DNA of 64,000 bases. It comes from Shigella phage ChubbyThor. The position numbers were made by a program, and so were the translations under genes. Below are positions 1 to 64,000 of the stretch, piece by piece. The stretch lies in the sequence record OL615013. One strand, given 5' to 3'. Below the pieces are notes generated by a model. That model worked only from the letters and a program-made list of their open reading frames with translations, was not told the DNA's origin and made no database searches. Position 1 is the first letter of the stretch, and the number at the start of each line of letters is the position of its first letter.

Positions 1-2133
1 TTACGTTACCGGTACGCCGTTAACCAAGAATTCTTCTGTGCCGTTACTCGTGCCGTTCGCGCCGTTGCTGAAACGGTTGGTAACAGAAGAATAGAAGTTC
101 GGCTGAACCTTAGCCACTGCCGTTCCAGTGCTGCGGGAAATGCGGTGCGCGTTTACCGTACCAAAGAATTCATTTCCTCCCCACGGGAATGTGGAGTCAG
201 TGTTCACGTAGGTTCCGTACCAAATTCCGTAACCAAAACCATAAATCTGGTTTCTTCTGACGTTCACCAGTTCGCCTTGACTTGTAATAAGGATTGATGC
301 GTTGGTGGTTACGTTGTTAGTCGTGCCGCGCATTTCAACATTTTTGATGTTTACCGGAGCAGTGATGCCGTTGGCAATCTGGATGGCATAACCATCGGTG
401 TTGCGTTCCAGTTTACCGCCTTCAATCGTGATCCTACCAAAGTTTGCAGCAGATGCCTGTGGCGTTATGAAAATGTTTGGCTTCGCCGGGTTGATGCTTC
501 GATGCCCTTTGATAAGTACGTCAACAACCTGACCAGTCATCTGGATGCCGTAGCCAAGCGAGTTTATGTCAACGTTATCAGATAGTGTGATTTTCCCTGT
601 GCCCTGCGAATCCTGGATTTTGTAAGCTGCGTTGTTTGTACCACCAAAACCAGAAACCAGGTTGCCAGAAACAATGTCACCGTCAACGATGTCGCCCAGC
701 AAGATGCCAGCGCCGATGTTGTCCTGGTTTATATTCAGACCAACATCATAAATCTGGTTGTTGGTTATCATGCACGGAAGATAGGCAACAGTTCCGTCTG
801 AACCACCTGAACGATAAATACCTGTCCAGCCAGTATCACGAAGGATATTGTTATCAACTTCGATGCCGCCACCGTAATCCTGGTGAGAAACGTAACCAAT
901 CGTGATCGCGTGTCGTTTTTTGATATCTGCCTTGGCCTTCGGCGTGAATTCAGTGTTTGAATACGTCATACAGTGGTTTCCACTGATGATCACGTTTCTG
1001 GAAGCCGAAAGAGAGTTAACAGATATACTCTGGCTTGCATCTGACAAACAGGTGTTGTTTGTAATGCGTCCAGATTTTGAGTTTCCCGGCGTGCCTGTCC
1101 ACTCGACTAAATCAGCACCTGATGAAAACGTGGTTGAACCATCCCAATCATTACGCCAACCAAAGAAATCATCAATTTCGTAACGGATGACATTCATCCA
1201 CATGGCACCGGAGTTCATCCATCCTTGCGCTTCACAGCTTTGAAGTTTCAGGAGTCGCAAGCCGGGGAAGTAGAAACCATTGGAGTTATGTGATAATGTG
1301 CTGATAACGCCATCCGCAGCATGGCTAATCATCTTCTTAATTTTAATGCTTTTCGACATAGACGCAGGACAAGTTACACCGTTTTTATTAGATGTGGTGA
1401 TGATAACTTTCATCCCGTTGCCATTTACGTTGATCGTAGAACCTGTGCCTGATAATGTAACCGTGTCGCTCGAATAATAATCAAGCGGTGAGCCAATACA
1501 GTAGTCCTGTGATGCCCAGCGGTTCAATGCCACACCGTTATCGAACGCTGGATCATTGGGTACACAACCACATTCTTCTGGGATTAGTCGTCCGCGCTTG
1601 ATATTGACCCAACGACCGGAACCCGAAACAGAATTTGGCTTGATAACAGAGAACGCATCATCTGGTGTTGTTGAAGATCCATGCCACTGGAAAACGCCCC
1701 CACCGATGTCGTAACCATCCAGGAAACTGCGCACAACCACACGATCTCCCGTGCTCAGAGACTGGATCCCACTGAAATCCTTTAAGGCAGCAACAGAAGG
1801 GAATGAACCGATCAACGCCATCCCATAATCGTCTGCGAGTTCACTGCGGAAGGTAATGGTTGGTCCTTCTAACATTTTGACCGTAACCGGACCTGTGTAA
1901 GTCAACTCAGAACCAGACACAGAAATGATTTTGGCACCGTTTGGGATGCCAGACGGCTTGCCCCAAATCTTTTGCGCCGTCTCATCATAAATAACGGTCT
2001 TGTTATCCAGATTTACAGTTGTTTCAGAACTGAAGATAACGGCGCTCTCGGCCACGTTCGCCGCGCGAGCAACAGCCTTGTGATTGATGTTCCAAGACGT
2101 CGAGCCTTTCGGCTGATTGAATTGCGGATTCAT
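1..2133 (-). CDS. tailspike protein (right-handed beta-helix / pectate-lyase-like receptor-binding protein)
   Basis: 710-aa ORF, stop codon TAA at positions 1-3; Gly/Asn/Ser/Thr-rich repetitive beta-helix-like composition; N-proximal segment (VNLDNKTVIYDETAQKIWGKPSGIP...) shared with the neighbouring 974-aa protein; RBS AGGAGA upstream of ATG at 2133. Confidence 0.55.
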   Translation of the reverse strand: MNPQFNQPKGSTSWNINHKAVARAANVAESAVIFSSETTVNLDNKTVIYDETAQKIWGKPSGIPNGAKIISVSGSELTYTGPVTVKMLEGPTITFRSELADDYGMALIGSFPSVAALKDFSGIQSLSTGDRVVVRSFLDGYDIGGGVFQWHGSSTTPDDAFSVIKPNSVSGSGRWVNIKRGRLIPEECGCVPNDPAFDNGVALNRWASQDYCIGSPLDYYSSDTVTLSGTGSTINVNGNGMKVIITTSNKNGVTCPASMSKSIKIKKMISHAADGVISTLSHNSNGFYFPGLRLLKLQSCEAQGWMNSGAMWMNVIRYEIDDFFGWRNDWDGSTTFSSGADLVEWTGTPGNSKSGRITNNTCLSDASQSISVNSLSASRNVIISGNHCMTYSNTEFTPKAKADIKKRHAITIGYVSHQDYGGGIEVDNNILRDTGWTGIYRSGGSDGTVAYLPCMITNNQIYDVGLNINQDNIGAGILLGDIVDGDIVSGNLVSGFGGTNNAAYKIQDSQGTGKITLSDNVDINSLGYGIQMTGQVVDVLIKGHRSINPAKPNIFITPQASAANFGRITIEGGKLERNTDGYAIQIANGITAPVNIKNVEMRGTTNNVTTNASILITSQGELVNVRRNQIYGFGYGIWYGTYVNTDSTFPWGGNEFFGTVNAHRISRSTGTAVAKVQPNFYSSVTNRFSNGANGTSNGTEEFLVNGVPVT

Positions 2134-2156
2134 GTGAATCTCCTGTTGTTATCACG

Positions 2157-2174
2157 AAGCCCCTGAAGGGGCTT
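2157..2174 (-). terminator. hairpin between the two tailspike genes (attenuator/terminator-like)
   Basis: AAGCCCC-TGAA-GGGGCTT; no strong T-tract. Confidence 0.3.
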
Positions 2175-2214
2175 TATCGATAGAAGTTGCTAGACATCTC
2201 TAGACAGAATCGGA

Positions 2215-5139
2215 TCAATTTGACATCTGTTTCCAGTCTGAGGAGGTTAAGCCATGTGATTTCCACCAGGAACTCGCACCTGCACTCCAGACTTCCTGTC
2301 CAATAAAACGGGGGGTTACTGTAGCCACAGGCGTAGGACCAGAGACGACAACATACCCATATTTTGCTGGGCCAGTAGCATTGTTCAGTATCGTGTCTTT
2401 GGTAATTCCAGTCGCACCATTAAACCATTCTAGGTCTGTTCCGCTCGCCCCACTAATAAACTCAGGTGAAAACTTAGTGAAACTACAGGCTGCATTTACA
2501 CGTGCGCCGTTGTATGCATTATATCCACTAGCCTGGGTATTAGTCCAACGGCCACCGATCACACTGCCGCCACTACAGCTCAGGAACCAAGCTGCGTATC
2601 TTGCGAACCCTTCCACGTTCACATTAATCAGTTCAAAACCGGAAGCACCATTACACTGAATACCATCGTTGTTTGGGACACCACTCGCGATTTGTGGGTT
2701 AGCAGCATATCCAGTTAAGTTAGCGCCATTAATGTAAATACCAGTACTTGTGTTAGTGCTGAAGAAGATACCGACACCAGAACAGTTCTGAACGCTGAGG
2801 TTGCTAATACGGATACCACGAGCATAATCGAAACTTAAAGCTCGCTCTGCCGCTGAAACAGACCGATAACCAAATCCAATATCACGCAGACGTATATTGC
2901 TCATAGTGATATTGGATGGGTTCATACCCGGTGTCACAACTTCAAAACCTTCAAAGGTGATTCCGTTACCACAGTTGGTGGCTACAACATTATCCACAAC
3001 AATGTCGGCAACGTAGCGTTTGAAACCCATAGCCCCTTGAGCGCAGTCGCGCAACACCAGGTTGGACATTGCGCAGTTACGAGTACCGCCTGCCACACTT
3101 GCAGATAAGTAGATCCCAAGGTCGCGCGTGTTTTCTACATAAAGACCATTCACCCAGCAGTTTTTGGTAGTCGCAAACATCAGACCTGAGTCGGGGGCAT
3201 TCACGAGCTTACAGTTGGTGATAGAGCATCGATTCCCACCGAACGTTAAGATGTCGGCTACAGCATACAATGTGTTGCTTGCTTGGTTTCCGTCTATATA
3301 CAAATCTATTAAATGGGTATCCTGTGCATCAAAGTTCTCGACAAGATAATATGCTTTGGTCGCATCATTACAAACATTATCTGCGAATTTCAACCAGCCG
3401 CCTGCACCCTTAACAATAGTTTTAGAACCAATATGCAGATGCGTGAACACCCAAGGGTCTCCATTTTTGTTTTTGGGTGTGATGCCAATTACGCAATGTC
3501 CGGAAACACTATCCGCATAATCCAATGCTGCCTGTAATGTTTCCTGATCTGTCATTGCGCCGAACATGAAAGCGCGAACATCAATATAGTCTTCAAATTG
3601 AATTTCAAGTTGATTACCGTCCAGGCGGTCAATTAATACCACACCGTCGGCAACTTTACCTGTGTTGGGAACAACTGAATATTTGTTGTAAATACCAGAA
3701 AGAGTTTTGCTGGCCACAATACGCCCGAGCACGGTCTGGTTCGAGTTTAGCGAGTTTCGGTCTCCTAATTCCACAGCAACGCCGCCAATAGACCCAACCC
3801 CCACATTAGACTCTAATAATTCTTGGAAAACGACCAAGCTTTCAGAAGTCGGCAAGAGCAAAGAAACAACAACATTCCCTGGTGCATATGTCAGAGTGCT
3901 CCCACTCACAGATACAACAGAAGAACCTGTCGGGATACCAGAAGGTAAGCTCCAAATCTTTTGCGCCACCACATCATAGATAACAGTCTTTCCGTCCAAT
4001 TTGGTGACAGTATCTGATGACAGAATAACCTGAGAATTTGGAACGTTCATAGAACGCGCCACTTCGTTTGGTGTACGGTCGATCTGGTTGTACAGGGTTG
4101 GGTCGCCATTAATGACGACAACAACTTCATCACCAGCTTCGAGTTCGTCGGCCAGCGTGATGATCTTCGTAACGGAGTCATAAGTGAAGCCCAGACCTTT
4201 TTGCTGGCGGGATCCATCGATAAAGATCTCAGAAACATCTTCGGCATCCACGTCCAACTCGATCTCGGTTTCACCACCCGCAGCTGATCCACTATTGTAG
4301 ATCCAAGTGATAACCGTGCCGCCGCCGGAACCACCGGAGCCATTGCCCAACTGGATCGGGACGTATTGGATGACCTGCAGCTCGGAACCTGATGGGATTG
4401 ATGGACTGAAGTCCACATTGTAACCGTTCAGGGAATACTTTGATTCCAGCAGGCGTTTGCCGTCAACATACACGTCAACGATAGAAGGTTGTGTAGTCAG
4501 CGTTACCTGAGCAGTGTCTGCCGAAACGGTTTCCGTGAAGATGGTACGACTGTAAACGCGCCCCTGACCAAGGCCGACACCAGCAGTAACAATCCAACCA
4601 CGCGCGTCTCCAGACCAGGTAAAGGTCGCAGATACGCTGTCGGTGGAGAGCGTCATAGGCTCTACAGAGCCGTACATTGGGCGACCATTTGGGTCAATGG
4701 TCAGGGGATACAGGGAGAACTTTCCATACAAGTCACAGACTGTAACAGAATCACCCACACGCGTAGGGGAAGGGAACACCACCGTAGAGACGCCTGTGGA
4801 GTTGTCTACCAGATAGCCTCGCCCTTCAGTGAGCGTTGCCGTAGAGGCATGCGGAAGGGCTTCCCAGCGGATACCACCGCCACCCAGCGGCAACCATCCA
4901 CCATTTTCGTAGAAGCCCTCAAATTCGTCGGAGTCGGCATTGTAGCGAACAGAAGACGGGAGACCTGCGTCAGCATTACCCTCAGGTAAAGTCAGGACAG
5001 CATCTGGTCCATGCTCAATCGTACCCGTGTTGAGGATACCAGCCAAAGTAGACTGCTCTTCAGCCACCAGACCGAGAGGGAAAACAGGCTGTGTTGGTTT
5101 ATTAGCCATTTCAAATACCCCTAAATGTGTTCGTTTCAT
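2215..5139 (-). CDS. tailspike / tail fibre protein with N-terminal anchor module, Gly-rich linker and beta-helix domain
   Basis: 974-aa ORF; GSGGSGGG linker; internal segment (TKLDGKTVIYDVVAQKIWSLPSGIP...) homologous to N-terminus of ORF 1..2133; likely true start is the second in-frame ATG at 5109 (SD AGGGG 8 nt upstream, late-promoter-like box at 5141-5153). Confidence 0.55.
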   Translation of the reverse strand: MKRTHLGVFEMANKPTQPVFPLGLVAEEQSTLAGILNTGTIEHGPDAVLTLPEGNADAGLPSSVRYNADSDEFEGFYENGGWLPLGGGGIRWEALPHASTATLTEGRGYLVDNSTGVSTVVFPSPTRVGDSVTVCDLYGKFSLYPLTIDPNGRPMYGSVEPMTLSTDSVSATFTWSGDARGWIVTAGVGLGQGRVYSRTIFTETVSADTAQVTLTTQPSIVDVYVDGKRLLESKYSLNGYNVDFSPSIPSGSELQVIQYVPIQLGNGSGGSGGGTVITWIYNSGSAAGGETEIELDVDAEDVSEIFIDGSRQQKGLGFTYDSVTKIITLADELEAGDEVVVVINGDPTLYNQIDRTPNEVARSMNVPNSQVILSSDTVTKLDGKTVIYDVVAQKIWSLPSGIPTGSSVVSVSGSTLTYAPGNVVVSLLLPTSESLVVFQELLESNVGVGSIGGVAVELGDRNSLNSNQTVLGRIVASKTLSGIYNKYSVVPNTGKVADGVVLIDRLDGNQLEIQFEDYIDVRAFMFGAMTDQETLQAALDYADSVSGHCVIGITPKNKNGDPWVFTHLHIGSKTIVKGAGGWLKFADNVCNDATKAYYLVENFDAQDTHLIDLYIDGNQASNTLYAVADILTFGGNRCSITNCKLVNAPDSGLMFATTKNCWVNGLYVENTRDLGIYLSASVAGGTRNCAMSNLVLRDCAQGAMGFKRYVADIVVDNVVATNCGNGITFEGFEVVTPGMNPSNITMSNIRLRDIGFGYRSVSAAERALSFDYARGIRISNLSVQNCSGVGIFFSTNTSTGIYINGANLTGYAANPQIASGVPNNDGIQCNGASGFELINVNVEGFARYAAWFLSCSGGSVIGGRWTNTQASGYNAYNGARVNAACSFTKFSPEFISGASGTDLEWFNGATGITKDTILNNATGPAKYGYVVVSGPTPVATVTPRFIGQEVWSAGASSWWKSHGLTSSDWKQMSN

Positions 5140-5153
5140 CTAGGGGTATTTAG
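5113..5153 (-). promoter_or_regulatory. late-promoter-like box CTAAATACCCC with SD-sequestering inverted repeat upstream of tailspike gene
   Basis: Minus-strand CTAAATACCCCTA = plus 5141-5153; 11-bp inverted repeat plus 5113-5123 / 5141-5151; 3' arm contains AGGGG SD for ATG 5109. Confidence 0.4.
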
Positions 5154-5161
5154 TTTTCACT

Positions 5162-6373
5162 TTAGAAAGAAGCGACTAGATTGTAGTCAACGGAGCAAGC
5201 AGTCGTCGTGTTCGCATTTGTTATCGTCAAACGAAGTTTTGAAGACACTACAGAACCCGAGAATGTCACCGTACCGGAAGTGGACTTCTGAATCAACAAC
5301 TCCGACTTGATAGTCCCGTCACGGGTGATCGTCACACGATACGTATCCACGACGTTGCCTGTACCCCATTGTGCACTGATCAACACCTGACAAAGGTTCA
5401 CCAAATCGAAGTCGGGCAACGCAGAGTTCCCCGAAGCAGAGACAGTGATGCCGCTTGGGTTGGTCTTCCCGATCTTCACACGGGCAGCAATGTCGGCGTC
5501 CAGGCTTGTCATTTTGGCGTTGTAGGTCGATGTGTTGACCTTTCCAGACAACGTGGTATTGATCGTGCCGATATCACTCTGAATGCCGCTGATGGAACTG
5601 TCCAACGCCGCCATCTTCGTGTTATACGTACTGACGTTCACTTTGTTGTTCGTCAGATCTAGTATACTGGTGTCCAGGCTAGACATCTTGGAGTTGTAAG
5701 TCGACGTGTTGACCTTCGCAGCCAGAGTGGTGTTGACAGTGTTGAACTGAGACTGGATATCCAACATGTCAGCATCGTAATCGACCACTTTCAGATACGC
5801 ATTGAAGCGCGTGTCATTGAAAATGGAAGTCACAAACGCAGATGTGTCGTACTTGACAGTGTCGGTTCCACTCACCAGTAACATGGTAGTTGGCACACCA
5901 GTACCAGAGTAAGTGACCAGATTTGTGCCGTCGAAAGTGAGTTTGTTGTAGCCGCCAGATAACAACTCGATTTTCAGACCAGAGTTAACCCCGGCAGTGT
6001 CTTCACTCACGCCGTGCTTGCGCAGCATAGACAGATTGACGCCATCAGTGGAATCAACTGGCTCATCTGCGATGGTAAGTTTCTTCCCCGTAGGGATACT
6101 GACACCAGCATTGGCTCGGATTTCTGCGGCAAAAGTCTTCCGCCCGTTGATAGTTTGTTCCCCACCGTCGGTGCGAATCACCTTATTATCCAACGTGTCG
6201 TAGATGTCATCCACAGAACGCTTCAGTTCATACGTCAGATGAGCTGAAGGAGGAAACAACGGATCATCAACAGCGAAATCGTTGATAACATCGTTCTTGC
6301 TTACTTTGTCGTCAACAGAACCAAGAATTGCGTCAATCTGCTGACCTGTATATTGACTCAGGAAATCGGCCAT
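5162..6373 (-). CDS. tail fibre protein with internal sequence repeats
   Basis: 403-aa ORF; three copies of motif VN(T/V)STYNxKMxxLD; Ser/Thr/Asn-rich; sits between baseplate genes and tailspikes. Confidence 0.5.
   Translation of the reverse strand: MADFLSQYTGQQIDAILGSVDDKVSKNDVINDFAVDDPLFPPSAHLTYELKRSVDDIYDTLDNKVIRTDGGEQTINGRKTFAAEIRANAGVSIPTGKKLTIADEPVDSTDGVNLSMLRKHGVSEDTAGVNSGLKIELLSGGYNKLTFDGTNLVTYSGTGVPTTMLLVSGTDTVKYDTSAFVTSIFNDTRFNAYLKVVDYDADMLDIQSQFNTVNTTLAAKVNTSTYNSKMSSLDTSILDLTNNKVNVSTYNTKMAALDSSISGIQSDIGTINTTLSGKVNTSTYNAKMTSLDADIAARVKIGKTNPSGITVSASGNSALPDFDLVNLCQVLISAQWGTGNVVDTYRVTITRDGTIKSELLIQKSTSGTVTFSGSVVSSKLRLTITNANTTTACSVDYNLVASF
5500..5760 (-). repeat. three imperfect direct repeats inside tail-fibre gene
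   Basis: Three related DNA segments starting near 5507, 5612 and 5685, encoding VN(T/V)STYNxKMxxLD. Confidence 0.5.
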
Positions 6374-6375
6374 TT

Positions 6376-7230
6376 TTAACTCCTTGAACTTTCCAGGAAT
6401 ACGGTAAACCCAGCAGGATGGAAATGCTGACGGAAGACGCGCTCAAACACACCTTCAAAATCAGATACGTCGCCAGGAACTCTTATCACATACGTGAATT
6501 CATCATAGTAGTAATCGTCACGCATTCCTGTCGCGCCGTCACATTCAAAGTTATCGTCCAAACCACCAATTTCTTCCTTGGGGTAATACACACTCACAGG
6601 GCAACCAAAATAAATCCAGAAGAACAATTCAATCGCTTTCTTCGTCCCGCGAATGCGATAAATGTGTTTAAGCAACTTCAACCAGCGGACATGGTCCAGC
6701 GTTCGGCGTTTGGTTCCCTCGACATACACAGAGAGCGTGTCTCCGTCTGAAGTCACCAAACTGTCCGAACCAACTGGCACAAACTTCCCGAACTCCAGGA
6801 AGGTCTTATCAACCGTTCTCTGGAATCCGAAATCAGCATACCAATCGTCGATGCGTTCGTTCTTGTCTTCCATTGAGATTAATGGCCGACCGTCTACATC
6901 CAGCAAATTTTCGAAGTCTAGCGCCATCATGTTCTCAAACGTGCGCGTCAGGAACTTGTCTTCTAAGAAGTCCTTGGCCTCGGTCCCTGGTGTCTTGCGC
7001 TTCTTGATGTCAATCAGCTGCTCAATAGGAGATTGATCCGTATTTCGGTTCACCCAACCATCAGTGTCTGCCAGATACGCCAAAATCTCCTCTTCGGTGA
7101 ATCCCTGCTGGCGATACAGCCAGTTGAAGAACGTGTCCATGAACTCGATGAACACTGGGAATTCATTCTGGTAGAACAATGGGGTTTCATATTTCACCCC
7201 ATTGTGTCCGTTATTGAGATCTTTGGACAT
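6376..7230 (-). CDS. baseplate protein (wedge component, gpI-like position)
   Basis: 284-aa ORF overlapping upstream baseplate gene by 20 nt and abutting tail fibre gene; assignment by gene order only. Confidence 0.35.
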   Translation of the reverse strand: MSKDLNNGHNGVKYETPLFYQNEFPVFIEFMDTFFNWLYRQQGFTEEEILAYLADTDGWVNRNTDQSPIEQLIDIKKRKTPGTEAKDFLEDKFLTRTFENMMALDFENLLDVDGRPLISMEDKNERIDDWYADFGFQRTVDKTFLEFGKFVPVGSDSLVTSDGDTLSVYVEGTKRRTLDHVRWLKLLKHIYRIRGTKKAIELFFWIYFGCPVSVYYPKEEIGGLDDNFECDGATGMRDDYYYDEFTYVIRVPGDVSDFEGVFERVFRQHFHPAGFTVFLESSRS

Positions 7231-8992
7231 AACGCACCTCCGGCTCCACAGTTACAGCACCGATGCGAAGCACCTGGTTTTGTGTGGCCTGAATGTTCTG
7301 GTCAAGACCGTCTGGAGACACGATGATAGTCACTCCCTCGGTGTTGTAGTTGGATACTATGATGCGCTGGAGTTCAACAACGCCATTCACATAATCAACC
7401 GTTCCAACAGCTTGTACCAGATATTCCTTGGTCGTGTCTGCTGTACTCACCTTGTACATATTCAGGACACCACTGACATCGCGCATGTAGTAAGTGAAGT
7501 CGACCTCGGCCGGAAGCGGCTTAAACCCACTGATACGCACAGAACCAGATGCAATCGAGCGCCCATAATCGAACGTGAAGCTGTCTAGTACCCCATAGTC
7601 TGGCTTGAAGTGGCGCTTGTACTTCACGGAAGCGATGTTTGACGCTATCGATCTGTCCATGTCGGTGATGGCCGACTGCAACTGCTCTTTATCGAACAGT
7701 TCGTCGAATCCTTCCAGGTTCCCCAAGCCCCAGTTGACAACACCGTTCTTTACGACTGTCTTCAACTGCTCTTCGGTGTAGGCCGTGGAAGTCGGATCCC
7801 AGAACACGCGGGTGGTGACATCAACATAAGTCAGTTCAGCGTCGACAATCTTGGGTGTGATCGTACCCACATTGTACTTGTCCAAAGTCGCCACGATATC
7901 TGCCTTCTCAGCGTCGGACAGCGTCTCACCAACAGAAGGTACTACAGCAATGTAAACGTATCCAGAGTCGGGCGGAGATAGCGTGTCTCCACCATATGCT
8001 TTGGCGCGGGAGACGTTGGAGAACAGGCGCTCGGTCAACACAGCATAATCGACTTCGGCTACCGCCGCACCCTCAGCCTGATAAGCCAGCGGAGCAAGGC
8101 GCTTGATGTCTTCAATGCTCTCTGGGTCTGTACCGCCAGAAGAACGTTCTGACACCAGTTCAACATCTACAAGGTTGAAGCCCCCGATGGAAGACGCAGA
8201 GGACAAGGCAGTGATGTCATTGCCGTCTGCACCAGAGGTCTCCAGATACTGAAGGTACACGACGTTCCCGTCTTCTACTCGCTTGCAGATATAACCGTCG
8301 CCGAATTCAAACGTGTACATCCCGTCCAACCCCAGCTCAACGAAGTAGAGTTGTGCATACTGGCTCAAATCGAACGGGCTGACATATCGTGAGAAGGTAG
8401 ACCGCACGTCGGAGGTCTCAGATTCCTGCACCTGCACCACCATGTGGTTGATGTCCACGGAAGAAGACGGGATCACATAGGTAGAGATCGCGCTGCCTTC
8501 CACGTCATAGGACTTGTACAGCCAGTTGCCCTGCACGAGTTTGATGTTCTCGAACTTGTAAGAGCCGTCTACAAGAGAGGCGCTCACAGGTTGGTCAACC
8601 GTGAAGTTGTAGGATTTGCCATCCTTCGCTCCAATGAACATCGCCCGGCGGTCCATTACAATCGTATCTGGAGCCGTGCTGGCGTCATATGGAGTGACTG
8701 TGACGTTTGCGTACAGGAACGCCGCCTGGTAGTTGTGAGGGGTGTAAGACAAGAACCCCGCCGCCAGACCAACATTAGAACGCTGTTGAGCAGAGTGAAG
8801 ATGGCTTTCGCCATTCAGCATGTTCTGCATGAACCCGATAGAGTTGGCATCCGAGGCCAAGATACGCACGATTGCACTGAGACCAGAACCTTCAAAGTCA
8901 TAATCCTTGAAAGTTGGATCAGCTTTCATGCGCTTCTTGATAAGATACTCGAAAGCCCTGACATCGAGTGAAGGAACTGTTTGTGTGGCCAT
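7211..8992 (-). CDS. baseplate wedge protein (Baseplate J / T4 gp6-like)
   Basis: ORF track 7211..9007 (598 aa); most plausible start is ATG at 8992 preceded by GGAGA SD; size and position upstream of tail fibre genes; late-promoter-like box upstream. Confidence 0.4.
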   Translation of the reverse strand: MATQTVPSLDVRAFEYLIKKRMKADPTFKDYDFEGSGLSAIVRILASDANSIGFMQNMLNGESHLHSAQQRSNVGLAAGFLSYTPHNYQAAFLYANVTVTPYDASTAPDTIVMDRRAMFIGAKDGKSYNFTVDQPVSASLVDGSYKFENIKLVQGNWLYKSYDVEGSAISTYVIPSSSVDINHMVVQVQESETSDVRSTFSRYVSPFDLSQYAQLYFVELGLDGMYTFEFGDGYICKRVEDGNVVYLQYLETSGADGNDITALSSASSIGGFNLVDVELVSERSSGGTDPESIEDIKRLAPLAYQAEGAAVAEVDYAVLTERLFSNVSRAKAYGGDTLSPPDSGYVYIAVVPSVGETLSDAEKADIVATLDKYNVGTITPKIVDAELTYVDVTTRVFWDPTSTAYTEEQLKTVVKNGVVNWGLGNLEGFDELFDKEQLQSAITDMDRSIASNIASVKYKRHFKPDYGVLDSFTFDYGRSIASGSVRISGFKPLPAEVDFTYYMRDVSGVLNMYKVSTADTTKEYLVQAVGTVDYVNGVVELQRIIVSNYNTEGVTIIVSPDGLDQNIQATQNQVLRIGAVTVEPEVRYVQRSQ

Positions 8993-8995
8993 GTT

Positions 8996-9039
8996 TATCT
9001 CCATCACCTGAACTTGAATATGGTGTTGGAGATATTTAG
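8996..9039 (-). promoter_or_regulatory. late-promoter-like box CTAAATAtCtcc with SD-sequestering inverted repeat upstream of baseplate gene
   Basis: Minus-strand CTAAATA = plus 9033-9039; 7-bp inverted repeat plus 8996-9002 / 9028-9034; 3' arm is the GGAGATA SD of ATG 8992. Confidence 0.4.
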
Positions 9040-9341
9040 TGGGATGGGATTGAAACTTCCTCGCGCGTTATTTTATTATACTATCACTCGCTTCACTGCG
9101 TTCCGCTCGGATAACACCGCCTTGACAGGCAGTCCCATTCCACAGCCATGGAGGCTGCTTTTCGTTGTTCGTTAACACTCACAACTCAAAGGGCACAGCG
9201 ATACGATACAGTCTCTGAGTGGTGTAGAAAAGTAGTTTTTGCCTATTAATAAACCGCGCTCCTATTCGTTGGCCTTTAATTCAATAACACCTTCACCAAT
9301 ATAATAGTGCGGTCAATTAACCATATATTAAGGAACCTCTC

Positions 9342-9914
9342 ATGCACATCAACACTGCTATCACGAAACACATCATTCCTTTGTTAGAGAAATATGAAGG
9401 GAAGAAATCAAAGGATATTTCGTTTGAAGATATATCCGCCGAAGTGAAGCGCTTGACACGTAAAGAAGTCAATTTCCGCCGTGTCCCCCCATCTGCAGTA
9501 GATCGGGCAAAGTCAGATTTGAACACGGCTTCCACTTTCTCCTTTAATATCGATGCCACGGCGACATTGGTATCCGAATTAACGCAGTCGTCACAAGCCC
9601 GTCGCGATCGCTTCCGCCATTTATGTGTGGCCAACGACTATCCTAGCACCCGTGTCGGCATCAAGCTTGAAGCAATCCGCTCCGAGGTGTGCTTCACAGT
9701 GAACTACATCCTGGAGCCTGAAACCAGCAACATTTATTTCGCAGCCATCATCGGCTTCTATGGTACATCCATTAATGGTTGGGCTGAGCGCGTTGAATTA
9801 AAAGAGACTCTGAACAAACACAGCATCCCGTCCACCCATTATATGTCGCTGGCCGCCGCTCGCGAATATGTGTATCTGCTCGAGCGTGATGTGAAGTTAA
9901 AAGTGGTAAAATAA
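9342..9914 (+). CDS. hypothetical protein
   Basis: 190-aa ORF starting with ATG, first plus-strand gene after divergent intergenic region 9008-9341. Confidence 0.5.
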   Translation: MHINTAITKHIIPLLEKYEGKKSKDISFEDISAEVKRLTRKEVNFRRVPPSAVDRAKSDLNTASTFSFNIDATATLVSELTQSSQARRDRFRHLCVANDYPSTRVGIKLEAIRSEVCFTVNYILEPETSNIYFAAIIGFYGTSINGWAERVELKETLNKHSIPSTHYMSLAAAREYVYLLERDVKLKVVK

Positions 9915-9971
9915 CGCTTTATTCAATAAAGAATTGCAGTAAAGTTAGTTGCATGGAAGGGAGGGAACACT

Positions 9972-10118
9972 ATGTTTTACATGATGTTACTCCTCATCCT
10001 CCTGATCGGGATTACCTTTACTCTCCTGGGTCTACCCGATCAGTCCGGTAAACAGTCGCCCACTTCGGCGCATCCGGTTTTGAGTGAAGGTTCGTCCGCA
10101 CTGCTGTGGGCAGTGTAG
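9972..10118 (+). CDS. small hydrophobic peptide (48 aa)
   Basis: ATG at 9972 preceded by GGAGGGAA SD at correct spacing; N-terminal hydrophobic helix MFYMMLLLILLIGITFTLLGL; below ORF-track length cut-off. Confidence 0.3.
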   Translation: MFYMMLLLILLIGITFTLLGLPDQSGKQSPTSAHPVLSEGSSALLWAV

Positions 10119-10119
10119 C

Positions 10120-12170
10120 TCAAAGAGGAGAGGACTTTTCAAATTAGCTGGTCTGCGGTAAAGTATTAAACACGAGGGAAACAGCGCATTGAGTTAGGCA
10201 TCTAAAGCCGACCTCACTAATCCCAGTCTCAGGGGCATGCGTGAATAGAGGCGTAATATCCACCTCGCTGGTGTCAGTGGACGCACTTGACCGTCGGAGA
10301 ACGAAACTCCCTGTTGTAGCGTGATTAGCTCAGAATCAGAGAGCACCCCGTTGGCAAGTCGACACCAACATATAAGGGGAGGTCGGGGGCGCTAATCTCC
10401 ATCACGCCGACAACATTATGAGTCTTCATAGAGGGTTCATAATGTTGCGTCAAAGGGCAACACAAAGGTTCCTGTTGGTTGAATTAACTTGATTCATAGT
10501 TCCTGCTGATCTTCCCGGATTCGAAGGAGCACCAACAGGCGAGGCCGGATGCGTAAGTTCCGGCAAATCGATGGCGAGGTGGTGCATTGGTGACACGGGG
10601 TAGCGCCCAGAAGTGTGGTTCGATTCCACACCCTCGCCAACAAATTAAAGGTTTTGTCAATAACGGGTTGCAGAGTATAGTTAACCCACTGAACGAAAAG
10701 CTGTTTGGGCACTAGACAAACACTTCGATGTGAACCCAGGACATGGCGTCTTGTGCTCAAACAGGTTTTCGTTCTCGTTGCTTGCGGCTTTGCGGGTTTT
10801 AAGAAACAGACCACAAAGATAAATGCAAATGATAACGCTTATCTGGCAGTAGCTTAACAGCTAAAACACCAGTGAGGTCTTCCGACTCCTCATAACAAAA
10901 TTCGGCGCACTAAAAATAGGCGGGAGGGTGTGATTAATAAGCTCCCGCCGACATCTGAGAGGGCACTTGATCGAGGTCGGTATCCGCTATACGGGATGCT
11001 GTAAAATGAATCCACGGAGTGTCCTCCCAGATGTGTCTCACAGCGCATCAGTTTGCAGTTATGCAAGCTTCAATAAGTTAAAACGCGCCTCAGGCGTTAT
11101 GGGATAAAGCCTTAAACAGTGGAATCCCCAGGGCTGGCAATCCCTGTTAAAGAAGTAGCCGTGTGGGGGTCAGCCCCCACAACGCAAAGTAGAGTCCTCT
11201 GGACGTTGAACTTTAACCCAAGGGTTGATTCACATGGTGAACGTTCCCGGCGGCGATAGTACAAGATGAGGGGTCATTGAAGTTCAGAGAACTCTACTTT
11301 GCGGCAGGTACTGCAAAACAGTGATCATCCTGACAAGCGTGATCACTCTTCGACAAAGCATCGCATCGTGGCTATCAACCACATCCTCGCTCTAGTGATG
11401 AGTGGTGTTATGTTCTGTCGGCCAGCCTCGTTTGGTCTGAACGTTAGAGGACAAGTGCTGAAGTGTGACGAAGACACTGAAGTGCGGGTTGTTTGGTGAA
11501 TCCTGCTAAGCGCAAGGGTTGAGTGGCAAAGAAACACCTGAGGGTAAGTCAACGCCATTATTCGCCATGATAATGGCATCGGGAGGCACCCGACGCTAAA
11601 CCGTTTGGCCTGGCGAAAGCAGGCAAGTATCTGGGGTCGATCACCTTGTCCTCTCCCAGGTGCGGGTTGTAGCATGGCTGCAACTCTGATGGCTCTGGGC
11701 ATCCGAATATCAGTTGTGGATGACTAGTGAAAAGAACGTTCAGAGCCATCAGAGTTGTGACCAACCCGATCTTGCAAGCCCGTATCCCGATCTGGTTAAG
11801 ACTTGCAAGTGGAAAGCCCTGGAAAAATAAACGCCTGTTGTGAGGCTACGGTGCAAGCCAATGACCAGCAGAAGCGCGTTGCCGTGAGGCGCACAAAGAG
11901 GCCTGCATGAACTGATCATGCACAAACGGGATAAAGGGTTGACAGTCCTTGGTTGGTTACACAACAGATTAAGGGGCGATAGTTTAAGGGATAGCTGTCC
12001 GGACAGCGAATCCTCATAGAGAACGGCTGGGAGGCCAAACCCAGCAGGTGAGGTGAAAATCCTCAAACCCCGCCAAACATTGTTGGACTGCCAGCAAGCT
12101 CCGGTCTACGGCAGGCGTGATGGGATCGCGGAATTCAAATACCGCCTTGGGAGCACCTAAATAAACCAGT
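10120..12170 (+). ncRNA. ORF-free, hairpin-dense region: candidate large structured non-coding RNA(s)
   Basis: No ORF with plausible composition or RBS on either strand over about 2 kb; many stable stems (e.g. GGCGGGAG/CTCCCGCC near 10920-10950, GTGGGGG/CCCCCAC near 11163-11183, 12-bp long-range pair GCAAAGTAGAGT/ACTCTACTTTGC); strand and boundaries undetermined. Confidence 0.3.
11680..11756. repeat. 17-bp perfect inverted repeat with 43-nt loop
   Basis: caactctgatggctctg (11680-11696) is the exact reverse complement of cagagccatcagagttg (11740-11756). Confidence 0.85.
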
Positions 12171-12193
12171 TGTTCAATAAACAATTGGTGAGT

Positions 12194-12394
12194 ATGATGA
12201 AAACGTTCGGTGATTTTATTGCTGAGTGGGATGGCCTCGCCACCGACAACAAAGAGATTGTCGAGTTTGTTGAAAAGCGAGGTGACAAGTGGGTTGTCCT
12301 TGACCACACCAAGACGAAGGTTCTTGGTACACATGACACCAAAGCTGACGCTGATGCCCAATTAAGGGCGATTGAAGCGAACAAGCACGGATAA
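12194..12394 (+). CDS. small hypothetical protein (66 aa)
   Basis: ORF track 12170..12394 begins at TTG; internal ATG at 12194 with GGTGAG SD is more plausible; stop lies 1-2 nt before tRNA-Asn. Confidence 0.35.
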   Translation: MMKTFGDFIAEWDGLATDNKEIVEFVEKRGDKWVVLDHTKTKVLGTHDTKADADAQLRAIEANKHG

Positions 12395-12395
12395 A

Positions 12396-12471
12396 GACGA
12401 TGTAGTTCAGTCGGTAGAACGGTGGACTGTTAATCCATATGTCACAGGTTCAAGTCCTGTCATCGTCGCCA
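12396..12471 (+). tRNA. tRNA-Asn (anticodon GTT)
   Basis: Hand-folded cloverleaf: acceptor GACGATG/CATCGTC, D-arm GTTC/GAAC, anticodon stem GTGGA/TCCAT with loop CTGTTAA, T-arm ACAGG-TTCAAGT-CCTGT, discriminator G, CCA encoded. Confidence 0.8.
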
Positions 12472-12727
12472 GACAATGGGTGTGAACGAAAGTGAATAGG
12501 CACGAAGTACGCGACCGACAAGCTCCAAGCCTCTGTCCAATAGCCGAACGGAATCTGAAGACGACGATAGTAACGCCCACCAAATTCAGAGTGTAGAGGC
12601 TACAGTAGTGCGCACCTCACGGGTTGCTACACCGGACACTCTGATACAAATCTGCCGCTGCGTGGATTAGCTGAGGAAGGATGGCCGATGTCCTCGAGTG
12701 TGGCCCAGCACGCAGCGGTAGACCAAA

Positions 12728-12811
12728 TGTGAGTGTGGCAGAGCGGTCGAATGCAGGAGACTGTAAATCTCCCCGTAACAGCGCGGTGGTTCGAATCCAT
12801 CCACTCACACC
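12728..12811 (+). tRNA. tRNA-Tyr (anticodon GTA), type II with long variable arm
   Basis: Acceptor GTGAGTG/CACTCAC, anticodon stem GGAGA/TCTCC loop CTGTAAA, T-arm GGTGG-TTCGAAT-CCATC, discriminator A, CCA encoded. Confidence 0.75.
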
Positions 12812-12952
12812 AAACACAGTAAGCGTTGCAGCCACGCTGTGTATCTGACCAGAAGGCACTGGTCGCCAGTTAACCAATCGGCGCTGAGAAGCGCGGGGAG
12901 TTGGGCTACGGCAGATCAAATGCTCAATCGGGTGTGAAGCCCGTTCAAATTT

Positions 12953-13036
12953 CGCGGGAGCCATAGGGGTTGGACAGTAGCCGACTGATCATCGGCGACG
13001 ATCACTGGACAGGTTCGAATCCTGATCTCCCGCTCC
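12953..13036 (+). tRNA. tRNA-like element, possibly tRNA-Ile (anticodon GAT) with irregular D/T arms
   Basis: Perfect 7-bp acceptor GCGGGAG/CTCCCGC + CCA; stem-loop GCCGA-CTGATCA-TCGGC fits an anticodon arm; TTCGAAT T-loop present but T-stem has a mismatch/extra nt; could not fold a canonical D-arm by hand. Confidence 0.4.
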
Positions 13037-13040
13037 AAAT

Positions 13041-13129
13041 TGGAAGGTTGCCCGAGAGGTTTAAGGGACTCGACTGCTAATCGAGTGGGGCTTTTAGCCC
13101 CCGAAGGTTCGAATCCTTCACCTTCCGCC
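13041..13129 (+). tRNA. tRNA-Ser (anticodon GCT), type II
   Basis: Acceptor GGAAGGT/ACCTTCC, 3-bp D-stem CCC/GGG, anticodon stem CTCGA/TCGAG loop CTGCTAA, variable-arm hairpin GGGGC/GCCCC, T-arm GAAGG-TTCGAAT-CCTTC, discriminator G, CCA encoded. Confidence 0.8.
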
Positions 13130-13540
13130 AAATTTGCGATCATCGCGGAAATCCCAGACGCGAGTGGAGGCCAGGGTGAAGACTGGCACATGGGCACTGA
13201 CGGCAAAGGTGTTCTACCTCCTGGAATTGGGTGGCCTGAATGGTAGGGAAAGCAGCCAAGCGTTGTGGGTTCAACTCCCACTCACCCAGCCCCAGATGGA
13301 ATGGGTCCATCATCGCAAATCATATTTTGGGCGTGACTTCCTGAAGAGTTAGAAGGTGTGCATGCCGACTCTCTCGTAATCGGGTGTTTAGGAAGTTAAG
13401 AAAATCGCGGCGAGGATAGTGAAATGCAAATAGCTTTCTCTACGCCGACGACTTCAGGTTCGATTCCTGACGCGCTCTCCCATAAGGCAGTACCAGTGCG
13501 AAGTGTGTAGTCTTTTCAACCCATCCCCATCGATGTGGTA

Positions 13541-13570
13541 TAGCCAGGTAAGGAAACCTGGCTTTCTTTT
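13541..13570 (+). terminator. intrinsic terminator closing the tRNA cluster
   Basis: Hairpin AGCCAGG-taaggaaa-CCTGGCT followed by TTTCTTTTG. Confidence 0.5.
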
Positions 13571-13694
13571 GCCCCCAGCTTAATGTCTTCTTATCACCCC
13601 AAATATGTAATCCTTCGTCGTAGTTTGTTCAATGATACAAAGGGGTTTAAAATTTAACCGTTAAAACCCCTATCATTGATTTGAGGATACACCA

Positions 13695-14348
13695 ATGCGT
13701 AATGTTTCTATCTGGGAAAATACTGAAGAATGGGAATTGCAGTCCACCCCAACTATAATCCGTATGTTCCAATACAAAGGCAACAAGCGTACTCTGAACG
13801 AGTTCTTGTCGCCGAATTATATCCATCGCGGCTCCCAGCTCGCTCCGCGTGATCTCAACCAGCCTGGCGAATGCACACCCTTTGATCTCGGCGTGAAGGG
13901 GCAGGTTGTCCTTATGGGTTACTCTAGTATTACCGCCGCCGAAGAGGGCAACGGTCAACCGTTCAAAGTATTCCATACACGCGAACAGGCAATCCATTGG
14001 CTGGTCAAAAACTTCTTCTATTTCTATGGCGATGAAAGCGCAACCCGCCGTTGTCGTAAAGCCGTTTCTATGGACTTCGACGCAGAGAATCGGAAGTACC
14101 AGGCCATGGCTCGCGAGTATGAAAAGAATCTCGTCAAGCCTGTCACTGTGGTTGACAACAAATACGTCGCTGAAGCCCCGCGTCATACAGTGAATATCGT
14201 TCCGGCCTGTGAAACGAAAGCGCCGACACCGCCTACTCCTCCGGTCAGTCGTGTTCTGAATGATCAGGGCGCTCCGGTAAAACAAAAGGCCAAGAAATCG
14301 TCATTTGTGGATAACATGATGAAGTTCCTGCGGTTGTTCGGGAAATAA
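13695..14348 (+). CDS. hypothetical protein
   Basis: 217-aa ORF, ATG start with GAGGAT SD upstream. Confidence 0.5.
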   Translation: MRNVSIWENTEEWELQSTPTIIRMFQYKGNKRTLNEFLSPNYIHRGSQLAPRDLNQPGECTPFDLGVKGQVVLMGYSSITAAEEGNGQPFKVFHTREQAIHWLVKNFFYFYGDESATRRCRKAVSMDFDAENRKYQAMAREYEKNLVKPVTVVDNKYVAEAPRHTVNIVPACETKAPTPPTPPVSRVLNDQGAPVKQKAKKSSFVDNMMKFLRLFGK

Positions 14349-14405
14349 TAGAAGGGGGGGTGTCTCTCTGCAGTAAATAATAGACACCCCTTATGGAGAA
14401 TTACC

Positions 14406-14915
14406 ATGAAAGCATTTTCTGATTTTGTTAACAACCGCCTCCAAGAAATAGACCACCCTCTCATGAAGGGTAAGACACCGCTCACCACACAGGAAATGGT
14501 GAAAACAATCAATGATTACTCTGGCATCCAGTTCAAACATGCGTCCAGCAAACAAGGCGGTTTACAACGACTAGACCACCAAATCGAATTAGGATACAGA
14601 ACAACAGTAGGTGGTAAAACTGTTTCTGTAAACACGTCATTCCGCCCTATCGATCAGGCGACTATAAGAAAGTTGGATCTAGACAAGAATATCACTAGTG
14701 GTATGGATAACACTCACTATGAAAATTCTGAGATCATATTCGAAGTAGGCGGTGATGGTTACTACAAGACAATGAAAGGCAAGAACGACGGAAATACCAA
14801 ATCCATTAATGAACTTAAGAACGAATTAAAAACGGCAGGCAGCGCCCTGAAATCTAGTAAAAACTCGGAAGACCTGGTCGAAAAATTGAAGTCTGCTGGA
14901 TACCAGTCCTTCTAG
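14406..14915 (+). CDS. hypothetical protein (Lys/Asn-rich, lower GC than neighbours)
   Basis: 169-aa ORF, GGAGAA SD 7 nt upstream of ATG; visibly AT-richer codon composition. Confidence 0.5.
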   Translation: MKAFSDFVNNRLQEIDHPLMKGKTPLTTQEMVKTINDYSGIQFKHASSKQGGLQRLDHQIELGYRTTVGGKTVSVNTSFRPIDQATIRKLDLDKNITSGMDNTHYENSEIIFEVGGDGYYKTMKGKNDGNTKSINELKNELKTAGSALKSSKNSEDLVEKLKSAGYQSF

Positions 14916-14950
14916 ATTCAGGAAATAATCTGAGATTCTCCTTTTCTATA

Positions 14951-14990
14951 CTCCTGTAGATACGCTATGATAAGCCAATGTCTACAGGAG
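14951..14990 (+). promoter_or_regulatory. SD-sequestering hairpin in 5' UTR of the PLP-enzyme gene
   Basis: 10-bp inverted repeat CTCCTGTAGA (14951-14960) / TCTACAGGAG (14981-14990); 3' arm contains the AGGAG SD, ATG at 14998. Confidence 0.45.
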
Positions 14991-14997
14991 AAATAGA

Positions 14998-16254
14998 ATG
15001 AACAAATTCGCTGCACAACCCCTCGCTCCATATATTCCGTTTCACACGTTAGGGAAAGGTCCATACAAAACGATTTTTGATGTCCTCTCTCTTCATCGTG
15101 AACATATTCACTGGGAAGACTACCTCTACAAACACACTCCGTGTGAACTCGTCCCCAACCCCGAAACTAACCAGCAGGTCTGGTTCAAGCGTGAAGATTA
15201 CTTCGCGCCGCTATCTTGTTATATGAATGGCAAGCAGGGCATCAACGGCAGCAAACTCCGTCAGGCCATCTGGCTCATGGTTGAGCACCTGAAGGCCGGA
15301 GGCTCCCCTGACATCATCCACGGCACTGTCGTTGGTAGTCCGCAGTCCCCTATGGCGACGGCAGTCTCTCGGCACTTCGGCGGCAAGACAACCACTGTAC
15401 TCGGCGCGACCAAACCCACCACTTGTATGAACCATGATATGGTGGAAATGAGTGCCTGGTTCGGTAGTGAGTTCAACTTCGTCGGCTCCGGCTACAACAG
15501 CACCATCCAACCTCGCTGTAAGAAGCTCATCGAGCAGGTGAATCCAAAGGCGTACTACCTGGAATATGGTATTACCCTGGACCACACAGTGCATTCCCCC
15601 GAGCGCATCGCAGGATTCCATATGCTGGGCGGCGAGCAGGTTGCTAACATCCCTGACCATATCACCGATCTGATCATCCCTGCTGGATCATGCAACTCAT
15701 GCACAAGCATCCTGACCGGGCTGGCGATGCACCCTAAGCCTAATCTGAAGCGTGTTTATCTGATTGGGATTGGACCAAACCGCCTGGACTTCATTGAGAG
15801 CCGCCTGCGCATCATCGGCAAACAGGCCAATCTGCCTCACATTGTCGACTTCACCCGTCGTTATCACGACAACCCAGACTATGTGCACGGCAAGAAGGAG
15901 CTTCAGCATGCCTCTAAGAGCGTTTCGCTGGCTGGCCTCCTAAGTGGTATCAGGCAGAAGGGAGAGCCAGAGGTCGTGCTTCCTCGCTTTGAGGTACACC
16001 ATTGGGATCTTCACACCACCAATTGGGTTCGTTACAATGACCTGATGGATTATCAGTGGGGTGATATCGAACTGCATCCTCGCTATGAAGGCAAGGTCAT
16101 GACCTGGATCCAGCAGAACAAGCCCGAGTTGCTCAATGAGAACACTCTGTTCTGGATCGTGGGAAGTAAACCATACATCGAGCCGATGAAGGCTGCATGC
16201 CCTGAGCTGGCTATCCCAGATGAAGTGAACGTCAACACCTTCACTCCTTCCTGA
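14998..16254 (+). CDS. PLP-dependent enzyme, fold type II (ACC deaminase / D-cysteine desulfhydrase / Trp-synthase-beta-like)
   Basis: 418-aa ORF; segment FKREDY...NGSKLRQAIWLM resembles the KREDx...GGNKxRKLE PLP-lysine region of the ACC-deaminase family. Confidence 0.5.
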   Translation: MNKFAAQPLAPYIPFHTLGKGPYKTIFDVLSLHREHIHWEDYLYKHTPCELVPNPETNQQVWFKREDYFAPLSCYMNGKQGINGSKLRQAIWLMVEHLKAGGSPDIIHGTVVGSPQSPMATAVSRHFGGKTTTVLGATKPTTCMNHDMVEMSAWFGSEFNFVGSGYNSTIQPRCKKLIEQVNPKAYYLEYGITLDHTVHSPERIAGFHMLGGEQVANIPDHITDLIIPAGSCNSCTSILTGLAMHPKPNLKRVYLIGIGPNRLDFIESRLRIIGKQANLPHIVDFTRRYHDNPDYVHGKKELQHASKSVSLAGLLSGIRQKGEPEVVLPRFEVHHWDLHTTNWVRYNDLMDYQWGDIELHPRYEGKVMTWIQQNKPELLNENTLFWIVGSKPYIEPMKAACPELAIPDEVNVNTFTPS

Positions 16255-16260
16255 TCCCTT

Positions 16261-16291
16261 CTAAATACCCCATACAACCCGTGTGGGGTAT
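16261..16291 (+). promoter_or_regulatory. late-promoter-like box CTAAATACCCC whose tail forms a hairpin with the SD of a 31-codon uORF
   Basis: CTAAATACCCC at 16261-16271; 8-bp stem ATACCCCA (16265-16272) / TGGGGTAT (16284-16291); small ORF ATG at 16294. Confidence 0.4.
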
Positions 16292-16360
16292 CTATGAAAC
16301 CTTTCTTGAATATTTCCGTGATATCGTCCTGTACAAACCCGGCCTGGCAGTGCGGGAAGC

Positions 16361-16371
16361 CTAAATACCCC
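16361..16371 (+). promoter_or_regulatory. late-promoter-like box CTAAATACCCC upstream of acidic-protein gene
   Basis: Exact second copy of CTAAATACCCCATA, 29 nt upstream of ATG 16400; GAGGA SD between. Confidence 0.45.
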
Positions 16372-16399
16372 ATATGGCTAACCCACTGAGGAACCCAAC

Positions 16400-16858
16400 A
16401 TGCCAACCTCCAAATTGTTTGAATCAGAATACACCAATGATATCCCCGTATGGACTGGTGTTCAAGACGGCATCACGATTGAGCTGTTTGATCGTGAAGA
16501 GACGGGCGCGGAAGAGATCTATGCAGGCGTTGAAGGCACTGATGTTGTTCGCGCCGCTGTAGCCCTTGCCACCTTCCTGGAAGATGCGCCGATTGATGGT
16601 GTGCCGTTCGAGGCGCACGTAGATCCCGAGGATCCAACGTCTATCATCATTACAGTGAATGGGGTGCCATACACTTCATACAGCATTGAGACGGACGAAG
16701 AGGGCAGCGGAGCGCTGTATATTGCTACTGACCTGCAGCTGGAAGACGATGAGATGGATTATCTGATTCAGAATGGGGTACTGCCGCCGTTCACAGATGA
16801 AGACCTGGACACGGAACTGGCCGCCGTCGGTGACGATGACGACTTCTGGGAAGAATAA
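16400..16858 (+). CDS. strongly acidic protein (about 40 Asp/Glu in 152 aa); candidate DNA-mimic / host-takeover protein
   Basis: ORF with GAGGA SD; composition by direct count; poly-Asp C-terminus GDDDDFWEE. Confidence 0.55.
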   Translation: MPTSKLFESEYTNDIPVWTGVQDGITIELFDREETGAEEIYAGVEGTDVVRAAVALATFLEDAPIDGVPFEAHVDPEDPTSIIITVNGVPYTSYSIETDEEGSGALYIATDLQLEDDEMDYLIQNGVLPPFTDEDLDTELAAVGDDDDFWEE

Positions 16859-16861
16859 GAA

Positions 16862-16890
16862 AAGGGGCGTTAAGCCCCTTTCTTTATTTC
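16862..16890 (+). terminator. bidirectional intrinsic terminator between convergent genes
   Basis: Hairpin AAGGGGC-GTTAA-GCCCCTT followed by TTTCTTTATTTC, A-rich on 5' side. Confidence 0.55.
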
Positions 16891-16896
16891 TTCACA

Positions 16897-17423
16897 TTAA
16901 AGGCGGGAATCCAGCCAGGCGTTCTTTTCGTTCTGCCATTCCCAAGCGGCCTGACCGCCTGCCATGATCACTTCCAGGGAAGGAGTATTGTCATCCTCGC
17001 CACCGTGAAGGTCAGGGTCGAAGCCGTCGTCTTCAGGATCGTCTTCACATTCATTCTGGTAAGCGGAATATTCGATATAATGGGCTTCGGCTTCGCAATC
17101 CATGTCACCCAGAGCTTCCTCGAGGGTCATTTTACCTTCGGCAATCAGTTCGGCAGTGGCATCGTCCAGACCTGCGTCTTTCGCTTCAACGAACAGTTCG
17201 TGACGTTTCTGGAAGAGGAAGAAGTTCATGGCATCAACGTAGGAGTCAAATTTCTGTTTCAACTCTTGGCGGACGCCTTTCATGATAAGATGATACACCA
17301 CCATGTAACGACCAGCAGAAAGTTTGTCGCCGTCTGCCGCGCCGAAGAAGTTACCGAAGACGTGACCTTCACCTGCGTCAGACAGAACTGTGTTTTTGTT
17401 TGCGGTTTCTGCTAAAATTTTCA
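16897..17423 (-). CDS. hypothetical acidic protein
   Basis: ORF track 16897..17604; internal ATG at 17423 has strong SD GAAGGA 7 nt upstream, giving 175 aa; acidic C-terminal half. Confidence 0.45.
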
Positions 17424-17519
17424 TGATGTATTTCCTTCTCTTCAGATTGTTGTTTGTTCGTACTACAATTAGAAGTATACGCCAGTTATTGAAGAAGTAA
17501 ACTTTATTCAATAAATATT

Positions 17520-17732
17520 TTAATAAATTTTGAACTCTGCTCCCTTGTACGTTGCCGACCCTCGTTCTATGAGACCGTCTGGGACAATCACCTTTGTCGG
17601 CCAACCACCATCTGGAGCCTTAACAGTCAGGCGTGTCTTGTGATCACCCAGCTGTGTCTGTTCATAGATCCTTCCGCGCACTATCGTCGCCCCGCCTTGG
17701 GTGACGAGCAATCTCTTGTTTACCACTTTCAT
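17520..17732 (-). CDS. hypothetical small protein
   Basis: 70-aa ORF between terminator hairpin and downstream minus-strand gene. Confidence 0.35.
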   Translation of the reverse strand: MKVVNKRLLVTQGGATIVRGRIYEQTQLGDHKTRLTVKAPDGGWPTKVIVPDGLIERGSATYKGAEFKIY

Positions 17733-17739
17733 TCCCTAA

Positions 17740-17770
17740 ACACCAAAAGAAAGGGGAGTTTCCTCCCCTT
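17740..17770 (-). terminator. intrinsic terminator (minus strand)
   Basis: Hairpin AAGGGGAG-TTTC-CTCCCCTT; on minus strand followed by TCTTTTGG. Confidence 0.45.
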
Positions 17771-17774
17771 GAAC

Positions 17775-18365
17775 TTATTTCTTCAGATCAGGCCACGCAC
17801 CAGAGGTCGCAGTAGACCCAGCTGGGGGAGCAGACTCAAGATCGGGAGCACCCGACTGAGTAACAACAGTGGGATCTTTTTGTACGACCCGGACCCCAAA
17901 TTGCTTGAGAGCATCCACAGCCTGGGCTTTTCGCCCGTTGCTTTTGTAGTGGTTGTAGCCTTTGATACCGAATGATGCACTAATTGCTGTCAATAATGAA
18001 TAGGTATACCATTCAGGTGCGGTATCGAGCGCCTGGAGGCCACCGATTACTGCTTTGATGAAATCCCCTTTATGATACTCACCAGGGAACAAAATCAGTT
18101 CCACAACCGGAGCAGTCATGACGAGGATAGCGGGTACGGCCAACACGATAGTCCAGAATTCGTCTTTCCAAGATCCGCCGACTTCGGTGATCTTAGACAG
18201 CTCCCAATCTGAGGAGGACTTGATAGCCTCCAGCTTGACGTCGTGTTTGGCCTGAACAACTTCCCGCTTATATTGAATCAAATCAGTCCCGAGGTTCCAG
18301 AGTTGCTTGAGCGCCCCTGGGATCATACCAACGAGGGGGATTGCCATAATAAACTCCTTGGTCAA
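17775..18365 (-). CDS. membrane protein
   Basis: 196-aa ORF with hydrophobic segments (IMAIPLVGMIPGAL, FWTIVLAVPAILVMTAPVV). Confidence 0.45.
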   Translation of the reverse strand: MTKEFIMAIPLVGMIPGALKQLWNLGTDLIQYKREVVQAKHDVKLEAIKSSSDWELSKITEVGGSWKDEFWTIVLAVPAILVMTAPVVELILFPGEYHKGDFIKAVIGGLQALDTAPEWYTYSLLTAISASFGIKGYNHYKSNGRKAQAVDALKQFGVRVVQKDPTVVTQSGAPDLESAPPAGSTATSGAWPDLKK

Positions 18366-18426
18366 TGAATGGCTCTATGGTTAAATATGCCCACGTGCTA
18401 ACGGCACGGATAACCTGGAGAATTAC

Positions 18427-21426
18427 ATGACCGTTTTCTATACGAACGTTGCCCGCCGGGGCAATGACCTGTTGATTCGAATCGCAGATGACATGGGTAA
18501 TCGCCGTCTGTTGAAAAAGAAATTCGAACCCACTCTCTATTTACCCACGGCTGATTATTCAAATGTTGAAAAGGTCGGCTTGCTCAACGAACCTTTGATC
18601 TCCAAGAAGTTCCCTGACATGCGCACTGCTGACAACTACCTTGAAGAGTACAAGGAAGTCCAGGGTGCAGCCATTTACGGGCAGACCGATTATGCATACC
18701 AGTTCATCGCCCACAGCTTTCCTGGGAAGATCGAGCCGGATTACTCCAATATCCATATCGCCAACCTCGATATCGAAGTGTTCACCGCCGGGTGGAAAGA
18801 TGGGGAGATGACCAAGGGTCCATTCCCTCATCCGACTATTGAGCAGCAGACGTTCAAAGGTAGCGAGGCACGCATCCGCCGCTTCCATCAGCAGGTACTG
18901 GCCAACCATGACTTCATCCGTGAGCACTTTCCCAGTTCCTTTATCAGCAATAATGTAACTGATCAGTTCCCTATCATTGATAGCAATGGCAAGATCACCC
19001 AGGACATGAATGCAGCGTTCCCTATCACGCTCATCCAGCTTCAGGACATGGCGACCAATAAGTTCATGGTGTGGGGTATGCCGTGCGCGAAGGATCGTGC
19101 GAAGTTCAGATACGATCCAGAAGACGCGGAGATCGGTGGACTTGAGGTGGAGTACAAGGAGTTTGTCACCGAGCAGGATCTGCTGCGATCTTTCCTTGAC
19201 TTCTGGTCACAGCGTCAGTTTGATGGCTGGACAGGCTGGAACATTGAAACGTTCGATAGCCCGTATCTTGTTGAGCGCATGAACCAGGTTCTGGGCGAAG
19301 CCGAAACATCGCGCCTCAGTCCTTGGGGTATCATCAAGAAGCGTATCATTCGCGATAAGAAGGGCGATATCACGACGTATCAGTTCGTGGGCTGTCCTAT
19401 GCTCGATTATATGCAGATCTACAAGAAGCACACGTACACCACCCGTGAGCGGTACTCTCTTGATTGGATTGCTTACTGTGAGTTGGGTGAGAAGAAGATG
19501 GACTACAGTGAGAGCAAGTCGCTCTTTGATCTGTACTTCAATGACTATGCCAAGCACACCCGATATGGTATCAAGGACGTCAAGCTGGTATGGCGTCTCG
19601 AACAGAAGCTGCGTCTGCTCCAGCTGATGTTCGTCCTTGCGTACCGCACCAAGTCGAACTATGAAGACGGCCTGGGTACAGTGGCTCCGTGGCTGGCCAT
19701 GTGCTACTATCGTCTGTATGAGAAGGGCATCGTGCCTAAGATCCAGCGTGTATACGATGGTCCGACCGATTTTGAGGGCGCATACGTCATGGAGGTGACA
19801 CCAGGAATCTACTTCTGGGTCTTCTCTGAGGACTTGAACTCCCTCTACCCTCACATCATCCAGCAATACAACCTCGGTCCTGAGACTATCGTTGGCGACA
19901 AACACCAGCGCCGTGAGATCATTGAGGCTATGTGTGAAGAGCTGGCTGCTCAGATGAATAACATGGCAACGCCGATGCACAAACGTCGGTTGATGAAAGC
20001 CCTTCACGACAAACTGTTGCGCGCGATTGACGAACGCCTGCAGGTTGTTGATGAACTGGTTGCTCTGGGTGAGTTCCACTTTGAAACCCTGCGCCGCTAC
20101 AACGTGTCCTTCACGCCGAACGTTCAGTTCTTCAGCAACGAGAAGATGTCGTTCCTGTCTGAAATCATGCGCGGTATCTACAGCGACCGTAAAGTAGAGA
20201 AGGCCAAGGGGCTGAAGTACGAGCAGTGGGCTGGTTGGTGTAAAGAGATGGCGAAGGGTGACTTCCATCTTGAGTCCGCCATGAAGTCCCGCTACTACGA
20301 TCCAGAGTGGTATGAAGAGCACAAGAACATCGATCTTGATGCACTGACCGAAGTGATGAAGAAGTGGGAAGATCTGGGCGTTGCCCAAGATACCCTACAG
20401 CAAGGTCTGAAGATCTTGATGAACGCAGGTTATGGCGCGATCTCAAACGTCTGGTTCAAAGAGTACTTCAACCTCAACATCGCCGAAGCCATCACAACGT
20501 CCGGTCAGCTGATCAACAAGTGGAACAAGCGCTACACCGATGACTATCTGAACAAGCTGTGCGGCACGACAGGCCAGGACTTCGTCATCGCGGGTGATAC
20601 CGACTCCAACTACATCTGCATTGAGCGTCTTGTCAAGCAGTTGTGGCCTGATGTTACTGACCATCATGCTATGGTTGATAATATCGACCAATGGATCAAA
20701 GACAACTACCAGCCGAAGACCAATGAGTGGGCACAGCTTCTGTGTAACACCATGAACGGATTTGAACAGCGCATGGTGTGGGAGCGTGAAGTAATTGCAT
20801 CAGCTGCCGTCTGGCGAGCCAAGAAGATGTATGCCATGGCTGTGTACGACAGTGAGGGTATCAAGTACGAGAAGCCGAAGATCAAGTTCAAAGGTCTGGA
20901 AGCCCGTAAGTCCACCACGCCGGAATGGTGTCGTGAGCGCCTTGTCAAGTGCTATGAGAAGATCCTACTCGGCACCGAAGAGGAAGTACAGACGCTCATC
21001 TCCCAGTACAAAGAGGAGTACATGAAACTCTCTGTAGACGATATCGCCAAGGCGTCAGGCGTGTCCGACATAGAGAAGTGTGTGGCCGCCGACGGCTCGT
21101 TCATCTCTGGTGCTCACTATGCTGCCAAGGCTTGTGTGGGTTACAACCGCATGGTAGAGAAGAACGAAGACCTCGGCCTGCCGATGATTGAGTCGGGTGA
21201 TAAGGTCAACATGGTACTGCTGAAGAATGGCAACCCGTTTGGCCAGAATTACTTCGCATATCCTGAGTTCTTCCCCGAGGAACTGGGTATGGGTAAATGG
21301 GTGGATTACCATACAGCCTTTGAGAAGTCCTTCATCGACCCGATTCAGTCCATCCTTGACGTGGTCGGCTGGTCACACAAGCGTCGTGTGAACCTTCTTG
21401 CCATGATGCAAAAGAAGAAAGGTTGA
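18427..21426 (+). CDS. DNA polymerase, family B (T4 gp43-like) with 3'-5' exonuclease domain
   Basis: 999-aa ORF; Exo I motif ANLDIEVF, polymerase motif A DLNSLYPHII, motif C IAGDTDSNYI. Confidence 0.95.
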   Translation: MTVFYTNVARRGNDLLIRIADDMGNRRLLKKKFEPTLYLPTADYSNVEKVGLLNEPLISKKFPDMRTADNYLEEYKEVQGAAIYGQTDYAYQFIAHSFPGKIEPDYSNIHIANLDIEVFTAGWKDGEMTKGPFPHPTIEQQTFKGSEARIRRFHQQVLANHDFIREHFPSSFISNNVTDQFPIIDSNGKITQDMNAAFPITLIQLQDMATNKFMVWGMPCAKDRAKFRYDPEDAEIGGLEVEYKEFVTEQDLLRSFLDFWSQRQFDGWTGWNIETFDSPYLVERMNQVLGEAETSRLSPWGIIKKRIIRDKKGDITTYQFVGCPMLDYMQIYKKHTYTTRERYSLDWIAYCELGEKKMDYSESKSLFDLYFNDYAKHTRYGIKDVKLVWRLEQKLRLLQLMFVLAYRTKSNYEDGLGTVAPWLAMCYYRLYEKGIVPKIQRVYDGPTDFEGAYVMEVTPGIYFWVFSEDLNSLYPHIIQQYNLGPETIVGDKHQRREIIEAMCEELAAQMNNMATPMHKRRLMKALHDKLLRAIDERLQVVDELVALGEFHFETLRRYNVSFTPNVQFFSNEKMSFLSEIMRGIYSDRKVEKAKGLKYEQWAGWCKEMAKGDFHLESAMKSRYYDPEWYEEHKNIDLDALTEVMKKWEDLGVAQDTLQQGLKILMNAGYGAISNVWFKEYFNLNIAEAITTSGQLINKWNKRYTDDYLNKLCGTTGQDFVIAGDTDSNYICIERLVKQLWPDVTDHHAMVDNIDQWIKDNYQPKTNEWAQLLCNTMNGFEQRMVWEREVIASAAVWRAKKMYAMAVYDSEGIKYEKPKIKFKGLEARKSTTPEWCRERLVKCYEKILLGTEEEVQTLISQYKEEYMKLSVDDIAKASGVSDIEKCVAADGSFISGAHYAAKACVGYNRMVEKNEDLGLPMIESGDKVNMVLLKNGNPFGQNYFAYPEFFPEELGMGKWVDYHTAFEKSFIDPIQSILDVVGWSHKRRVNLLAMMQKKKG

Positions 21427-21479
21427 TTCAATAAACCAAAGGGGGATATAATTCCCCCTGTTAACCCTTTGACAAACAG

Positions 21480-21830
21480 GTGATTGAAATGAAACTCAAT
21501 AAGATTCTTCTGGTGTGTGCTCTGGCTTTCTCTACCACCGCATGCTCTACCCTTCTGGACGTTGCGTCTACTGTAGACCTTGACGCGCCGACGTTCACCA
21601 ATGAACAAGCCGTGGCCAAGATGGAAGATACCATTAAGGCGCATGCGGCGTTGGATAACGCCACCCCAGGTCCGCTCCAAACTGTCTGCAACTATGACGA
21701 TTCCATCCAGGAAGACGAAACCTACCACTGCACCACCTACGTGAAGCAGGCTTCCGTCGTTCTGTATGCGGATTGTACCGAAGAACAGTGCGTTGCTACG
21801 GGCTACGACAAAGTGGAGAAAGATCAATGA
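21480..21830 (+). CDS. putative lipoprotein
   Basis: 116 aa; signal peptide followed by lipobox-like LAFSTTAC. Confidence 0.45.
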   Translation: MIEMKLNKILLVCALAFSTTACSTLLDVASTVDLDAPTFTNEQAVAKMEDTIKAHAALDNATPGPLQTVCNYDDSIQEDETYHCTTYVKQASVVLYADCTEEQCVATGYDKVEKDQ

Positions 21831-22606
21831 ACAACCTGGTCTGTCTCTATGATATGAAATCAAAGGTCGGTGGTCTGTATCGCGTCCTCGTGGATGTTGA
21901 CCTGACGCTGGTCGACAGCCTCTCCCCTTGGGTGCAGTGGTTCAATGAAGAGAACATCGCTGCCGCTGCTATCGCTACGGGGGAACATAAGTCATATCAG
22001 TTCCAGCCGATCACCAAAGAGTGCTATATGGCTCATGCTGGCGACCTGGCTATTCTGATGCGAGAACGTGCACATCCGGCGTGGTTGATACGCCGCGTGT
22101 ACCTCGCTGGGCAATGGATGTATGCTCCTACAGGGCGTGATCCTATGGATTGGTGGCGTCGCCCCGATCTGTATGCCAAGATGAACCCGCTCCCGGGTGC
22201 TTACGAGTTCCTGGTGAATCTGAAGAAGATTCTGCTCGAAGACTTTGACAATGTTGAATTCATCGCAGTGTCCAAGTGTGAGCCGGAACACGAGCGCAGC
22301 AAGCGCCAGTTTGTCTACGACAAGTTCCCTGGCATCTTCAACGGATTTGTCAGTACTGACGAAAAGCATCTGCTGGCAGGCGATGTCCTGATTGATGACA
22401 ATCCGAAGTATGTTGAGCCGTGCGGCCTGAACAACATCTTCGTCATCTTTGTTCCTCAGGGCAATTATGAAAAACTGGATCTTTCGAATTCGGAAGATAT
22501 GCTTTATATTAAACCAGTAGAAGGCCAGAACCACTTCGACTTCCTGAATCACAATATTGTTGAAGTGGTGAACCGCTTGATTGGTCATTATCAATACGTC
22601 CGATAG
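21827..22606 (+). CDS. HAD-superfamily phosphatase (putative 5'-deoxynucleotidase)
   Basis: ORF track 21773..22606; start ATG 21827 overlaps upstream stop (ATGA); N-terminal DVDLTLVD matches HAD motif I DxDxT. Confidence 0.5.
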   Translation: MNNLVCLYDMKSKVGGLYRVLVDVDLTLVDSLSPWVQWFNEENIAAAAIATGEHKSYQFQPITKECYMAHAGDLAILMRERAHPAWLIRRVYLAGQWMYAPTGRDPMDWWRRPDLYAKMNPLPGAYEFLVNLKKILLEDFDNVEFIAVSKCEPEHERSKRQFVYDKFPGIFNGFVSTDEKHLLAGDVLIDDNPKYVEPCGLNNIFVIFVPQGNYEKLDLSNSEDMLYIKPVEGQNHFDFLNHNIVEVVNRLIGHYQYVR

Positions 22607-22615
22607 GAGGACATC

Positions 22616-22921
22616 GTGCAAGAACAATCCAAGTTTGGGGAAACCCCAGACAAGCGTTCCGGTGATAGCGATATGGATGGCGTGATTATCCATGTCAACA
22701 ACTTTATTCGCCAGCAGGAGACTCCGACTCCTATCGGCGCAGCCAAGGCTCTTCATGACGTACTGGTAGAGATCGGTCAGCGCTCTGAAGCGGATGAAAT
22801 CTTCTATAACTTCGACGACCAGTATAAAGTGAAGTTTGAAGAGAATGGCCGTCCACAGGTTGCTGTATTCTGGGCACCATGGATGGGCGGCGTGAGCTGG
22901 CGTATTGAGGATGCTGTGTAA
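22616..22921 (+). CDS. hypothetical protein
   Basis: 101-aa ORF in co-directional array. Confidence 0.45.
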   Translation: MQEQSKFGETPDKRSGDSDMDGVIIHVNNFIRQQETPTPIGAAKALHDVLVEIGQRSEADEIFYNFDDQYKVKFEENGRPQVAVFWAPWMGGVSWRIEDAV

Positions 22922-23607
22922 TGCTGTCGCTCTACCTGATCACGAATCTCGTCAATCATAAATTCTATATCGGTGTCACTTCAGAACCGGATAGGCGGTT
23001 GGCTGAGCATAAGTGTGGTCAGGGGAGCATTGCATTACAACGAGCGTTCAAGAAATATGGTGAAGATCAGTTCAAGTTTGAAGTTCTGTTCCGAGGGAAA
23101 GATTCGGTTATCCTTCAGATAGAGTCTGAACTGGTCTGCCAGGAGATCCTCGATAGCGGGTGGTGTTACAACATGGTCGCCGGGGGTGGGAAGCCTCCAT
23201 TGGCCACGCCAGAGTCATCCGCAAAGAGCGCCGCAACCCGCAAACGTTTGATCGCTGAGGGTAAGATTAAACCTCCACCAAGACTCACCCCTGAAGCACA
23301 AGCCAGAAAGGGTAAGATCATAAGCAAATTGATGTCAGAAGGGAAGATCCCCAAACCACCAAGACCTTCCTCTGAATCTCAAACGCGTGGAGGGGAAACT
23401 AGGAAGAGGCTGCATGCTCTTGGCCTGATAGACATTGGTCCTGGCCGTGATGAAACGATTTACAAATGGCAGCACAAAGATGGTCGCATCGTTGAGTTAA
23501 GGAGGTGTGACATGGAACTTCAATATGGCCTCCCTTCCGGTAATATAACGAATCTCTTGAAAGGTAGGGCTAAAACATGTCTCGGTTGGAGAATATTAAA
23601 TGGCTAA
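22921..23607 (+). CDS. GIY-YIG homing endonuclease (free-standing)
   Basis: N-terminal LYLITNLVNHKFYIGVT...RRLAEHK matches GIY-YIG catalytic module; basic C-terminal DNA-binding region. Confidence 0.7.
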   Translation: MLSLYLITNLVNHKFYIGVTSEPDRRLAEHKCGQGSIALQRAFKKYGEDQFKFEVLFRGKDSVILQIESELVCQEILDSGWCYNMVAGGGKPPLATPESSAKSAATRKRLIAEGKIKPPPRLTPEAQARKGKIISKLMSEGKIPKPPRPSSESQTRGGETRKRLHALGLIDIGPGRDETIYKWQHKDGRIVELRRCDMELQYGLPSGNITNLLKGRAKTCLGWRILNG

Positions 23608-24517
23608 AATAATTGTAGTGAAAGGCACCTCGGCCACGGGCAAGGGTACGAGAGTGGTCCAGTTCATCGAATGGCTCCGTACGAAGCTGGAGCCTACCGA
23701 ACTCACCTACACCATTGGTGGCAAGACGCGCCCGTTTGGCCTGAAATTCGAAGAGCTGAAGTTGATCTTCGTCGGCCAGTACACTGTGTCCAACAAATCC
23801 GGCCTGGCTTCCTGGACTTCCATGGACGCCATTCATGCTGCCACAGGCTCGGGTGATATCGCTCGTGACCTGGTCAAAGGCTGGCTGGCTCAGGGTTACA
23901 CCCTGGTGTGTGAGGGCGAACCCCTCATGCTGTCGGACAAATGGCGTCCTGAGTGGATGTTCAAGAACTATCCGATTGAATCATTGGCGCTGCTGTACTT
24001 TGCGTACCCCGACCGCTATCAGTACGATGCCCGCATCCGTGGTCGCTCTGGTAAAGAAGCAGGGGACTCCGGCTGGTCTCGCAACGAATCTTACTCCAAG
24101 GAGTTTGAGAAGTCGAAGGCCGAAATGCTGGCGCTGGGCTTCACCCCTGTGGTTGACAACTACAGCGGGCAGGATATCCTGTATAAAGCGCCAGAGGCCA
24201 ACACCCAGGAGTTCACGACCAAACAGCAGTCCGAGTTGGCGGTGCTCCCATACGACGCCCCGCTGTGGGTTGTGGGTAATGCGATTTGTCATCAGATACG
24301 GTCCGAACTGCGTGAAGTGAACATGGACACCAAAGACTTCTATGGTTTCTGTGAGACCGACCCAATGACCCGTGAGGTCGGCGGTGATGATCCTTTGGCG
24401 CACAGAGTGCCTGAGAAGCCGCAGAAGGCATCCAAAACTAAAACCAAGGCGAGCGCCCAGCCAGAAGCACCGAAGGCAGCGTCGCGCTCCCTCCTTGACC
24501 TGATGAAGAAGGGGTGA
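23600..24517 (+). CDS. P-loop kinase / NTPase (candidate DNA 5-hydroxymethylpyrimidine kinase)
   Basis: 305 aa; Walker A-like VVKGTSATGKGT at N-terminus; functional assignment inferred. Confidence 0.5.
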   Translation: MAKIIVVKGTSATGKGTRVVQFIEWLRTKLEPTELTYTIGGKTRPFGLKFEELKLIFVGQYTVSNKSGLASWTSMDAIHAATGSGDIARDLVKGWLAQGYTLVCEGEPLMLSDKWRPEWMFKNYPIESLALLYFAYPDRYQYDARIRGRSGKEAGDSGWSRNESYSKEFEKSKAEMLALGFTPVVDNYSGQDILYKAPEANTQEFTTKQQSELAVLPYDAPLWVVGNAICHQIRSELREVNMDTKDFYGFCETDPMTREVGGDDPLAHRVPEKPQKASKTKTKASAQPEAPKAASRSLLDLMKKG

Positions 24518-24717
24518 TCATGAAACGGTTGTCTAATTATCTGTTATTCGTCGGTCTGGTTATGGCAGCCGTTTCAATGTGCGCTGCCCTAGCCTATCAT
24601 TTCACTCCTCTGGACTTAACAACCTCAGAGAAGTTGAACGTGACTGTGATGTACTGTATTGGCGCGGTGATGTCTATCGGCGCTGCTGGTTACAAAATAT
24701 TCAAGGAACCAAAATGA
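24514..24717 (+). CDS. small membrane protein
   Basis: 67 aa with two hydrophobic helices. Confidence 0.4.
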   Translation: MIMKRLSNYLLFVGLVMAAVSMCAALAYHFTPLDLTTSEKLNVTVMYCIGAVMSIGAAGYKIFKEPK

Positions 24718-25070
24718 AAATTCAAATCCCTCGCGATGCTGTGGCTGTCGCAATTGACTACACCGGAAACGCCAAGCACATTACTGCTGTGCGCCTGATT
24801 CCTGAAAAGAACTGCGTGATCCCTCAGTTCCAGCTGAATGCCAACCCGTCGTCTAAAGACTTCGGTCAGTGGCTGCAAGCGGCTCCGTTCCGCACCCAGA
24901 CGAATGCCCAGATGTTCATCTCGGGTAAGACTCACACTGCAGCCCGTCTGTGGTTCGTGACCGCTGACCGTCGCTTTGTCGATATGTGGGAGCGCCCGAT
25001 GGGGTTCGTGAAACCAGAAGACATTCAGCTGGCTCCTGAAGAGGAAGCGAAAGATGACGCATCTATCTAA
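24714..25070 (+). CDS. hypothetical protein
   Basis: ORF track 24579..25070; ATG at 24714 overlaps upstream stop. Confidence 0.45.
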   Translation: MKIQIPRDAVAVAIDYTGNAKHITAVRLIPEKNCVIPQFQLNANPSSKDFGQWLQAAPFRTQTNAQMFISGKTHTAARLWFVTADRRFVDMWERPMGFVKPEDIQLAPEEEAKDDASI

Positions 25071-26280
25071 AATGCCGACGGGATATACACCCCCGGCTGA
25101 ATGGAAGTATCCGATTGACCTGGCTGTTGATTATCGCAAGCCTGAGAATCGCATGTACCTGCTCAAGGCTTGGGTGGAGGCGCTGTCCTACACCGAAGAG
25201 CACAATCAGCAGATGCGTCTGATGGACTATGCTATCGAAGTCACTGAAGGTATCAGCCTCGAACAGAAAGTCGAGCGCAAGATCTGGATGGCATTCCTTT
25301 GGGGTTGTTGCTATAACGCCATCGGTCCATGGACGATCTACAGTGAGTTCCCTGTGCCACCACAGTCCAAAGAAGAGATGCAGCGCTTCTCTGATTGGTA
25401 TAACCTGAACTTTGATCGCATGCGCTTCGATACCGACTGTCGCTACCGCAAGTCGAAGATGATTCCATGTGTTCAGTCCTATATTGACTGGCTGGCTGGC
25501 CGTACTCAATATGACGCTTTCCGTGAGATGCTGGTGTGCATCGATAAAGCAGAACAATTCACTCAGCTGTGGGACACGGCGATGTCCTGGAAATACTTCG
25601 GTCGCCTCAGTGCCTGGAACTTCCTGGAAGCCCTGAACATGGTCTTCGGGGACGAATACACCATTGACGTCCCTGGCTTCATGCTGCGTGACCGTGATGG
25701 TAGCGAGTCCAACCGCAACGGCGCGGCGTTCTTGTCCAACCGTGACGACTGGGTGACCAAGCACGGGAAGAAAAAGATCAACGGTTGTCCTATCACGGAT
25801 GAAGAGTGTGACATCCTTGAGGCCGACCTTGAGCAGGCGTTCCAGGATTGCGTGGCTGAGTTCGGGCATCTGACGTTCATCAATCGCCTGAACTTTGAAA
25901 CCTCCGGCGCATGCTGGCTGAAGAAGTTCTTCCGTGAGAAGAATACCCGTTACATTGGGTGGGATGCCGAGCGTACCTGGGATGAGATCGACTACATGGA
26001 ACGCATCTGGCCGGAGTACTCCTGTGCAGCGCTCTGGGAAGCCCGTTCGCTCTGGCTACCAGATACCCTGTTATGCGAAAAGGCACCTCCAGGGCACGTT
26101 CCAGGCGTTCAGAAGTGGAAGATGCCTGTGTTCTTTGAGACTGGCGTTCCTCTGCACATCTGGCATCTGCAAAAGGGTACGCGCTGGGAGCCTGACCAGG
26201 TGTATCAAGAATTGGGTAAACCGAAGATTGATAAACCGAAGTCCAACAGCGTCAACCTCATGGCACTCTTGAAACGCTGA
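25054..26280 (+). CDS. hypothetical protein (408 aa), candidate base-modifying transferase partner of the kinase
   Basis: Large Trp/Cys-rich ORF immediately downstream of kinase; function inferred from context only. Confidence 0.45.
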   Translation: MTHLSKMPTGYTPPAEWKYPIDLAVDYRKPENRMYLLKAWVEALSYTEEHNQQMRLMDYAIEVTEGISLEQKVERKIWMAFLWGCCYNAIGPWTIYSEFPVPPQSKEEMQRFSDWYNLNFDRMRFDTDCRYRKSKMIPCVQSYIDWLAGRTQYDAFREMLVCIDKAEQFTQLWDTAMSWKYFGRLSAWNFLEALNMVFGDEYTIDVPGFMLRDRDGSESNRNGAAFLSNRDDWVTKHGKKKINGCPITDEECDILEADLEQAFQDCVAEFGHLTFINRLNFETSGACWLKKFFREKNTRYIGWDAERTWDEIDYMERIWPEYSCAALWEARSLWLPDTLLCEKAPPGHVPGVQKWKMPVFFETGVPLHIWHLQKGTRWEPDQVYQELGKPKIDKPKSNSVNLMALLKR

Positions 26281-26312
26281 TATAAATATCCTCGCCTATA
26301 AAGTGAGGATAT
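26281..26312 (+). promoter_or_regulatory. T4-type late-promoter box TATAAATA whose tail forms an SD-sequestering hairpin
   Basis: TATAAATA at 26281-26288; 8-bp stem ATATCCTC (26286-26293) / GAGGATAT (26305-26312); ATG of small ORF at 26317. Confidence 0.4.
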
Positions 26313-26316
26313 TATC

Positions 26317-26484
26317 ATGTTACAAGATCTGTTGGTCTACGCACTTCCGGGTGTGGTTGTTGGATTCATCGCAGGTGCTCTGGTCTTCCGCAAACACGCG
26401 CAAGACGGTGAAGTGATTGTTCAGAAGGGTAAAGACATCCTGGAACAAATCGAAGCCAAACTGGATGAGCTGAAGAAAAAGTAA
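26317..26484 (+). CDS. small protein (55 aa) with N-terminal hydrophobic helix
   Basis: ATG 26317 with GAGGA SD; below ORF-track cut-off. Confidence 0.3.
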   Translation: MLQDLLVYALPGVVVGFIAGALVFRKHAQDGEVIVQKGKDILEQIEAKLDELKKK

Positions 26485-26512
26485 TCTGATTGCGATTGCG
26501 TTCTTCAATAAA

Positions 26513-26550
26513 GGGGAATGGGTTAATATTAGCCCGTTCCCCTTTCTTTT
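26513..26550 (+). terminator. intrinsic terminator
   Basis: 10-bp stem GGGGAATGGG/CCCGTTCCCC followed by TTTCTTTT; preceded by TTCTTCAATAAA motif. Confidence 0.55.
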
Positions 26551-26565
26551 GCAAGGAAATACATC

Positions 26566-26778
26566 ATGGCAATGCAACGAATTGAAGATATGTCCCTACT
26601 GGATATGGAAGCGACTTTTGGTGATTACTTTGAGTCCACTCCGAAACAAAAAGACCCTCTGGTTGGCCGTCTGGTGGTTTCTGAAGCGTTCGCACAGAAA
26701 GTTCGCGAAGGTCTTCCGCCTGAATATGGGTGCTTCCGTAATGGCGCTTCCGTTATCGTCATGGGTGAATCTAAATGA
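26566..26778 (+). CDS. hypothetical protein
   Basis: 70-aa ORF. Confidence 0.4.
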   Translation: MAMQRIEDMSLLDMEATFGDYFESTPKQKDPLVGRLVVSEAFAQKVREGLPPEYGCFRNGASVIVMGESK

Positions 26779-27161
26779 CACAGTCCGAATACAAACAGTA
26801 CCTGTACGATCTGTTCATGAAAGAAACGGATGGTACACTCCATCCTAAGAAAGCCACTATCGTCGTGCTGCATTCACAAGGTGCCCTGTCATTCTCCTAT
26901 CTTTTCAAAGAATTGGATCTGATGGGCATTGAATATAAAAAGCACATTACGCCAGAACGCACTCTGAAGCGCGCAACCGCTCACTGCGTCCATTCAGTGG
27001 CAACTGTTATGTTCCGCCATCACATCACATTTGATGAAGCGCTGGACCCACAGTATCACGAAGAACGCTGGGGACTGTTGTTGCATAACGGTGCCAATCC
27101 TGAGCACAAAGATCAACTCCTTGGGATGACCAAGGCACAACTCGTGGATGGTGTGTTATGA
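26775..27161 (+). CDS. hypothetical protein
   Basis: 128-aa ORF, start overlaps upstream stop. Confidence 0.45.
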   Translation: MTQSEYKQYLYDLFMKETDGTLHPKKATIVVLHSQGALSFSYLFKELDLMGIEYKKHITPERTLKRATAHCVHSVATVMFRHHITFDEALDPQYHEERWGLLLHNGANPEHKDQLLGMTKAQLVDGVL

Positions 27162-28273
27162 TCTATCTCCTGTTTGGTGTGCCATTGATACTGGCCATCC
27201 TGTTTGTGGTCTACCACCGCAAGACCCATGAGCCGAAAGAGACTCTGATTGCGACGGCGATTGTGGTGGTGCTGTCCTGTCTGATTCAGGTCGGGGCTTA
27301 TGCTGCGTTCTCCCTCGGCAGTTCAGGGGACGTTGAGATCCTGAACGGATACGTCACTGGCAAAGAGCGCAATAAGGTGAGCTGCGAGCACTCGTATCAG
27401 TGCAACTGCTACTACACCACATCATGCTCCGGCTCCGGTAGCAGCAAGTCCTGTACCCGTACCCGTCATTGTAGTACCTGCTATGAGCATTCGTATGACG
27501 TGGACTGGGATGTGCTGACGACTGTCGGTAATCTGACAATTGACCGCATTGACCGCCGTGGTCTTGGCCAGCCGCCGCGCTGGGCGCAGGTTCAGATTGG
27601 TGAGCCAGCCGCCCGTGAGCACTCCTACATGAACTATGTGCTGGGCAACAAGGACTCTCTGTTCTCCCGCTCAGACCAGCAGTTTGCTGAGCGCTTCAAA
27701 GACAAGATTCCCAAGTACCCTGAGGTCTATGACTACTATCGTGTCACTCGTGTGCTGAACGTGTCCGGTCTGGCTTTGCCGACCACATACTGGAACGACT
27801 ACCTGAATGATGTTCTGAAGAAGCTGGGCGCGGCCAAGCAGGTGAACATCGTCTGGGTTGTGACATCCGGGCAGCCAGTTGAATATTTCCAGGGCTTGGT
27901 CTATGCATGGGATGGCGGTAAAAAGAACGACGTTATCGTCGTGACCGACATCAGCAAAGACCTGAAGATCAATTGGGGTAAGAGCACTTCGTTCGCTGAT
28001 GGTATGCACAACCGTGAACTTCACTCCCGCAACGGTATGGACCTGACTGGGCATGATATGGGTATCGGCGTCATGACAGACGTTGTCGCCAACATCACCA
28101 AAGGCTACAACCGCGTTGAGATGAAGGAAATGGAGTACCTGAAGTGGCGGGAACTCAAGACCTGGGAAGTTGTGGTTGTTGTTCTGCTGGGCTGCTTGCC
28201 GTTCACCGCAATTTTCATATTGCAGCGAATGGAGTACAATGGTGGCCGTCGTCGTTATCCGTTTAATTTTTAA
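27158..28273 (+). CDS. Cys-rich membrane protein
   Basis: 371 aa; N- and C-terminal hydrophobic helices; cluster CEHSYQCNCYYTTSCSGSGSSKSCTRTRHCSTC. Confidence 0.5.
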   Translation: MIYLLFGVPLILAILFVVYHRKTHEPKETLIATAIVVVLSCLIQVGAYAAFSLGSSGDVEILNGYVTGKERNKVSCEHSYQCNCYYTTSCSGSGSSKSCTRTRHCSTCYEHSYDVDWDVLTTVGNLTIDRIDRRGLGQPPRWAQVQIGEPAAREHSYMNYVLGNKDSLFSRSDQQFAERFKDKIPKYPEVYDYYRVTRVLNVSGLALPTTYWNDYLNDVLKKLGAAKQVNIVWVVTSGQPVEYFQGLVYAWDGGKKNDVIVVTDISKDLKINWGKSTSFADGMHNRELHSRNGMDLTGHDMGIGVMTDVVANITKGYNRVEMKEMEYLKWRELKTWEVVVVVLLGCLPFTAIFILQRMEYNGGRRRYPFNF

Positions 28274-28291
28274 TCAAAAGAGGAAGTAAGA

Positions 28292-28861
28292 ATGTCTCAA
28301 TCTAAGGGTATTGCAACAGGTTGGATCGTTGGTTTGGCTTTGCTGGGTATGGTGATTGTCGGCATCGGCACAGTCATCAGCTACTTCAACGACTTCAACC
28401 GCACCGAACAGCAGGTCAAGAAGTTCAACAAAGACTCAGAGAACTACCTGAGCAACTACACGCTCAAAGTTCAGGAGACGGCGCAGATTCCTGACATGTA
28501 CAAAGACGGCCTGAAGGAAGTGATCAAAGGCACGTTCGAAGGGCGTTATGGCGCTGATGGTTCCAAGGCTGTTATGCAGTGGATCCAGGAGCAGAACATT
28601 CAGTTCGATTCCAGCCTGTACAAAGAGATCCAGGTGGTGATCAGTTCTGGGCGTGATGAATTCCGCATCAGTCAGACCAAGAAGCTGGATATCTGCGCAA
28701 TGTACGAAACCAAGCTGGCTCAGTTCCCTGGTTCGTTGATTGCTGGCATGTTCGGCTACCCACGCATCGATCTTGACAAGACCTGTCAGGTGGTGAGCGA
28801 TACCCGTACCCAGGCTGCGTTTGACGCTGGGGTTCAGAAACCGATCAACTTCAAAGGCTGA
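28292..28861 (+). CDS. membrane-anchored protein
   Basis: 189 aa with N-terminal TM helix. Confidence 0.45.
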   Translation: MSQSKGIATGWIVGLALLGMVIVGIGTVISYFNDFNRTEQQVKKFNKDSENYLSNYTLKVQETAQIPDMYKDGLKEVIKGTFEGRYGADGSKAVMQWIQEQNIQFDSSLYKEIQVVISSGRDEFRISQTKKLDICAMYETKLAQFPGSLIAGMFGYPRIDLDKTCQVVSDTRTQAAFDAGVQKPINFKG

Positions 28862-28865
28862 TATC

Positions 28866-29291
28866 ATGAGCGTGAAACTCACTGAATCACTGACGCTGGA
28901 CCAGCAGCAGGCGCTGTTAGACGAAGTGGTGATCTCTGCTGTCAAACAGGGGATCATCCGTGACGACACACTGATCAACCGCCCGGAGATGATTCATCAT
29001 CTGGCGGTGTGCCTGGGTGAGGCCAGCAACCCTCGCAAGAAGATCCGTATGTTCAAGGGCGGCGTGATCTATCCAAACGGGCGTTTCGGTTTCATTGAAC
29101 CAGTGCTGAAGACCGACGGCACCCCAAACAATAATGGTGGTCATATCAAGACCTCTGTTCCAGTAACGCCGTATACTGAAGGGGTCGATCAGCTGTCTTG
29201 GTTCGAGACAATCAACACCATCTATATCATGGCACCTGACGGAGAGCCTGTTCAGGATTTGCGAGGCGTCAAAGTAGAATCTGAAGACTAA
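28866..29291 (+). CDS. hypothetical protein
   Basis: ORF track 28821..29291; ATG at 28866 follows upstream stop. Confidence 0.45.
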   Translation: MSVKLTESLTLDQQQALLDEVVISAVKQGIIRDDTLINRPEMIHHLAVCLGEASNPRKKIRMFKGGVIYPNGRFGFIEPVLKTDGTPNNNGGHIKTSVPVTPYTEGVDQLSWFETINTIYIMAPDGEPVQDLRGVKVESED

Positions 29292-29307
29292 TCGTTCTTC
29301 AATAAAA

Positions 29308-29341
29308 GGGGATAGGGTATTATTGCTCTATCCCCTTTTTC
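29308..29341 (+). terminator. intrinsic terminator
   Basis: Stem GGGGATAG/CTATCCCC followed by TTTTT; preceded by GTTCTTCAATAAA. Confidence 0.55.
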
Positions 29342-29353
29342 GTGGACAGGAAC

Positions 29354-29722
29354 ATGACAGACAAGCCAAGAAAGATCGCGATTATTGGAGCCGGACTGGG
29401 ATCTCGGTTGATCAAAGTTCTACTGGAAGAGAAGCTGCCAGGAGTTGAGGTTGTGCACATCACTCCCGATGATATCCCGAAGCGTCGAAGTGAATCGGGT
29501 GAACGCATGATCATCTGCGACGAGCTACAGCAGATGCCAGACACCAAGGAATTGATCGCCAAGCTGAAACGACTGGATGAAAGAGAATTACCAGCCGAGG
29601 CCAGCATGCGTGAATTTTACGCCGACCGCCGCTATCAAGAACCCACACGCCTGCGTGGAGCCGCTGCTCACAAACGTCAGGCCGCTAAAATGAAGAATAA
29701 ACGCCGGAGCAAACGCAAATGA
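29354..29722 (+). CDS. hypothetical protein with basic C-terminus
   Basis: ORF track 29342..29722 (GTG); ATG at 29354 likelier. Confidence 0.45.
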   Translation: MTDKPRKIAIIGAGLGSRLIKVLLEEKLPGVEVVHITPDDIPKRRSESGERMIICDELQQMPDTKELIAKLKRLDERELPAEASMREFYADRRYQEPTRLRGAAAHKRQAAKMKNKRRSKRK

Positions 29723-30171
29723 CTACCAAACCAACTTATGAAGAACTGGCGCAGACCGTTCTGACCTTCGACAGCACCCTGAAGAATCTGTACAAGGTGC
29801 TGGGGAATAACCCGACTTCGCAGTCAGGCAACACAGTCAATCTTCTGTTACTGCTGAACCCTCTGTGGGATATTGATGCCACTGTTGCTGCCCTGAAAGA
29901 TCCTGGGGCACAGGAACCGGAGCCGGAGCCAGCCCCTGTATCCACGGGGATTCAGAATTATCTGGAGAACTTTGATGAGTACTCCTTCACCGACCTGCTC
30001 CTGCGTGATATGATCAACGCAGAACGCCGTCGCCAGGAAAAGAACTGTCCTGAAGTTCAGTCTGATGAAGAAATCGAGCAGAGCGTTCGCGAAGGACTGG
30101 AGGCTTCTATAGGCCTGGCTGTGATGATTGTTCAGGCGCTGTCCTATGCTGCCAAGGGGGAAACGAAATGA
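29719..30171 (+). CDS. hypothetical protein
   Basis: 150-aa ORF, start overlaps upstream stop. Confidence 0.45.
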   Translation: MTTKPTYEELAQTVLTFDSTLKNLYKVLGNNPTSQSGNTVNLLLLLNPLWDIDATVAALKDPGAQEPEPEPAPVSTGIQNYLENFDEYSFTDLLLRDMINAERRRQEKNCPEVQSDEEIEQSVREGLEASIGLAVMIVQALSYAAKGETK

Positions 30172-30368
30172 AGAAATCATCTGCGGCTGTTGCTGCTATG
30201 CTAGCGCTGTCAGAAATGGAAATCGTCGCCGCGCATCGTGGTGATGACATGTGGGGGCGTCGTTACACTCAGGGTGGCACACCCGGCGAACCGGGACATG
30301 GTCGTCCATCTGTAACCCGCAAGAAGAAGGCGAAGACCAATGGAAAGAACAAGCGCAAACGTAAGTGA
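30168..30368 (+). CDS. hypothetical small basic protein
   Basis: 66-aa ORF. Confidence 0.35.
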   Translation: MKKSSAAVAAMLALSEMEIVAAHRGDDMWGRRYTQGGTPGEPGHGRPSVTRKKKAKTNGKNKRKRK

Positions 30369-30523
30369 GGAGCGCCTGAAGGATTTGTCCGTTGGCAATC
30401 CCAAGTTAGCCAGATCATGGGTGATGTTTGAAGAAGGTAAGATGATGGCCGACGAGATCATCTTCCTTCGAGCAGAGGTCGCTCGATTAAGTAAAACCGA
30501 ACCCAAAAAGTAGAGGATATGTT

Positions 30524-30871
30524 ATGAGTTCTATTGAACAGCTGATCACCCCACAGTATGTGTACTCCAACATTGTTGAGCATCTGCGCTCACAGTTGAA
30601 CGTGGGAACCCTGAGCAGCACTGACCTGAAAGATCTACAGATCACTGAAGTTGAAGTGGCCGCGTTCGGTAGCCGTTATCACTTCAATGTGGACTACACG
30701 CGTGTAGAAGAGCAGCAGTCCTCTATCATCACACTGGCCACTCCGGTCAACCCTCGCAAAGAGCCTGTGTCAGTCACCCGCACCGTCGTGGGCTATCTTG
30801 AGGAAACCCTTGAGCCTGGGGCAACCCGACCGACATTCAACTTCCAGGCACGATTTGCCACCGAAGATTGA
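30524..30871 (+). CDS. hypothetical protein
   Basis: 115-aa ORF followed by terminator. Confidence 0.45.
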   Translation: MSSIEQLITPQYVYSNIVEHLRSQLNVGTLSSTDLKDLQITEVEVAAFGSRYHFNVDYTRVEEQQSSIITLATPVNPRKEPVSVTRTVVGYLEETLEPGATRPTFNFQARFATED

Positions 30872-30877
30872 TCTGAA

Positions 30878-30903
30878 CAAAGCCCTCAGCCGAGGGCTTT
30901 TTC
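30878..30903 (+). terminator. intrinsic terminator
   Basis: AAAGCCCTC-AGCC-GAGGGCTTT then TTTC. Confidence 0.55.
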
Positions 30904-30977
30904 AATTGAAGCCCACCACAGTATCATACCCACTCAATCAATATGTTTCCCTTTGACATTGATAGGATTTCTATACT

Positions 30978-33734
30978 ATGAAAATGCGCAAGTCCGAGCA
31001 CTTCATCCGCTCGTCGTCTTCCATTCAGGGGCAGGCGTTTAACGTCAAAATGAACGACAAGATGTTTGAGACTCTGTTCTCATCATTGTATCGTTACAAA
31101 GAGGCCGCAGCCCTGCGTGAGACCGTCTGTAACGCCATTGACTCCCATGGCATGCGTGATCGTATGCACCGCATGGTCGCATCCCACTACGCGCCTCTCA
31201 CTCCCCCTCCTGCCCGCCACAGCAAATATCTCGCGCCGAAGGGCACACGAGTTGTTGTGCATTTGCCTGATGACTTTGAGCCATGGCTGGAAATCCGTGA
31301 TTACGGTATCGGTCTGCCGCTTGAGAAGATCATCGGTGAAGCCATCCCAGCGCAGGAAGATGAGGTGCTGCTGGAAGGCAACATGGTCGTGAAGGAAGAC
31401 GAGATCCCCGATTCGGCCGAAGTCATCGGTATTCCAGGGTTCTACAATGGGTCTTTGGTGTTCCGTCGTGAAGACGGCGAGATCATTCGTGCGCCTGGAT
31501 TGTACACCACCCTCTTCCACAGTACGAAGGAAGAAGATGATGATCAGATTGGGGCATTCGGTCTTGGCTCCAAATCACCATTTGCGGTATCGGATTCGTT
31601 CACTGTGGAAAGCCGCATGGATGGTAAACTCCATCGCTTCCTGATGTACCTGAACGCCAAGCGCATCCCGACTGTTGATCTGATCACCAAAGATCTTGAA
31701 ACCCGTGATCCTAAGCCGGAAGACACCGATGAGTTCAACGGCATGACGGTGAAGATCCCGGTGAAGAACGCTCGTTTCTCTGCATTCTCCGATGAACTGG
31801 TCCGTCTTGGTCGTGTTATGCGCCCTGAACAACGCCCGGTTGTTGAGAACGCTTCATACCGCTTCAGCTGGGAAGATATCAGTTATGATTTCAAGGTCAA
31901 CAATACGTACATCCAGCCGAAAGGCCAGGGGAACACCCATTATGCTGTGATGGGCGGCGTGTCATACCCGATTGACCTGGACCAGCTGGACCCGGACACT
32001 GCTTCCATCATGAGCAAGTTCCCGTCGTCCTATACGTTCTTCGAACTCGGCTCGCTGAACGTACCGCCGTCGCGTGAAGACCTGTCGTATGACGAATTCA
32101 CGCGTGAGACGCTCTCTGAGGAGTTTAAGGGCACCGCCAATGCAATCTTGACAGAAAAGATGCGCGACCTGGAGTTGGCGTGTAAGCGTGGTCCTCTTGC
32201 CCTGTATATGGAGAAGGCAAGACTGAGCGAAATGTTCGGCAGCGGGTTCCGTAAGATGGTTGAAAAGGAATACCCGGCGGACAAGCGCTTCCACGATTCA
32301 TATTATCGTTACCCGCTGCCTGTTGAGATTGATCGCGATTATGACCATACCGCTCCGTTCAATGAGCTGTCATCGCCGTTCTCTATGGAGATCTTCTATG
32401 ACTGGGGTGAGTCCAGTACTTTGACCATTTCAGAAATCCAGAAGTGGATTGATCGTGGACAGCATGTTACTGTGGTGATCGAAGATAGTGTTCGTGCACG
32501 TAATCTGAAGATCAAGCAGCTGAAAGATACAGGAACGATGGTCATCGTGGCCAAGCCGAACACATCCTATGTCACCAAGCGCAACCAATCTAAGGACAAC
32601 CCTGCGTTCAATAATTCTCAGGCTCTCTATGATTTCTTTGAAACTTGGATTGGTAAAGAAGAAACGACGGTTGATTATCTGTGCTTCGCTGACAAGTTCG
32701 TCGATTGGCTGAGTGCGGTGCTGGAGCCTGCTGAAGTCAAGTTCATGAACGAACTGACGTATGTCACGCCTCCGGTCACCAAAGACCCTGGCCTGTTTCC
32801 GTTCACGTCCAGCAACTTCGACATAAAACAGTATGAAGAACTGACGGGCGACCAGATCTCAGATATTATCAACAAGGGCGAGCGCATCGTCTACATTGAG
32901 GTGTCTGGCCATGAGTGTATCCATCAGGTGATGGACAGAACGTTGACGGCTGCGGCGGCTCGGGGTATTCGCAAATCTCTGTACGAGCACGCTGTCGGTG
33001 CAGACGATGAAGGCAAGCCAGTGTATATCAGCGACATGCTGAACGTTCACAAGAGGATCTTCTTAGCTCGCCGTAAATCCGTGCCAATGATGAAGAAGTT
33101 TCCAGAGGTCTTCATCCCGATCGATGAAATTCTGAAGATCATGTTGGAAAACGTGAAGCCTATGATGGAGCGCGATAGCGCCAGGCGCATACTGGAATCA
33201 CACCGCCGCATGCGCCTTGGGGCGGACCGATTAAAATACGGGAGCCGTCTGGTTCATCAGGCGTTTGGTGATGTTGAAGATGATCGTTATGGCAAATTGG
33301 TCAGTCGTTACAACAAGTTAATGAAAGTTGTGGACGATATCTTGGATGAGCAGACTATACGTCATTACCAAAGCCTGGCGAAAGCCCCAGTGTCGATCCA
33401 TGATAAACGTCGTTTTAGTCATTTCCAAGACACGATAAGTTCTCTTAACGTGAATTTGTACGCCAACGAGCGTGACGAAAAGATCTTCCGTTCAGAACAT
33501 CAGATGCTACAGATCTTTGGTTACGCTTCGGATGTGTTGCGGTCTCATGGATTTACGCCGTTTGATATATCGAGGACTCCGTCATTGAAAGCAAGGCGGG
33601 AAAACCGATTGACCATTGAGCGTCACCGTGTTATCCGGTTCTTGAAAGAGAATTACAAACCAAGCGCCCTGAACCCGATTGAAAATTCTTCGGATTACTT
33701 GGACGTTATTTCAAATTCCATCATCAGGGCATAA
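30978..33734 (+). CDS. rIIA: rIIA protein (GHKL-type ATPase fold)
   Basis: 918 aa; blocks matching T4 rIIA as recalled: ALRETVCNAIDSH, IRDYGIGLP, GAFGLGSKSPFAVSDSF, LGSLNVPPSREDLSYDEFTRE. Confidence 0.9.
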   Translation: MKMRKSEHFIRSSSSIQGQAFNVKMNDKMFETLFSSLYRYKEAAALRETVCNAIDSHGMRDRMHRMVASHYAPLTPPPARHSKYLAPKGTRVVVHLPDDFEPWLEIRDYGIGLPLEKIIGEAIPAQEDEVLLEGNMVVKEDEIPDSAEVIGIPGFYNGSLVFRREDGEIIRAPGLYTTLFHSTKEEDDDQIGAFGLGSKSPFAVSDSFTVESRMDGKLHRFLMYLNAKRIPTVDLITKDLETRDPKPEDTDEFNGMTVKIPVKNARFSAFSDELVRLGRVMRPEQRPVVENASYRFSWEDISYDFKVNNTYIQPKGQGNTHYAVMGGVSYPIDLDQLDPDTASIMSKFPSSYTFFELGSLNVPPSREDLSYDEFTRETLSEEFKGTANAILTEKMRDLELACKRGPLALYMEKARLSEMFGSGFRKMVEKEYPADKRFHDSYYRYPLPVEIDRDYDHTAPFNELSSPFSMEIFYDWGESSTLTISEIQKWIDRGQHVTVVIEDSVRARNLKIKQLKDTGTMVIVAKPNTSYVTKRNQSKDNPAFNNSQALYDFFETWIGKEETTVDYLCFADKFVDWLSAVLEPAEVKFMNELTYVTPPVTKDPGLFPFTSSNFDIKQYEELTGDQISDIINKGERIVYIEVSGHECIHQVMDRTLTAAAARGIRKSLYEHAVGADDEGKPVYISDMLNVHKRIFLARRKSVPMMKKFPEVFIPIDEILKIMLENVKPMMERDSARRILESHRRMRLGADRLKYGSRLVHQAFGDVEDDRYGKLVSRYNKLMKVVDDILDEQTIRHYQSLAKAPVSIHDKRRFSHFQDTISSLNVNLYANERDEKIFRSEHQMLQIFGYASDVLRSHGFTPFDISRTPSLKARRENRLTIERHRVIRFLKENYKPSALNPIENSSDYLDVISNSIIRA

Positions 33735-33765
33735 TAGTCCTGTTAACCAACGTGGGAACTACAAG

Positions 33766-35328
33766 ATGAACAAGATTGACGAAAAGATCCTCAAGCATTT
33801 GAAGGCAGGCATGAGCCAGAGCGCAATTGCTACTCTGTTGGGCATACCCCGCTCGACTGTACAACGTGTTGCAGACACGGAACTCGGTGTTAACCCGTTA
33901 TCGCTGAAATCTCTGACCACTGAAGAGATTCAGCAGATTCAGGTGAAGAGCAAGGCTGGTGAAAGCAACCGCGCCCTGGCTGAGTTCTTTGCTGTAAGCG
34001 CCAAGACCATTGCTCGCGCTCTGCTGGTCCGGATTACTGAGGAGGAAAACAAGGTAACTGTGATCTCTCCTATCAAGCAGGAAGAGCAGGAAGTGTTCGA
34101 GGTCCAACCGGGCGGCACGGCCAAAGACAAAGATGACTCAGAATGGTATGTTGGGGCATATCTACCGAACCACAACAAGTATCTGTGTCTCACCAAAGAC
34201 GGTAATTTCACAGGGGCTTTCTTTGAAAAGTCTGAATTGACTCCTGTTGAAGGAAACAGCCGCGCTTTCGGCGTTGAAGCTATCGGTAAGATGGCAGAAA
34301 TTTCTGTGGCGCTGTCAGAAGGTGCGGATAAAGTTCCGAGCAACGTTGAAATCAGCGTTGTGGTTGACGGGGAAACTTATCCTGTTCGTGGATCTCTGGA
34401 TGCCCGTCGCCGTGTTGGTTACTTCGATGCCATCCTCGGCCGCACTCTGCGCCTGGCTCTGTCTTCTGTGGAATTCGCTGTCGCTATCAAAGACGTTGAA
34501 GAAGTGGCTGAAGACAAGAAGACCAAGCAGGACTTCGGCGCGAAAGACCTGGACGTGTTCCTGAACGAACACCAGATCCTGATTCTGCCTGACAGCGTTG
34601 TTATCGCGATTGATGGCAAGCCGGAAACGATCACCACTTCACATCCAGCATATGACCGCATCGTACAGGCGATCAAAGACAAAGACGTGAAGCTGGCATA
34701 CTCGCTGATGCGCCCTCGTGATGCCATCGCGAAGTACGCTGAAGGTCTGGTAGACGTGTCTGACAACCGTGTCCGCTGGTCTGGTCATGACATCACAGGC
34801 ACATCCATCGCCAAGCGTGTACTGGCGCTGATGCTGAAGGGTGACTTCCACAACCTGGACCGCATGGCGAAGTTTATGGATAAAATGTTCCAGAACCCGT
34901 CGGCTGCTCTGGTTCAGTCCGGGCGCATCTACGAGTTCATGGCGTACTCCGACATCGAGATTGACGACGATGGTGACATCATCCTCTACAAATCGGTGCG
35001 CGGGAACTACATGGACAAGTACAGCAACACGATCAGCAACGCCCCAGGCACTATCGTGCGCATGGCTCGCTCATTCGTGAACGACAACAACTCTGACCTG
35101 TGTTCATACGGTCTGCATGTGTGCTCCCTGGCCTACCTGAAACAGTGTTTCGGTTCTGTTGGCCAGCGCGTTGTTCGCTGTAAGCTGAACCCGAAAGATA
35201 TCGTGTCTATCACCAACGATTATGGCTCCAGTAAAATCCGCTGCTGCGAATACCTGGTGTTGGATGACTACACTGCTGAGTACAACCGCCAGCACAAGTC
35301 TATTGACGTCACTGGCCTGTACAAGTAA
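33766..35328 (+). CDS. rIIB: rIIB protein
   Basis: ORF track 33679..35328; ATG at 33766; N-terminal HTH-like region and C-terminal block NAPGTIVRMARSFVNDNNSDLCSYGLHVCSLAYLKQCFGS...RVVRCKLNPKDIVSI matching T4 rIIB as recalled. Confidence 0.85.
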   Translation: MNKIDEKILKHLKAGMSQSAIATLLGIPRSTVQRVADTELGVNPLSLKSLTTEEIQQIQVKSKAGESNRALAEFFAVSAKTIARALLVRITEEENKVTVISPIKQEEQEVFEVQPGGTAKDKDDSEWYVGAYLPNHNKYLCLTKDGNFTGAFFEKSELTPVEGNSRAFGVEAIGKMAEISVALSEGADKVPSNVEISVVVDGETYPVRGSLDARRRVGYFDAILGRTLRLALSSVEFAVAIKDVEEVAEDKKTKQDFGAKDLDVFLNEHQILILPDSVVIAIDGKPETITTSHPAYDRIVQAIKDKDVKLAYSLMRPRDAIAKYAEGLVDVSDNRVRWSGHDITGTSIAKRVLALMLKGDFHNLDRMAKFMDKMFQNPSAALVQSGRIYEFMAYSDIEIDDDGDIILYKSVRGNYMDKYSNTISNAPGTIVRMARSFVNDNNSDLCSYGLHVCSLAYLKQCFGSVGQRVVRCKLNPKDIVSITNDYGSSKIRCCEYLVLDDYTAEYNRQHKSIDVTGLYK

Positions 35329-35345
35329 TCTTCAGTAAACCTACA

Positions 35346-35370
35346 AGGGGGCTTCGGCCTCCTTTTCTTT
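35346..35370 (+). terminator. intrinsic terminator
   Basis: AGGGGGC-TTCG-GCCTCCT then TTTCTTT. Confidence 0.5.
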
Positions 35371-35379
35371 GAGGTCGAT

Positions 35380-35685
35380 ATGTTAACCACTGATGTCTAC
35401 TTCAAATATGCCCAGCAAGCATATGGACCACACCGCCGGATAACGAAGTTCCTGATTGACTCTTTCCAATTCGAAGGAGAGACCAGGGAATACTCCCACA
35501 AACAATTCCCTCCCCGTGAAGTGCATGGCGACCAGTTCGTGAAGTTGTTCTGTCGCTGTGGTGGTTGTGACTTCACAGATGATGGGTATGCAATGCACGT
35601 ATACTGCTGCAATTGCTGTGGTAAATACATAACAGTCTATAGGAGAACCAATCATGGCGAAGAAACCCGAAACCAAGAAAGTTGA
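35380..35685 (+). CDS. small Cys-rich (zinc-binding?) protein
   Basis: 101 aa; CRCGGC...CCNCCGKY cysteine cluster. Confidence 0.4.
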   Translation: MLTTDVYFKYAQQAYGPHRRITKFLIDSFQFEGETREYSHKQFPPREVHGDQFVKLFCRCGGCDFTDDGYAMHVYCCNCCGKYITVYRRTNHGEETRNQES

Positions 35686-36079
35686 AACCGCAACTACAGC
35701 CCCCGTTGATGACATCCAGGCGAAGGAGGAAGGTGTGTTACCCACCTACCTGCAACGCGCTGTGGACAACATACCTACAGGCGGGGATGGAGGCGTCGTC
35801 TACGCTGGCGGGTACGGTTGGGTGTGCGAATACCAAGACGGCACCAAAGAACTCCTTCAGGAGCTTCCAGGACTGGCGTCCACGCTGAAGCGTTATGGTC
35901 GCGACAAGTATGGCAAGCCGTTTGAGAAGGGCGCTGTCGTCTCCACCAACATTACTGCAGATACTCTGAACCTTCTGGGCGTGGACGACCTGAAGCTGCT
36001 GGCTGAACCTTTGGGTATCACAGTAGAAGATCGCATTACGTTGATTGCTCAACTGATCGAAAAATTGCAGATTAAATAA
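35654..36079 (+). CDS. hypothetical protein
   Basis: 141-aa ORF. Confidence 0.45.
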   Translation: MAKKPETKKVETATTAPVDDIQAKEEGVLPTYLQRAVDNIPTGGDGGVVYAGGYGWVCEYQDGTKELLQELPGLASTLKRYGRDKYGKPFEKGAVVSTNITADTLNLLGVDDLKLLAEPLGITVEDRITLIAQLIEKLQIK

Positions 36080-36108
36080 AGCAGTGTACAACAGCTGAAT
36101 TAATCTAT

Positions 36109-36501
36109 ATGGTTATCGTTGACGAAAGCAATCTGATAGAGTATGCCCTGAGGCATTACATTGTTGATTCTATCTCACGGGATGAGTTGCTGACAGACAT
36201 ACAGCGAATTTCGCTAATTAACCAATCATTGAAGAGATTTGTGCCTGGCAAGAGTCCAAGGCTCATATTGAATCAGCTGATCACTCTCTTCAATACGTTC
36301 GAAGCAGAAGCAGTCTGTCGTATGCTTGTGTTGAAAACGGATAAGTCTCAGCTTCCGCGCCTCAAGGCTGCTTTGTTGACGTTAGGCGTATGGCGTGATG
36401 ATTTATGTTCCGGTTCATACGAACCAGATAACGAGCTATTAATGGCTCTGAACAACGATTTGGGCGAGTGGAGGAAACCATGCCAACAATCACTGTATTA
36501 G
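36109..36501 (+). CDS. hypothetical protein
   Basis: 130-aa ORF. Confidence 0.45.
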   Translation: MVIVDESNLIEYALRHYIVDSISRDELLTDIQRISLINQSLKRFVPGKSPRLILNQLITLFNTFEAEAVCRMLVLKTDKSQLPRLKAALLTLGVWRDDLCSGSYEPDNELLMALNNDLGEWRKPCQQSLY

Positions 36502-37289
36502 TAGCACCGGAAGTTGTTCGCAACAAACCGGAAACCGAGCGTCTGCACACCGTGACAGGCACTGCCAAGGGTTGGGAAAAGACCAGTCTTAACCAAGACC
36601 CTGACGAGATCCTGACCGAGTGTAAAGGCCTGGATGCACTTCTGACCAAGAGCAATCTTCAGGCTGATGGCGTGACCAAAGTTGATCCAACCAAGCCTAT
36701 CGGCTTCGAGATCTCTTACGAAATTCACGACCCAAGCGCCGTGCTGACCACTGGCCTGACCATCACCCCTGCTACTGCTGGTGGTGAAGTCGGTCAGGTT
36801 GTTGAACTGCTGGCGACCGTCGCTCCGGCGAACGCGACCTACCAGGGTGTCAACTGGTACTCTGGTGACATCACCAAAGCTGTACACATCGGCGGTGGTA
36901 AATTCAAGCTGCTGGCTCCTGGTTCTGTGACTGTGTACGGTGTTACCATCGAAGGTGGCCACACTGACTCCACGGTCATCACAGTGGCGGGTGCGCTGGC
37001 TCTGTCTACCGATCTGGCTGCTTCTCAGGATGTAACAGCAGGTGAAGACGCAACCTTCACCATCGCTGCTACAGGCGGCACCACCCCATACACATATGCT
37101 TGGTACTTCTCTGATGTCCCTGGCGGTGAAGGTGTGGTGATCGATGCTGGCGCTAACGCCACTGCTGCTACAGCAAGCCTGGTTATCACTGCAGTTGATG
37201 CCGCCGACGAGGGTGAGTACTGGTGTGTTGTTGAAGACGCCGACGGCCACTCTGTGACCTCCACCCGTTGTGAAATGGCTGTGGTCTAA
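36480..37289 (+). CDS. Ig-like (Big_2-type) domain protein, possible capsid/virion decoration protein
   Basis: ORF track 36468..37289; ATG 36480 after GGAGGAAA SD; beta-rich segments resembling bacterial Ig-like repeats. Confidence 0.5.
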   Translation: MPTITVLVAPEVVRNKPETERLHTVTGTAKGWEKTSLNQDPDEILTECKGLDALLTKSNLQADGVTKVDPTKPIGFEISYEIHDPSAVLTTGLTITPATAGGEVGQVVELLATVAPANATYQGVNWYSGDITKAVHIGGGKFKLLAPGSVTVYGVTIEGGHTDSTVITVAGALALSTDLAASQDVTAGEDATFTIAATGGTTPYTYAWYFSDVPGGEGVVIDAGANATAATASLVITAVDAADEGEYWCVVEDADGHSVTSTRCEMAVV

Positions 37290-37291
37290 TC

Positions 37292-37522
37292 ATGAAGGGC
37301 TTCCAGGACTTTCTTGAAGACTCGGCAGCCCCTGGCACCACTACCACCGATGTGGGGAAACCCGAAGGTGGTATGGTGAAAGAGCCTGTCAAGAAGCCCA
37401 AGGATCTCGAGGAAGAACAAGAGCAGACCGACTTCCAAAAGATCTTTGGAAACATCTTCAAAGACCTCGACCTGAAGAATGCACGAAAGTGGAACTTCAG
37501 GACAGGCAAATATGAAGACTAA
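37292..37522 (+). CDS. hypothetical small protein
   Basis: 76-aa ORF followed by terminator. Confidence 0.4.
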   Translation: MKGFQDFLEDSAAPGTTTTDVGKPEGGMVKEPVKKPKDLEEEQEQTDFQKIFGNIFKDLDLKNARKWNFRTGKYED

Positions 37523-37524
37523 AA

Positions 37525-37546
37525 GAGGCTCCGGCCTCTTTTTCAT
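37525..37546 (+). terminator. intrinsic terminator
   Basis: AGAGGC-TCCG-GCCTCT then TTTTTC. Confidence 0.55.
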
Positions 37547-37610
37547 TTCCAGCATTCGGTGTATAATGGACCCGTTCCCCATGAGCGGAACCTAACTGAG
37601 GATACACCAA

Positions 37611-38123
37611 ATGCAATCCATGATCAAACGTAAAGTAGAAATCTCCCTGAATGCCCATGTTGAAATGATCCAGCAGCTTGTGTCTGACGCATATGAGATA
37701 CAAAAGGATCGCCAATCGAAGGGAGGCGTGATGGACCCCACCTGTCCCGGAAACATACTACACTATCGCATGCTGCGCTGGACTGGGCATACGGCTGCTC
37801 TGAAGAAACTGCTTTCTAAAAGATTCCAGGCCGAAAACGACGCCTATGTGTTTGGCGTCTTCCATAATTCGCGTGAACGCGATGCGCTCTTCTATCCTTC
37901 CCGCAACCCAAAGACAGGCGAAGAACTGCCTATCCCTGATGTCGACAAGGAAGAGAGCACGGCCACCATCGCCCATTTCATGGGCACGAATATCGATAAA
38001 GCAAACATCATCGTGTTCTCTGATACACTTCATGATCCGAAACGCTTGGCTGCCGCCCATGAAATGTTGCGCAATAGCCGCAGTGCTTTCACAAATTTGA
38101 CTTTAGTAGTGTTTCTGGGCTAG
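37611..38123 (+). CDS. hypothetical protein
   Basis: 170-aa ORF. Confidence 0.45.
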   Translation: MQSMIKRKVEISLNAHVEMIQQLVSDAYEIQKDRQSKGGVMDPTCPGNILHYRMLRWTGHTAALKKLLSKRFQAENDAYVFGVFHNSRERDALFYPSRNPKTGEELPIPDVDKEESTATIAHFMGTNIDKANIIVFSDTLHDPKRLAAAHEMLRNSRSAFTNLTLVVFLG

Positions 38124-38172
38124 ATAGTTACAGGGGAGGAAACTCCCCTATTTCCCTAACAGGAGGCGCACA

Positions 38173-38403
38173 ATGTACAAGTTCAGAATTAACAGAGAAC
38201 GTAATTCGTTCAAGTTCAGAATTAACAGAGAACGTAATTCGTTCAAGTTCGGTGTAGTCGCTGGAGTTTGTTTGTTCCTGGCGCTCGAAAGCGTTGTCAG
38301 CCTGCTTACAACATCACAAATGCAGGTGACTCGTTACCTACTTGCCATTATATTTTCTGCTGTCGGTTTACTCTGCTCCTATTTGGGGTGTGTGAAGAAA
38401 TAA
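38173..38403 (+). CDS. small membrane protein containing an in-frame tandem duplication
   Basis: 76 aa; KFRINRERNSF encoded twice by exact 33-nt tandem repeat; C-terminal TM helix. Confidence 0.4.
   Translation: MYKFRINRERNSFKFRINRERNSFKFGVVAGVCLFLALESVVSLLTTSQMQVTRYLLAIIFSAVGLLCSYLGCVKK
38179..38250 (+). repeat. exact 33-bp tandem direct repeat (2.2 copies)
   Basis: aagttcagaattaacagagaacgtaattcgttc x2 followed by partial aagttc. Confidence 0.85.
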
Positions 38404-38430
38404 ACTGGCTGCACACAGCAATACTTTGAT

Positions 38431-38934
38431 TTGAGAAACTACATCATGATGCTGTTAATGAGCGTTCCACAGAACAAGATGACCCCTGAAACAGAGGGTA
38501 AGAATCACTTCAACATCTACAGCCAGAGCCAAACGGAACTCGGGCGCTTCCTCTCGCATTTTGCCCATCATCCAGTGACTACCTATGAGCACGGCGTGTT
38601 CAACTCCATGGAAGGCTACTGGTATTGGCTAAAGTACAGGGATGACAACCTGCGCTTGCTCGACGGCTACGAAGCCAAGCAATATGGGCAGGGGTTGGCG
38701 GCCACTCGCATCGCTGTCCTTGATCCATCATCCGAAGAATTCAAGCGGGACATTCTGTTTGCCACCAGCATGAAACTCCAGACAATGCCCGACCTGCTGA
38801 AGATCAGATTGGCGTACAGTCGACTCCCTCTGATCCATGCATACGTTCGGAACGGGAAATATAGTTTTCAAAACTCTATGGACTATATCATTGCACACAT
38901 TAATCGTCTCCGCATACAAGGAACTCTGAAATGA
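38431..38934 (+). CDS. NADAR (YbiA/DUF1768)-like domain protein, candidate ADP-ribose N-glycosidase
   Basis: 167 aa; FNIYSQS...ELGRFLSHFAHHP...MEGYWYWLKY resembles NADAR signature (NFYS...G.FSNFA..P...SEHYFQAQKF) as recalled. Confidence 0.4.
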   Translation: MRNYIMMLLMSVPQNKMTPETEGKNHFNIYSQSQTELGRFLSHFAHHPVTTYEHGVFNSMEGYWYWLKYRDDNLRLLDGYEAKQYGQGLAATRIAVLDPSSEEFKRDILFATSMKLQTMPDLLKIRLAYSRLPLIHAYVRNGKYSFQNSMDYIIAHINRLRIQGTLK

Positions 38935-39515
38935 AATTTATACACACCATCGTCGGCACTTCCTATGATTGCACCGCACACGAGCCAAACCGCTCGCCCG
39001 TGTTTGTTCTGAACAAACTGGGTGAAGAGATCTGTGAACTGTCTGATGTGTTTCATGGTATCGGCACAGCGTCCGAACCGTTGAATGGTGAAGTTGCTGA
39101 CGTCATTATCTCTGCCATTGACCTCCTGTATGTTATGGATTTCAATGACCAACAACTGCATGGTTGCATGACCAAAGAAGAGTTGGTCGACTCGGTTCAG
39201 ACACGTTTGGGGTTGTGTGGTGATTGTTCTCCCGAATATCTTGAAGCAGATTGGTTCCGCATTATCGATCGTGAACCCCAGAAGCATCTGAACCTCATTC
39301 ACCATTACCATGGCCGGATCATCCGATTATGCAATCAGCCTTATCGTAGCCAAGACATTCTAGAGAGGCTCGTTGCTAATTTGATCAAACATGTCGCACG
39401 GATGGCTTGCGGTGAAGGTGCCTTGCACAGCGTGAATATGTTGAGTACCCACATCAAAGTAGAGCACGCCATTGAACACAAAGTTGAAAAGTGGCGCATT
39501 AAATTTGGCCTATGA
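38931..39515 (+). CDS. MazG-like nucleoside triphosphate pyrophosphohydrolase
   Basis: 194 aa; LGEEICELSDV ... EVADVIISAIDLL matches all-alpha NTP-PPase EExxE/D motifs. Confidence 0.45.
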   Translation: MKFIHTIVGTSYDCTAHEPNRSPVFVLNKLGEEICELSDVFHGIGTASEPLNGEVADVIISAIDLLYVMDFNDQQLHGCMTKEELVDSVQTRLGLCGDCSPEYLEADWFRIIDREPQKHLNLIHHYHGRIIRLCNQPYRSQDILERLVANLIKHVARMACGEGALHSVNMLSTHIKVEHAIEHKVEKWRIKFGL

Positions 39516-40342
39516 AATACAAAATAATTTTGGATGCTCTTATACAGAGAGCAAAACTTCGAGGTAGAATGGAAGGCGTTTATCAAGAACGCCACCACAT
39601 AATCCCTGTGTGTTTGGGTGGAACCAACCATTTTTCCAACCTTGTGTGGCTCACGCCAGAAGAACATTATGTTGTTCATCACCTGCTTTGGAGGATAACC
39701 CCGCTTAACCCCGGAGTGAGGAAAGCTTGGACTGGGATGAACAACATGTCTAGGAGCAACAAAGAATTTGGGGAATTCAGGAGAAATAATTCCACCAGAA
39801 TGAAAGAAGTGATGTCATCTGATGAACAAAAGGAACGTTGTCGTAAGCAATCCAAGAAAAACTCATTGAACCCAGAAGTGCAGAAGAAACGTGCGGGTAG
39901 CTTGAGAGGTTACACTTGGGATGACGAATCAAGGCGCAGGTTGTCAAAATCCAGGAAAGGGATACCACACTCCGAAGCACACAAAGCCAACCTTACCAAA
40001 TCAGTCACCGAACGGATGAGGCGACCAGAAGAAAGGGAGAGGTATTCTGCTATGTGGCGCCAGAACAATCCCATGAATAACATACAACCTTGGGAACACC
40101 CGACTGTCGTAAAGACGGGTAAATCCCGACAATGGCTCCTGGCTGGTGAATTCTTTGAATGGTGGTGTGGTAACGGTGAAGACAAAGTGAAGAACCGTTA
40201 TTGTTTAATGTTGAAAGAAACCGGGTTAAGCTCTGTGTGTTCTAAGGCCACAGCTCAAACTTGTATATCTAAATTTCAGAAAGGTTGGATACCAAAAGAA
40301 GATCCCGCCTGGTTGAAATTTTACGGAGATAATAATGGTTGA
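39512..40342 (+). CDS. HNH homing endonuclease (free-standing)
   Basis: 276 aa; ERHHIIPVCLGGTNHFSNLVWLTPEEHYVVHH HNH motif; AT-rich; paralogous to ORF 56926..57621; overlaps topo II start by 8 nt. Confidence 0.7.
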   Translation: MKYKIILDALIQRAKLRGRMEGVYQERHHIIPVCLGGTNHFSNLVWLTPEEHYVVHHLLWRITPLNPGVRKAWTGMNNMSRSNKEFGEFRRNNSTRMKEVMSSDEQKERCRKQSKKNSLNPEVQKKRAGSLRGYTWDDESRRRLSKSRKGIPHSEAHKANLTKSVTERMRRPEERERYSAMWRQNNPMNNIQPWEHPTVVKTGKSRQWLLAGEFFEWWCGNGEDKVKNRYCLMLKETGLSSVCSKATAQTCISKFQKGWIPKEDPAWLKFYGDNNG

Positions 40343-42236
40343 TGTAAACAGAAAATACAAAAAGCTCTCACACATCGAGCATATACTCCTTCGCCCAGAG
40401 CGCCATCTGGGGAGTATCCGTTCTTCTGTCGGGTTGGCTTGGGTATATGATCTCAGCAAAGACAAAGTTGTATTTAAAGACAATTTTGAATATAACCCCG
40501 CTCTTATCAAACAGTTTGATGAAATCATCACCAACTGCGTTGACCACAGCAAGACGCCTGAGGGTAAATCCCTGACGGAAATCACTGTCACGGTTTCCCC
40601 GATGAACGGTCAAATCATCGTTGCTGACAACGGGGGCATCCCTGTGGTCAAGCATGAATCTGGTATGTGGTTGCCAGAAATGCTATTTTCGGAATTGTTT
40701 GCGGGATCAAACTTCAACGACGATGACGAAGAGTACAACAACCAGAAGTCTGGTGGCCAGAACGGTGAAGGGGCTTCGCTCGTCAACGTGTTCTCAAAGT
40801 GGTTCCGTGTTGCTACCAGTGACGGCAAGAAGTCTTATGCCCAGCTGTTTGAAGACAACATGAGCAAGAAGTCTAATCCGGTCATCAGCAATACGCCGAA
40901 AGAGTTCGGCACCACCATCGCCTGGATCCCTGACTATGCTCGCCTGGGCGTCAAAGGGCTTGACCAGAACAACCTGCTGATGATCTATCGCCGCGCGTTT
41001 GAAGTGGCTGCGTGTAACCCGCGCCTGAAGGTTGTGTTGAACGGGAAGCAAATCCGGATTGACCGCTTTGGTCACTTCGTTGATTACTTCCATGCTGGTT
41101 CCGCTGTTGATGAATCTGGTGAATGGTCGGTTGCTGTAGCCCCTTCATCCGGTACGTTCATGCACGCATCATACGTGAACTCTATTGCCACCCACATCGG
41201 TGGTCCTCACGTTGATTATGTCGCCGACCAGATCGTGGCTGCGATTCGTCCTCAGCTGGTGAAGAAGTTCAAGACCGAGCTGAAACCTGCCATGATCAAG
41301 AACCACATGTCCTTGTTCATTGCCGCCGACATCAACAACCCGCGCTTTGACAGCCAGACCAAGGAGCGCATGACCACTCCTGTAAGCCAGTTCGGTACGT
41401 CGTACAAGCCGAGTGACAAACTCATCCGCAAGGCGCTTGAGTTCGTTATGGCTGGTCTGAGCAAAGAACTGGCTTCCCTGCGCAATGAGCAGGATGATGC
41501 TGAGTTTGAAAAGGCCAAGAAGGATATCAGCAAGCGGGATTATCGTGAGATTGAGAAGTATTACCCGGCGACCGCCCGTGGTGACCGCAGTGGTTGCTCC
41601 CTGTTGCTGACAGAGGGTGATAGCGCCTCCAACCCTATCCTGAACGCCCGTGACACCAAGAAGATCGGATTGTTCCCGCTTCGTGGTAAGTTCATCAACT
41701 GCCTGAACGCCCCGCGCACAAAGGTGATGAACAATGAAGAGTTCAAGAACCTGTGTACGATTCACGGCGGCGCAGTGCCAGGCCAGCCCCTTGACATCAG
41801 CCGCTACCCACAGACTGTTGTGGCTACCGATGCGGACGATGACGGCATTCACATCCGTGGGTTGTTGATCACCCTGTATTGCACCTACTGGCCGGAGTAC
41901 GTCCGTCAGGGCAGGCTGAAGCTGCTGCGTACCCCTTACATGCGCGTGTGGTGTGGTAAGGTGATGCATGAGTTCATGAACAACGCCGAGTATGAGGAGT
42001 TCCTGAAGACACCTGATGCCAAGAAGATCACGAAGAAGAAATATCTGAAAGGTCTGGGCGGTAACAGCACTGAAGACTTCAAACGTATTCTAAACAACCT
42101 GGATGCGTATACTACGACGGTCACGCTGGACGATGGCTATCAACAGTCACTGAAGAATGGCTTCGGTGATGAGGCCGCCGATTACCGCAAAACCTGGTTT
42201 AGCGATGTTTGCCTGTTTGAAACTGAGGATGAATAA
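40335..42236 (+). CDS. DNA topoisomerase II large subunit (T4 gp39/gp60-like, GyrB-type ATPase + TOPRIM), unsplit
   Basis: 633 aa; RFDSQTKER, TOPRIM LTEGDSAS, DADDDG, YLKGLG blocks matching T4 gp39 as recalled. Confidence 0.9.
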   Translation: MVDVNRKYKKLSHIEHILLRPERHLGSIRSSVGLAWVYDLSKDKVVFKDNFEYNPALIKQFDEIITNCVDHSKTPEGKSLTEITVTVSPMNGQIIVADNGGIPVVKHESGMWLPEMLFSELFAGSNFNDDDEEYNNQKSGGQNGEGASLVNVFSKWFRVATSDGKKSYAQLFEDNMSKKSNPVISNTPKEFGTTIAWIPDYARLGVKGLDQNNLLMIYRRAFEVAACNPRLKVVLNGKQIRIDRFGHFVDYFHAGSAVDESGEWSVAVAPSSGTFMHASYVNSIATHIGGPHVDYVADQIVAAIRPQLVKKFKTELKPAMIKNHMSLFIAADINNPRFDSQTKERMTTPVSQFGTSYKPSDKLIRKALEFVMAGLSKELASLRNEQDDAEFEKAKKDISKRDYREIEKYYPATARGDRSGCSLLLTEGDSASNPILNARDTKKIGLFPLRGKFINCLNAPRTKVMNNEEFKNLCTIHGGAVPGQPLDISRYPQTVVATDADDDGIHIRGLLITLYCTYWPEYVRQGRLKLLRTPYMRVWCGKVMHEFMNNAEYEEFLKTPDAKKITKKKYLKGLGGNSTEDFKRILNNLDAYTTTVTLDDGYQQSLKNGFGDEAADYRKTWFSDVCLFETEDE

Positions 42237-42237
42237 G

Positions 42238-43569
42238 ATGGTTGCCAAGAGCATTACTGTAACGGACTTTGTCAACACTGACCATAAGCAGTTTTCTGTG
42301 GTCAACAGCATCCGTCAAATCCCTCAGCTGATTGACAGCCTCAAGCCGAGCCAGCGCAAGATCCTCTTTGCTGCTCTTGAGTACAACAAGGAGGAGATCG
42401 TTGACCGCCTTGGTATGTTCGCCGCCGCCCGGACCAACTACAAGTCTGGTGGTGAGAACATGAGCGGCACTATCGTGAACATGGCTCAGGGGTTCCCAGG
42501 CACGAACAACATCCCGTACTTTGACCGCGACGGCCAGTTTGGTTCTATCATGGGGCGTGATGCTTCATCTGCCCGATACATATCCGTCGCTGTATCTGAT
42601 GTTATCCGCAAGATCTTCCGCAAGGAGGATGAGGGTATTTTAGAATACAATTACCTTGGTGAAGAAAGACTGGAGCCGAAGTTCTTCCTGCCCATCCTCC
42701 CCATGTTCCTGGTGAATGGGATCAATGGTATCGGCACCGGATATTCCACCGACACCCCGTGTCATTGCGTTAAGTCCGTGCTCAGTGCCCTGAGAGCGCT
42801 TCTCCGTGGCGAAGACCCGAAAGACTTAAAACCGTACTGGAACGGCTACAAAGGGGAGACAGGCTATACTGAGGAAGGAAGAGCATACAGTCGCGGCATC
42901 TTCCGTCGCGTCAATGCCACCACCCTGCATATCACCGAAGTCCCAGTGGGTTGGTTCGCCAAGACCTATGAGACCAAGGTGTTGCTGCCTCTGTACAAGG
43001 CTGGTATCCTGACCGAGTACGCCAACGACACGACCGAAGATGGCTGGGATATCACGGTTGTATTCAAGCGGGGTGAACTGTCCAAGCTGGATGATAATCA
43101 GGTTGAGCAGATGTTCAAGTTGTACTCTGCTAACAAGCCTGTTTGGACAGCATGGGATGAAGACGGGGTAATCCATCGTTATGCGGGTTGGCAGGATATG
43201 TTGCTACCGTTCTTCAATTATCGCCTGTCACGGTATGAAGACCGTCGCCAGTATCTGTTGAAGGACATGGCAGACAGGATCCGCAAGCTGGGTGACCGGG
43301 CGGTGTTCATTGAATGGGCGACGCGTGTTGATCTCCGCCAAAAGATTGACGTACTGAAGTCTCTGTTCATGCAGGACTACCCGGACTTTGGCGGTGATCT
43401 TGACGAGTTGTTCAAGATGCCGCTGTCATCCATCACCCTAGACGCCCGTGAGCGCCTACTCAAGCAGATTGAGAACCTTGAAGCACAGCACAAGGAATTA
43501 AGTAAGAAAGAGGACATCGATCTTTACACTGAAGACCTTGATGACCTTGAAAAGGCTCTTGGCCTATAA
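42238..43569 (+). CDS. DNA topoisomerase II medium subunit (T4 gp52-like, GyrA-type)
   Basis: ORF track 42157..43569; ATG at 42238 after GAGGATGAATAAG; 444 aa similar to gp52 length; adjacent to large subunit. Confidence 0.8.
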   Translation: MVAKSITVTDFVNTDHKQFSVVNSIRQIPQLIDSLKPSQRKILFAALEYNKEEIVDRLGMFAAARTNYKSGGENMSGTIVNMAQGFPGTNNIPYFDRDGQFGSIMGRDASSARYISVAVSDVIRKIFRKEDEGILEYNYLGEERLEPKFFLPILPMFLVNGINGIGTGYSTDTPCHCVKSVLSALRALLRGEDPKDLKPYWNGYKGETGYTEEGRAYSRGIFRRVNATTLHITEVPVGWFAKTYETKVLLPLYKAGILTEYANDTTEDGWDITVVFKRGELSKLDDNQVEQMFKLYSANKPVWTAWDEDGVIHRYAGWQDMLLPFFNYRLSRYEDRRQYLLKDMADRIRKLGDRAVFIEWATRVDLRQKIDVLKSLFMQDYPDFGGDLDELFKMPLSSITLDARERLLKQIENLEAQHKELSKKEDIDLYTEDLDDLEKALGL

Positions 43570-43576
43570 CATCGGA

Positions 43577-43600
43577 GGGGTTAGCCCCTCCTCACCTGCG
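43577..43600 (+). terminator. hairpin (possible terminator)
   Basis: GGAGGGG-TTAG-CCCCTCC after topo gene stop; weak T-tract. Confidence 0.35.
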
Positions 43601-43611
43601 AGGGTTGTGCT

Positions 43612-43899
43612 ATGTTCTATCTCCGTTCTGCGGCACCTGTGGTATTCATCATTTTCCTATTTGATTTCCTGGTTCCTCGCTTTATCAAAGAAGAGGTGGC
43701 GTTTGGTCTCTATGGTGAGACGGAAGACCCAGAGGTCGATGAATATTACCCAATGTGCGCCCTGAAAGATATCGAGGAGGGGGAAGATGTTGCAATGGTC
43801 GGCACCATGCGTTCTTTCAACCTGTTTGGGCTTGCACTCTTTCCGAAACTGATCGGCGAACTTCGCCCCTACGATCCTGATGCTACTGTAGAGGGTTGA
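43612..43899 (+). CDS. small membrane protein
   Basis: 95 aa, N-terminal hydrophobic helix. Confidence 0.4.
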   Translation: MFYLRSAAPVVFIIFLFDFLVPRFIKEEVAFGLYGETEDPEVDEYYPMCALKDIEEGEDVAMVGTMRSFNLFGLALFPKLIGELRPYDPDATVEG

Positions 43900-44213
43900 C
43901 CATGTCACAGCTTCTGAGTCCTAAACTTCTGTCTATGGGTGATTCCCTGTATTTTCACTGCCCTGGATGTGGTATGCTTCACCCATATCGCGTAAAGGGT
44001 GATACCCAAGGTCCGATGTGGTCGTGGAACAACAATGTTGTTGAGCCTACGTTCACGCCGAGCCTGCTGGTGAATGCATCTGATCCAGCATCACGTTGCC
44101 ATCTGTTCCTGACCGACGGCAAAATACAATTCCTCGGCGACTGTTTCCATGATCTGAAGAACCAGACAGTGGATATGGTCGACATCCCTGAACCTGAAAT
44201 TTGGATTGAATAG
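43896..44213 (+). CDS. hypothetical protein (CxxC zinc-ribbon-like)
   Basis: 105 aa; FHCPGCGMLH. Confidence 0.4.
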   Translation: MTMSQLLSPKLLSMGDSLYFHCPGCGMLHPYRVKGDTQGPMWSWNNNVVEPTFTPSLLVNASDPASRCHLFLTDGKIQFLGDCFHDLKNQTVDMVDIPEPEIWIE

Positions 44214-44216
44214 ATT

Positions 44217-44627
44217 ATGAAATTACTCGGTTATTTTCGCGAACTCCCAACGGGTACTGAAGGCAAGTTGTTCTCACAGGTGAAAGGGAATGACATCGGT
44301 GATACGATGGTTCCATTGTACACCCGTGACCTTCCTGCCGAAGGTGCCTGGGAGCGCCGTGTGGTCGCTGCCGCCAACAAATATGGTGATGTGATCGTCG
44401 TTGCCGACCGTCATCACAGCCGATTCATGAACAGTCAGCTCAAGATCCTGAAAGAGGCTGGCGTCATTAAATCCACCCATACCCGCGAACAGGGATTCAT
44501 CGACAACCAGGGCAACTTCCTCACTCGTGAAGAGGCTTGCGTCGTAGCCCGTGAAGCCGGACAAATCAATCAGGTGCGCCTGAAGACAACCCCATTCCGC
44601 GAACTCTTTTCCGAAGACCTCTATTGA
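44217..44627 (+). CDS. hypothetical protein
   Basis: 136-aa ORF. Confidence 0.45.
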   Translation: MKLLGYFRELPTGTEGKLFSQVKGNDIGDTMVPLYTRDLPAEGAWERRVVAAANKYGDVIVVADRHHSRFMNSQLKILKEAGVIKSTHTREQGFIDNQGNFLTREEACVVAREAGQINQVRLKTTPFRELFSEDLY

Positions 44628-44676
44628 AGAAAAAGGCGGTATTATTACCGCCTGATCCCCATACGAGATAACAACT

Positions 44677-44901
44677 ATGGCTAATGAAATTGGTGATGTC
44701 GCTCAGTTCCGCGCTATCTCTCGACGCCTGAAAATGTCAGGATTTGAAAAGGAAGAGATCGACGAAGATGTGCTGGGAGTATTGGAAGGAATGTTCGGTA
44801 CTTCTGTTGGGACGGAATTGTTTGAACTCTTAAAGATGGCGGCAGACAATGAGTTTGTAGAATACGCAACCGAACGAGCCATACATGGTATAAACTCATG
44901 A
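44677..44901 (+). CDS. hypothetical small acidic protein
   Basis: 74-aa ORF. Confidence 0.4.
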   Translation: MANEIGDVAQFRAISRRLKMSGFEKEEIDEDVLGVLEGMFGTSVGTELFELLKMAADNEFVEYATERAIHGINS

Positions 44902-45140
44902 ACCAAGAATTTGAAAACCTGTTTGAGCGTTGCTTTGAGCCTGCGTCTGTTGCGGGTTACATGGACCGCCTCAGTAAAGAGATCATATCCCGTCTGGTGG
45001 CGAAGGGTATCCATGTTGGTACGCTCGTGCGCAACGGTGACAACTTCATCATACAGATGTCCGACTGTCGTCATCGTTCTGGCATCTTCTACGTTAAATG
45101 CATTGACAACAGCATTATTGAATGGAGACAGTACGCATGA
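44898..45140 (+). CDS. hypothetical small protein
   Basis: 80-aa ORF. Confidence 0.4.
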   Translation: MNQEFENLFERCFEPASVAGYMDRLSKEIISRLVAKGIHVGTLVRNGDNFIIQMSDCRHRSGIFYVKCIDNSIIEWRQYA

Positions 45141-45736
45141 CCACATATGTAATCCATGGTGGCGATCTACTGAAAGCCGCCTGCAGCTTTAATCTGATCG
45201 ACATCTTTGCCCATGGTGCCAACTGCTGGTCTACCATGGGCGCGGGTATTGCCCTGCACATCGGCAACAACTTCCCAGCCCTACGCGAAGTCGATGCGAA
45301 CGATCCTCGTGGTCCAGAGCAACGCCTGGGTGGCATGACCTATGCATTCGACCACAGCAAGGGCGTTTGGGGCGCGAACCTCTACACTCAGTTCTACCCA
45401 GGTCCGAATGCCCGCATGCCGTCTGTCATCAGTTCTGTTCAGACCCTGTTTGAGCAGGTTCACGAAATTGTGGAAGCAACGGATGAAGAAACCGTCTATG
45501 TCGGCCTGCCTGCTATCGGCTGTGGTATCGGCGGCCTGAATCTCTACAGCGTAGTACGCCATATTAACCGGATCGCTGAAAGCGTGTATGAAGAGACCCG
45601 CCGTCGTGTCGTCCCAGTCTTCTATATCAGGGAAGGAGACGGGTTCGATGATGATCTGATGGAACTTTCTCATCTGGACGCAGAAGGTATCATGATTGTC
45701 GAAGATGAGCAAGAAATCATCGACGAGGAGGCGTAA
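45137..45736 (+). CDS. macro-domain protein (ADP-ribose binding / hydrolase)
   Basis: ORF track 45122..45736; ATG 45137 overlaps upstream stop; GDLL...IDIFAHGANCWSTMGAGIALHI and VYVGLPAIGCGIGGLNL match the two conserved macro-domain glycine-rich loops. Confidence 0.65.
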   Translation: MTTYVIHGGDLLKAACSFNLIDIFAHGANCWSTMGAGIALHIGNNFPALREVDANDPRGPEQRLGGMTYAFDHSKGVWGANLYTQFYPGPNARMPSVISSVQTLFEQVHEIVEATDEETVYVGLPAIGCGIGGLNLYSVVRHINRIAESVYEETRRRVVPVFYIREGDGFDDDLMELSHLDAEGIMIVEDEQEIIDEEA

Positions 45737-46369
45737 ATGTACAAGTCTAACTTCTTGGCAGTGGCCGACAGCGAGACTCTGGGGCGCTGGGATGATGCAG
45801 TTGTGTTGTCCTGGGCGCATACCATTGCCGACCTGACCAAGCGTTATACTCTTCAGCAGCTGGTTGAGGAGCGCACGACGTTCATTAAGCTGAATGTCAA
45901 AGAGCAGATCGAACTCGGTCGCGTGAAGGACCAGGGGACGGTAGAATGGTGGTTGGGGACGGGTAAACGTAACCCGTGTGATGCGGCTCGCGCCGTCAGT
46001 CTGTACCCGACTGAGCAGGACGTCTCTATCTTCCAGCTGGCCGATGAAATCCGCAAGGGTTGTCATCGTCTTGGGGTAGACCCGCGCTCGGTTGACTGGT
46101 GTGACCGTAACTTGTTCGATCTGCGCAAGGCTCAACACATCATTGAGGTGACGTGCAAGCAGGACTCCAACGAGCCTTGGGACTACCACCACACCTTCGA
46201 CATCGTGAGCTGGCTGAAGGGTGTCGGGCAACAAGATCGCTACGCTGGCATCAAGGCGTGGGAACTGGAAGGCATGGTCTATCATGATCCTCGTTATGAC
46301 GCCGCGCTTGATTGGCTTCGCATTCAAAAGACTATGGAAGACCTGATGGGTCTGGAGGTGGTAGGATGA
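45737..46369 (+). CDS. hypothetical protein, possible DEDD-type 3'-5' exonuclease
   Basis: 210 aa; N-terminal AVADSETLG resembles DxE(T) Exo I motif and YHHTFDIVS a possible Exo III; weak. Confidence 0.3.
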   Translation: MYKSNFLAVADSETLGRWDDAVVLSWAHTIADLTKRYTLQQLVEERTTFIKLNVKEQIELGRVKDQGTVEWWLGTGKRNPCDAARAVSLYPTEQDVSIFQLADEIRKGCHRLGVDPRSVDWCDRNLFDLRKAQHIIEVTCKQDSNEPWDYHHTFDIVSWLKGVGQQDRYAGIKAWELEGMVYHDPRYDAALDWLRIQKTMEDLMGLEVVG

Positions 46370-46671
46370 GCGCATTCTTCGAATTCGTCGGCGTCATAAC
46401 AGTGACGGTATTCCTCGTCGTTGTACTTGGTGTGATCTATTCCCTGTTTGTCCACCCAGTGTTCCAGGCCGTCAGTATCATGCGTTGGATCACAGCTTGC
46501 TCCTTGTCGGTGGGTAACAAGCCGCCGACCCTGAAAGAGAGATGGAGTTTCTTCAAATGGGGATATGAAATCGGTGGTCCCAGAACAACCCGCTACTCTA
46601 ACAACACCGGAGAATGGTGTGGGATAGGCCGATGGCAAGTATTCAAATCTGAAGAAGATGAAGCCCCGTGA
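46366..46671 (+). CDS. small membrane protein
   Basis: ORF track 46312..46671; ATG 46366 overlaps upstream stop; strongly hydrophobic N-terminus. Confidence 0.4.
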   Translation: MSAFFEFVGVITVTVFLVVVLGVIYSLFVHPVFQAVSIMRWITACSLSVGNKPPTLKERWSFFKWGYEIGGPRTTRYSNNTGEWCGIGRWQVFKSEEDEAP

Positions 46672-46682
46672 GGGGCTTTTCT
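46661..46682 (+). terminator. intrinsic terminator
   Basis: AAGCCCC-GTGA-GGGGCTT then TTCTAT; overlaps stop codon. Confidence 0.5.
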
Positions 46683-46713
46683 ATATCCGGGATAGAGTAT
46701 CATTGTTTCACCA

Positions 46714-46947
46714 ATGAATCCTCGGGAAACTGCTATGACTACAGCAAGAAGTTACAGAAAGAACTTCAACATCGAAGGGATTGAGTTCTACCACCATTAC
46801 GCCCAGGACACCCATGGCACTGTATGCAACACATACATGCTTGACGGTCGCCCTGTAGGTTCCGATGAGTTCTATCGTGTTTTGCGCGAGTCTACAGAAG
46901 AATCCCTGTCTTACATTATCAATGCCAACGGATTGATTAAACCATGA
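46714..46947 (+). CDS. hypothetical small protein
   Basis: 77-aa ORF. Confidence 0.4.
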   Translation: MNPRETAMTTARSYRKNFNIEGIEFYHHYAQDTHGTVCNTYMLDGRPVGSDEFYRVLRESTEESLSYIINANGLIKP

Positions 46948-47630
46948 TCAACGTATCAATAAACGACCGAGATTTCGTCCACGCTGTTATGACAAACAAC
47001 AAAGACCCTCTTGCGTACAACGGGGAGAAGGTTACTCTGTTCTGGTCAGGCGGCGTGGACAGCACGTACATGCTATTCTGGCTGTTGGCTCACGGGTACG
47101 AAGTTCACACGATCTACTGCGAACTGGAGAACAACTCCTTCAAGGTGAAGCGTGAGAACTGGTCGCGCAAGAAGATCAGGGAATGGGTGACCACAAATTC
47201 GCCGAGGTTGAACACTCATTGGCATCACAGAGAAACCCCGATCAGCAAAATGAGCATCCAGTCTGGTGAGTTCCGGCCTTGTCTGGCTCAAGCCCCTGTG
47301 TGGTTGGTGAACACCCAATTCGCGGGTGGCCATTTTGATCGAGGACTGCCAAGAACTTATGTGATGGCATACGTCAACGGAGACGACGCTCTACACTGGA
47401 TCCCTGCCTTCAACAAGATCGTGGAGGGTTATAACATGTTGGCCAAAGACGGGCATGAGATCACCGTTCTCTTCCCTCTCGCCAGCATGAAGAAGACATG
47501 GTTCTACGAAGCCTTGTCGCCAATCTACGGGCTGATGACCTGGTGTGAATATCTCGTTCTGAAAAAGAACTGTGAATGCCCCGCTTGTGTCCGCCACCGT
47601 CATGAACTTTCCGTGTTTGAGGGGAAATAA
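46944..47630 (+). CDS. PP-loop ATP pyrophosphatase (QueC/ExsB-like)
   Basis: 228 aa; SGGVDS PP-loop motif near N-terminus; C-terminal Cys cluster WCEY...CECPAC like QueC zinc site. Confidence 0.55.
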   Translation: MINVSINDRDFVHAVMTNNKDPLAYNGEKVTLFWSGGVDSTYMLFWLLAHGYEVHTIYCELENNSFKVKRENWSRKKIREWVTTNSPRLNTHWHHRETPISKMSIQSGEFRPCLAQAPVWLVNTQFAGGHFDRGLPRTYVMAYVNGDDALHWIPAFNKIVEGYNMLAKDGHEITVLFPLASMKKTWFYEALSPIYGLMTWCEYLVLKKNCECPACVRHRHELSVFEGK

Positions 47631-47971
47631 TGAAACCGTCTGTTGTGGTGAACGACATCACCAGATTGATAAACCTTGTCAAAGATGTGTTCCCACAACA
47701 GGTGGATGTCGAGTATGTTGGGAAGAACGGGAAGTGCTATCAGGTTGCTCTGTTGTTGAAGCACGTGTACCCTCAAGCAGAGATCCATTACAGTCAGATT
47801 GAAGGCCACGTGTACACTCTGATTGATGGGAATTATTACGACATCGACGGCATCCACTTCAGTGTGCCACCGGACACGTGTTTGCTCGAACACAACAGAG
47901 GCCACAAACCACATCGCTGGCATAAAGGATTTGTGAACGTACCGATTTTAGAATGGTTGAGGAGACCATAA
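47630..47971 (+). CDS. hypothetical protein
   Basis: 113-aa ORF, start overlaps upstream stop. Confidence 0.4.
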
Positions 47972-48531
47972 TGGCAGGAATTGTGAAGTATCTGGGCGAC
48001 ACCCACCTTGGGCACAAGAAGATCTTCAAGCCCCGTGGGTTCGACACACAGGAAGCCCACGACGCTGCGGTCATTGACAGTATCTATCAGGGACTGAAGT
48101 CCCGAGACGTCCTTGAACTTGCAGGCGACATCTGCTTCATCGGGGCTGAGGGGTTCATTCGCCTGATGCGCGAGGGTGCCAAGCGGAACATTGATGAGTT
48201 CAAGCGCCGCCCAGTTCCCGATGACTGGCGTCCGAACTTTATCATCAGGGTGGCGCAAGGCAACCATGACAGCTTCAAGATGTTGATGCAGCTGTATCAA
48301 GAGGGATGGATTAGCTCCTTCGGTGCGATGTATGAGCGTGACACTCCGGTTGGTCGTGTGCTGACCACTCACGTTCCTTATCAATTAGACCGCTGGGCGT
48401 ATAATATCCATGGTCATCTTCACGGCGAAATGCGTGAAGAACGCGAATACCTGAACTGCAGCTGGGAACAATTCAAGCGCCCTGTGACATTGGCCGAGCT
48501 GCTCTATACCAATCTGGGGATTGAAATATGA
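47971..48531 (+). CDS. calcineurin-like metallophosphoesterase
   Basis: ORF track 47953..48531; motifs GDTHLGH, GDICF, GNHD, HGHLH. Confidence 0.55.
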
Positions 48532-48845
48532 AAATTTATTTTCCTGGTCAGAAAGTGCCTTCTGAAGTGGAGAAGGTGGAGTTCACGGGTTATCGGGGAG
48601 GAGATCCCAACTTGCGTTTCTCCTCTCCTTGTATCGTGAAAAGAACAGAAACGGGCTATTACGTCAGACCAATCGTATTGATGGGCAGCGTGATGACATT
48701 AAGAGCAACCGCCGACCATGTTTCTATACAAGGCAGCCCAGAGATTACATGTGGGATAACCCACATGAACTGCAAGCCGATTATCCCGACATGGTTGATT
48801 ATTGGTGTGCTTTCTGTTTTGGCTCTGAAAGGGGTATTGTTATGA
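48528..48845 (+). CDS. hypothetical protein with C-terminal TM helix
   Basis: 105-aa ORF. Confidence 0.4.
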
Positions 48846-49180
48846 AAAAGCCGCGCATCACAGGACACCAACTCTCGGTTCTCTACGGGATAGAGAACTT
48901 TGAGAAAGGTCATCGCCGTTATGGTGAACGGTACTTGCATCCCAAATCCTGGGCCAATGACAAGGGCAACACCGTCTGGACGTTCCAGGTATGCCCGAAC
49001 GCTGGTGGTTTCACCTCCGTCAAAGGCGATCCATGGGACACCCGCACAGGGGCTTCCCTGCTCGCCAAGGGGTTGATCGAACCAGCTGGCTCAATGGTTC
49101 ATGACGGTTCGTACGTGAACTGGCCGAACACTGAGGTGACGTTCTACCGCCTGACTGAACTCGGTAAGTCTTATCTCTGA
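48842..49180 (+). CDS. hypothetical protein
   Basis: ATG 48842 inside ORF-track entry 48629..49180. Confidence 0.4.
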   Translation: MKKPRITGHQLSVLYGIENFEKGHRRYGERYLHPKSWANDKGNTVWTFQVCPNAGGFTSVKGDPWDTRTGASLLAKGLIEPAGSMVHDGSYVNWPNTEVTFYRLTELGKSYL

Positions 49181-49202
49181 ATAAAGATTCAGCGGTTATT
49201 GA

Positions 49203-49232
49203 AGAAGGGGGAGTATATACTTCCCCTTAGTT
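49203..49232 (+). terminator. long GC-clamped hairpin (terminator-like)
   Basis: AAGGGGGAGTATA/TATACTTCCCCCTT; flanked by TTATTGAAGAAG motif. Confidence 0.4.
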
Positions 49233-49250
49233 TATTAAGAGGAACCGGAA

Positions 49251-49592
49251 ATGACCCCATTAAAAGAAATGTATGAGCGCCTGGCTGAACTGCAGGCGAA
49301 GGAAAAGCGCTTCTCGGAAGAAGAGACAGAGCTGTCCGAGCTGAACACTTTGATCGCCACTCGCGAGAAGTACCTCCAGCGCTACATCAACCATCCTCCC
49401 CACATGGTGGAGCGTGTGTCTGAAGCGATCATGCCGTTTGCTGGGCGTGAGTTTAATGAGCAAACTCGTGAAGAGATACTCAAAGTCATCGTAGCAGAAG
49501 TCCATTCCATGGTCTCCCTCGGCCAGATCTTTGGCCGCGCAGACCAGGAGGACATGATCTTCCTTCTGAACAAGAATGTGGTGGTGAAATAA
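49251..49592 (+). CDS. hypothetical protein
   Basis: 113-aa ORF. Confidence 0.4.
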   Translation: MTPLKEMYERLAELQAKEKRFSEEETELSELNTLIATREKYLQRYINHPPHMVERVSEAIMPFAGREFNEQTREEILKVIVAEVHSMVSLGQIFGRADQEDMIFLLNKNVVVK

Positions 49593-50095
49593 TGTCCATC
49601 AAGCCCCGTATGATGTTTGCGCACATGCGCTCGGCTCATGCATATGCACTGTCCAGCTATGCTCGGCGCCTGAAGGTCGGCTGTGTTATCGTTGACCCAA
49701 ATATTGACCAACCTGTTGCCATCGGCTGGAACGGGACTGCTCCTGGTGCTCCTAACGTCTGTGAGCAAGAAGTGGACGGTCAGTTGGTAAGCCTCGAAAG
49801 TGTTGTCCATGCTGAAGAGAATGCCCTGGACAATATACGAAAGGCTCACACCGGGCTTGTAATGTTCGTAACACACAGCCCCTGTCCGAGATGCACGAAG
49901 AAGATAATCGAAAGCGGTAATATCGACCAGATCTTTTACAATGTGCCATATCGAATCACAGACGGCATCGTTGAGATGATGAACGCTGGCATTGAAGTCT
50001 ATCGCATGGTCGACCAGTACGCCGTCGTCAAACATTGCTTTGATACCGAAGGCAAATTAACATCCACCCCTGTTTTAGTGAACCCTGACAAGTAA
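49592..50095 (+). CDS. cd: dCMP deaminase (cytidine/deoxycytidylate deaminase family)
   Basis: 167 aa; zinc-binding HAEENAL and PCPRC motifs. Confidence 0.75.
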   Translation: MSIKPRMMFAHMRSAHAYALSSYARRLKVGCVIVDPNIDQPVAIGWNGTAPGAPNVCEQEVDGQLVSLESVVHAEENALDNIRKAHTGLVMFVTHSPCPRCTKKIIESGNIDQIFYNVPYRITDGIVEMMNAGIEVYRMVDQYAVVKHCFDTEGKLTSTPVLVNPDK

Positions 50096-50105
50096 GGAAT
50101 TTATC

Positions 50106-50513
50106 ATGCGTTATGTAGATCGTATGCTCGGCAAAGACGAGCACGTTATTGCCTTCACTCGCCCGACCTGGTGGAGCGGCTTCTGGATGTATGTGTTGGT
50201 TGTGCTTCTGTTTGTGCCAACCTTCGGCGTCAGTCTGTTGTTCCTGATCCCGACTGTACTGAACGTCCTGACCACTGAATTCGCTGTGACCAACAAGCGT
50301 GTCATCGTCAAACGTGGTTTCATCCGTCGTGATGCTGATGAGTTGCGCATCGGCAAGGTGGAAACAGTGAAGGTCGACCAGTCTATCACAGGCCGCATCC
50401 TGGGCTTCTCTACCATCAGTGTCATCGGTACGGGCGGCACTCGCCTGCTGGCCACGGGTTGTGCTGGCGGCAATGCGTTCCGTCAGAAGATCTACGACCA
50501 GCTGGACGATTGA
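50106..50513 (+). CDS. membrane protein with bacterial PH-like domain
   Basis: 135 aa; two N-terminal TM helices then NKRVIVKRGFIRRD...VETVKV pattern. Confidence 0.45.
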   Translation: MRYVDRMLGKDEHVIAFTRPTWWSGFWMYVLVVLLFVPTFGVSLLFLIPTVLNVLTTEFAVTNKRVIVKRGFIRRDADELRIGKVETVKVDQSITGRILGFSTISVIGTGGTRLLATGCAGGNAFRQKIYDQLDD

Positions 50514-50515
50514 TT

Positions 50516-50728
50516 GTGATCACTTCAGGCTACACCATCGACCTGTATTGTGAATGCTCCGACTGCAAATCATGTAGTTGGGCTTGGGAAGAACACCACC
50601 CCAAATGCGGATTCAAGCAATACTCTGGTGAGACTTGGGGTGAGTGTGTCAAACAGGCGCGAGCAGACGGCTGGCAAATCGGGCGTGACAGATATACCTG
50701 CTACGCCCCTGGCCACAAAAGAAGTTAA
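50516..50728 (+). CDS. small Cys-rich protein
   Basis: Within ORF-track entry 50459..50728; only non-overlapping start is GTG 50516; weak. Confidence 0.3.
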   Translation: MITSGYTIDLYCECSDCKSCSWAWEEHHPKCGFKQYSGETWGECVKQARADGWQIGRDRYTCYAPGHKRS

Positions 50729-51339
50729 GGCAATAGAAGTCCATCATCCCGCTCCGTTGGGGCGGGTTTAATCTCCTTCCGCATCTGTTCCTTCAGCACC
50801 CTGACGCGTTCGGCATGTCGGCGGTCTTGCATCTCCATATCCCGTTTCTTCTTCGACTTCAGCTCAAACTGTTTGCGGACATCCGGATCTTCACCTGGAA
50901 CAAGATGCTCTTCAGTCCAGATAATGAACTTCCAGTTCTTCTTGGCACACAGTTCACGGGTAGCCTCCCACTTGGCAGAGTTGACCAACCAGGTTCGCAT
51001 CGCATTGTTGAATGTCGACTCCTTCATGTTCGGAGTCTTCTTCGGCTGCTTGATCTGGTCTTTGGGCTTGATCTCAATGAGGGTGACCTGCAGTTCCTCT
51101 TGCCCTTCACGGCGCGTCCAGACCTTGAGGTCCATGAAGTAACGATGGGTGCGCCCGTCGACTGGGGAAATGTAAGGGATTACAGTCTCCTCGCTCGACC
51201 ACTTCACTATCGCGGAGTTCATATCACAGAACTTGAAAGCCACCAACTCCAGCGAAGAGCGGAAGATGATGTTGTTCACATTCCCCTGATACTTCTTGGG
51301 ATTAACCGGGGTGTATTTCCCCTGAAGATAGTTGCTCAT
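50725..51339 (-). CDS. PD-(D/E)xK-fold protein, possibly head-completion (gp4-like) protein
   Basis: 204 aa; FMDLKVW ... LIEIKP D...ExK arrangement; divergent from structural operon. Confidence 0.35.
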   Translation of the reverse strand: MSNYLQGKYTPVNPKKYQGNVNNIIFRSSLELVAFKFCDMNSAIVKWSSEETVIPYISPVDGRTHRYFMDLKVWTRREGQEELQVTLIEIKPKDQIKQPKKTPNMKESTFNNAMRTWLVNSAKWEATRELCAKKNWKFIIWTEEHLVPGEDPDVRKQFELKSKKKRDMEMQDRRHAERVRVLKEQMRKEIKPAPTERDDGLLLP

Positions 51340-51348
51340 AATTTAGTC

Positions 51349-51380
51349 CTAAATAGCCATAACACTCTATCTATTTAAGG
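51349..51380 (+). promoter_or_regulatory. late-promoter-like box CTAAATAG with downstream inverted copy overlapping the SD
   Basis: CTAAATAG 51349-51356; inverted copy CTATTTAAGG 51371-51380; ATG 51390. Confidence 0.35.
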
Positions 51381-51389
51381 GCTGAGACC

Positions 51390-52358
51390 ATGTCCGACTT
51401 CAAAAAGACAATCGATAAGATCAAAGTTCTGAACACGAAGGGATTGTCCCAGGCTCAGAAGCAATTGACTTATCCCCTGGACGTCACTGGGGGTAAGACC
51501 CTGGGCCACTATGTCCTATTCAACATCAACCGCATCTCCGGTTCATCTTACGGTGACACGGCTACCCAGACTGTCGAGAACCCAATACAGAACCCTCTGG
51601 GGAATACTCCTGTGGTCTATGGGTCCAAGTCTGGTTCCATCACCAAATATGCATGGGCGCGTCACGTTCGCTCGAACGAATCCATCGTCCTGTGTATGCC
51701 AGAGTCCATTACAACCAACTATGGCGTTGGCTGGAATGGCAGTGAGCTGGGGCTGGCTGGAATGGGGGCACAGTTCCTTTCCCGCGCCGCCCAAGACATG
51801 ACTCAGTTTAAACTGGGTGATGCATTGAACGTCGGGAAGGAGATGGGGCGATTCGCTGCCACCAAGGCCATTCAGTCGGCCTCTGAGTCTATTCCGTTCC
51901 TACCGACCATTAACGCCCATGACACCCTTGAGTTGTTCACAGGCACCATGACCAACCCGTATGTGGAGATGATCTTCCAGGGCGTCCGCAACCGTGAGAT
52001 TCCATTTACATTCAAATTCACGCCGCGATCTCAGAAGGAAGCCAAGATGGTCCGTGAGATCATCCGTCTGTTCAAGATGCACATGTACCCTGAGTACAAG
52101 TACAACAAGAACTCCAGTGCCTTCTATCTGCATCCATCGACCTTTGATATCACGTTCATGGTCAATGGTGAGCGTAACCAATGGCTCCACCGCATCTCCA
52201 CCTGCGTGCTGTCCAACATGTTCGTCAACGAGACGCCGGACAGTTCATACGCGGTTCACAAAGATGATGGTATCGTGTCCACGCAGGTTGACATGACCTT
52301 CATCGAACTGGAGCCTCTGCATAAAGGGCGCTTTGAAACCGAAGGCGATAGCTTCTAA
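51390..52358 (+). CDS. tail tube / baseplate-tube junction protein (gp48/gp54-like)
   Basis: 322 aa; first gene of plus-strand late operon; assignment by size/order/composition. Confidence 0.35.
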   Translation: MSDFKKTIDKIKVLNTKGLSQAQKQLTYPLDVTGGKTLGHYVLFNINRISGSSYGDTATQTVENPIQNPLGNTPVVYGSKSGSITKYAWARHVRSNESIVLCMPESITTNYGVGWNGSELGLAGMGAQFLSRAAQDMTQFKLGDALNVGKEMGRFAATKAIQSASESIPFLPTINAHDTLELFTGTMTNPYVEMIFQGVRNREIPFTFKFTPRSQKEAKMVREIIRLFKMHMYPEYKYNKNSSAFYLHPSTFDITFMVNGERNQWLHRISTCVLSNMFVNETPDSSYAVHKDDGIVSTQVDMTFIELEPLHKGRFETEGDSF

Positions 52359-52369
52359 GAGAGGATGCC

Positions 52370-52924
52370 ATGAAATATTTTGAGAAGTTTCCCCTTGTTT
52401 GGCATCAATTGCAAGATGTCCAAGAGAATGACCAGGTGCTGTTACAGAACTTAACGCGCCGGGTAATGATCTTACAGAAAATTAAGGACATCGAAGGGCT
52501 TCTCCTGCCGTATACGATCCAAGAGGGGGAAACCCCAAGGTCTTTCGCAGAACGCGTTTACGGATCCTTCGAGTTGTTTTGGATACCTTGTCTGATAAAC
52601 GGCATCATGGACATCAATAAGGACTGGCCGAAACCGGAACGTCGTATTGTTGAAGAACTGACTGCAGACTATGGCATCGATGGTATGTGGGATACAGCCT
52701 ATTATGTCGACCAGTTCAACAATGTGACCGACGCCCGTGCGATCAAATTTGCGTATAACCTGGACCTGGATGAGCCGTCCATAATTGCTAACTATGGTCT
52801 GACGGCAGTTTCATATCATGATGATGCAATCAGTAAGAACGAAGCCAAACGGAACATCCAAGTACTCGACCCAGATTATGTGTCTTCGTTTGTCAATCAG
52901 CTGGAGCAGGAGTTGGCGAAATGA
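52370..52924 (+). CDS. baseplate structural protein
   Basis: 184-aa ORF in structural operon. Confidence 0.35.
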   Translation: MKYFEKFPLVWHQLQDVQENDQVLLQNLTRRVMILQKIKDIEGLLLPYTIQEGETPRSFAERVYGSFELFWIPCLINGIMDINKDWPKPERRIVEELTADYGIDGMWDTAYYVDQFNNVTDARAIKFAYNLDLDEPSIIANYGLTAVSYHDDAISKNEAKRNIQVLDPDYVSSFVNQLEQELAK

Positions 52925-54309
52925 TCGAAAACAGAGAGACCCAAGACGGTATTGTAACACCGTCAACAACATTTGACCTGAAGTATATGGCGATCCTCCC
53001 TCATACACCCCAGGGCGGAACACCAACGCCATACGACCTGACGGCGTTGTTTGAGGAGTTCAACGTCTTCCAGGATCTGGGTCTTGAAGGGAAGTCATCT
53101 CCATCGCTTACAGCCAATGTCTTGATAAAAGAGGGGTGGGACATTCTGGACACAATGCCTATCTTGGGTGGTGAAGAAGTTGTGGTGTCATTCAAGAGTC
53201 CGGCGGCCTCGGATTACACCACTCTCTCCCTGCGCGTGGCGCGGGTAGGGCGCGTGGCTGATGAGTCCAACAGCTCGTCCAAGAAAGCATTCTGGTTGCA
53301 CATGGTGACTACCGATGCCTACAAGGACAGCATGATCCGCTGCTCCCTCGGTCTTGACGGTTCGTACTCTGACATGGCAAAGGTAATCTTCAACCAGCTG
53401 GAGTCGCGCACCAAGTTCGAAGACATCGACCCGTCATATGGCATTCAAGAGCGATTCGCCACCCCGCTCTGGCCTGTGCTGCGATCTATTGATTATATGG
53501 CGAGCCGTTCTTATGACGAATTGTTCATGCCATTCGTCTTCTATGAAGACTTCAATGGCTATCACTTCAAGAGCCTGACGACGTTGTTCAACCAGGGCAG
53601 CCAGTCATTGACGGCAGAAGAGAAGCAGGAACTGGCTCAGCAGAACAAGTTATTCCGTGATCCTCAGGACGCGCCGCTCATGCAGGATAACAACTTCAAC
53701 TCTGAGCGTTTCATGCGCACTATCATTAAGGCAGAGAAGAAGCTGGCGCGTGACCAGTTCATGGCAAACTACCGTGATGTCCTGGCGGTGAATGAGCGTG
53801 TATACGACTTTGAGACCAAGACAGTCACCCCTACACAGCGCATCTACACTGAGTGGTTTGCAGAGACGGCTCACCTTGACCCATTCCCGATGTTCTCAGA
53901 TGAATTCGATCGTCAGAACGTCCGTTATATTGAAGCCCAACCGGATGGAGCGGAGCAGATTGATTATGCTCGTCGTGTTATCAACTTCAGTCTTGCCAGT
54001 ACTGTGATGCGCGTGTTGCTCGTTGGTGATAACCGCCTGAACGTCGGCCAGGTGTTCTACATCGAAGACCAGTCCAACCGTCCTAAGAAGAACGAAAACC
54101 TGGCAGAGTTAAGTAAGCTATCGACAGGCCACTATATCGTGACCAAAGTACGTCACAAGATTTCCCGCCTGACCAAAGATTATCAGTGCATCGCTGAGAT
54201 TGCCAAGGACAGTTTGCTGGAGCAGGTGCTTCCACCTCAGACCAATCAGACAACTGCTTCCACCACTACTCCTCAGGCGATTGAGAAAGGCCAAGCACAG
54301 AAGGTTTAA
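52921..54309 (+). CDS. baseplate hub-like structural protein
   Basis: 462-aa ORF in structural operon. Confidence 0.35.
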   Translation: MIENRETQDGIVTPSTTFDLKYMAILPHTPQGGTPTPYDLTALFEEFNVFQDLGLEGKSSPSLTANVLIKEGWDILDTMPILGGEEVVVSFKSPAASDYTTLSLRVARVGRVADESNSSSKKAFWLHMVTTDAYKDSMIRCSLGLDGSYSDMAKVIFNQLESRTKFEDIDPSYGIQERFATPLWPVLRSIDYMASRSYDELFMPFVFYEDFNGYHFKSLTTLFNQGSQSLTAEEKQELAQQNKLFRDPQDAPLMQDNNFNSERFMRTIIKAEKKLARDQFMANYRDVLAVNERVYDFETKTVTPTQRIYTEWFAETAHLDPFPMFSDEFDRQNVRYIEAQPDGAEQIDYARRVINFSLASTVMRVLLVGDNRLNVGQVFYIEDQSNRPKKNENLAELSKLSTGHYIVTKVRHKISRLTKDYQCIAEIAKDSLLEQVLPPQTNQTTASTTTPQAIEKGQAQKV

Positions 54310-54320
54310 CGAGGTGACCC

Positions 54321-56267
54321 ATGGCACAGGAAGCAACGAACAATGATGTTGTCAAAGTTCTAGACAAGATCAAGGCGGAGATGATGCAGCGCAAACAACT
54401 CCGCGCTCAGAATGAAACCAACAAACAGCTTGACCGGATGAACAAGAATCTGGCCAAGCTGGAATCTGCTGCTAAACAGGACACCAAGGCCGAGTCCAAG
54501 CCATTTGAAATCCGCATCCCGACGGTCAATGAGATCGTCATGGGATTCGCTCGCATGTCTCCGATCTTCACCCGCGATTTCGGCGTATGGATGAAGGATA
54601 CCGTCGATGTGGGCAACGAAGGCAATCGGGAACTGGAGAACATCGCAGGCAAAATTGACCGCCTCGGCGAGATCACCCGCATGCCAACAGATGACACGTC
54701 CCTGGAGTATCTGAACCTCATCTCAGATCAGTTGAAGTCGGCCAATGATGACAGCCTCAAGCGCATGGACGAGCAGAGTGTGTCTCTGGTTCGTGTAGGA
54801 TCATTCCTGAACATGATCGACGGAGTGATGATCGAGGTTCGTGATGATGTTGCTGAACTGAAAAAGAACTCCGATGACAGCCTTACTCGCTTGTCTAGCA
54901 TTGAAGACAAGATTGGGCGCACGGGTGGTCATATCGTTGGAGCGCTGACACGCATCTTTGATGAAGACCAGAAGTGGCGTGAGAAGGACGAGATGCGCCG
55001 TGGGGAAACCGACAAAGAAACGGGTGGTCATCCTCAGGCGAGTTCTGTTATACCCAAAGACGATGACCAGAAAGACGATTCCTCCGGTATCGGGGCGGCG
55101 GTGGCGGCCATGCTTGGCCTGAATGCACTGAAGGGATTCCTGCTCAAGCCATTCAAGATCATCGGTGGCGTTGTCGGGGCTTTCCTCGGTATGTTCTCCA
55201 AGCTGGGAGAAGGTATCACCAAACTTCTGGGTCCATTTGGGAAGGTGTTCAAGTTCCTGAAAGTCGGTCCACTGGCTCTTCTGTCTATGATCTGGGACTT
55301 CGGTAAAGGCTTCATTGATGCGAAGGAGATCCTGGGTAAAGGTGCTGTCACGATAGTTGACCGAGTACGGGCGGGCATATCCGAGTTGGTCGGCGGCTTT
55401 GGTGATCTATTTGACTGGGTGTCCAAGATCTTTGGCTTCGATACAGAGGCGGGAGAAACCCTGCGCAAATATACCCTCATGCTCACTGAGGCTCCCGCTC
55501 GCTGGCTGAATGGTATTGTAGACTGGATTAGTAACGACTTGTTTGCAGGGATCGGGAGAGGGACGTCTCTTACGGATATCCCTGGCAAGCTGGCAGACAA
55601 CCTTCAGTCGGAATTGATGAAGCTGGTCGACTGGATCACAGGTGGCATCAGTGGTGTTATCGACGAGGGCATGGGTGTCGCCAACAAGGTCATTGACGAT
55701 ATCAAGAAGGGTTTTGCCGAAAACGTGAAGAAGCCTTTCTTCAACATGCTGAACGCTATCACCAACGCGATGTTCGATATCGTTGACAAATTCGTCAGCA
55801 TCATCCCAGACGCTCTGGGTGGACAGGCTGCGAAGCAGAAGATGGATGAGGCTCGCCAGTCTATGCTGATTGGCACTGATGAGAATCCGTCTCCTAATAC
55901 GACAGCGGCCTCGCAGCCACAGACGCCACCACAACCGAACATTGATCCACAAACGCTGACTCCGATACCTTCTGGTGTGTCTTCAGATTACAAGAATGTG
56001 ACTGATGACCGCACCTCTCAGCTGAAAGATGCGTATGGTTCTATTGGGGGTGGTACTCTGGGTGGGGCTATGCCATCACAAGGGAGGGCGCTGTCTAATA
56101 TTGAACAAGTGCAAGGCGGCTATTCACCGCCTCCAGCCAGCGTCGTAATGCCAGTGCAGCAGAATGTGGATGCTTCTAAGAAGATCAACACGACCAATAA
56201 CTTCAACAGCTCATCCCTTGAGCCTGAGAACAAAACAGATAATTCCCGCATCCTGTGGGAATGGTAA
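54321..56267 (+). CDS. tape-measure / baseplate hub protein (gp29-like)
   Basis: 648 aa; N-terminal coiled-coil-like region, central Gly-rich hydrophobic stretch GIGAAVAAMLGLNALKGFLL...GGVVGAFLGMF. Confidence 0.4.
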   Translation: MAQEATNNDVVKVLDKIKAEMMQRKQLRAQNETNKQLDRMNKNLAKLESAAKQDTKAESKPFEIRIPTVNEIVMGFARMSPIFTRDFGVWMKDTVDVGNEGNRELENIAGKIDRLGEITRMPTDDTSLEYLNLISDQLKSANDDSLKRMDEQSVSLVRVGSFLNMIDGVMIEVRDDVAELKKNSDDSLTRLSSIEDKIGRTGGHIVGALTRIFDEDQKWREKDEMRRGETDKETGGHPQASSVIPKDDDQKDDSSGIGAAVAAMLGLNALKGFLLKPFKIIGGVVGAFLGMFSKLGEGITKLLGPFGKVFKFLKVGPLALLSMIWDFGKGFIDAKEILGKGAVTIVDRVRAGISELVGGFGDLFDWVSKIFGFDTEAGETLRKYTLMLTEAPARWLNGIVDWISNDLFAGIGRGTSLTDIPGKLADNLQSELMKLVDWITGGISGVIDEGMGVANKVIDDIKKGFAENVKKPFFNMLNAITNAMFDIVDKFVSIIPDALGGQAAKQKMDEARQSMLIGTDENPSPNTTAASQPQTPPQPNIDPQTLTPIPSGVSSDYKNVTDDRTSQLKDAYGSIGGGTLGGAMPSQGRALSNIEQVQGGYSPPPASVVMPVQQNVDASKKINTTNNFNSSSLEPENKTDNSRILWEW

Positions 56268-56933
56268 TCAGATTCCGTGGGCTTGTATTAGCTCACGGAG
56301 TCTCTGTTTTGAATATGTTGTATCCTCATCCGGCACCACAGCATTCGTCTTCCTGAGCAGGAAAGCCTCAGAGTTCCAGTAGATGTCCTCCCGCAGCTGG
56401 GTGTCATACAGGTGGATGAACCCCACTATCTTGTTCAGACCAACCAGGAACCACATCGGGAACCGCTTGGTGATGATGTCTGTCAGCAGCGCCGGGTGCC
56501 CCTGGCCTGTACCCTTCACATAATCAATGAACGATAGGTTGCGCTCTTTGATGGCCGGGATCATCTCCCTCTCGAACTCCTCAAGGAAGTTGTATGTGAA
56601 GTTGTCGTACAGCTTGCGATATTCATCATAATTCGATTGCGCCTGGCGGGTAAGCAATGTTGTCACCCAGGTCTTCGGTGATTTGATGAAGTTGGCGATG
56701 ATGTAGTTCTCTACCACTTCACCCTGGGATGTTTCGAACCGACGAGCCAGGCGAGCAAACTGTTTGCACACGGCTTCCTTCGCCAAGAAGGTTTCGAACT
56801 TGTAGTTCATCGGTCCATACAAACTGTAGTCGAAGTCCTTGGTGGTGAAGTGCAACTTAATCGCCATGAAGACACAATACACGTTGAACGCCCGTTCAAA
56901 CTGCATTTTTTCCCAATCGGTATACTCACGCAT
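56268..56933 (-). CDS. hypothetical protein (possibly helicase-loader gp59-like)
   Basis: 221 aa; size and loose similarity to T4 gp59; low confidence on function. Confidence 0.4.
   Translation of the reverse strand: MREYTDWEKMQFERAFNVYCVFMAIKLHFTTKDFDYSLYGPMNYKFETFLAKEAVCKQFARLARRFETSQGEVVENYIIANFIKSPKTWVTTLLTRQAQSNYDEYRKLYDNFTYNFLEEFEREMIPAIKERNLSFIDYVKGTGQGHPALLTDIITKRFPMWFLVGLNKIVGFIHLYDTQLREDIYWNSEAFLLRKTNAVVPDEDTTYSKQRLRELIQAHGI
56275..56298 (+). terminator. hairpin between convergent genes
   Basis: CCGTGGGC-ttgtatta-GCTCACGG; lies in 3' end of minus-strand ORF. Confidence 0.3.
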
Positions 56934-57621
56934 TTTTCATTTCCTCGAAAAACTTAACCCAATTCTCATCATTGTACGGCACCCATCCTTTTTGAAATCT
57001 TTGTATGCAACTTTTGGCGGTCATTTCGGCGCGATCTACCCCCAATTCCTTGGCCATCGTTACATTTCGACATATGCCCAACCTGGCACCATCGGCTACC
57101 CACCAATCATAGAATACTCCTGCCAAAGCCCAATATTTGCGGGTATGCTTCGCATTTGGACTCTCCCAAGGCTTTGAATGGATTTGTTTTAATTTGGAAC
57201 GTTGTGAATCTGATTTGGGTCTGTCCATCAGCGAATCGGAAATTTTCGATCTGTGTTCGCGGGATAACGCCACCCCCTTGAATCTTTCACTGCATTTTCG
57301 TTTAAACTCTGGAGTGCTGTTGGCTGCCTTCATCCTTTCCCATTTTCTGAGAGCAAACTCTTCATATTGGCGTGAAGTTTGTGATTTTGATCTATTTCTC
57401 ATCAAAGAAAAGATTTTCACGTATGCAGGGGACATACTGAATATCTTGGCCAAAAGTTTGTGAACTATGAAATGCTCCCGAGCAGTTAGAACAGCAATAT
57501 TCTCCGCAGTATCACTCCCTCCCAAGCTCCTGGGTTCTCTATGGTGTCTTTCTGAATACCCAATCAGATTGCGAGAATAAGACCTTTCAAGGATAGAAAA
57601 CAACGCTCGGGTGTAGTTCAT
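56926..57621 (-). CDS. HNH homing endonuclease (paralog of 39512..40342)
   Basis: 231 aa; SERHHREPRSLGGSDTAENIAVLTAREHFIVHKLL; C-terminal CIQRFQKGWVPYNDENWVKF matches CISKFQKGWIPKEDPAWLKF in the other HNH. Confidence 0.7.
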   Translation of the reverse strand: MNYTRALFSILERSYSRNLIGYSERHHREPRSLGGSDTAENIAVLTAREHFIVHKLLAKIFSMSPAYVKIFSLMRNRSKSQTSRQYEEFALRKWERMKAANSTPEFKRKCSERFKGVALSREHRSKISDSLMDRPKSDSQRSKLKQIHSKPWESPNAKHTRKYWALAGVFYDWWVADGARLGICRNVTMAKELGVDRAEMTAKSCIQRFQKGWVPYNDENWVKFFEEMKNA

Positions 57622-57956
57622 TTGCGCTTCCTCTTATTTCGCCCAGCTTCTACATCATTTAGTTTCAGCCAGTTGGTCTCCTTGACGTCAGAAGACCCCC
57701 AGCCCTGGGATTCATGGTGTTTGATGTATTTCATCAACTCTGGCATGAGGTCCAGTTCGTGAATAAACCGCAACACCAGCATGAACCGCTTGAAGGAAAC
57801 AGGAATCTGTCGATACCCCATAGTCCAATGGTTCACCACGTTAGAGCAAGACAGCACCCTTGTCAATGCGCTCTGGTTCATCCCCATCATCTTCAAGAAT
57901 TTCAATAGGAACAGAGAGTCATTATTTTCCTTGACTTCTCGAAGTTTTGAAATCAT
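57618..57956 (-). CDS. hypothetical protein
   Basis: 112-aa ORF. Confidence 0.4.
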   Translation of the reverse strand: MISKLREVKENNDSLFLLKFLKMMGMNQSALTRVLSCSNVVNHWTMGYRQIPVSFKRFMLVLRFIHELDLMPELMKYIKHHESQGWGSSDVKETNWLKLNDVEAGRNKRKRK

Positions 57957-58179
57957 GATATTTGTCCGCTAATGTCTTGTAATGTTTGTCAGGATTATAC
58001 TCCTGTTTGGAATAGTGAAGAGTAAGGGAAGCGCTCAGACCGAGGATCATCACGGCGATGAGAACCCTGTGGTTCTTGATGTCGGGAATAGCTATCCACA
58101 CCAGCACCATTACAAGCGAGCTGACAACCAGGGACAGCAAGAACGTTAATGTAAACACCAATGCGAATAGCTCGTCCAT
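57922..58179 (-). CDS. small membrane protein
   Basis: 85 aa, two hydrophobic helices. Confidence 0.35.
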   Translation of the reverse strand: MDELFALVFTLTFLLSLVVSSLVMVLVWIAIPDIKNHRVLIAVMILGLSASLTLHYSKQEYNPDKHYKTLADKYHDFKTSRSQGK

Positions 58180-58180
58180 A

Positions 58181-58414
58181 TTACACCTCTTTGTGATTCT
58201 TCATCTTGCGAACAGTGCCCACAAATCCAAGATCCTTCCCACAGTGGGTGCAGATAGCATGGCAAGCACGGTTCTCGCGGTAGGTGCTGTGCTTACAGCG
58301 CCATTGCCTGAAAGCCGAACGGATAACCGGAATCATGCCGATACAGAAGAGGACCAGGAACACAATACCGGATATCTGAAGTTCAACCAAGAACTTCGCC
58401 CACCAGAAACTCAT
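58181..58414 (-). CDS. small membrane / Cys4 zinc-finger protein
   Basis: ORF track 58181..58531 overlaps ligase by 113 nt; internal ATG 58414 with GGGTGAG SD gives 77 aa. Confidence 0.35.
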   Translation of the reverse strand: MSFWWAKFLVELQISGIVFLVLFCIGMIPVIRSAFRQWRCKHSTYRENRACHAICTHCGKDLGFVGTVRKMKNHKEV

Positions 58415-58418
58415 ATAC

Positions 58419-59849
58419 TCACCCATTATCCGACTCCAACAGGAACACGATGTTTTCGATGTATGCTTTTTGAATCGCATAGACTTCATCCAGCGTGTTG
58501 GCCACTTTCTTGTCAATACGGATTTCCGCAAGGCGTGGCAGGAACAATGACTTCAGCGCATCATCTGTCTTATCCTGTACGCCATTGGAGAGCACTGCGG
58601 CAATCTTGCCAATGTAGTCGCCCTGGTTCTCCCACATCCGGAGCCTCAGCTCATCTGAGATCCCTGAGACGCCAACAACAAGCAAGCCATCGGAAGTCTT
58701 ACACAGCAGGGAGCCAAAGGTCTTGGCGTGTTTGCCCTTCTTGTCGGCTTCGTTGAAACCAACAATTTCAAGGTCACACTCCACTTCCATCTTCAGCTTC
58801 AGACCTTCGGAAGAAGTCCCATCTTCCCACGGCATGTCGGCGGCCTTACAGATCGTGCCTTCTTCTTTACGAGCCAGCGCGTCTTTGAAGTGGTCGACAG
58901 CTTCGGCAAATGAGTGAACAACACGGGTTTCCTGAACCTGAACCAGCCCATCTTCTCCGTGGAACATTTGCATGATCATGTCGAAGCGGGTTTCATACGG
59001 TAGGTCTATGCGCTCGGCGTTGAACCATTTCTCATAAGGCACGACATCCCACACCCGATAGATCACCTGATAACGATCTTCCAGGGGTTCGCCAGTCTGA
59101 ATCACACTGTTGAGTTTGCCGTTACCGACAGCGCGAGGTAGGATAGAATTCGACTTGAGGTCAACAACGAGTAGTTCGCCATGGAACACGCTCTCACCAA
59201 TCCCCGTATCATAGATAATGTCCTTGAACACCAGTGACAGATTGTCAACCGAACCGCCTGCGATAAGGGAACCGGAGCGAGAGCGTATCTCAGGCTCTTT
59301 GTTGTAACGACAGATGATGTTGGCGAACATACCGTCTGACTTCAGCTGGCTGTAGACGCCGCGCTTGAAGTCCATCTTCTTCAGCAGGTCAATCGTCATG
59401 TTGTCATAACGATGATATGGAAGGATGTTGATCAGGCGGCCTGTACCCCCAGCTGCGTTGAATGCAGCGTTGATGCCCTTTTCAGCAATACCCGCCTTGA
59501 TATCACGGTCCAGGATCATCTGGATGAGTTCGTGGTATTGGGGATCCATCTTCAGGGCAACAGAGGCCAACAGGGCATCAGCCTTTTGACCACCGACAAG
59601 GCGCTGCGCCATCTGGTCGAGGACGTCATAGACTTCGCTGATGTCATCAGTCTTCTCACGGACGAGCATGCGAGGATACGCGCTGAGCTTCAACTCAGTC
59701 CGATAGAACGACGTCATTGGGTCATAGACATACTGCAGGAAGTCTACCAAGTCTGGGTTGTTCTTGAATGCTTCGGTCAGCACAGCTTTCTTCGCATTGC
59801 TGCCTTTGGTTTCGCGAAGTCGGTGAACTGTTTCGAGGATAGGGATCAT
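58419..59849 (-). CDS. ATP-dependent DNA ligase (T4 gp30-like)
   Basis: 476 aa; adenylation motif I LKSDGMFANI (KxDG). Confidence 0.85.
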   Translation of the reverse strand: MIPILETVHRLRETKGSNAKKAVLTEAFKNNPDLVDFLQYVYDPMTSFYRTELKLSAYPRMLVREKTDDISEVYDVLDQMAQRLVGGQKADALLASVALKMDPQYHELIQMILDRDIKAGIAEKGINAAFNAAGGTGRLINILPYHRYDNMTIDLLKKMDFKRGVYSQLKSDGMFANIICRYNKEPEIRSRSGSLIAGGSVDNLSLVFKDIIYDTGIGESVFHGELLVVDLKSNSILPRAVGNGKLNSVIQTGEPLEDRYQVIYRVWDVVPYEKWFNAERIDLPYETRFDMIMQMFHGEDGLVQVQETRVVHSFAEAVDHFKDALARKEEGTICKAADMPWEDGTSSEGLKLKMEVECDLEIVGFNEADKKGKHAKTFGSLLCKTSDGLLVVGVSGISDELRLRMWENQGDYIGKIAAVLSNGVQDKTDDALKSLFLPRLAEIRIDKKVANTLDEVYAIQKAYIENIVFLLESDNG

Positions 59850-59962
59850 GTGGTGTCTCCAGGGTTATATGTGCTGCTATTATAACCCTGGCGACTTCAA
59901 TAGATTATTGGCGGGTGCGGGATCTTGCCTGGCTGACGATGAGGTCAGTATGTAGTCCTCAG

Positions 59963-60304
59963 TTATTTCTTCGGGGGTTTAATGGAGGTGAAAGAATCCT
60001 TCCAACTCTTGAATTGTTCAACCAGAGCATCTTTACCCAGCTCGCCATTTGACACGCTGTGAACGTAGGCGAATGCTCCATAGCCGGATCCTGGCATAGC
60101 CTTGCAGATGCGCAGACTGACCAAAGACTCGCCCACAGAAACAAGGTAATGGTCGCGGCGATTGTTCATGGCATAGTGGTTGTCGTGAAACTTGTCGATA
60201 ACAACACAGTTCTGAGGTTCGACGTCAATCGGTAGCCCGTTGGCTTCGGATCCACCGCGCCCAAGCACGCAGCCTGGGAATAATGTTTCTACGAGTGTGG
60301 TCAT
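59963..60304 (-). CDS. hypothetical protein
   Basis: 113-aa ORF. Confidence 0.4.
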   Translation of the reverse strand: MTTLVETLFPGCVLGRGGSEANGLPIDVEPQNCVVIDKFHDNHYAMNNRRDHYLVSVGESLVSLRICKAMPGSGYGAFAYVHSVSNGELGKDALVEQFKSWKDSFTSIKPPKK

Positions 60305-60358
60305 GGTCTGTTCCTTCTGTAAGTTCCCATGTATTATATGGGTGAATCGTTTAATGAA

Positions 60359-60709
60359 TTATTTGTTATGAAATCCCAGAGCCTTGCGGACTTCTTCACG
60401 GTGTTTCTGCTCTTTCTGAGCCTCTGTGCGATTAATCCGGCGCTTGTGGTGTCGGACAAGGGCTCTGTGCACAGCCTTGGCTTCATGGTGAGGCAGGCAA
60501 TCTGTGTTATAACCAATATCGACCGTGTAGCCCGAACAGCTGTTGACCGTGTAAGCATACACTTTGACGCCGTTATAGATCACAGCATCGATCCCAACCA
60601 GTCGCTCTCCGTTCCATTCAACGTCATCGGCGTCAATGGCATCGATTAGACAACGGATTTCGGCGCTTAGTGGTGGTATACAGAACAACCAGTTGATAAA
60701 CTTGATCAT
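60359..60709 (-). CDS. hypothetical protein
   Basis: 116-aa ORF. Confidence 0.4.
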   Translation of the reverse strand: MIKFINWLFCIPPLSAEIRCLIDAIDADDVEWNGERLVGIDAVIYNGVKVYAYTVNSCSGYTVDIGYNTDCLPHHEAKAVHRALVRHHKRRINRTEAQKEQKHREEVRKALGFHNK

Positions 60710-60710
60710 G

Positions 60711-60926
60711 TCACTTCCTCATCAGTGAGAGCAGGTTGACCACAGCCGGACGCGCATCAGGGGCGTAGAAGACGTCCTGAGAGTGCCTCTTACAGCACGG
60801 GCAATCCTTCGTGGCGATTACACAGGGAGCCTTGTCCACGGCAAATCCGGCGGCTTCGGCTTCCTTCACGGTGGTGAATGGCAGGTAAGCACTTGTGCCC
60901 TGCCCTCCGCATGAACATTCCATCAA
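60711..60926 (-). CDS. small Cys-rich protein
   Basis: 71 aa; CSCGG...CPCCKRH. Confidence 0.35.
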   Translation of the reverse strand: MMECSCGGQGTSAYLPFTTVKEAEAAGFAVDKAPCVIATKDCPCCKRHSQDVFYAPDARPAVVNLLSLMRK

Positions 60927-61039
60927 CGTTTCCTCTTAAAGGGGATGATCAGAGCTATGATGACAAGCATAGCTGTAATCACCCCGCATGCTATCAGACC
61001 AAAGGCGAACGACTTCAGAACAAACTCAATCAAATTCAT
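60925..61039 (-). CDS. small membrane peptide (38 aa)
   Basis: ATG with GAGGAAG SD; stop overlaps next start (TGATG); hydrophobic; below ORF-track cut-off. Confidence 0.3.
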
Positions 61040-62241
61040 AACTTCCTCAATTTGGCTCTGGTGACCTGAGTTTGTTTAACGCCATTATACTCGGTCAGTT
61101 CTTTGACACGACCGCGGATGATCATATCGCCCTGCAGGAACTCGGTATCCATGTACGAGGTCTTCCAGGTAATTGTATTACCTTCTGCTGTTTTGAAAGT
61201 GAACAGGTAGCTGTCGCCGTATTCATTAGAGAAGAGGAAGGTACGCTTGTCAAACGTGACGCGGACTTCCAGCATTTCACCGACTTCTGCTACCCACTTG
61301 TTCTCCGTCTTGCGGTCGGTGCGAGGACGATGGATGTAATCGTAATATTTCTTGGCACCCCAACGGACTGTGTTATTGTCCTTGATGAGGTGGTAGCCCG
61401 GTTCGCACATGCGTTTCAGACGAACGTTGAACTCGTTGGATTCAGACAGCGCGCTGATGAAGAGCATCATGTGGTACATTTCTGACTCGGCATCTTCGCG
61501 ATATTCACGAGCCTTAATCAGAAACATCTCGGCATCAGAACCCGCCTTTGGCTTCTGCCCAGCACGCAGGTAGCCCAGCACCTGGTCAAACAGTTCTGAT
61601 TTGATGTCCACTCCGGCCAGCAGCACCTGGAAGCATGCACGCAAATAACCGTGGGTGTCCACGAAGCGTTCATTCCGGACGCGATAGATCCCCTCTGGGT
61701 CGTCTTCATCCGGCATGAAGAATTCGGTGATACCCAGATAGTAGGACATAATCGCATCAAGCGATTTCTGATGCGGTACGTAGTGATGCATGCAGGTGCT
61801 ACCAATCAGCATCTGGGTGTGGGTCTGCTCATTCTCAATCACATATGTGTTCTTGCGATTGATGAGCAGATTGCAGTGCTGGCACCAAGAAACGTTCTCC
61901 CCCTCGAAGCGGCGGATGAAGTCGGCATTGATGTTGTCAGACAGTTTGTTCAGGATGACCTTTGGGTATTCGTGATTGAACTGACCGATAATCTTCCATC
62001 CGCCGTAAGAAACCGGGCGGTCAATGCCTTCTCCTTCGAGGGTGACGGGTTTCCACCAGTGAGTGAGAATCTCACCAGTGATGTCACGGGTGTGGGTCTT
62101 GAAGGGTTCACCATAAGTCACAGTCGGGAACGGGACACCCAGCCTTTCGGCAGTGCGCTCGAGCTTCTTCAGCCGCTCAACGACCAGTTCTTCATTGTCG
62201 ATCGGAATGTTGAATGTTTTGGCGTTCATTTCCAGCCTCAT
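61036..62241 (-). CDS. hypothetical protein (401 aa)
   Basis: Large ORF in replication module; Cys/His cluster WCQHCN...CMHHY; no Walker A or TOPRIM recognised. Confidence 0.45.
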   Translation of the reverse strand: MRLEMNAKTFNIPIDNEELVVERLKKLERTAERLGVPFPTVTYGEPFKTHTRDITGEILTHWWKPVTLEGEGIDRPVSYGGWKIIGQFNHEYPKVILNKLSDNINADFIRRFEGENVSWCQHCNLLINRKNTYVIENEQTHTQMLIGSTCMHHYVPHQKSLDAIMSYYLGITEFFMPDEDDPEGIYRVRNERFVDTHGYLRACFQVLLAGVDIKSELFDQVLGYLRAGQKPKAGSDAEMFLIKAREYREDAESEMYHMMLFISALSESNEFNVRLKRMCEPGYHLIKDNNTVRWGAKKYYDYIHRPRTDRKTENKWVAEVGEMLEVRVTFDKRTFLFSNEYGDSYLFTFKTAEGNTITWKTSYMDTEFLQGDMIIRGRVKELTEYNGVKQTQVTRAKLRKL

Positions 62242-62312
62242 GATTTAGTAACAACTCTTCAATAGAGATTAAATATTAGGCGCTTTATTCTTGAAAGTAA
62301 AGTTATTGAAAT

Positions 62313-62340
62313 TAAAAAGCCCAGTACTTGACTGGGCTTC
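62313..62340 (-). terminator. intrinsic terminator (minus strand)
   Basis: AGCCCAGT-ACTTG-ACTGGGCT; on minus strand followed by TTTTTAATTTC. Confidence 0.5.
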
Positions 62341-62356
62341 TTGGTATTCGGTCCGT

Positions 62357-62677
62357 TTATTCTTCAGCAGAATCAACGTTCGGGTCGCGATCCGGTTTAG
62401 CGTTCGGGAACAAGGATTCATAAAGATCCTGATACTTCTCGCTCGTTTCGATCGTTTTCTGGTAGGTGCCGTTCGCGCGGTCAGACACAACCTTACGCAG
62501 GTCGCTGGCCTTAATGCCCGTGTCTTTCGCCAGCTCGGCCAGAGTCTCAGTAATGAAAGTCTGTTCCGATTTGATGCGGACCTGGGCGGCGCGGCAGTTT
62601 TCAATCGCGCCCATCAGCTTGCGGCGAGACTCAGGATCAGACGGTAGTGCATAAAAGCCGATTTGTTCTACAGACAT
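62357..62677 (-). CDS. hypothetical protein
   Basis: 106-aa ORF. Confidence 0.4.
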   Translation of the reverse strand: MSVEQIGFYALPSDPESRRKLMGAIENCRAAQVRIKSEQTFITETLAELAKDTGIKASDLRKVVSDRANGTYQKTIETSEKYQDLYESLFPNAKPDRDPNVDSAEE

Positions 62678-62692
62678 TTGTTGTTCCTCTTG

Positions 62693-63049
62693 TTAAGATC
62701 TCATGCCTTGTGGGATCAGATTAGCCCCACGGCGGCGTAAAAAGAAGTTTACGATGGAGTGATATTGGAACTTCGGGATGATCTCTACACCGTCTTCCGT
62801 CGTATACCATTCCACTGTGTTGGTGCGCACTGGAAGGGGGAATGACGGCAGATCCAGCTGTACGAGTTCACCCTCTTGGCAGATCATGCCGATGCCATAT
62901 TCCTCCCAGATTTTACGATTGTCAAAGAACTCCAGAGTCTGCTCCGGACTCAGTTCAATCGCTTGTTTGGTGTGGCACACCTGTTTGGCGGCCTGCACCA
63001 GGCCAGCCATAAAATCATTGTGTAACATGATGTGCTCCTGGTTTAACAT
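62693..63049 (-). CDS. hypothetical protein
   Basis: 118-aa ORF. Confidence 0.4.
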   Translation of the reverse strand: MLNQEHIMLHNDFMAGLVQAAKQVCHTKQAIELSPEQTLEFFDNRKIWEEYGIGMICQEGELVQLDLPSFPLPVRTNTVEWYTTEDGVEIIPKFQYHSIVNFFLRRRGANLIPQGMRS

Positions 63050-63090
63050 TCAGATCATAGAATTATACCCTATGACCCACGGTATTGAAT

Positions 63091-64000
63091 TTAGCCGAAA
63101 TTCCAATTATTGACTGTTTGGGCTTTCTGCTCATCGCTCGCCGCCGAACCTGACTTGTTGAGGTCATGTTTGATGTGTACATTCTCAACATATTTGGCCT
63201 CAGCCTCAGTCAGGTCCTTCTTAACTTCATTCCAGTCCAGGTCAAACAGGATCTGTTTGTCTTGGTCCATACCAAACAGGAATGACTTGAGCTTCTGCTT
63301 GTTGGCATAACGGTTCTTGAGTATTGAGGCTCGGGCTTTCTTGACCGCCGCCAGTTCGTCAGGAGCATAGAATGCCATGATGAAGTCGGCCACCTTCGGG
63401 ATACCGATAGCATCTGCCAGATCACTGATTCCACCATCCGTGCTATTCTGATTCTCACGGTTGAACTGCATACCAGTCCATACAGGGACATCAAACTCAA
63501 ATCCCAGCGCACGAAACTCACGAGCCACAGACGTGTAATAGACGTTCGTGTTCTGCATCAGGTGGGCGGGCAGGCGCGAGGAAGCGGCTTCACCAAGATA
63601 GTCAATAACGATAACATCAGGAGCGCGACCTGTCGCCTGGATATACTCAAGGATGTCGCGGCGGAATAAACCTGTGTGTCCAGCGCCGGACGGATATTCC
63701 TTGATGACGATATCACCCTTGGGCGCACCATCTTGGCGACTGCGGAGCTTCTCTATCGTGGCGATGTACTCGTGCCTTGTGAGTTTCTCTAAAGACTCAA
63801 AGTCGCGACGCATGATACGGGCATCAAGACGGTGTCGCCAGACGTTCTCGGCCACTTCGAGGGTGAAGACAAAGACGTTCAGCCCCTGCTCCGAGTACCC
63901 TGCGGTCAGGTCAATCAGCGTTGTGGTCTTACCTGCGTTGATCGCGCCTGTTACGATGTTCAGTGTCTTCTTACCAACGCCGCCGCGCGTCGCCTTGTTG
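63091..64000 (-). CDS. DnaB-like replicative helicase (T4 gp41-like), partial: N-terminus beyond window
   Basis: Reading frame stays open to position 64000; Walker A VTGAINAGKTTTLIDL and DnaB motif H2-like IVIDYLGEA. Confidence 0.6.
   Translation of the reverse strand, partial: NKATRGGVGKKTLNIVTGAINAGKTTTLIDLTAGYSEQGLNVFVFTLEVAENVWRHRLDARIMRRDFESLEKLTRHEYIATIEKLRSRQDGAPKGDIVIKEYPSGAGHTGLFRRDILEYIQATGRAPDVIVIDYLGEAASSRLPAHLMQNTNVYYTSVAREFRALGFEFDVPVWTGMQFNRENQNSTDGGISDLADAIGIPKVADFIMAFYAPDELAAVKKARASILKNRYANKQKLKSFLFGMDQDKQILFDLDWNEVKKDLTEAEAKYVENVHIKHDLNKSGSAASDEQKAQTVNNWNFG

What the first reader, a model, noticed from the sequence alone, without database searches (positions are those of the whole stretch)
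10120..12170. About 2 kb ORF-free, hairpin-dense block upstream of the tRNA cluster: candidate large structured ncRNA
In an otherwise tightly packed phage genome, about 2 kb lacks any ORF with credible start/RBS or protein-like composition; the six-frame ORFs there are short and Arg/Ser/Pro/Leu-rich. The sequence is full of strong local and long-range inverted repeats, including a 17-bp perfect stem. It sits next to tRNA genes, the context in which large phage-borne ncRNAs (GOLLD/ROOL-type) and T4 stable RNAs are found. It could also be an origin region or decayed genes.
Basis: seen in the sequence. Interest (0 to 1): 0.7.

Follow-up and report, generated by a model that had tools for sequence, protein, structure and literature searches.

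The report
Phage RNA island with tmRNA hijacker
The 2-kb gene-free block is a string of small structured RNA genes, not one big RNA, and one of them looks built to dock on the host's ribosome-rescue RNA (tmRNA), cover its tag template and offer its own, which has not been described before.

Summary
Window 10120-12170 has no credible protein gene, folds more stably than shuffled sequence (mean z -2.0 against -0.46 outside, p=4e-4), and contains the 17-bp perfect stem.

It is non-coding structured RNA beside tRNA genes, but not one large GOLLD/ROOL-like RNA. It is a mosaic of modules of roughly 70-300 nt that are gained and lost independently among Ackermannviridae.

Two modules show compensatory base changes:
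- **Block G (11756-11961):** a ~205-nt multi-helix RNA found in about 270 Ackermannviridae genomes.
- **Tag module (10764-10950):** it carries a tmRNA-style template of ten codons with no start codon (ANDNAYLAVA*). The stop codon sits in a hairpin loop, the frame-setting U(-5)A(-4) is kept, and a pseudoknot and a hairpin follow. It has no tRNA-like domain. Its 5' ~40 nt are a collinear antisense copy of host tmRNA nt 67-106, which include the resume codon.

The tag module occurs in 697 phage records with Enterobacterales hosts and in prophages of 137 of 5,426 E. coli genomes. It is unannotated, absent from Rfam, and I found no paper on it.

Best reading: it docks on host tmRNA, masks the host template, and presents its own or simply blocks it. 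That mechanism is inferred.

The parts
10319..10408 (+). tRNA-like element A. It has an acceptor stem and a D arm, an anticodon arm swollen by a 20-nt insertion, and a degenerate T arm.
   Evidence: Rfam tRNA scores 23 bits, below the gathering score of 29. ARAGORN is silent. The acceptor and D stems are conserved in 5 relatives. 0507-KN2-1 carries a 42-nt insertion in the D loop.
10411..10447 (+). Conserved hairpin with an 11-bp perfect core, extended to 17 bp in the consensus fold.
   Evidence: Inverted repeat I8. It is invariant in 5 relatives, so there is no covariation information.
10573..10641 (+). tRNA-like element B. It has a 7-bp acceptor stem GGCGAGG/CCUCGCC and a canonical T arm GUGUGGUUCGAUUCCACAC, but only 33 nt in between and no normal anticodon arm. 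There is no G3:U70 pair and no encoded CCA.
   Evidence: Read from the sequence. Rfam tRNA-Sec scores 19 bits, far below its gathering score. ARAGORN is silent. The element is precisely absent from EspM4VN.
10654..10681 (+). Sigma-70-like promoter TTGTCA-16-TATAGT upstream of the tag module.
   Evidence: 10 of 12 consensus positions match. The motif TCAATA-N9-11-AGTAT occurs here and at 12174-12195 against 0.03 expected. The same motif precedes the module in Serratia phage 3M.
10691..10774 (+). Long hairpin 1, with 27-nt arms that are 89% complementary. Its 3' arm contains the start of the antisense arm (GGUUUUCGUUC), which pairs in cis with GAACGAAAAGC. It may be an RNase III-type processing or masking hairpin.
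   Evidence: Inverted repeat I1. z = -4.5 for 10600-10799. The stem is kept in Serratia phage 3M through different sequence: GGGGUUAAG/CUUAACCCC instead of GGGCACUAGAC/GUCUUGUGCUC.
10764..10801 (+). Antisense arm of the tag module (GGUUUUCGUUCUCGUUGCUUGCGGCUUUGCGGGUUUUA). It is complementary to host tmRNA nt ~67-106: the 3' strand of pseudoknot 1, the A-rich linker, U85/A86, the resume codon and tag codons 2-6.
   Evidence: Local alignments of the arm from every lineage land on the same stretch of the reverse complement of E. coli ssrA. They beat all 714 null chunks in 5 of 6 lineages; for this window 10 of 714 chunks reach the score. Duplex energy with host tmRNA is -33.9 kcal/mol, against -21.5 with the module's own template.
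10813..10857 (+). Upstream box ACAAAGAUAAAU followed by the tag reading frame GCA AAU GAU AAC GCU UAU CUG GCA GUA GCU UAA (ANDNAYLAVA*; frame 10825-10854, stop 10855-10857).
   Evidence: There are 17 nucleotide versions encoding 11 peptides. All have 10 codons and then UAA, UAG or UGA. Variable sites by codon position are 4, 5 and 9 of 10. The overlapping AUG frame is not conserved. U(-5)A(-4) is invariant. A weak Rfam tmRNA_permuted alignment covers the box and the tag.
10843..10872 (+). Helix-5-like hairpin holding the end of the tag. The outer stem is CUGG/CCAG and the inner stem UAGCU/AGCUA, with the stop codon in the loop.
   Evidence: Compensatory variants are CUGA/UCAG (Ag3 type) and AAAG/CUUU (Erwinia phage Bue1).
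10873..10905 (+). H-type pseudoknot. Stem 1 is UGAGG/CCUCA. Stem 2 pairs CCGA in the loop of stem 1 with UCGG downstream.
   Evidence: Stem 1 variants are CAAGG/CCUUG and UAGGG/CCCUA. Stem 2 variants are CCAA/UUGG and CCAG/CUGG. Both stems are 100% paired in 28 sequences, and 0 of 500 shuffles reach the observed covariation.
10919..10949 (+). 3' hairpin GGCGGGAG / loop GGUGUGAUUAAUAAG / CUCCCGCC.
   Evidence: Five unrelated stem sequences occur across lineages, while the loop core UGAUUAAUAA stays constant in nearly all of them; Erwinia phage Ep030 diverges.
10951..11034 (+). Long hairpin 2, with 17-nt arms ACAUCUGAGAGGGCACU/AGUGUCCUCCCAGAUGU and a variable cap.
   Evidence: Inverted repeat I5. 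This is the strongest z-score in the region, -6.1. The cap is replaced by other, longer sequence in CBA120 and EspM4VN. Analogous stems follow the module in Felix-like, ZCKP8-like and lambdoid elements.
11183..11303 (+). Long hairpin 3, with 22-nt arms that are 91% complementary and a 77-nt cap.
   Evidence: Inverted repeat I2. z is about -3.4. The segment is missing from CBA120.
11491..11601 (+). Module with partial resemblance to the Rfam sRNA family STnc100. It lies inside the 11492-11660 indel, which is bounded by the direct repeat GTGCGGGTTGT.
   Evidence: STnc100 scores 32.9 bits, below its gathering score of 47 (E 3.8e-5). Direct repeat D3 marks the indel ends. The segment is absent from EspM4VN.
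11681..11757 (+).
   Evidence: Inverted repeat I3. z = -3.85 for 11600-11799.
11756..11961 (+). Block G, a ~205-nt multi-helix structured RNA closed by the 11-bp helix UGUGACCAACC/GGUUGGUUACA. Long invariant single-stranded stretches include GGAAAGCCCUGGAAAAAUAAAC.
   Evidence: RNAalifold on 7 Ackermannviridae from 5 genera predicts 58 pairs, 14 of them with changes on both sides. Block G is present in 271 phage records. There is no Rfam match even at E<10. Its first hairpin recurs with a compensated stem in the tRNA cluster of Klebsiella phage KP13-26.
11965..12075 (+). Further conserved non-coding module of unresolved structure, containing a T-loop-like GGUGAAAAUCC. Ag3 and EspM4VN carry a tRNA-Ser(UGA) inserted at its 5' edge.
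   Evidence: It is 91-98% conserved in Ag3, EspM4VN and Dickeya phage XF4, with breakpoints at 11964/11965 and 12073-12076.

Best explanation
The block is an RNA island: a same-strand array of independently exchangeable small structured RNA genes next to the tRNA genes of an Ackermannviridae phage. It contains degenerate tRNA-like elements, long hairpins that probably serve as processing sites, a conserved ~205-nt structured RNA (block G) of unknown role, and a tmRNA-derived RNA (10764-10950).

The tmRNA-derived RNA has no tRNA-like domain. Its 5' arm is antisense to host tmRNA nt ~67-106. Behind the arm it carries its own resume-codon context, a 10-codon tag frame, a helix-5-like hairpin, a pseudoknot and a 3' hairpin.

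Proposed mechanism:
1. The exposed 5' end (UAGUUUUCGU in most lineages) pairs with host tag codons 3-6.
2. Pairing spreads over the host resume codon, U85/A86 and the 3' strand of pseudoknot 1, which silences the host template.
3. The phage template now hangs from the end of the duplex next to the remaining part of pseudoknot 1. It is read in place of the host template, so stalled ribosomes add a phage-specified tag.

What is shown: absence of coding, modularity, RNA structure with covariation, coding-type constraint on the tag frame, and antisense complementarity to host tmRNA. What is inferred: expression and processing, actual pairing in the cell, and the template swap.
For: Modularity comes from block-wise presence and absence in Ag3, CBA120, 0507-KN2-1, XF4, 3M and EspM4VN.

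Structure: the tag module has 17 counted pairs that are 95% paired, 7 of them with changes on both sides. No shuffle out of 500 reaches this, and slid controls give 31-47% pairing. Its 3' hairpin has five different stems. Block G has 14 of 58 pairs with compensatory changes.

The tag frame is always 10 codons followed by a stop. All three stop codons are used. It starts with GCA or GCU. Third codon positions vary at 9 of 10 sites, against 4 and 5 for positions 1 and 2. Further tags are ANDNAFLMAA, ANDNEFKVAA and ANDAQFLAVA.

U(-5)A(-4) is invariant while -1 to -3 vary. This matches E. coli U85/A86; the paper names A86 as the main determinant of frame choice, with U85 in a minor role (PMC2481249).

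Antisense arm: lambdoid AGTTTTCGTCACGTTAGCGAC-----TTTGCGGACTTTTTA aligns with the reverse complement of ssrA 68-106, TAGTTTTCGTCGTTTGCGACTATTTTTTGCGGCTTTTTA. Scores exceed all 714 null chunks in 5 of 6 lineages. Arm-to-host duplexes are -25 to -38 kcal/mol, against -15 to -21 for arm-to-own-template, in all 10 lineages tested. The arm's 5' core GUUUUCGU is invariant, although each module's own codons 3-6 differ between lineages.

In Felix-like and ZCKP8-like phages a promoter places the transcript start right at this motif, where it is predicted to be unpaired.

All 697 phage records that carry the module infect Enterobacterales.

Published work states that pseudoknot 1 and the tag template can be replaced without loss of activity, and proposes that a helix around the resume codon explains the inactivity of the A86C mutant (PMC2481249).
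Against: - There is no expression, processing or interaction data.
- No tRNA-like domain is attached, so translation of the tag needs an untested docking step.
- In this window the arm is the weakest of the lineages tested (10 of 714 null chunks reach its score). Its first 11 nt are sequestered in the 27-bp hairpin 1.
- The spacer between the arm and the resume codon is about 22 nt in most lineages, against about 11 nt between pseudoknot 1 and the resume codon in E. coli.
- Minimum-energy folds let part of the arm pair with the module's own upstream box.
- Only E. coli ssrA was available as the host sequence. The Serratia and Erwinia phage arms differ in their middle part, and I could not check them against their hosts' tmRNA.
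- The roles of block G and the other modules remain unknown.
Confidence: 0.55

Rival explanations
1. The tag module is only an antisense inhibitor or sponge of host tmRNA. It blocks, or triggers cleavage of, the host template, and its own tag frame is never translated but is a relic of its origin.
For: The antisense complementarity is the strongest direct signal. No tRNA-like domain is present. A precedent exists for a phage tmRNA fragment that inhibits tmRNA: mycobacteriophage DS6A carries little more than the tRNA-like domain (PMC4131195).
Against: The frame behaves like a translated one. Its length is fixed, only stop codons occur at position 11, changes are synonymous-biased, U(-5)A(-4) is conserved, and the stop sits in a hairpin loop. 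A relic would not keep these features across Ackermannviridae, Ounavirinae, lambdoid prophages and siphoviruses.
Confidence: 0.25
2. The tag module works with a separately encoded phage tRNA-like RNA, such as element B at 10573-10641 or the T-arm-bearing hairpin caps seen next to it in lambdoid prophages. Together they would form an unconventional split tmRNA independent of host tmRNA.
For: tRNA-like elements without a normal anticodon arm lie near the module in this window. They also lie directly downstream of it in lambdoid loci L010 and L029, where GGTTCGAATCC caps a long stem. Natural two-piece tmRNAs exist (PMC11915505).
Against: Element B is cleanly absent from EspM4VN, which keeps the module. 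Felix-like and ZCKP8-like loci show no such element in the stretches examined. None of the tRNA-like elements read in full (element B here; the L010/L029 caps) has G3:U70 or an encoded CCA. No complementarity links the module to these elements: no partner for the 3' loop was found in the window, and the only other window match to the arm's complement (54092-54100) is within chance expectation.
Confidence: 0.08
3. The block is one large structured RNA (GOLLD/ROOL-like, or a group I/II intron) transcribed and folded as a unit.
For: There is dense predicted structure, and some long-range inverted repeats occur, for example 11436-11455 with 11645-11654 and 11735-11744. The location next to tRNAs fits.
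Against: No Rfam large-RNA or intron family hits at any threshold tried. Segments are independently present or absent in relatives. An internal promoter-like site lies at 10654-10681. The tag module alone is shared with unrelated phages.
Confidence: 0.04
4. The block is decayed protein genes or a graveyard of dead tRNA genes with no present function.
For: Degenerate tRNA-like elements are present. One ORF hits a PHROG built from phage annotations. HNH endonuclease genes land in the region in relatives.
Against: The PHROG-matching ORF is frameshifted in close relatives, and no other ORF has a family hit. Helices in the tag module and block G are kept by compensatory changes across genera. That pattern indicates selection on RNA structure, not decay. 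For the tRNA-like elements themselves, decay remains plausible.
Confidence: 0.06
5. The block is a replication origin or a packaging region.
For: It is non-coding and hairpin-rich. Cumulative GC skew turns near 9600-10000.
Against: The skew turn coincides with the switch from minus-strand to plus-strand genes. GC content is ordinary at 0.47-0.53. There are no iterons or arrays, only two-copy 10-17-nt direct repeats. The conserved features are strand-specific RNA helices with G-U pairs.
Confidence: 0.02

Closest known systems
tmRNA (SsrA), including two-piece forms from permuted genes (Rfam RF00023, RF04321)
   Same: It has a tag reading frame of 10 codons that begins with an Ala codon and has no start codon. 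The AND... motif and an Ala C-terminus are shared. The U-A frame-setting dinucleotide sits at -5/-4. The stop codon lies in the loop of a helix-5-like hairpin, and a pseudoknot follows directly. The upstream box and tag align to the RF04321 consensus (UAAaUGCaAACGAuAAc).
   Different: There is no tRNA-like domain: no acceptor stem with G3:U70, no CCA and no attached T arm. No pseudoknot 1 was found. The size is ~190 nt against ~360. It scores 24 bits against a gathering score of 47, and ARAGORN does not call it. Its 5' part is antisense to tmRNA, which no tmRNA has.
tmRNA fragment of mycobacteriophage DS6A that is little more than the tRNA-like domain (PMC4131195, PMC11915505)
   Same: Both are phage-borne partial tmRNA derivatives thought to interfere with host trans-translation.
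   Different: They are mirror images. DS6A keeps the tRNA-like half and lacks the template. This RNA keeps the template half and lacks the tRNA-like half, and it adds an antisense arm.
Prophage-encoded anti-sRNAs of lambdoid phages (AgvB, AsxR; recalled from my own knowledge of Tree et al. 2014, not checked here)
   Same: Both are phage RNAs that act by base pairing with a host non-coding RNA.
   Different: Those RNAs are simple sponges for Hfq-dependent sRNAs. This one targets tmRNA and also carries a translatable-looking template and conserved tertiary-type structure.
Stable small RNAs in the phage T4 tRNA region (species 1 and 2; recalled from my own knowledge)
   Same: Both are small structured RNAs of unknown role, co-transcribed and processed with phage tRNAs.
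   Different: There is no sequence or structural relationship. The present island is much larger and modular.
GOLLD and ROOL large non-coding RNAs
   Same: Both are found near tRNA genes in phage or prophage DNA, are ORF-free and are highly structured.
   Different: No covariance-model match was found. Here there is no single conserved unit of several hundred nucleotides, but several independent ones.

Membership tests
tmRNA | tRNA-like domain: 5' and 3' ends form an acceptor stem with G3:U70, a T arm and a 3' CCA. | tested here: not met
   ARAGORN finds no tmRNA in the window, the Ackermannviridae loci, or the lambdoid and ZCKP8-like loci scanned. In Felix-like and ZCKP8-like phages the transcript start lies directly at the antisense arm. 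The nearby tRNA-like elements have C3:G70 or all Watson-Crick stems.
tmRNA | Internal tag reading frame without a start codon, beginning with an Ala resume codon and ending in a stop codon. | tested here: met
   There are 17 nucleotide versions and 11 peptides. All have 10 codons plus a stop, start with GCA or GCU, and vary mostly at third positions. Three more divergent tags were found.
tmRNA | Frame-setting upstream sequence (U85/A86 in E. coli, at -5/-4). | tested here: met
   U(-5)A(-4) is invariant in all lineages, while -1 to -3 vary. The requirement is taken from PMC2481249.
tmRNA | Helix 5 holding the stop codon, and pseudoknots flanking the template. | tested here: inconclusive
   The helix-5-like hairpin and the downstream pseudoknot are supported by covariation. 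No pseudoknot 1 equivalent was found upstream, where the antisense arm sits instead.
tmRNA | Score at or above the Rfam gathering threshold. | tested here: not met
   tmRNA_permuted scores 24.0 bits against 47, and alpha_tmRNA 16 bits against 50. Nothing reaches threshold in the lambdoid or ZCKP8-like loci.
tmRNA | Charging with alanine and binding by SmpB. | not testable with these tools
   This needs biochemistry.
Trans-acting antisense RNA against host tmRNA | Extended complementarity to the target that exceeds chance and is conserved across lineages. | tested here: met
   The arm is collinear with ssrA 67-106 in all lineages. No null chunk out of 714 reaches the score in 5 of 6 lineages. 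Duplex energies are -25 to -38 kcal/mol and always stronger than with the module's own template.
Trans-acting antisense RNA against host tmRNA | Expression, and physical pairing with the target in infected cells. | not testable with these tools
   No transcriptome or interactome data are available. I did not search for transcriptome data on Felixounavirus or lambdoid prophages; the one search on Ackermannviridae RNA-seq/sRNA and the term look-up in a 2024 Ackermannviridae review turned up nothing relevant.
GOLLD / ROOL / other large structured RNAs; group I and II introns | Match to the family covariance model, and one contiguous conserved unit. | tested here: not met
   There are no hits at gathering score or at E<=1-10. 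Segments are gained and lost independently.
tRNA (elements A and B) | Cloverleaf with an anticodon arm, reaching the tRNA model threshold. | tested here: not met
   Element A scores 23 bits against 29 and has a 20-nt insertion in the anticodon loop. Element B scores only 19 bits to tRNA-Sec. ARAGORN is silent on both.
STnc100 sRNA (RF02076) | Gathering score across the full model. | tested here: not met
   32.9 bits against 47, covering model positions 30-148 of 206.
RNase III processing hairpins | Near-perfect stems of about 20 bp or more between RNA modules, and cleavage by RNase III. | tested here: inconclusive
   Stems of 27, 22, 17 and 17 bp lie between modules. Cleavage cannot be tested here.
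Replication origin | Iterons or DnaA boxes and an AT-rich unwinding element. | tested here: not met
   Only short two-copy direct repeats occur, and GC content is 0.47-0.53. No DnaA-box scan was run.

The most novel reading that the evidence does not exclude
Phages of enterobacteria carry a small RNA that turns host tmRNA into a chimeric two-piece tmRNA. A 5' antisense arm docks on and masks the host tag template, and the phage RNA's own template is then read. Ribosome rescue during infection would therefore append a phage-chosen peptide (for example AANDNAYLAVA) instead of the host degradation tag. That would be trans-translation reprogrammed by an RNA supplied in trans, a mechanism not known for any tmRNA. 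The same island would also hold a second undescribed structured RNA family (block G) common to Ackermannviridae.
Probability: 0.3. Interest if true: 0.95.

Novelty: categorically new. Interest (0 to 1): 0.85.

Why it matters
tmRNA-SmpB is the main ribosome-rescue system of bacteria and a drug target. No natural RNA is known to pair with its template region, and no RNA with the template domain but no tRNA-like domain has been described.

If the docking model is right, phages can rewrite or switch off the tag that decides the fate of proteins from stalled ribosomes. That bears on phage takeover, on defence systems that cut RNA and stall ribosomes, and on engineering of trans-translation.

The element is common. 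It is in 697 of 50,697 phage records and in prophages of 2.5% of complete E. coli genomes, always in RNA-gene contexts, yet it is unannotated or mis-called as small ORFs.

The work also explains a 2-kb 'no genes' gap noted in Ackermannviridae genomes since 2011. It defines a second conserved structured RNA, block G, for study.

Tried and rejected
- **Rfam.** Seven Rfam scans found only the three tRNAs at gathering score: the whole window at gathering score, five sub-regions of it at permissive E-values, and nine related loci at gathering score. Weak hits (tmRNA_permuted, alpha_tmRNA, STnc100, tRNA, tRNA-Sec) were used as leads only. Hits to miRNA, snoRNA and plastid families were dismissed as chance.
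- **ARAGORN.** It finds no tmRNA, standard or permuted, anywhere.
- **Protein coding.** Pfam and PHROG scans of the six longest internal ORFs gave one PHROG hit, which alignment showed to be frameshifted in relatives.
- **Search for a tRNA-like partner.** There is no complement of the conserved 3' loop, and no second ACGAAAAC site of note, in the window. Short matches to ssrA elsewhere in the block are at noise level.
- **The arm pairing with the module's own template.** This is weaker in every lineage, and the arm does not covary with the module's own codons 3-6.
- **Window-specific 10-nt match.** UUGCGGCUUU against ssrA 71-80 is not conserved in other lineages, so I gave it no weight.
- **RNase P-like look of block G.** The GGAAAGCCC stretch has no support from Rfam.
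- **Bacterial origin of the module.** A scan of 185,579 species genomes gave one real hit, Pseudocitrobacter, probably a prophage (not checked); the rest were chance.
- **Similarity of the other modules to E. coli genomes.** None was found.
- **Literature.** Searches for phage tmRNA-like RNAs, for the module's own sequences and for Ackermannviridae transcriptomics found nothing relevant.
- **Full-length duplexfold against ssrA.** This was uninformative because the method allows huge loops. One run timed out.
Full report
**What the window is.** The region is 96% identical to Shigella phage Ag3 and Salmonella phage P46FS4 (Ackermannviridae, Agtrevirus) and about 89% identical to Kuttervirus phages such as CBA120. 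In all of them the gp6 baseplate gene (minus strand) and two small plus-strand ORFs are followed by 1.2-4 kb that is unannotated apart from occasional tRNA, HNH-endonuclease or short hypothetical-ORF calls, and then by a few tRNA genes. [quoted passage not shown]

**Checking the observation.** Between the stop of a conserved 48-aa ORF (10118) and the next conserved ORF (12170/12197) there is no credible gene.
- The longest ORFs (119, 106 and 105 aa) are on the minus strand and hit nothing in Pfam or PHROGs.
- One plus-strand ORF (11299-11496) hits phrog_23307. It is frameshifted in Ag3 and in a near-identical contig, and it differs from CBA120 by two compensating single-base indels. I read it as an over-called ORF.
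- Local folding is more stable than for dinucleotide shuffles. Mean z is -2.0 inside and -0.46 outside (p=4e-4), with peaks to -6.1.
- The 17-bp perfect stem is at 11681-11697/11741-11757, and there are longer imperfect stems of 27 and 22 nt.

**One RNA or many.** No Rfam family reaches its gathering score except the three tRNAs, and permissive scans give no GOLLD, ROOL, intron or riboswitch signal. Pairwise comparison with six Ackermannviridae from five genera shows a mosaic:
- 10573-10641 and 11492-11660 are cleanly missing from EspM4VN. The second is bounded by an 11-nt direct repeat.
- Ag3 and EspM4VN have a tRNA-Ser(UGA) inserted at 11964/11965.
- CBA120 replaces 10953-11013, 11188-11313 and 11491-11742 with other sequence.
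- Dickeya phage XF4 keeps only 10630-10725, a short piece at 11424-11456, and 11753 onward.
- 0507-KN2-1 has an HNH endonuclease gene inserted at about 10764-10776.

A promoter-like site (TTGTCA-16-TATAGT, 10654-10681) lies inside the block. Its extended motif recurs at 12174-12195, against 0.03 occurrences expected. The block is therefore an array of separate modules, not one large RNA.

**The modules.**
- 10319-10408 is a tRNA-like element with a swollen anticodon arm (23 bits, below the tRNA threshold).
- 10573-10641 has a 7-bp acceptor stem and a perfect T arm, but only 33 nt between them.
- Long hairpins lie at 10691-10774, 10951-11034, 11183-11303 and 11681-11757. They sit between modules and have variable caps. 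They look like RNase III-type processing sites, which is an inference.
- 11491-11601 partly resembles the sRNA family STnc100 (32.9 bits against a threshold of 47).
- 11756-11961, which I call block G, is a ~205-nt domain closed by an 11-bp helix. In an alignment of seven phages RNAalifold predicts 58 pairs, 14 of them with changes on both sides. Long invariant single-stranded stretches are also present.

Block G is present in 271 phage records. All are Ackermannviridae except one, Klebsiella phage KP13-26 (Stephanstirmvirinae). That phage carries only the first hairpin of block G, with a compensated stem, in its own tRNA cluster. Nothing in Rfam resembles block G. Its function is unknown.

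**The tag module (10764-10950).** A distant BLAST showed that roughly 10783-10913 alone is shared, at 72-84% identity, with unrelated phages. The sequence reads ACAAAGAUAAAU GCA AAU GAU AAC GCU UAU CUG GCA GUA GCU UAA, which encodes ANDNAYLAVA*. E. coli tmRNA encodes ANDENYALAA. Homologues were collected from IMG/VR and GenBank.

They lie in several settings, always among RNA genes:
- in Ackermannviridae;
- in the tRNA cluster of Felixounavirus, behind its own promoter;
- in ~46-60-kb phages such as ZCKP8, at the head of an operon ending in tRNA-Arg(UCU) and tRNA-Met;
- in lambdoid prophages between the antiterminator Q gene and the holin gene.

The module is in 697 of 50,697 phage records, all with Enterobacterales hosts. 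It is in 137 of 5,426 complete E. coli genomes, where nothing is annotated over it in the records listed. One of 185,579 species-representative bacterial genomes has it.

**Is the tag frame a coding frame?** Among 51 unique copies there are 17 nucleotide versions of the frame encoding 11 peptides.
- Every copy has exactly ten codons.
- Every copy begins with GCA or GCU.
- Every copy ends in UAA, UAG or UGA.
- Variable sites number 4, 5 and 9 of 10 at codon positions 1, 2 and 3.
- The overlapping AUG-initiated frame is lost in CBA120-type copies and interrupted in Ag3.
- More divergent copies encode ANDNAFLMAA (Serratia phage 3M), ANDNEFKVAA (Erwinia phage Bue1) and ANDAQFLAVA (Erwinia phage Ep030).
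- U(-5)A(-4) before the first codon never varies, while -1 to -3 do. In E. coli these positions are U85 and A86; the paper names A86 as the main determinant of the reading frame, with U85 in a minor role (PMC2481249).

**Is it structured?** The end of the frame and the stop codon lie in a hairpin like tmRNA helix 5. An H-type pseudoknot follows, then a hairpin whose loop core UGAUUAAUAA is constant in nearly all lineages.
- On a 28-sequence alignment, 17 pairs are 95% paired and 7 have changes on both sides. No shuffle out of 500 reaches this, and slid controls fall to 31-47%.
- Stem 2 of the pseudoknot alternates CCGA/UCGG, CCAA/UUGG and CCAG/CUGG.
- The 3' hairpin uses five unrelated stems.
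- Divergent copies add AAAG/CUUU and UAGGG/CCCUA.

**What is missing.** There is no tRNA-like domain. ARAGORN and the Rfam tmRNA models do not call the element anywhere. In Felix-like and ZCKP8-like phages a promoter puts the transcript start at the very beginning of the module. By its defining features the module is therefore not a tmRNA.

**What is there instead.** The first ~40 nt are a collinear antisense copy of host tmRNA.
- The reverse complement of E. coli ssrA nt 68-106 is TAGTTTTCGTCGTTTGCGACTATTTTTTGCGGCTTTTTA.
- A lambdoid copy reads AGTTTTCGTCACGTTAGCGAC-----TTTGCGGACTTTTTA.

All lineages align to this same stretch. It comprises the 3' strand of pseudoknot 1, the A-rich linker, U85/A86, the resume codon and tag codons 2-6.

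The alignment scores exceed every one of 714 null chunks of the same size in five of six lineages. The window's own arm is the weakest, with 10 of 714 chunks reaching its score. Predicted arm-to-tmRNA duplexes are -25 to -38 kcal/mol and are always stronger than arm-to-own-template duplexes, which are -15 to -21.

The 5' core GUUUUCGU is invariant, and with its flanking bases it gives 10 contiguous pairs with ACGAAAACUA (host codons Asp-Glu-Asn-Tyr), all Watson-Crick in most lineages. Each module's own codons 3-6 differ freely between lineages. So the arm is held constant by something other than its own template. Host tmRNA is the obvious candidate.

**Proposed mechanism (inferred).**
1. The 5' end acts as a toehold on host tag codons 3-6. 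In Felix-like and ZCKP8-like RNAs it is predicted to be unpaired.
2. Pairing then spreads over the resume codon, U85/A86 and the 3' strand of pseudoknot 1. A helix around the resume codon has been proposed to explain why the tmRNA A86C mutant is inactive (PMC2481249).
3. The phage RNA leaves the duplex at the end next to the remaining part of pseudoknot 1. It presents its own U-A context and resume codon 12 nt (Felix-like) to about 22 nt further on.
4. According to the same paper, pseudoknot 1 and the template are replaceable without loss of activity, and the length of the A-rich linker is tolerant. A chimeric host-phage two-piece tmRNA is therefore conceivable.

In Ackermannviridae the toehold is held in the 27-bp hairpin 1, opposite a near-copy of the host target (GAACGAAAAGC). 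That stem is maintained by compensatory change in Serratia phage 3M. Processing or unmasking would be needed first.

The tags keep the N-terminal AND..(Y/F) pattern of the host tag but end in LAVA, LMAA or KVAA. Whether that changes their fate in the cell is unknown.

**Rivals.**
- A pure antisense inhibitor would explain the arm but not the coding-type conservation of the frame.
- A split tmRNA that uses a phage tRNA-like piece is undermined by three points. Such pieces are dispensable in EspM4VN, they were not seen in the Felix-like and ZCKP8-like loci examined, and the ones I read in full lack alanine identity elements.
- The readings as a single large RNA, decayed genes or a replication origin fail on the evidence above.

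**Known or new.** I found no paper that describes a phage tmRNA-like RNA without a tRNA-like domain, an antisense RNA to tmRNA, or these sequences. The 2025 tmRNA database lists 79 phage tmRNAs, and its curation insisted that accepted sequences include all three positions of the CCA tail (PMC11915505). The nearest precedent is the mirror case of mycobacteriophage DS6A, which keeps only the tRNA-like domain (PMC4131195).

**Limits.**
- Everything about expression, processing, pairing and translation is inferred from sequence.
- Only E. coli ssrA stood in for the host.
- The antisense signal is weaker in this window than in other lineages.
- Most other modules of the island remain unexplained.

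Noticed in passing
window 10657-10678 and 12174-12195: A shared extended promoter-like motif, TCAATA-N9-11-AGTAT, occurs twice on the plus strand against 0.03 expected. It also precedes the tag module in Serratia phage 3M. It may be a phage-specific promoter class that drives the RNA island and the downstream small ORF and tRNAs.
   Followed up: partly
window 11768-11812; L141 1201-1249 (Klebsiella phage KP13-26): The first hairpin of block G has an 8-bp stem and a conserved 23-nt loop, CCCGUAUCCCGAUCUGGUUAAGA. It recurs with a compensated stem in the tRNA cluster of an unrelated phage subfamily (Stephanstirmvirinae), between tRNA-Asn and tRNA-Thr.
   Followed up: partly
window 11299-11496 (+): This ORF matches phrog_23307 (E 2e-15). 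It is frameshifted in Ag3 and differs from CBA120 by two compensating 1-nt indels. The PHROG may be built from over-called ORFs in this non-coding region.
   Followed up: yes
L004 2466-3026 (Klebsiella phage 0507-KN2-1), equivalent to window ~10764-10776: An HNH endonuclease gene is inserted exactly between long hairpin 1 and the tag module, with about 12 nt duplicated. CBA120 and pSal-SNUABM-02 also carry HNH genes in this island. This suggests that homing endonucleases drive the shuffling of modules.
   Followed up: no
L003 (Felix-like VpaE1), L128 (ZCKP8), L122, L014: In Felixounavirus and ZCKP8-like phages the next tRNA gene downstream of the tag module is tRNA-Arg(UCU), which reads the rare AGA codon.
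   Followed up: no
L010, L029, L066, L013, L140 (lambdoid prophages): The non-coding stretch of roughly 0.6-0.8 kb between the Q antiterminator gene and the holin gene holds the tag module plus several long-stem units. These units share the closing sequence GAGCAYUG...CAGUGCUC, and some have caps with a canonical T arm (GGUUCGAAUCC). None is in Rfam.
   Followed up: partly
window 12954-13033 and 13228-13290: Weak tRNA-like signals lie between and after the three real tRNAs: tRNA-Sec at 21 bits, and a 13-nt match to the ssrA T arm at 13267-13279. This fits the 'degenerate tRNA' mentioned for CBA120.
   Followed up: no
window 12197-12391 (+): The small conserved ORF after the island matches only positions 121-186 of the 262-position phrog_3684. 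It may be a fragment or a domain of a larger protein family.
   Followed up: no
window 10782-10791: UUGCGGCUUU is a perfect 10-nt complement of E. coli ssrA 71-80, the 3' strand of pseudoknot 1. It partly overlaps the family-wide UUUGCGGG site (10788-10795). This exact 10-mer is seen only in this phage and its closest relatives; L122 retains 8 of the 10 nt.
   Followed up: partly

Follow-up and report, generated by a model that had tools for sequence, protein, structure and literature searches.

A putative structured non-coding RNA upstream of the tRNA cluster of Shigella phage ChubbyThor and its predicted kinship with a wide family of phage RNAs

GOLLD and ROOL are large structured RNAs frequently situated close to tRNAs and in phages or prophages (PMC5737381). 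They resemble the RNA analyzed here in being non-coding and having a complex fold, and in lying near tRNAs with which they are possibly co-transcribed (PMC5737381); they differ from it in size (about 580-800 nt vs. about 130-280 nt), and no Rfam match connects them with it. In the T4 tRNA cluster, two small stable RNAs, rnaC (species 1) and rnaD (species 2), likewise lie beside phage tRNA genes. Homology to these two RNAs was considered and rejected, as local alignments were not significant relative to shuffles and the covariance model R2, described later, found no match on the T4 tRNA region. STnc100 (RF02076) is a prophage/phage sRNA related to PasD (bioRxiv 10.64898/2026.05.13.724894), and a module resembling it is adjacent to the RNA described here in one ORF-free stretch; both are phage RNA modules, yet they are separate ones.

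The window, i.e., the whole stretch of 64,000 nt from Shigella phage ChubbyThor (OL615013) that was analyzed, belongs to an Ackermannviridae phage with 97% identity to Shigella phage Ag3. Within an ORF-free stretch of ~2.2 kb upstream of the tRNA cluster, a sequence-only reading had pointed to a 17-bp perfect inverted repeat followed by two self-complementary octamers, and had proposed an RNase III-type processing site, a protein-binding operator pair, or a recombination/origin element. The repeat is real (CAACTCTGATGGCTCTG/CAGAGCCATCAGAGTTG, 100% complementary, with 43 nt between the arms), although its arms lie 1 nt further downstream than reported, at 11681-11697 and 11741-11757. The octamer CTTGCAAG is indeed present in two copies, the first at 11771-11778 as described; the second is located at 11802-11809 and not at 11812-11819, an offset of 10 nt. 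The associated sequence CCCGATCT was found near both, at 11765-11772 (with a 2-nt overlap with the first octamer) and at 11786-11793 (separated by 8 nt from the second octamer downstream of it). That the repeat and the two octamers are parts of one larger fold had been missed.

The octamer occurs exactly twice in the 64-kb window, and at least two copies are also seen in 29 of 100 shuffles of the 64 kb, so the copy number itself is not unusual; what is unusual is that the sole two copies are only 31 nt apart. The whole window contains just five inverted repeats (12-nt seed, arms within 150 nt of each other), three of them in this same ORF-free stretch, and for each strand the fold of the segment 11655-11970 is better than that of every one of 100 shuffles (z = -4.2 for the + strand and -4.35 for the - strand). 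The arrangement is more than chance, decisively because it is conserved with compensatory changes in relatives.

Conservation in related phages, proposed beforehand as a check, was assessed with 21 distinct Ackermannviridae sequences, using slid controls and 500 shuffles for comparison, and the helices are kept with compensatory changes. The whole fold comprises 79 pairs, of which 97.2% are paired across the 21 sequences; 27 pairs changed on both sides, vs. 1-6 in the slid controls, and the covariation score was reached by none of the 500 shuffles. G.U cells outnumber A.C cells by 89 to 14, indicating an RNA of the + strand. On this comparative evidence, the inverted repeat and the octamers are predicted to be helices of a single + strand structured non-coding RNA, in which the stem and the core together would form a folded molecule of roughly 280 nt.

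The inverted repeat forms the outer stem P0 (11681-11757, + strand), with a variable apical part at 11698-11740, and adjoins the closed core without a linker. Among its 16 aligned pairs, nine show changes in both partners, pairing holds in 96% of cells, and its G.U pairs are workable on the + strand only, which bears out the part of the sequence-only reading that took the repeat as a hairpin at the RNA level. No terminator-like site was called at 11681-11757, and the stem is followed by GUGACCAACCC and not by a U-run. The core is a closed domain of 204 nt (11757-11960, + strand) built around a four-way junction of P1, P2, the inner domain closed by P3, and P8, with P1 formed by GUGACCAACC (11757-11766) and GGUUGGUUAC (11951-11960).

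The two octamers make up the stem of the P2 hairpin (11767-11812), whose apex GCCCGUAUCCC-GAUC-UGGUUAAGAC (11779-11801) is more strongly conserved than any other motif in the family. P2 is paired in all cells (100%), with changes in both partners at four pairs; at its center, 12 sequences have A-U and nine have G-C. In 12 of the 21 sequences the octamers read CTTACAAG/CTTGTAAG, so that their palindromy is lost while their mutual complementarity is kept; similarly, the octamer positions are mutually but not self-complementary in phiMAM1-type phages (TTTCACATG/CATGTGAA) and in the metagenome contig L190 (CTCACATG/CATGTGAG). A pair of protein-binding operators is not supported by this pattern, in which the two copies pair with each other and stay complementary in relatives where neither is a palindrome.

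Inside the junction, the inner domain (11818-11930) is closed by P3, i.e., CCUG (11818-11821) with CGGG (11927-11930), and contains P4 (11830-11840/11866-11880), P5 (11844-11847/11856-11859), and P7 (UGCAUGA-ACUGA-UCAUGCA, 11904-11922), all on the + strand and all with compensatory changes. The segment 11841-11865 shows a consensus of the form U-G11842-A11843-GGCU on the non-bulged strand and AGCC, a 3-nt bulge AAU (11860-11862), and G11863-A11864-C on the bulged strand, which we take to be a kink-turn at the level of sequence pattern, based on established motif knowledge. Its tandem G.A/A.G positions are invariant in 21 of 21 sequences, and the bulge varies among AAU, AAA, and GAU. This is followed by the hairpin GCC-GUGA-GGC (11881-11890, + strand), the tetraloop of which is always of the GNRA type in relatives (GUGA, GCGA, GUAA, or GCAA), with GUAA in three Vibrio versions and GUAA or GCAA in the wide family discussed later. 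A candidate pseudoknot between GUGC of the P5 loop (11851-11854) and GCAC (11891-11894), spanning 11851-11894 of the + strand, is paired in 96% of cells. A single pair in it changed on both sides (U-A in 16 sequences, A-U in five), and we regard the pseudoknot as tentative because this covariation may equal only one or two evolutionary events. The P8 hairpin (AGGG-UUGACAGU-CCUU, 11935-11950, + strand), with 100% of cells paired, directly precedes the 3' strand of P1. The kink-turn, the docking of the tetraloop, and the pseudoknot are putative elements read from sequence patterns.

No coding capacity was found on the + strand, where all three frames contain stops in 24 of 24 homologs, nor on either strand of the CBA120-type and Vibrio sequences, where stops occur in all six frames. 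A conserved ORF across the core was also rejected, since the open minus-strand frame differs between groups. The neighboring proteins (190, 74, 217, and 48 aa) belong to families of unknown function only.

At the borders of the stem, BLAST homology between phages is interrupted, which reflects a shuffling of RNA modules between phages. Such breaks could also be expected of an element that acts as DNA, either as operator half-sites or with the repeat serving as a cruciform, an origin, or a recombination/homing target; the gain or loss of tRNA genes precisely at 11964/11965 and the homing endonuclease genes nearby in relatives could be cited in favor of it as well. We nevertheless consider a DNA-level element highly improbable: the palindromy of the octamers is lost in most relatives and only their mutual complementarity is kept, the excess of G.U over A.C is not expected of a DNA duplex element, and unrelated phages have the same fold built from helices of entirely different sequence. 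With the same base-pair asymmetry, no conserved ORF, and RNA-family homology in unrelated phages, the proposal of a recombination/origin element at the DNA level did not survive the comparison.

P0 is a lineage-specific outer stem. Its apical part is reduced to a few nucleotides in Dickeya phages, phiMAM1-type phages have a tRNA-like T-arm plus CCA in place of P0, and P0 is absent in the window's form from Vibrio phages. Since the stem is missing from the phiMAM1-type and Vibrio relatives and from the wide family, it is not needed for the core. Could P0 be primarily a putative RNase III site that separates the STnc100-like module from the core in a precursor? Such hairpins serve as RNase III sites in T7-type phages, and the stem is long and perfect, lies exactly at the module boundary, and has kept nine compensatory pairs in four genera, even where the apical part is down to a few nucleotides. 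However, a length of 17-18 bp lies near the lower limit of what E. coli RNase III cleaves efficiently, stacking of the helix on P1 might serve the architecture of the RNA alone, and the absence of the stem from so many carriers of the core also speaks against a primary role of this kind; we judge it unlikely.

The RNA modules and the tRNAs probably belong to one transcription unit. A putative sigma70-like promoter identified by a consensus scan (TTGTCA-16 nt-TATAGT, 10654-10681, + strand) is likely the start of a transcript that carries both; its hexamers and flanks (TTTT.TCAATAA ... AGTATAGTTA) are invariant in eight phages of five genera while the surroundings diverge, and in Vibrio Ackermannviridae a similar element (TTTGGTYA...GAGTATAAT) precedes the core by 40-140 nt. 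At the other end, a terminator-like hairpin, AGCCAGGT-AAGGAA-ACCTGGCT followed by the T-run TTCTTTTGCC (13542-13563, + strand), is the likely end of the unit. Weak tmRNA-like Rfam matches were seen at 10708-10909, and no tmRNA was found by ARAGORN.

The STnc100-like module (11446-11680, + strand) lies just upstream of the inverted repeat; its outer stem pairs 11446-11455 with 11645-11654, and its small 3' hairpin pairs 11670-11673 with 11677-11680. The module is bounded by an 11-nt direct repeat, GTGCGGGTTGT, at 11482 and 11660. Rfam RF02076 matches it partially (11491-11601, 32.9 bits, E = 1.3e-4, under the gathering score), and the homologous stretch in two other loci (L005 and L008) gives a full-length match above gathering (48.7 bits). 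The possibility that the stem and core are themselves STnc100 was rejected, as the partial match is upstream of them and the full-length match in L005 does not extend past the small hairpin that precedes the long stem. In CBA120-type phages, the stem and core are present without the STnc100-like module.

Directly 3' of the core, at 11964/11965 (+ strand), relatives carry a tRNA gene; there is none at this site in the window, where the next gene or tRNA is >200 nt from the core. Ag3 has tRNA-Ser(tga) inserted at exactly this position, and in Kuttervirus, Taipeivirus, Miltonvirus, and Vibrio phages K364 and D493 a tRNA follows P1 after 5-10 nt (tRNA-Met where typed). The Vibrio phage 1.255.O has a tRNA-Gly 45 nt past the core, the core of phiMAM1 sits between the tRNA-like T-arm plus CCA and a tRNA-Met, and the Dickeya phages, as in the window, are without a tRNA at this site.

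Overall, the core is present in all sampled Ackermannviridae except Erwinia phage Bue1, in which neither R1 nor R2 found a core. R1, a covariance model built from the Ackermannviridae core consensus, gives 251 bits on the window by construction, and matches at full length in three Vibrio phage lineages (E = 1e-10, 5e-5, and 8e-4), just upstream of the first tRNA. These Vibrio versions are intermediate between the enterobacterial versions and the wide family. Outside phages, none of 5,426 E. coli genomes matched stem plus core, and when 185,579 species genomes were scanned with an 18-mer, chance matches alone were returned, apart from a contig of 526 bp (L061) with the appearance of phage contamination. 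A two-part pattern scan of IMG/VR returned only chance extras, and nothing was found in IMG/VR with a Vibrio flanking protein used as a handle.

Beyond the Ackermannviridae, a degenerate pattern for the P2 apex (GWATCCCKDTMTGGTYAAGMC) led to 48 further IMG/VR viral contigs and >120 metagenome contigs; in total, 104 distinct sites carry the family-type GCCC prefix, and 28 matches are without it. The second covariance model, R2, was made from non-Ackermannviridae members only. It recovers the window at 11760-11831 with 39.6 bits (E = 1.6e-7), aligning the P2 part alone with confidence there, and aligns at full length in CBA120 (47.9 bits) and Ag3 (46.6 bits); Vibrio phages score 37.4, 33.4, and 20.1 bits. 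All of the 48 viral contigs, with GC contents of 37-68%, are full-length R2 matches (E from 1e-5 to 1e-30), the most divergent among them at 34-42 bits. The family alignment (A8) is 92% paired, vs. 62% in shuffles, and 24 of its 29 pairs changed on both sides. The carriers are unrelated phages, including N4-like, lambdoid, and jumbo-sized contigs.

The elements follow one another in the same order in the wide family and in the window: P1, then P2 (apex GCCCGWAUCCC-NNNN-UGGUYAAGAC), a junction of 7 nt, P3, a segment GGCUAC, the GNRA hairpin, P7, CAAAC with the 3' strand of P3, P8, and the 3' strand of P1. In the window, the P2 apex is flanked by the CTTGCAAG stem, GCC-GUGA-GGC is at 11881-11890, CAAAC-GGG is at 11923-11930 (GCAAAC-CCGG in the wide family), and P8 stands before the 3' strand of P1. 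The P8 loop of the Vibrio phages and the wide family carries a conserved UGGAAAG or UGGAAGA, with UGGGAGA also seen in Vibrio Ackermannviridae. UGGAAAG is missing from the P8 loop of the window, which is therefore filed as a divergent branch; its UGGAAAG heptamer is located at the P2/P3 junction instead (11810-11816), as in the enterobacterial Ackermannviridae generally. These versions further differ from the wide family in length (204 nt vs. about 130-220 nt), in the P4/P5 arm that bears the putative kink-turn, and in the added P0. Taken together, the conserved order and the model scores place the window core as a divergent member of a wide family of predicted structured phage RNAs without an Rfam match.

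In Rfam 15, whose families include GOLLD, ROOL, RNase P, tmRNA, group I/II introns, and riboswitches, the window's + strand at 11680-11960 has no match at the gathering score or at E <= 10; a representative of the wide family likewise has none at E <= 10, and ten loci have none at the gathering score. The scans at both thresholds gave just tRNAs, the partial STnc100 upstream, and noise. The literature searched holds nothing on non-coding RNAs of Ackermannviridae or on a phage-encoded RNase P RNA, and the motif was not found in print. We could not find the wide family in Rfam or in this literature; the catalog of 10,006 candidate viral RNAs (PMC10690425) was outside the comparison. The junctions AAUAG-U-CCGG and CAAAC-CCGG-C of many wide-family members recall GAAAG-U-CCGG and ACAGAAC-CCGG-C around P4 of RNase P RNA, a likeness that goes together with the placement beside tRNA genes. 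Kinship with RNase P RNA was rejected, as the alignment with E. coli rnpB is no better than shuffles, R2 has no match on rnpB, and no RNase P model in Rfam matches even at E <= 10. The P4-like helix of the wide family also occurs as CCAC/GUGG, GAAG/CUUC, and ACGA/UCGU; CCGG is not conserved because the helix covaries freely, and we treat the resemblance as coincidental. The core is not called as a tRNA by ARAGORN or by the Rfam tRNA model. The predicted four-way junction, with its last hairpin abutting P1, recalls the layout of a cloverleaf, and the wide-family hairpin G-UGGAAAG-C would, by our reading, fit the T-loop pattern.

The genomic placement of the wide family bears on how the RNA may work. 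A tRNA is located within 2 kb at 40 of the 104 sites (38%), and 14 members begin 22-30 nt after a tRNA on the same strand; some members (L146, L172, and L177) have an intrinsic terminator directly after the RNA. No recurrent neighbor proteins were found, with any neighbor family shared by at most four of the 104 loci. One possible reading, to which we give a clear minority of our confidence, is a cis-acting leader, in which the folded RNA works on its own transcript only. Its variants are a ligand- or protein-responsive leader, a stabilizing 5' structure, a guide for tRNA processing, and processive antitermination through the tRNA/RNA array. Consistent with a leader, the Vibrio Ackermannviridae core is the first element after the conserved promoter, 7-45 nt before the first tRNA, and an ORF start with a ribosome-binding site follows within 80 nt for 29 of 73 wide-family elements (~40%). 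One wide-family subgroup lies just upstream of the N/nutL region in lambdoid phages, and the combination of invariant junction nucleotides with freely covarying stems is typical of riboswitch-like aptamers. By contrast, riboswitches control functionally related genes, whereas the downstream genes here have no shared family; some members stand alone, each with a terminator to itself, and others are placed between a pair of tRNAs, the distance to the next gene or tRNA is large in the window, and no alternative terminator/anti-terminator fold is evident from the core to the next gene.

We favor a discrete stable RNA that would be co-transcribed with the tRNAs, and consider this explanation as a whole, with the inverted repeat and octamers as parts of one structured non-coding RNA with a conserved core, to be probable. 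Just 38% of the wide-family sites have a tRNA within 2 kb, which counts against a discrete RNA, and the downstream ORF starts fit a cis-acting leader equally well. In the favored reading, host RNA polymerase would transcribe the region early from the promoter at 10654-10681, yielding a long untranslated precursor with the STnc100-like module, the RNA core, and the tRNAs that would end at the terminator near 13563. The core would fold alone into a compact tertiary structure, in which the kink-turn would bend P5 back toward the nucleotides that follow the GNRA hairpin, while the invariant P2 apex may be the docking site of the GNRA loop. P0, as a lineage-specific accessory, may help to set the 5' end or to shield it. 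Release of the core as a discrete stable RNA would fall to the enzymes that process the neighboring tRNAs; with a tRNA only 5-10 nt further on, the 3' end of the core would be made by RNase P, which cannot do this in the window and the Dickeya phages because no tRNA directly follows the core. The released core would then act as a free RNA, binding a protein or another RNA.

What such a free RNA might do could be related to tRNAs themselves. It may be a mimic, processed like a tRNA, that decoys host tRNA-targeting defense nucleases or tRNA-binding factors, or it may dock on tRNAs, e.g., at the elbow via T-loop-like modules, and thereby protect or chaperone phage tRNAs. Pointers in this direction are the cloverleaf-like four-way junction, the T-loop-like hairpin at P1, and the invariant P2 apex, as well as the frequent position in tRNA clusters with a start 22-30 nt after a tRNA and the occurrence in unrelated phages with no common protein neighbor. 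We regard a tRNA-related function as quite unlikely, and put it forward as a speculation.

Ackermannviridae (ViI, CBA120, Ag3, Det7, LIMEstone, and relatives) are widely used in biocontrol and therapy, and their annotation over the RNA stretch shows nothing or spurious small ORFs. The covariance model could be used by annotators to stop ORF calls over the RNA core. When an RNA combines a kink-turn and a GNRA hairpin with a four-way junction and invariant junction nucleotides, it usually has a specific activity, such as catalysis or the binding of a ligand or protein. A new class of RNA that travels with phage tRNA genes would bear on the question of why phages carry tRNA clusters, and on the interplay of these clusters with host defenses and RNA processing.

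The inverted repeat and the two octamers picked out by the sequence-only reading are helices of one structured RNA on the + strand. The repeat was borne out, with CAACTCTGATGGCTCTG at 11681-11697 pairing perfectly with 11741-11757 across 43 nt, one nucleotide away from the coordinates first given. CTTGCAAG does occur twice, preceded each time by CCCGATCT as reported, at 11771-11778 and 11802-11809 (no third copy in 64 kb), the second position having been placed 10 nt off. Only five inverted repeats of comparable strength are present in the window, three of them within the ORF-free stretch that holds this element.

Alignments of 11 and then 21 sequences led to one consensus fold. Among the 21 distinct sequences, its 79 pairs reach 97.2% pairing, with changes on both sides at 27 of them (vs. 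1-6 with partners slid by 1-3 columns), and the covariation score was matched by 0 of 500 shuffles. The repeat forms the outer stem, P0, in which 9 of 16 aligned pairs show changes on both sides; its apical 43 nt vary and shrink to a few nt in Dickeya phages, which retain the stem partly by G.U pairs. RNase III cleavage of P0 is improbable as an additional role. The octamers pair together as P2; conservation in related phages, which had been named as a check, is seen for both elements as helices. They read CTTACAAG and CTTGTAAG in 12 of the 21 sequences, and TTTCACATG and CATGTGAA in phiMAM1-type phages; the palindromy of each copy is lost in these relatives and the mutual complementarity kept. 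This rules out the protein-binding operator pair proposed earlier, as two palindromic sites, and we regard any DNA-level role as very remote. G.U cells outnumber A.C cells by 89 to 14, which identifies the + strand as the RNA strand. This strand carries stops in all three frames in 24 of 24 homologues, the open minus-strand frame varies from group to group, and in CBA120-type and Vibrio sequences all six frames are interrupted by stops.

P0 (11681-11757, +) joins without a linker a closed 204-nt core (11757-11960). The core is closed by P1 (GUGACCAACC/GGUUGGUUAC) and contains the octamer stem P2 with the apex GCCCGUAUCCC-GAUC-UGGUUAAGAC, P3 (CCUG/CGGG) closing an inner domain, P4/P5, a GNRA hairpin (GUGA in the window; GCGA, GUAA, or GCAA in relatives), P7 (UGCAUGA-ACUGA-UCAUGCA), and P8, which leads directly into the P1 3′ strand. 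The P4-P5 interval matches the kink-turn consensus, with invariant tandem G.A/A.G positions and a variable 3-nt bulge; known motif rules suggest a kink-turn here and docking of the GNRA tetraloop. The P5 loop may also form a pseudoknot with the segment 3′ of the GNRA hairpin, where one pair only covaries. Just 5′ of P0, a small hairpin (11664-11686) can be extended to 10 bp (GGGUUGUAGC/GCUGCAACUC) by borrowing 6 nt from the start of the P0 5′ arm (11681-11697), so that only one of the two folds can form at the P0 base at a time; the alignment fits either.

A covariance model built from the Ackermannviridae core (R1) and run on relatives gave full-length matches at the syntenic position in three Vibrio phage lineages (35.1, 19.0, and 16.2 bits), ending 7-45 nt 5′ of the cluster's first tRNA. 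Their helix sequences are wholly different (e.g., P1 AAGCAAGG/CCUUGCUU, P3 CUGG/CCAG), with the P2 apex, A-rich junction, GNRA hairpin, and CAAAC retained. Neither R1 nor R2, the wide-family model described below, found a core in Erwinia phage Bue1. Part of the core also occurs in a 526-bp contig (NZ_JAALLN010000218.1, L061) of a Flavobacterium poyangense assembly (nhmmer E = 3e-29), most likely as phage contamination.

The window belongs to an Ackermannviridae phage with 97% identity to Shigella phage Ag3 over 9900-13700, and the RNA sits in a stretch of ~2.2 kb without credible ORFs, bordered by a conserved 190-aa gene (9342-9914) and by a 74-aa ORF followed by tRNA-Asn, tRNA-Tyr, and tRNA-Ser, with a terminator-like site 3′ of the tRNAs (13542-13563). 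The sole credible small gene at its start is a 48-aa hydrophobic ORF (9972-10118, +; phrog_8415) kept in relatives. An ORF-poor gap occupies the same position in every genus examined (Agtrevirus, Kuttervirus, Limestonevirus, Taipeivirus, Miltonvirus, Nezavisimistyvirus, and Vibrio-infecting members, the latter with <1 kb), and is blank in public annotation or filled with tiny ORFs. Small proteins annotated across RNA modules (L004 2912-3025, L006 1362-3524, L007 2842-3256), including a 37-aa "reverse transcriptase domain-containing protein" and a 38-aa "helicase RecD/TraA family," are probably spurious. The most conserved piece of the stretch is a predicted sigma70-like promoter (TTGTCA-16 nt-TATAGT, 10654-10681, +), with hexamers and flanks invariant in five Ackermannviridae genera.

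The stretch has a mosaic make-up, with conserved blocks whose presence and order differ from phage to phage. Just 5′ of the RNA lies a module resembling STnc100 (RF02076), a known prophage/phage sRNA family (bioRxiv 10.64898/2026.05.13.724894); the Rfam match is partial in the window and leaves the RNA itself uncovered, and two relatives have full-length matches that exceed the gathering score. The module is flanked by an 11-nt direct repeat, GTGCGGGTTGT (11482-11492 and 11660-11670), and CBA120-type phages have one copy and no module, as if it had been gained or lost via recombination between the repeats. A second long inverted repeat (11183-11204/11282-11303; 22-nt arms, 91% complementary, 77 nt apart) has the same architecture as P0 and lies in a block without counterpart in CBA120.

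In most relatives a tRNA, mostly tRNA-Met, starts 5-10 nt past P1; Ag3 has tRNA-Ser(tga) inserted exactly at 11964/11965, and the window and Dickeya phages have no tRNA directly after P1. A conserved block after the core (11975-12075, +), located after tRNA-Met in relatives, folds into a cloverleaf-like four-way junction (outer stem GGCG/CGCC, three hairpins) with some compensatory changes; R2 matches it weakly (10.3 bits, E = 1.1). A tRNA-like element missed by ARAGORN (10574-10640, +) combines an acceptor stem GGCGAGG/CCUCGCC with a T-arm UGUGG-UUCGAUU-CCACA and a shortened anticodon region, and its 3′ end reads ...CCUCGCC-AACA; Rfam tRNA-Sec matches weakly at 10573-10638 (19.4 bits), and the homologous position in phiMAM1 is taken by a 92-nt "tRNA-Cys(aca)." Orphan 3′ portions of tRNAs, made up of T-arm, acceptor strand, and CCA and uncalled as tRNAs, occur at L009 ~2960-2990, L134 ~9620-9668, and L003 (alignment A6 columns 285-312); they are placed 5′ of the core in phiMAM1, 5′ of tRNA-Lys in Bue1, and, in Dickeya phage RC-2014, 3′ of the block that follows the core.

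Searching IMG/VR and metagenome contigs with a degenerate P2-apex pattern yielded 48 further IMG/VR contigs (8-358 kb) and at least 120 metagenome contigs; among the matches listed, a family-type GCCC prefix is present in 104 and absent from 28 distinct sites. The family-type matches are not tRNAs. They share an architecture of 130-220 nt, in 5′-to-3′ order: P1 and (A/U)UGAG; P2 with the Ackermannviridae apex; the junction CAAUAGU and P3 5′ strand; UGGCUACC, the GNRA hairpin, and the P7 hairpin; GCAAAC and the P3 3′ strand; and P8 with the loop UGGAAAG, and the P1 3′ strand. In an alignment of 21 members, 29 pairs are 92% paired (vs. 62% in shuffles), 24 having changed on both sides. R2, built from wide-family sequences alone, matches full-length in 48 of 48 viral contigs (E 1e-5 to 1e-30), matches the window (E = 1.6e-7) and the Vibrio phages, and aligns full-length in CBA120 and Ag3, with no match in the T4 tRNA region or E. 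coli rnpB. The window RNA belongs, as a divergent member, to a broad family of phage RNAs.

Wide-family members occur in N4-like Gamaleyavirus phages, one Klebsiella phage, and lambdoid contigs (adjoining N/nutL), unannotated every time. Among the matches listed, 40 of 104 distinct sites lie within 2 kb of a tRNA; 25 sites have at least three tRNAs, and 14 start 22-30 nt past a same-strand tRNA. A cis-acting leader is a possible but less favored reading: among the matches listed, ~40% (29/73) have an ORF within 80 nt downstream. No neighboring protein family recurs around the matches listed. A terminator-like hairpin with a T-run follows within 90 nt in 6 of 73 listed matches, and members with one directly downstream (e.g., L146, L172, L177) are like stand-alone sRNA genes. 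We favor a free RNA, which would be transcribed early together with the tRNAs, its core folding independently and being excised by tRNA-processing enzymes.

Rfam gave no match for the wide family, even at E ≤ 10, and no description was found in Rfam 15 or the searchable literature; the family could be one of the unnamed candidates in PMC10690425. Its closest analogs by behavior are T4 rnaC/rnaD and GOLLD and ROOL, the latter two being frequent near tRNAs and in prophages (PMC5737381), with no relationship by sequence or model to any of them. It is of a kind already known, that of structured phage RNAs that accompany tRNA genes.

Follow-up and report, generated by a model that had tools for sequence, protein, structure and literature searches.

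In the tRNA cluster of an Agtrevirus-like phage of the Ackermannviridae, we find a tRNA-shaped RNA gene of 67 bases on the + strand at positions 10573-10639 of the window (i.e., the whole 64-kb stretch of DNA analysed here), recognized by reading the sequence together with a scan for T-arms and acceptor strands. We consider it probable, at roughly 60%, that this element, which we call cassette A, encodes a tRNA-derived and structurally constrained tRNA mimic that does not decode and that the phage can do without. Decoding is almost certainly excluded because only a stub stands in for the anticodon arm.

Anatomy of cassette A

The element consists of the following parts:

10573-10639, + strand: the whole tRNA-like element (cassette A) from G1 to the discriminator A, delimited by the sequence, the T-arm/acceptor scan, the fold, and a covariance model
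10573-10579, + strand: acceptor 5' strand, formed by the second copy of GGCGAGG as the true pairing partner (7/7 pairs in every undamaged orthologue)
10580-10596, + strand: U8, G9, and the D-arm (invariant columns in the orthologue alignment A1)
10597-10608, + strand: vestigial "anticodon" hairpin with 3 bp (GGG 10597-10599 with CCC 10606-10608) and the 6-nt loop GUAGCG
10613-10631, + strand: T-arm, whose stem of 6 bp (G10613-C10631 and UGUGG/CCACA) is capped by the canonical T-loop UUCGAUU
10632-10638, + strand: acceptor 3' strand CCUCGCC, supported by the T-arm/acceptor scan and by pairing in the alignment, with A10639 next

The first-pass annotation of this DNA had correctly noted the T-arm (TGTGG at 10614-10618, TTCGATT at 10619-10625, and CCACA at 10626-10630), the acceptor 3' strand CCTCGCC (10632-10638), two copies of GGCGAGG (10538-10544 and 10573-10579), and a CCGGA...TCCGG hairpin between these copies (10545-10563). 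Its remark that there is no anticodon arm holds only roughly, since a 3-bp stub hairpin occupies that position, and a D-arm exists as well, with the stem GUG (10582-10584) / CAC (10594-10596) and a loop that carries the invariant A14 and GG (10589-10590). Given this D-arm and the elbow nucleotides, the term "minihelix", offered as one possibility, was too modest.

The extra C10631 between T-stem and acceptor pairs with G10613 and thereby creates the 6-bp T-stem, so that acceptor and T-stem form a stack of 13 bp (7 + 6) where canonical tRNAs have 12. The acceptor helix measures 7 bp, or 8 bp if U-1:A73 is included, and the variable region is short. No CCA is encoded, the discriminator A10639 (A73) being followed by ACA, unlike in the canonical tRNAs of these clusters, every one of which encodes CCA. 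A 68-nt fold of the element has a z-score of -2.56 compared to shuffles, and our covariance model (R1) scores cassette A with 103.5 bits as the single copy in the window. When both strands of the 64 kb were scanned for a T-arm with a 7/7 acceptor helix, six sites emerged, all on the + strand between 10.5 and 13.5 kb, of which three are canonical tRNAs and the other three irregular; no such site lies elsewhere in the window on either strand.

Pairing across three genera

Orthologues of cassette A are found in ca. 160 genomes of Kuttervirus, Agtrevirus, and Taipeivirus. In alignment A1, which comprises 11 distinct orthologues from these three genera, 96% of the stem cells are paired, compared to 38-61% for registers shifted by 1-3 columns, and none of 500 shuffles reached the observed values. 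Both-sided changes are seen at four pairs, of which 6:67 (G-C to A-U), 11:25 (U-A to C-G), and 45:59 (G-C to A-U) changed in K751 and 43:61 (G-C to A-U) in RCIP0012 and Bullseye; this covariation is carried by just two or three divergent lineages. Outside a single subclade, the one-sided stem changes (about seven) all give G.U or restore a pair, where the neutral chance of such a pair-preserving change is at most 0.5 each if transitions alone are considered. The acceptor pairs 2:71 and 3:70 vary solely via G.U. Wobbles of this kind on the + strand would read as A.C mismatches on the opposite strand, so this variation is strand-specific and points to RNA.

The T-loop is invariant across A1. The stub stem is formed by G-C or G.U pairs in 11/11 sequences, and its loop differs between orthologues (UAGCG, UGGCG, CAGCG, UAGAU, UAGCU, or CAACG). 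K751 has a clean 4-bp D-stem (GCGC/GCGC) and, like RCIP0012, folds cleanly as a four-way tRNA-like junction. The stub arm, the 6-bp T-stem, and the short variable region are common to the three genera, and this shape is therefore older than their split.

The strongest competing explanation is a decaying tRNA pseudogene, i.e., the functionless remains of a phage tRNA whose anticodon arm is gone and which has simply not been deleted yet, which we regard as possible, with odds of about one in four. It would fit the failure of tRNA finders, the lack of an encoded CCA, and the presence of further irregular tRNA-like sequences in the same tRNA cluster, as well as a conservation that is no better than that of the flanks (82-87% inter-genus identity for the element and 83-90% for the flanking non-coding DNA). 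Many close relatives also lack the element or have it replaced, fused, or deleted, as illustrated by the deletion remnant of ZQ1 and the hybrid of Phi_10. In Kuttervirus S115, SPTD1, and FEC14, it is damaged by a U.U mismatch, a 1-nt deletion in the T-arm, an A.C mismatch, or a 7-nt duplication, and these disruptive mutations imply that it is dispensable. However, they are not scattered but grouped in this one decaying subclade (at most about 20/162 records), and only within it do stem changes ignore pairing as expected for a neutral pseudogene. An irregular shape that predates the split of three genera, after which four pairs changed on both sides and other stem changes preserved pairing outside this subclade, likewise argues against mere decay.

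An optional slot and its surroundings

Cassette A occupies an optional slot between a conserved hairpin on the left and a conserved promoter on the right, with a likely transcription unit further upstream:

10538-10564, + strand: left border outside the cassette, consisting of the first GGCGAGG and the hairpin GCCGGA-UGCGUAAGU-UCCGGC
10654-10681, + strand: right border, a sigma-70-like promoter (TTGTCA, 16 nt, TATAGT) found in promoter scans of the window, MK-13, and LIMEstone1
9919-10118, + strand: likely upstream promoter module (9919-9936) and 48-aa ORF (9972-10118)

In relatives, this slot is empty, holds a 150-nt tRNA-like RNA with a conserved three-way-junction core (element B), or contains both elements, hybrids, or a deletion remnant; phiMAM1 carries an irregular tRNA-like element of 92 nt in the same place. 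Judging from these genomes, the slot is a hot spot for irregular tRNA-like genes in which cassette A is accessory and dispensable. Homing endonuclease genes are found close by in some relatives.

The left-border module is kept in the empty-slot phages MK-13, GEC_vB_N6, Magnus, and bering as well as in PS5, which has the other cassette. The "duplicated acceptor half" that had been described for this locus is thus real in the window, where both copies exist, but it is not a conserved property, since the first copy is part of a hairpin module shared with phages that lack the element. The Kuttervirus counterparts of the two copies are GACGAGG and GGTGAGG. Nor do we find support for the idea that a short insertion splits a tRNA whose real 5' strand is the first GGCGAGG, because this copy lies outside the cassette and persists next to an empty slot. 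The idea is also countered by the compensatory change of G6-C67 to A6-U67 in K751, which sits in the second copy, and by the precursors of K751, RCIP0012, and EP75, which fold via the second copy.

These surroundings could also be taken to suggest that the locus acts at the level of DNA or transcript, e.g., as a termination or insulation structure, as a target of homing or recombination, or as a leader whose GGCGAGG pairs with the 3' strand in a larger regulatory structure. In empty-slot phages, an A/U-rich tract and the promoter come straight after the hairpin, and cassette A is inserted exactly between them. The first copy retains complementarity at 6-7 of 7 positions in all lineages (with perfect Watson-Crick pairing in Mutine, maane, and STML-13-1), and the lowest-energy folds of the precursor in the window and of Mutine pair through it; the nearby homing endonuclease genes would fit as well. 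We nevertheless find this explanation improbable, because a terminator or DNA site needs neither the elbow nucleotides (U8, A14, GG, and UUCGAUU) nor cloverleaf covariation, and because the G.U-only variation is strand-specific. Furthermore, the first copy is also present where the cassette is missing, and a simple consensus scan called no terminator at the upstream hairpin in the window, MK-13, or LIMEstone1, though this hairpin could be one.

Promoter scans found no promoter directly upstream of cassette A. The right-border promoter is part of a module that is repeated at 9919, 10653, and 12170, and the motif TTNTYCAATAANNNNTTG occurs four times in the window, which was equalled in 0 of 100 shuffles. 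The 48-aa ORF downstream of the first module (9972-10118) matches phrog_8415 (E = 2.7e-33). A unit starting near 9919 would end at the tRNA-like element, and we infer from this arrangement that the two are co-transcribed. The same cluster offers a precedent for such an ORF-plus-tRNA transcription unit in the succession of the promoter at 12170, a small ORF (12194-12394), and tRNA-Asn (12396).

If cassette A is indeed a non-decoding tRNA mimic, its RNA would be made by read-through from this early unit, i.e., from the promoter near 9919 through the 48-aa ORF. Host RNase P would cleave at G10573, where the favoured U at position -1 is present, and the 3' end would be trimmed to A10639, where CCA could then be attached by the CCA-adding enzyme of the host. 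The acceptor helix, U8, A14, the D-loop GG, and the T-loop are tRNA features read by processing and modification enzymes, and the anticodon arm would have shrunk to a 3-bp stub with a loop free to vary. The product would be a stable RNA of ca. 67 nt working through tRNA mimicry. It may titrate or occupy a host tRNA-binding factor, or cassette A may serve as a processing and 3'-end module of the upstream mRNA.

tRNA tests, related RNAs, and implications

Neither default ARAGORN nor Rfam at its gathering threshold calls a canonical tRNA at this locus, and the first-pass description of a degenerate tRNA or tRNA-like RNA is right in form, with the observation as a whole borne out in part. The best match in the Rfam clan is tRNA-Sec (RF01852) with 19.4 bits and E = 0.25 at a threshold of 47, and the Rfam tRNA family (RF00005) scores at most 19.4 bits compared to a threshold of 29. 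With tRNA-Sec, cassette A has the 13-bp stack alone in common, lacking both a UCA anticodon and a long variable arm. Instead of the 5-bp stem, 7-nt loop, and conserved anticodon of a canonical tRNA, most orthologues have 3 bp and a loop of 5-6 nt, and the canonical 12-bp acceptor/T stack is exceeded by the pair C10631-G10613, which co-varies (G-C to A-U) and makes it 13 bp. The elbow nucleotides (U8, A14, G18 G19, the T-loop UUCRANY, and G53-C61) are all present and invariant in A1 except for the T-arm deletion of S115.

Two GenBank records (EP75 and SeKF_19) label the orthologue as "putative tRNA-Ala". A true decoding tRNA with an unusual structure would agree with this annotation, with the cloverleaves that ARAGORN draws in relaxed mode (including RCIP0012, which shows a 7-nt loop and is called at a 95% threshold), and with the loop G-U-AGC-G of some orthologues, which puts U33 and R37 correctly. 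Yet relaxed ARAGORN calls the element itself only at 80% thresholds and assigns an anticodon that changes between orthologues ((ag), AGC, CAA, or UAG). Together with the low Rfam scores, the three-pair stem and 6-nt loop of most orthologues, and the extra nucleotide between T and acceptor stems, this makes a decoding tRNA very improbable. Position 3:70 is C-G or U.G and never the alanine-identity pair G3.U70, and the GenBank annotations over the locus as "tRNA-Ala" and "hypothetical protein" are probably wrong. Finally, a chance likeness of non-coding DNA to a T-arm and acceptor, for which nothing but the failure of default tRNA finders could be cited, is already refuted for practical purposes by the confinement of such sites, within the 64-kb window, to its tRNA cluster and by covarying conservation in ca. 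160 genomes.

No tmRNA, Y RNA, riboswitch, or other Rfam family was found at the locus; the ARAGORN tmRNA search was empty, and just 52 nt, with no ORF among them, separate the two acceptor strands. We also rejected a protein-coding reading, since overlapping ORFs on both strands have no Pfam or PHROG match and any reading frame would be broken by the 77-nt, 1-nt, and 7-nt indels among relatives. Searches for a cellular ancestor gave no BLAST match to the element in 5,426 E. coli genomes and no match to the pattern of T-arm, extra nucleotide, and acceptor in GTDB species genomes; without the extra nucleotide, the pattern matched 41 loci, for the most part tRNA-Tyr of Fermentibacteria, by coincidence of acceptor sequence. 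A metagenome search with GTGGYGCATWGGT(N15-40)GGTTCGAWTCC returned at least 120 loci, almost all of which belong to an unrelated tRNA-derived repeat/tRNA family of one metagenome (Ga0081606), and none of the matches had an Ackermannviridae context. No similar canonical tRNA that could be a paralogue was seen in 30 Ackermannviridae loci, and R1 finds one copy per genome. Our literature search found no paper linking Ackermannviridae or Kuttervirus with a tRNA-like RNA.

Several known RNAs resemble cassette A in part. The mascRNA of MALAT1, reportedly described by Wilusz and colleagues in 2008, is a tRNA-shaped module of ca. 61 nt without a functional anticodon that sits at the end of a longer transcript, is recognized by RNase P or RNase Z, and thereby defines a transcript end. 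Plant mitochondrial t-elements are likewise tRNA-shaped without a functional anticodon, are recognized by RNase P or RNase Z, and define transcript ends (PMC1920247). Both are eukaryotic or organellar, and the likeness is one of mechanism only and not of ancestry, with cleavage and co-transcription being predicted for cassette A. Its location at the end of a putative promoter-plus-ORF unit and the U at -1 would be compatible with this type of processing module. Allo-tRNAs of the 8/4 and 9/3 types depart from the canonical acceptor/T geometry and are found in tRNA clusters of phages (PMC5389517), and tRNA-Sec shares the 13-bp stack, but these RNAs have full anticodon arms and decode, whereas cassette A has a 7/6 split and no long variable arm. 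The tRNA-like domain of the YrlA Y RNA is a non-decoding tRNA mimic handled by tRNA enzymes (PMC4201824), though its topology is reversed, its ends lying on the anticodon side, and it carries a stem that binds Ro60. A non-decoding pseudo-tRNA of Bacillus cereus, tRNA-Other, is among the RNAs cited in PMC5389517. Cassette A has no Rfam match to families of pseudo-tRNAs or tRNA-like regulators.

A similar setting is known from RNAs C and D of T4 (rnaC and rnaD, or species 1 and 2 RNA), which are likewise small non-tRNA RNAs within the tRNA cluster of a virulent phage. The end of rnaC is made up of a canonical T-arm (CCGGG-UUCGAAU-CCCGG) and, after it, an acceptor-like strand. What these RNAs do for T4 is still not known (PMC3014915). 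They differ from cassette A by their length of 119-139 nt and their large extra domains, nearer to element B in style, and belong to another phage family; R1 found no match in the T4 tRNA locus, and there is no sequence similarity to rnaC or rnaD.

A broader reading, which we put forward as speculation with the odds clearly against it, is that Ackermannviridae and some unrelated phages keep a dedicated slot for interchangeable anticodon-less tRNA mimics, i.e., stable RNAs that would act on host tRNA biology as decoys or inhibitors or as charged substrates. The 67-nt cassette A, the 150-nt element B, and the 92-nt element of phiMAM1 may be examples. As decoys, they may inhibit tRNA-targeting defence nucleases or enzymes whose binding site on tRNA is the elbow or the acceptor end; alternatively, they may be substrates of anticodon-independent synthetases (Leu, Ala, or Ser type). 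If so, the variable stub loop would reflect an arms race and not neutrality.

Phage tRNA clusters are now seen as tools against host tRNA-cleaving immunity. To our knowledge, the non-tRNA RNAs in these clusters, e.g., T4 RNAs C and D, have been without a known function for 50 years. Cassette A provides a compact and alignable example with covariation, and since easily grown phages of Salmonella, E. coli, and Klebsiella naturally have it present, missing, or damaged, the role of anticodon-less tRNA mimics for the phage is directly testable.

Anatomy and genomic setting of element A

Element A, a 67-base tRNA-like element at window 10573-10639 (+ strand), is a real, conserved and irregular tRNA-like gene in an ORF-poor stretch of ca. 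3.5 kb (roughly 10120-13650) that also holds phage tRNA genes. The 601 bases around it match at least in part 691 phage records and share 99% identity with Salmonella phage SKML-39 and 94-98% with the Shigella phages Gloob and Ag3, all three belonging to the Agtrevirus genus of Ackermannviridae. The T-arm, acceptor 3' strand, two GGCGAGG copies and hairpin listed in the first-pass annotation are all present where it placed them. Its statement that there is no anticodon arm holds for a full arm, but a short stub occupies the place.

Parts of element A and tRNA genes of the same stretch (all + strand)
Acceptor helix: GGCGAGG from G10573 with CCUCGCC at 10632-10638, then discriminator A10639
U8 and G9: after the acceptor 5' strand
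D-arm: stem GUG/CAC, loop with A14 and GG
Stub in place of the anticodon arm: 3 bp, GGG/CCC, with 6-nt loop GUAGCG
Four unpaired bases: between stub and T-stem
T-arm: 6-bp stem (G10613-C10631 plus UGUGG/CCACA), T-loop UUCGAUU
12396: tRNA-Asn
12729: tRNA-Tyr
13042: tRNA-Ser

No CCA is encoded at element A, where ACA comes next; every canonical tRNA of these clusters encodes it. U10572 can pair with A10639, which RNAfold counts as an eighth acceptor pair, and the 68-nt sequence folds accordingly into a four-way junction (-29.4 kcal/mol, z = -2.56). Neither default ARAGORN nor Rfam at gathering thresholds calls the element, and at permissive Rfam thresholds its best family is tRNA-Sec (19.4 bits, E = 0.25, threshold 47).

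Four copies of a promoter-like module, TTNTYCAATAANNNNTTG with a -10-like hexamer behind it, lie on the + strand: three in the cluster (9919, 10653 and 12170) and one at 17504. None of 100 shuffles gave four or more matches. The module probably represents the early-promoter consensus of the group to which this phage belongs. Downstream of the 12170 copy comes a small ORF (12194-12394) immediately next to tRNA-Asn, and the 9919 copy precedes a 48-aa ORF (9972-10118; phrog_8415, E = 3e-33), followed by ca. 450 non-coding nt, a hairpin and element A, which therefore holds the position of the tRNA in such a unit. RNase P, which prefers U at -1 and G at +1 as found here, could free element A from the predicted transcript.

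Other repeats lie nearby. The conserved non-coding stretch upstream contains a perfect 11-bp inverted repeat (CAACATTATGA / TCATAATGTTG, 10411-10421 / 10437-10447, 15-nt spacer) and an 8-bp stem (CCTGTTGG / CCAACAGG, 10470-10477 / 10532-10539) around ca. 54 nt, which may be an operator or structured leader. Right after the conserved promoter at 10654-10681, a long hairpin (10691-10774, +) with 27-nt arms of 89% complementarity is followed by UUUUCGUU. Its conservation extends from Agtrevirus to Limestonevirus, and the hairpin could represent a terminator or a small RNA of the phage.

A polymorphic slot and its occupants

Element A is one state of a polymorphic slot whose borders are conserved across genera.

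Borders and states of the slot
Left border: hairpin GAGGCCGGAUGCGUAAGUUCCGG
Right border: A/U-rich stretch and promoter TTGTCA, 16 nt, TATAGT (10654-10681)
Empty: MK-13, GEC_vB_N6, bering, Magnus, and LIMEstone1, whose hairpin is stronger
Element A: the window and orthologues
Element B, a tRNA-like RNA of about 150 nt: PS5, Vi01, Marshall, KpS110; 39 records in total
B then A: IMG/VR contig L022
Fusion of A 5' part and B 3' part: Phi_10 group
Deletion remnant keeping the 3' acceptor strand alone: ZQ1
84-codon ORF: IME250
92-nt irregular "tRNA-Cys(aca)" with 8-bp acceptor: Serratia phage phiMAM1 (L201 808-899)

Element B has an acceptor, a D-arm and a T-arm of its own, with a conserved three-way-junction core (GACGAGGAAAGGCGUCCCGUGCGACGC...GAUGGU...ACCUUCUCCUAAGAC) where the anticodon arm would be, and shows double changes at twelve pairs. 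We located it in PS5 (L007 3048-3196), L022 (306-454), Pectobacterium phage Amona (L029 2471-2616) and Enterobacter phage phiT5282EW (L030 2484-2623); beyond the 39 Ackermannviridae records, it neighbours tRNA genes in unrelated phages of 42 kb and 95 kb. Neither element is represented by a family in Rfam 15. In the phiMAM1 occupant the variable arm is long, and a C.A mismatch replaces G53-C61.

Two GGCGAGG copies had been read as a duplicated acceptor half. Both exist, but the first (10538-10544) belongs to the left slot border, outside the cassette, and is retained in phages with an empty slot or with B only. Kuttervirus and Taipeivirus have GACGAGG there and GGUGAGG as the true 5' strand, so the duplication is Agtrevirus-specific. 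The first copy nevertheless keeps 6-7/7 complementarity to the 3' strand everywhere, with a perfect Watson-Crick match in the Mutine, maane and STML-13-1 group. Minimum-energy folds of the 103-nt precursor use the first copy in the window and Mutine and the second in EP75, K751 and RCIP0012. Leader and acceptor strand may pair alternatively.

The surrounding cluster is itself mosaic: despite flanks of 99% identity, SKML-39 (L001 5582-6994) has Met, Arg, a 470-aa CDS, Asn and Ser where the window (11000-13200) has Asn, Tyr and Ser. Homing-endonuclease genes lie in this region of Phi_10 and pSal-SNUABM-02.

Covariation, decay and competing readings

We favor, at a probability of roughly 0.6, a structurally constrained but dispensable tRNA mimic, and rank it above a plain pseudogene, which we consider unlikely. 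Element A and its immediate flanks are found at 80% coverage or more in 162 records of Kuttervirus, Agtrevirus and Taipeivirus phages of Salmonella, E. coli, Shigella and Klebsiella. Across an alignment of 11 distinct versions, standard pairs fill 96.2% of cells and four pairs show double-sided changes: 6:67 (G-C to A-U), 11:25 (U-A to C-G) and T-stem pair 50:64 (G-C to A-U) in K751, and the sixth T-stem pair (G-C to A-U) in RCIP0012 and Bullseye. In 500 column shuffles the observed pairing and covariation were never reached, and sliding the 3' partners by 1-3 columns left only 38-61% pairing. U8, A14, the D-loop GG and the seven-base T-loop do not vary, apart from one T-loop base that S115 alone has lost through a one-base T-arm deletion.

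A pseudogene would accord with decay, yet every pair-breaking change falls within one Kuttervirus subclade marked by a shared G70 to U change and accounting for no more than about 20 of the 162 records (by BLAST identity class). There, S115-type phages have also lost the T-arm base, SPTD1 has A7.C66 and a T-stem mismatch, and FEC14 has a 7-nt duplication. Between genera, element A is 82-87% identical, no better than flanking non-coding DNA (83-90%). The irregular shape shared by three genera and its subsequent compensatory evolution argue that their common ancestor had a non-decoding tRNA mimic selected for its L-shape, while frequent losses and the decaying clade argue that it is accessory.

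A true but unusual tRNA is a minor alternative. At 80% thresholds, ARAGORN does call element A, but as "(ag)" in the window, Ala-AGC in EP75, Leu-CAA in K751 and Leu-UAG in RCIP0012, and the stub loop varies among orthologues (UAGCG, UGGCG, CAGCG, UAGAU, UAGCU, CAACG), which is the opposite of the pattern of a decoding tRNA. Because loops and assigned identities vary, the EP75 and SeKF_19 records are unlikely to be right in labelling the element "putative tRNA-Ala"; position 3:70 is moreover C-G or U.G, never G.U. A 13-bp acceptor/T stack is a feature by which tRNA-Sec is kept off EF-Tu, and that of element A fits a role outside ordinary decoding.

Also minor is an element acting at the DNA or transcript level. 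The other stem changes are single transitions to G.U, at 2:71 and 3:70, in the stub stem and at two T-stem pairs. Read on the opposite strand they would give A.C mismatches, which places the constraint on the + strand RNA. Chance has little standing: a scan of the full window, on either strand, for a 5-bp T-stem carrying a T-loop-like heptamer and, within one base, a strand pairing 7/7 upstream gave six sites (three tRNAs, element A and two more irregular elements), all on the + strand and confined to the 10.5-13.5 kb cluster, and the motif is therefore no chance match.

Possible roles and related elements

For the tRNA mimic, the anatomy would be most consistent either with occupying or titrating factors binding to the elbow or the acceptor end of tRNA, or with a processing module like mascRNA or t-elements. 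The 3' end of T4 rnaC has a canonical T-arm, but the T4 stable RNAs are not homologous to element A. Irregular tRNAs are known from phage tRNA clusters (PMC5389517), though these keep their anticodon arms, unlike element A.

Further irregular sequences in the window (all + strand)
12954-13033: 80 nt, tRNA-like, anticodon-like loop CUGAUCA; tRNA-Sec model 21 bits; uncalled by default ARAGORN
13228-13290: 61-63 nt, tRNA-like without anticodon arm, T-arm GUGGG-UUCAACU-CCCAC; uncalled by default ARAGORN
13329-13477: 149 nt, 7-bp acceptor GGGCGUG/CGCGCUC, canonical T-arm UCAGG-UUCGAUU-CCUGA; fold z = -2.4, no tRNA-finder call; inner hairpin shares CGAGGAUAG...UUCUCUA with element B

Elsewhere, a tRNA-like sequence in phiT5282EW (L030 2627-2748) and L197 (673-794), in the same array as element B and tRNA-Asn, has normal acceptor, D- and T-arms and a ca. 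50-nt insert in the anticodon region, with no ARAGORN call. GenBank OR844942.1 ("Enterococcus phage Efm 3-10", 111 kb) contains Kuttervirus sequence including element A at 94% identity and is probably mislabelled or contaminated. Metagenome Ga0081606 (L031-L150) holds, on separate contigs, more than 100 diverged copies of one sequence (GTGGCGCATTGGTAGAG...GGTTCGAATCCCGCTCTAGCCGCCACGTAGG) that looks like a tRNA-derived, SINE-like repeat from a eukaryote in the sample.

Element A is of modest interest alone and gains interest from its place in a hot spot of anticodon-defective tRNA mimics.
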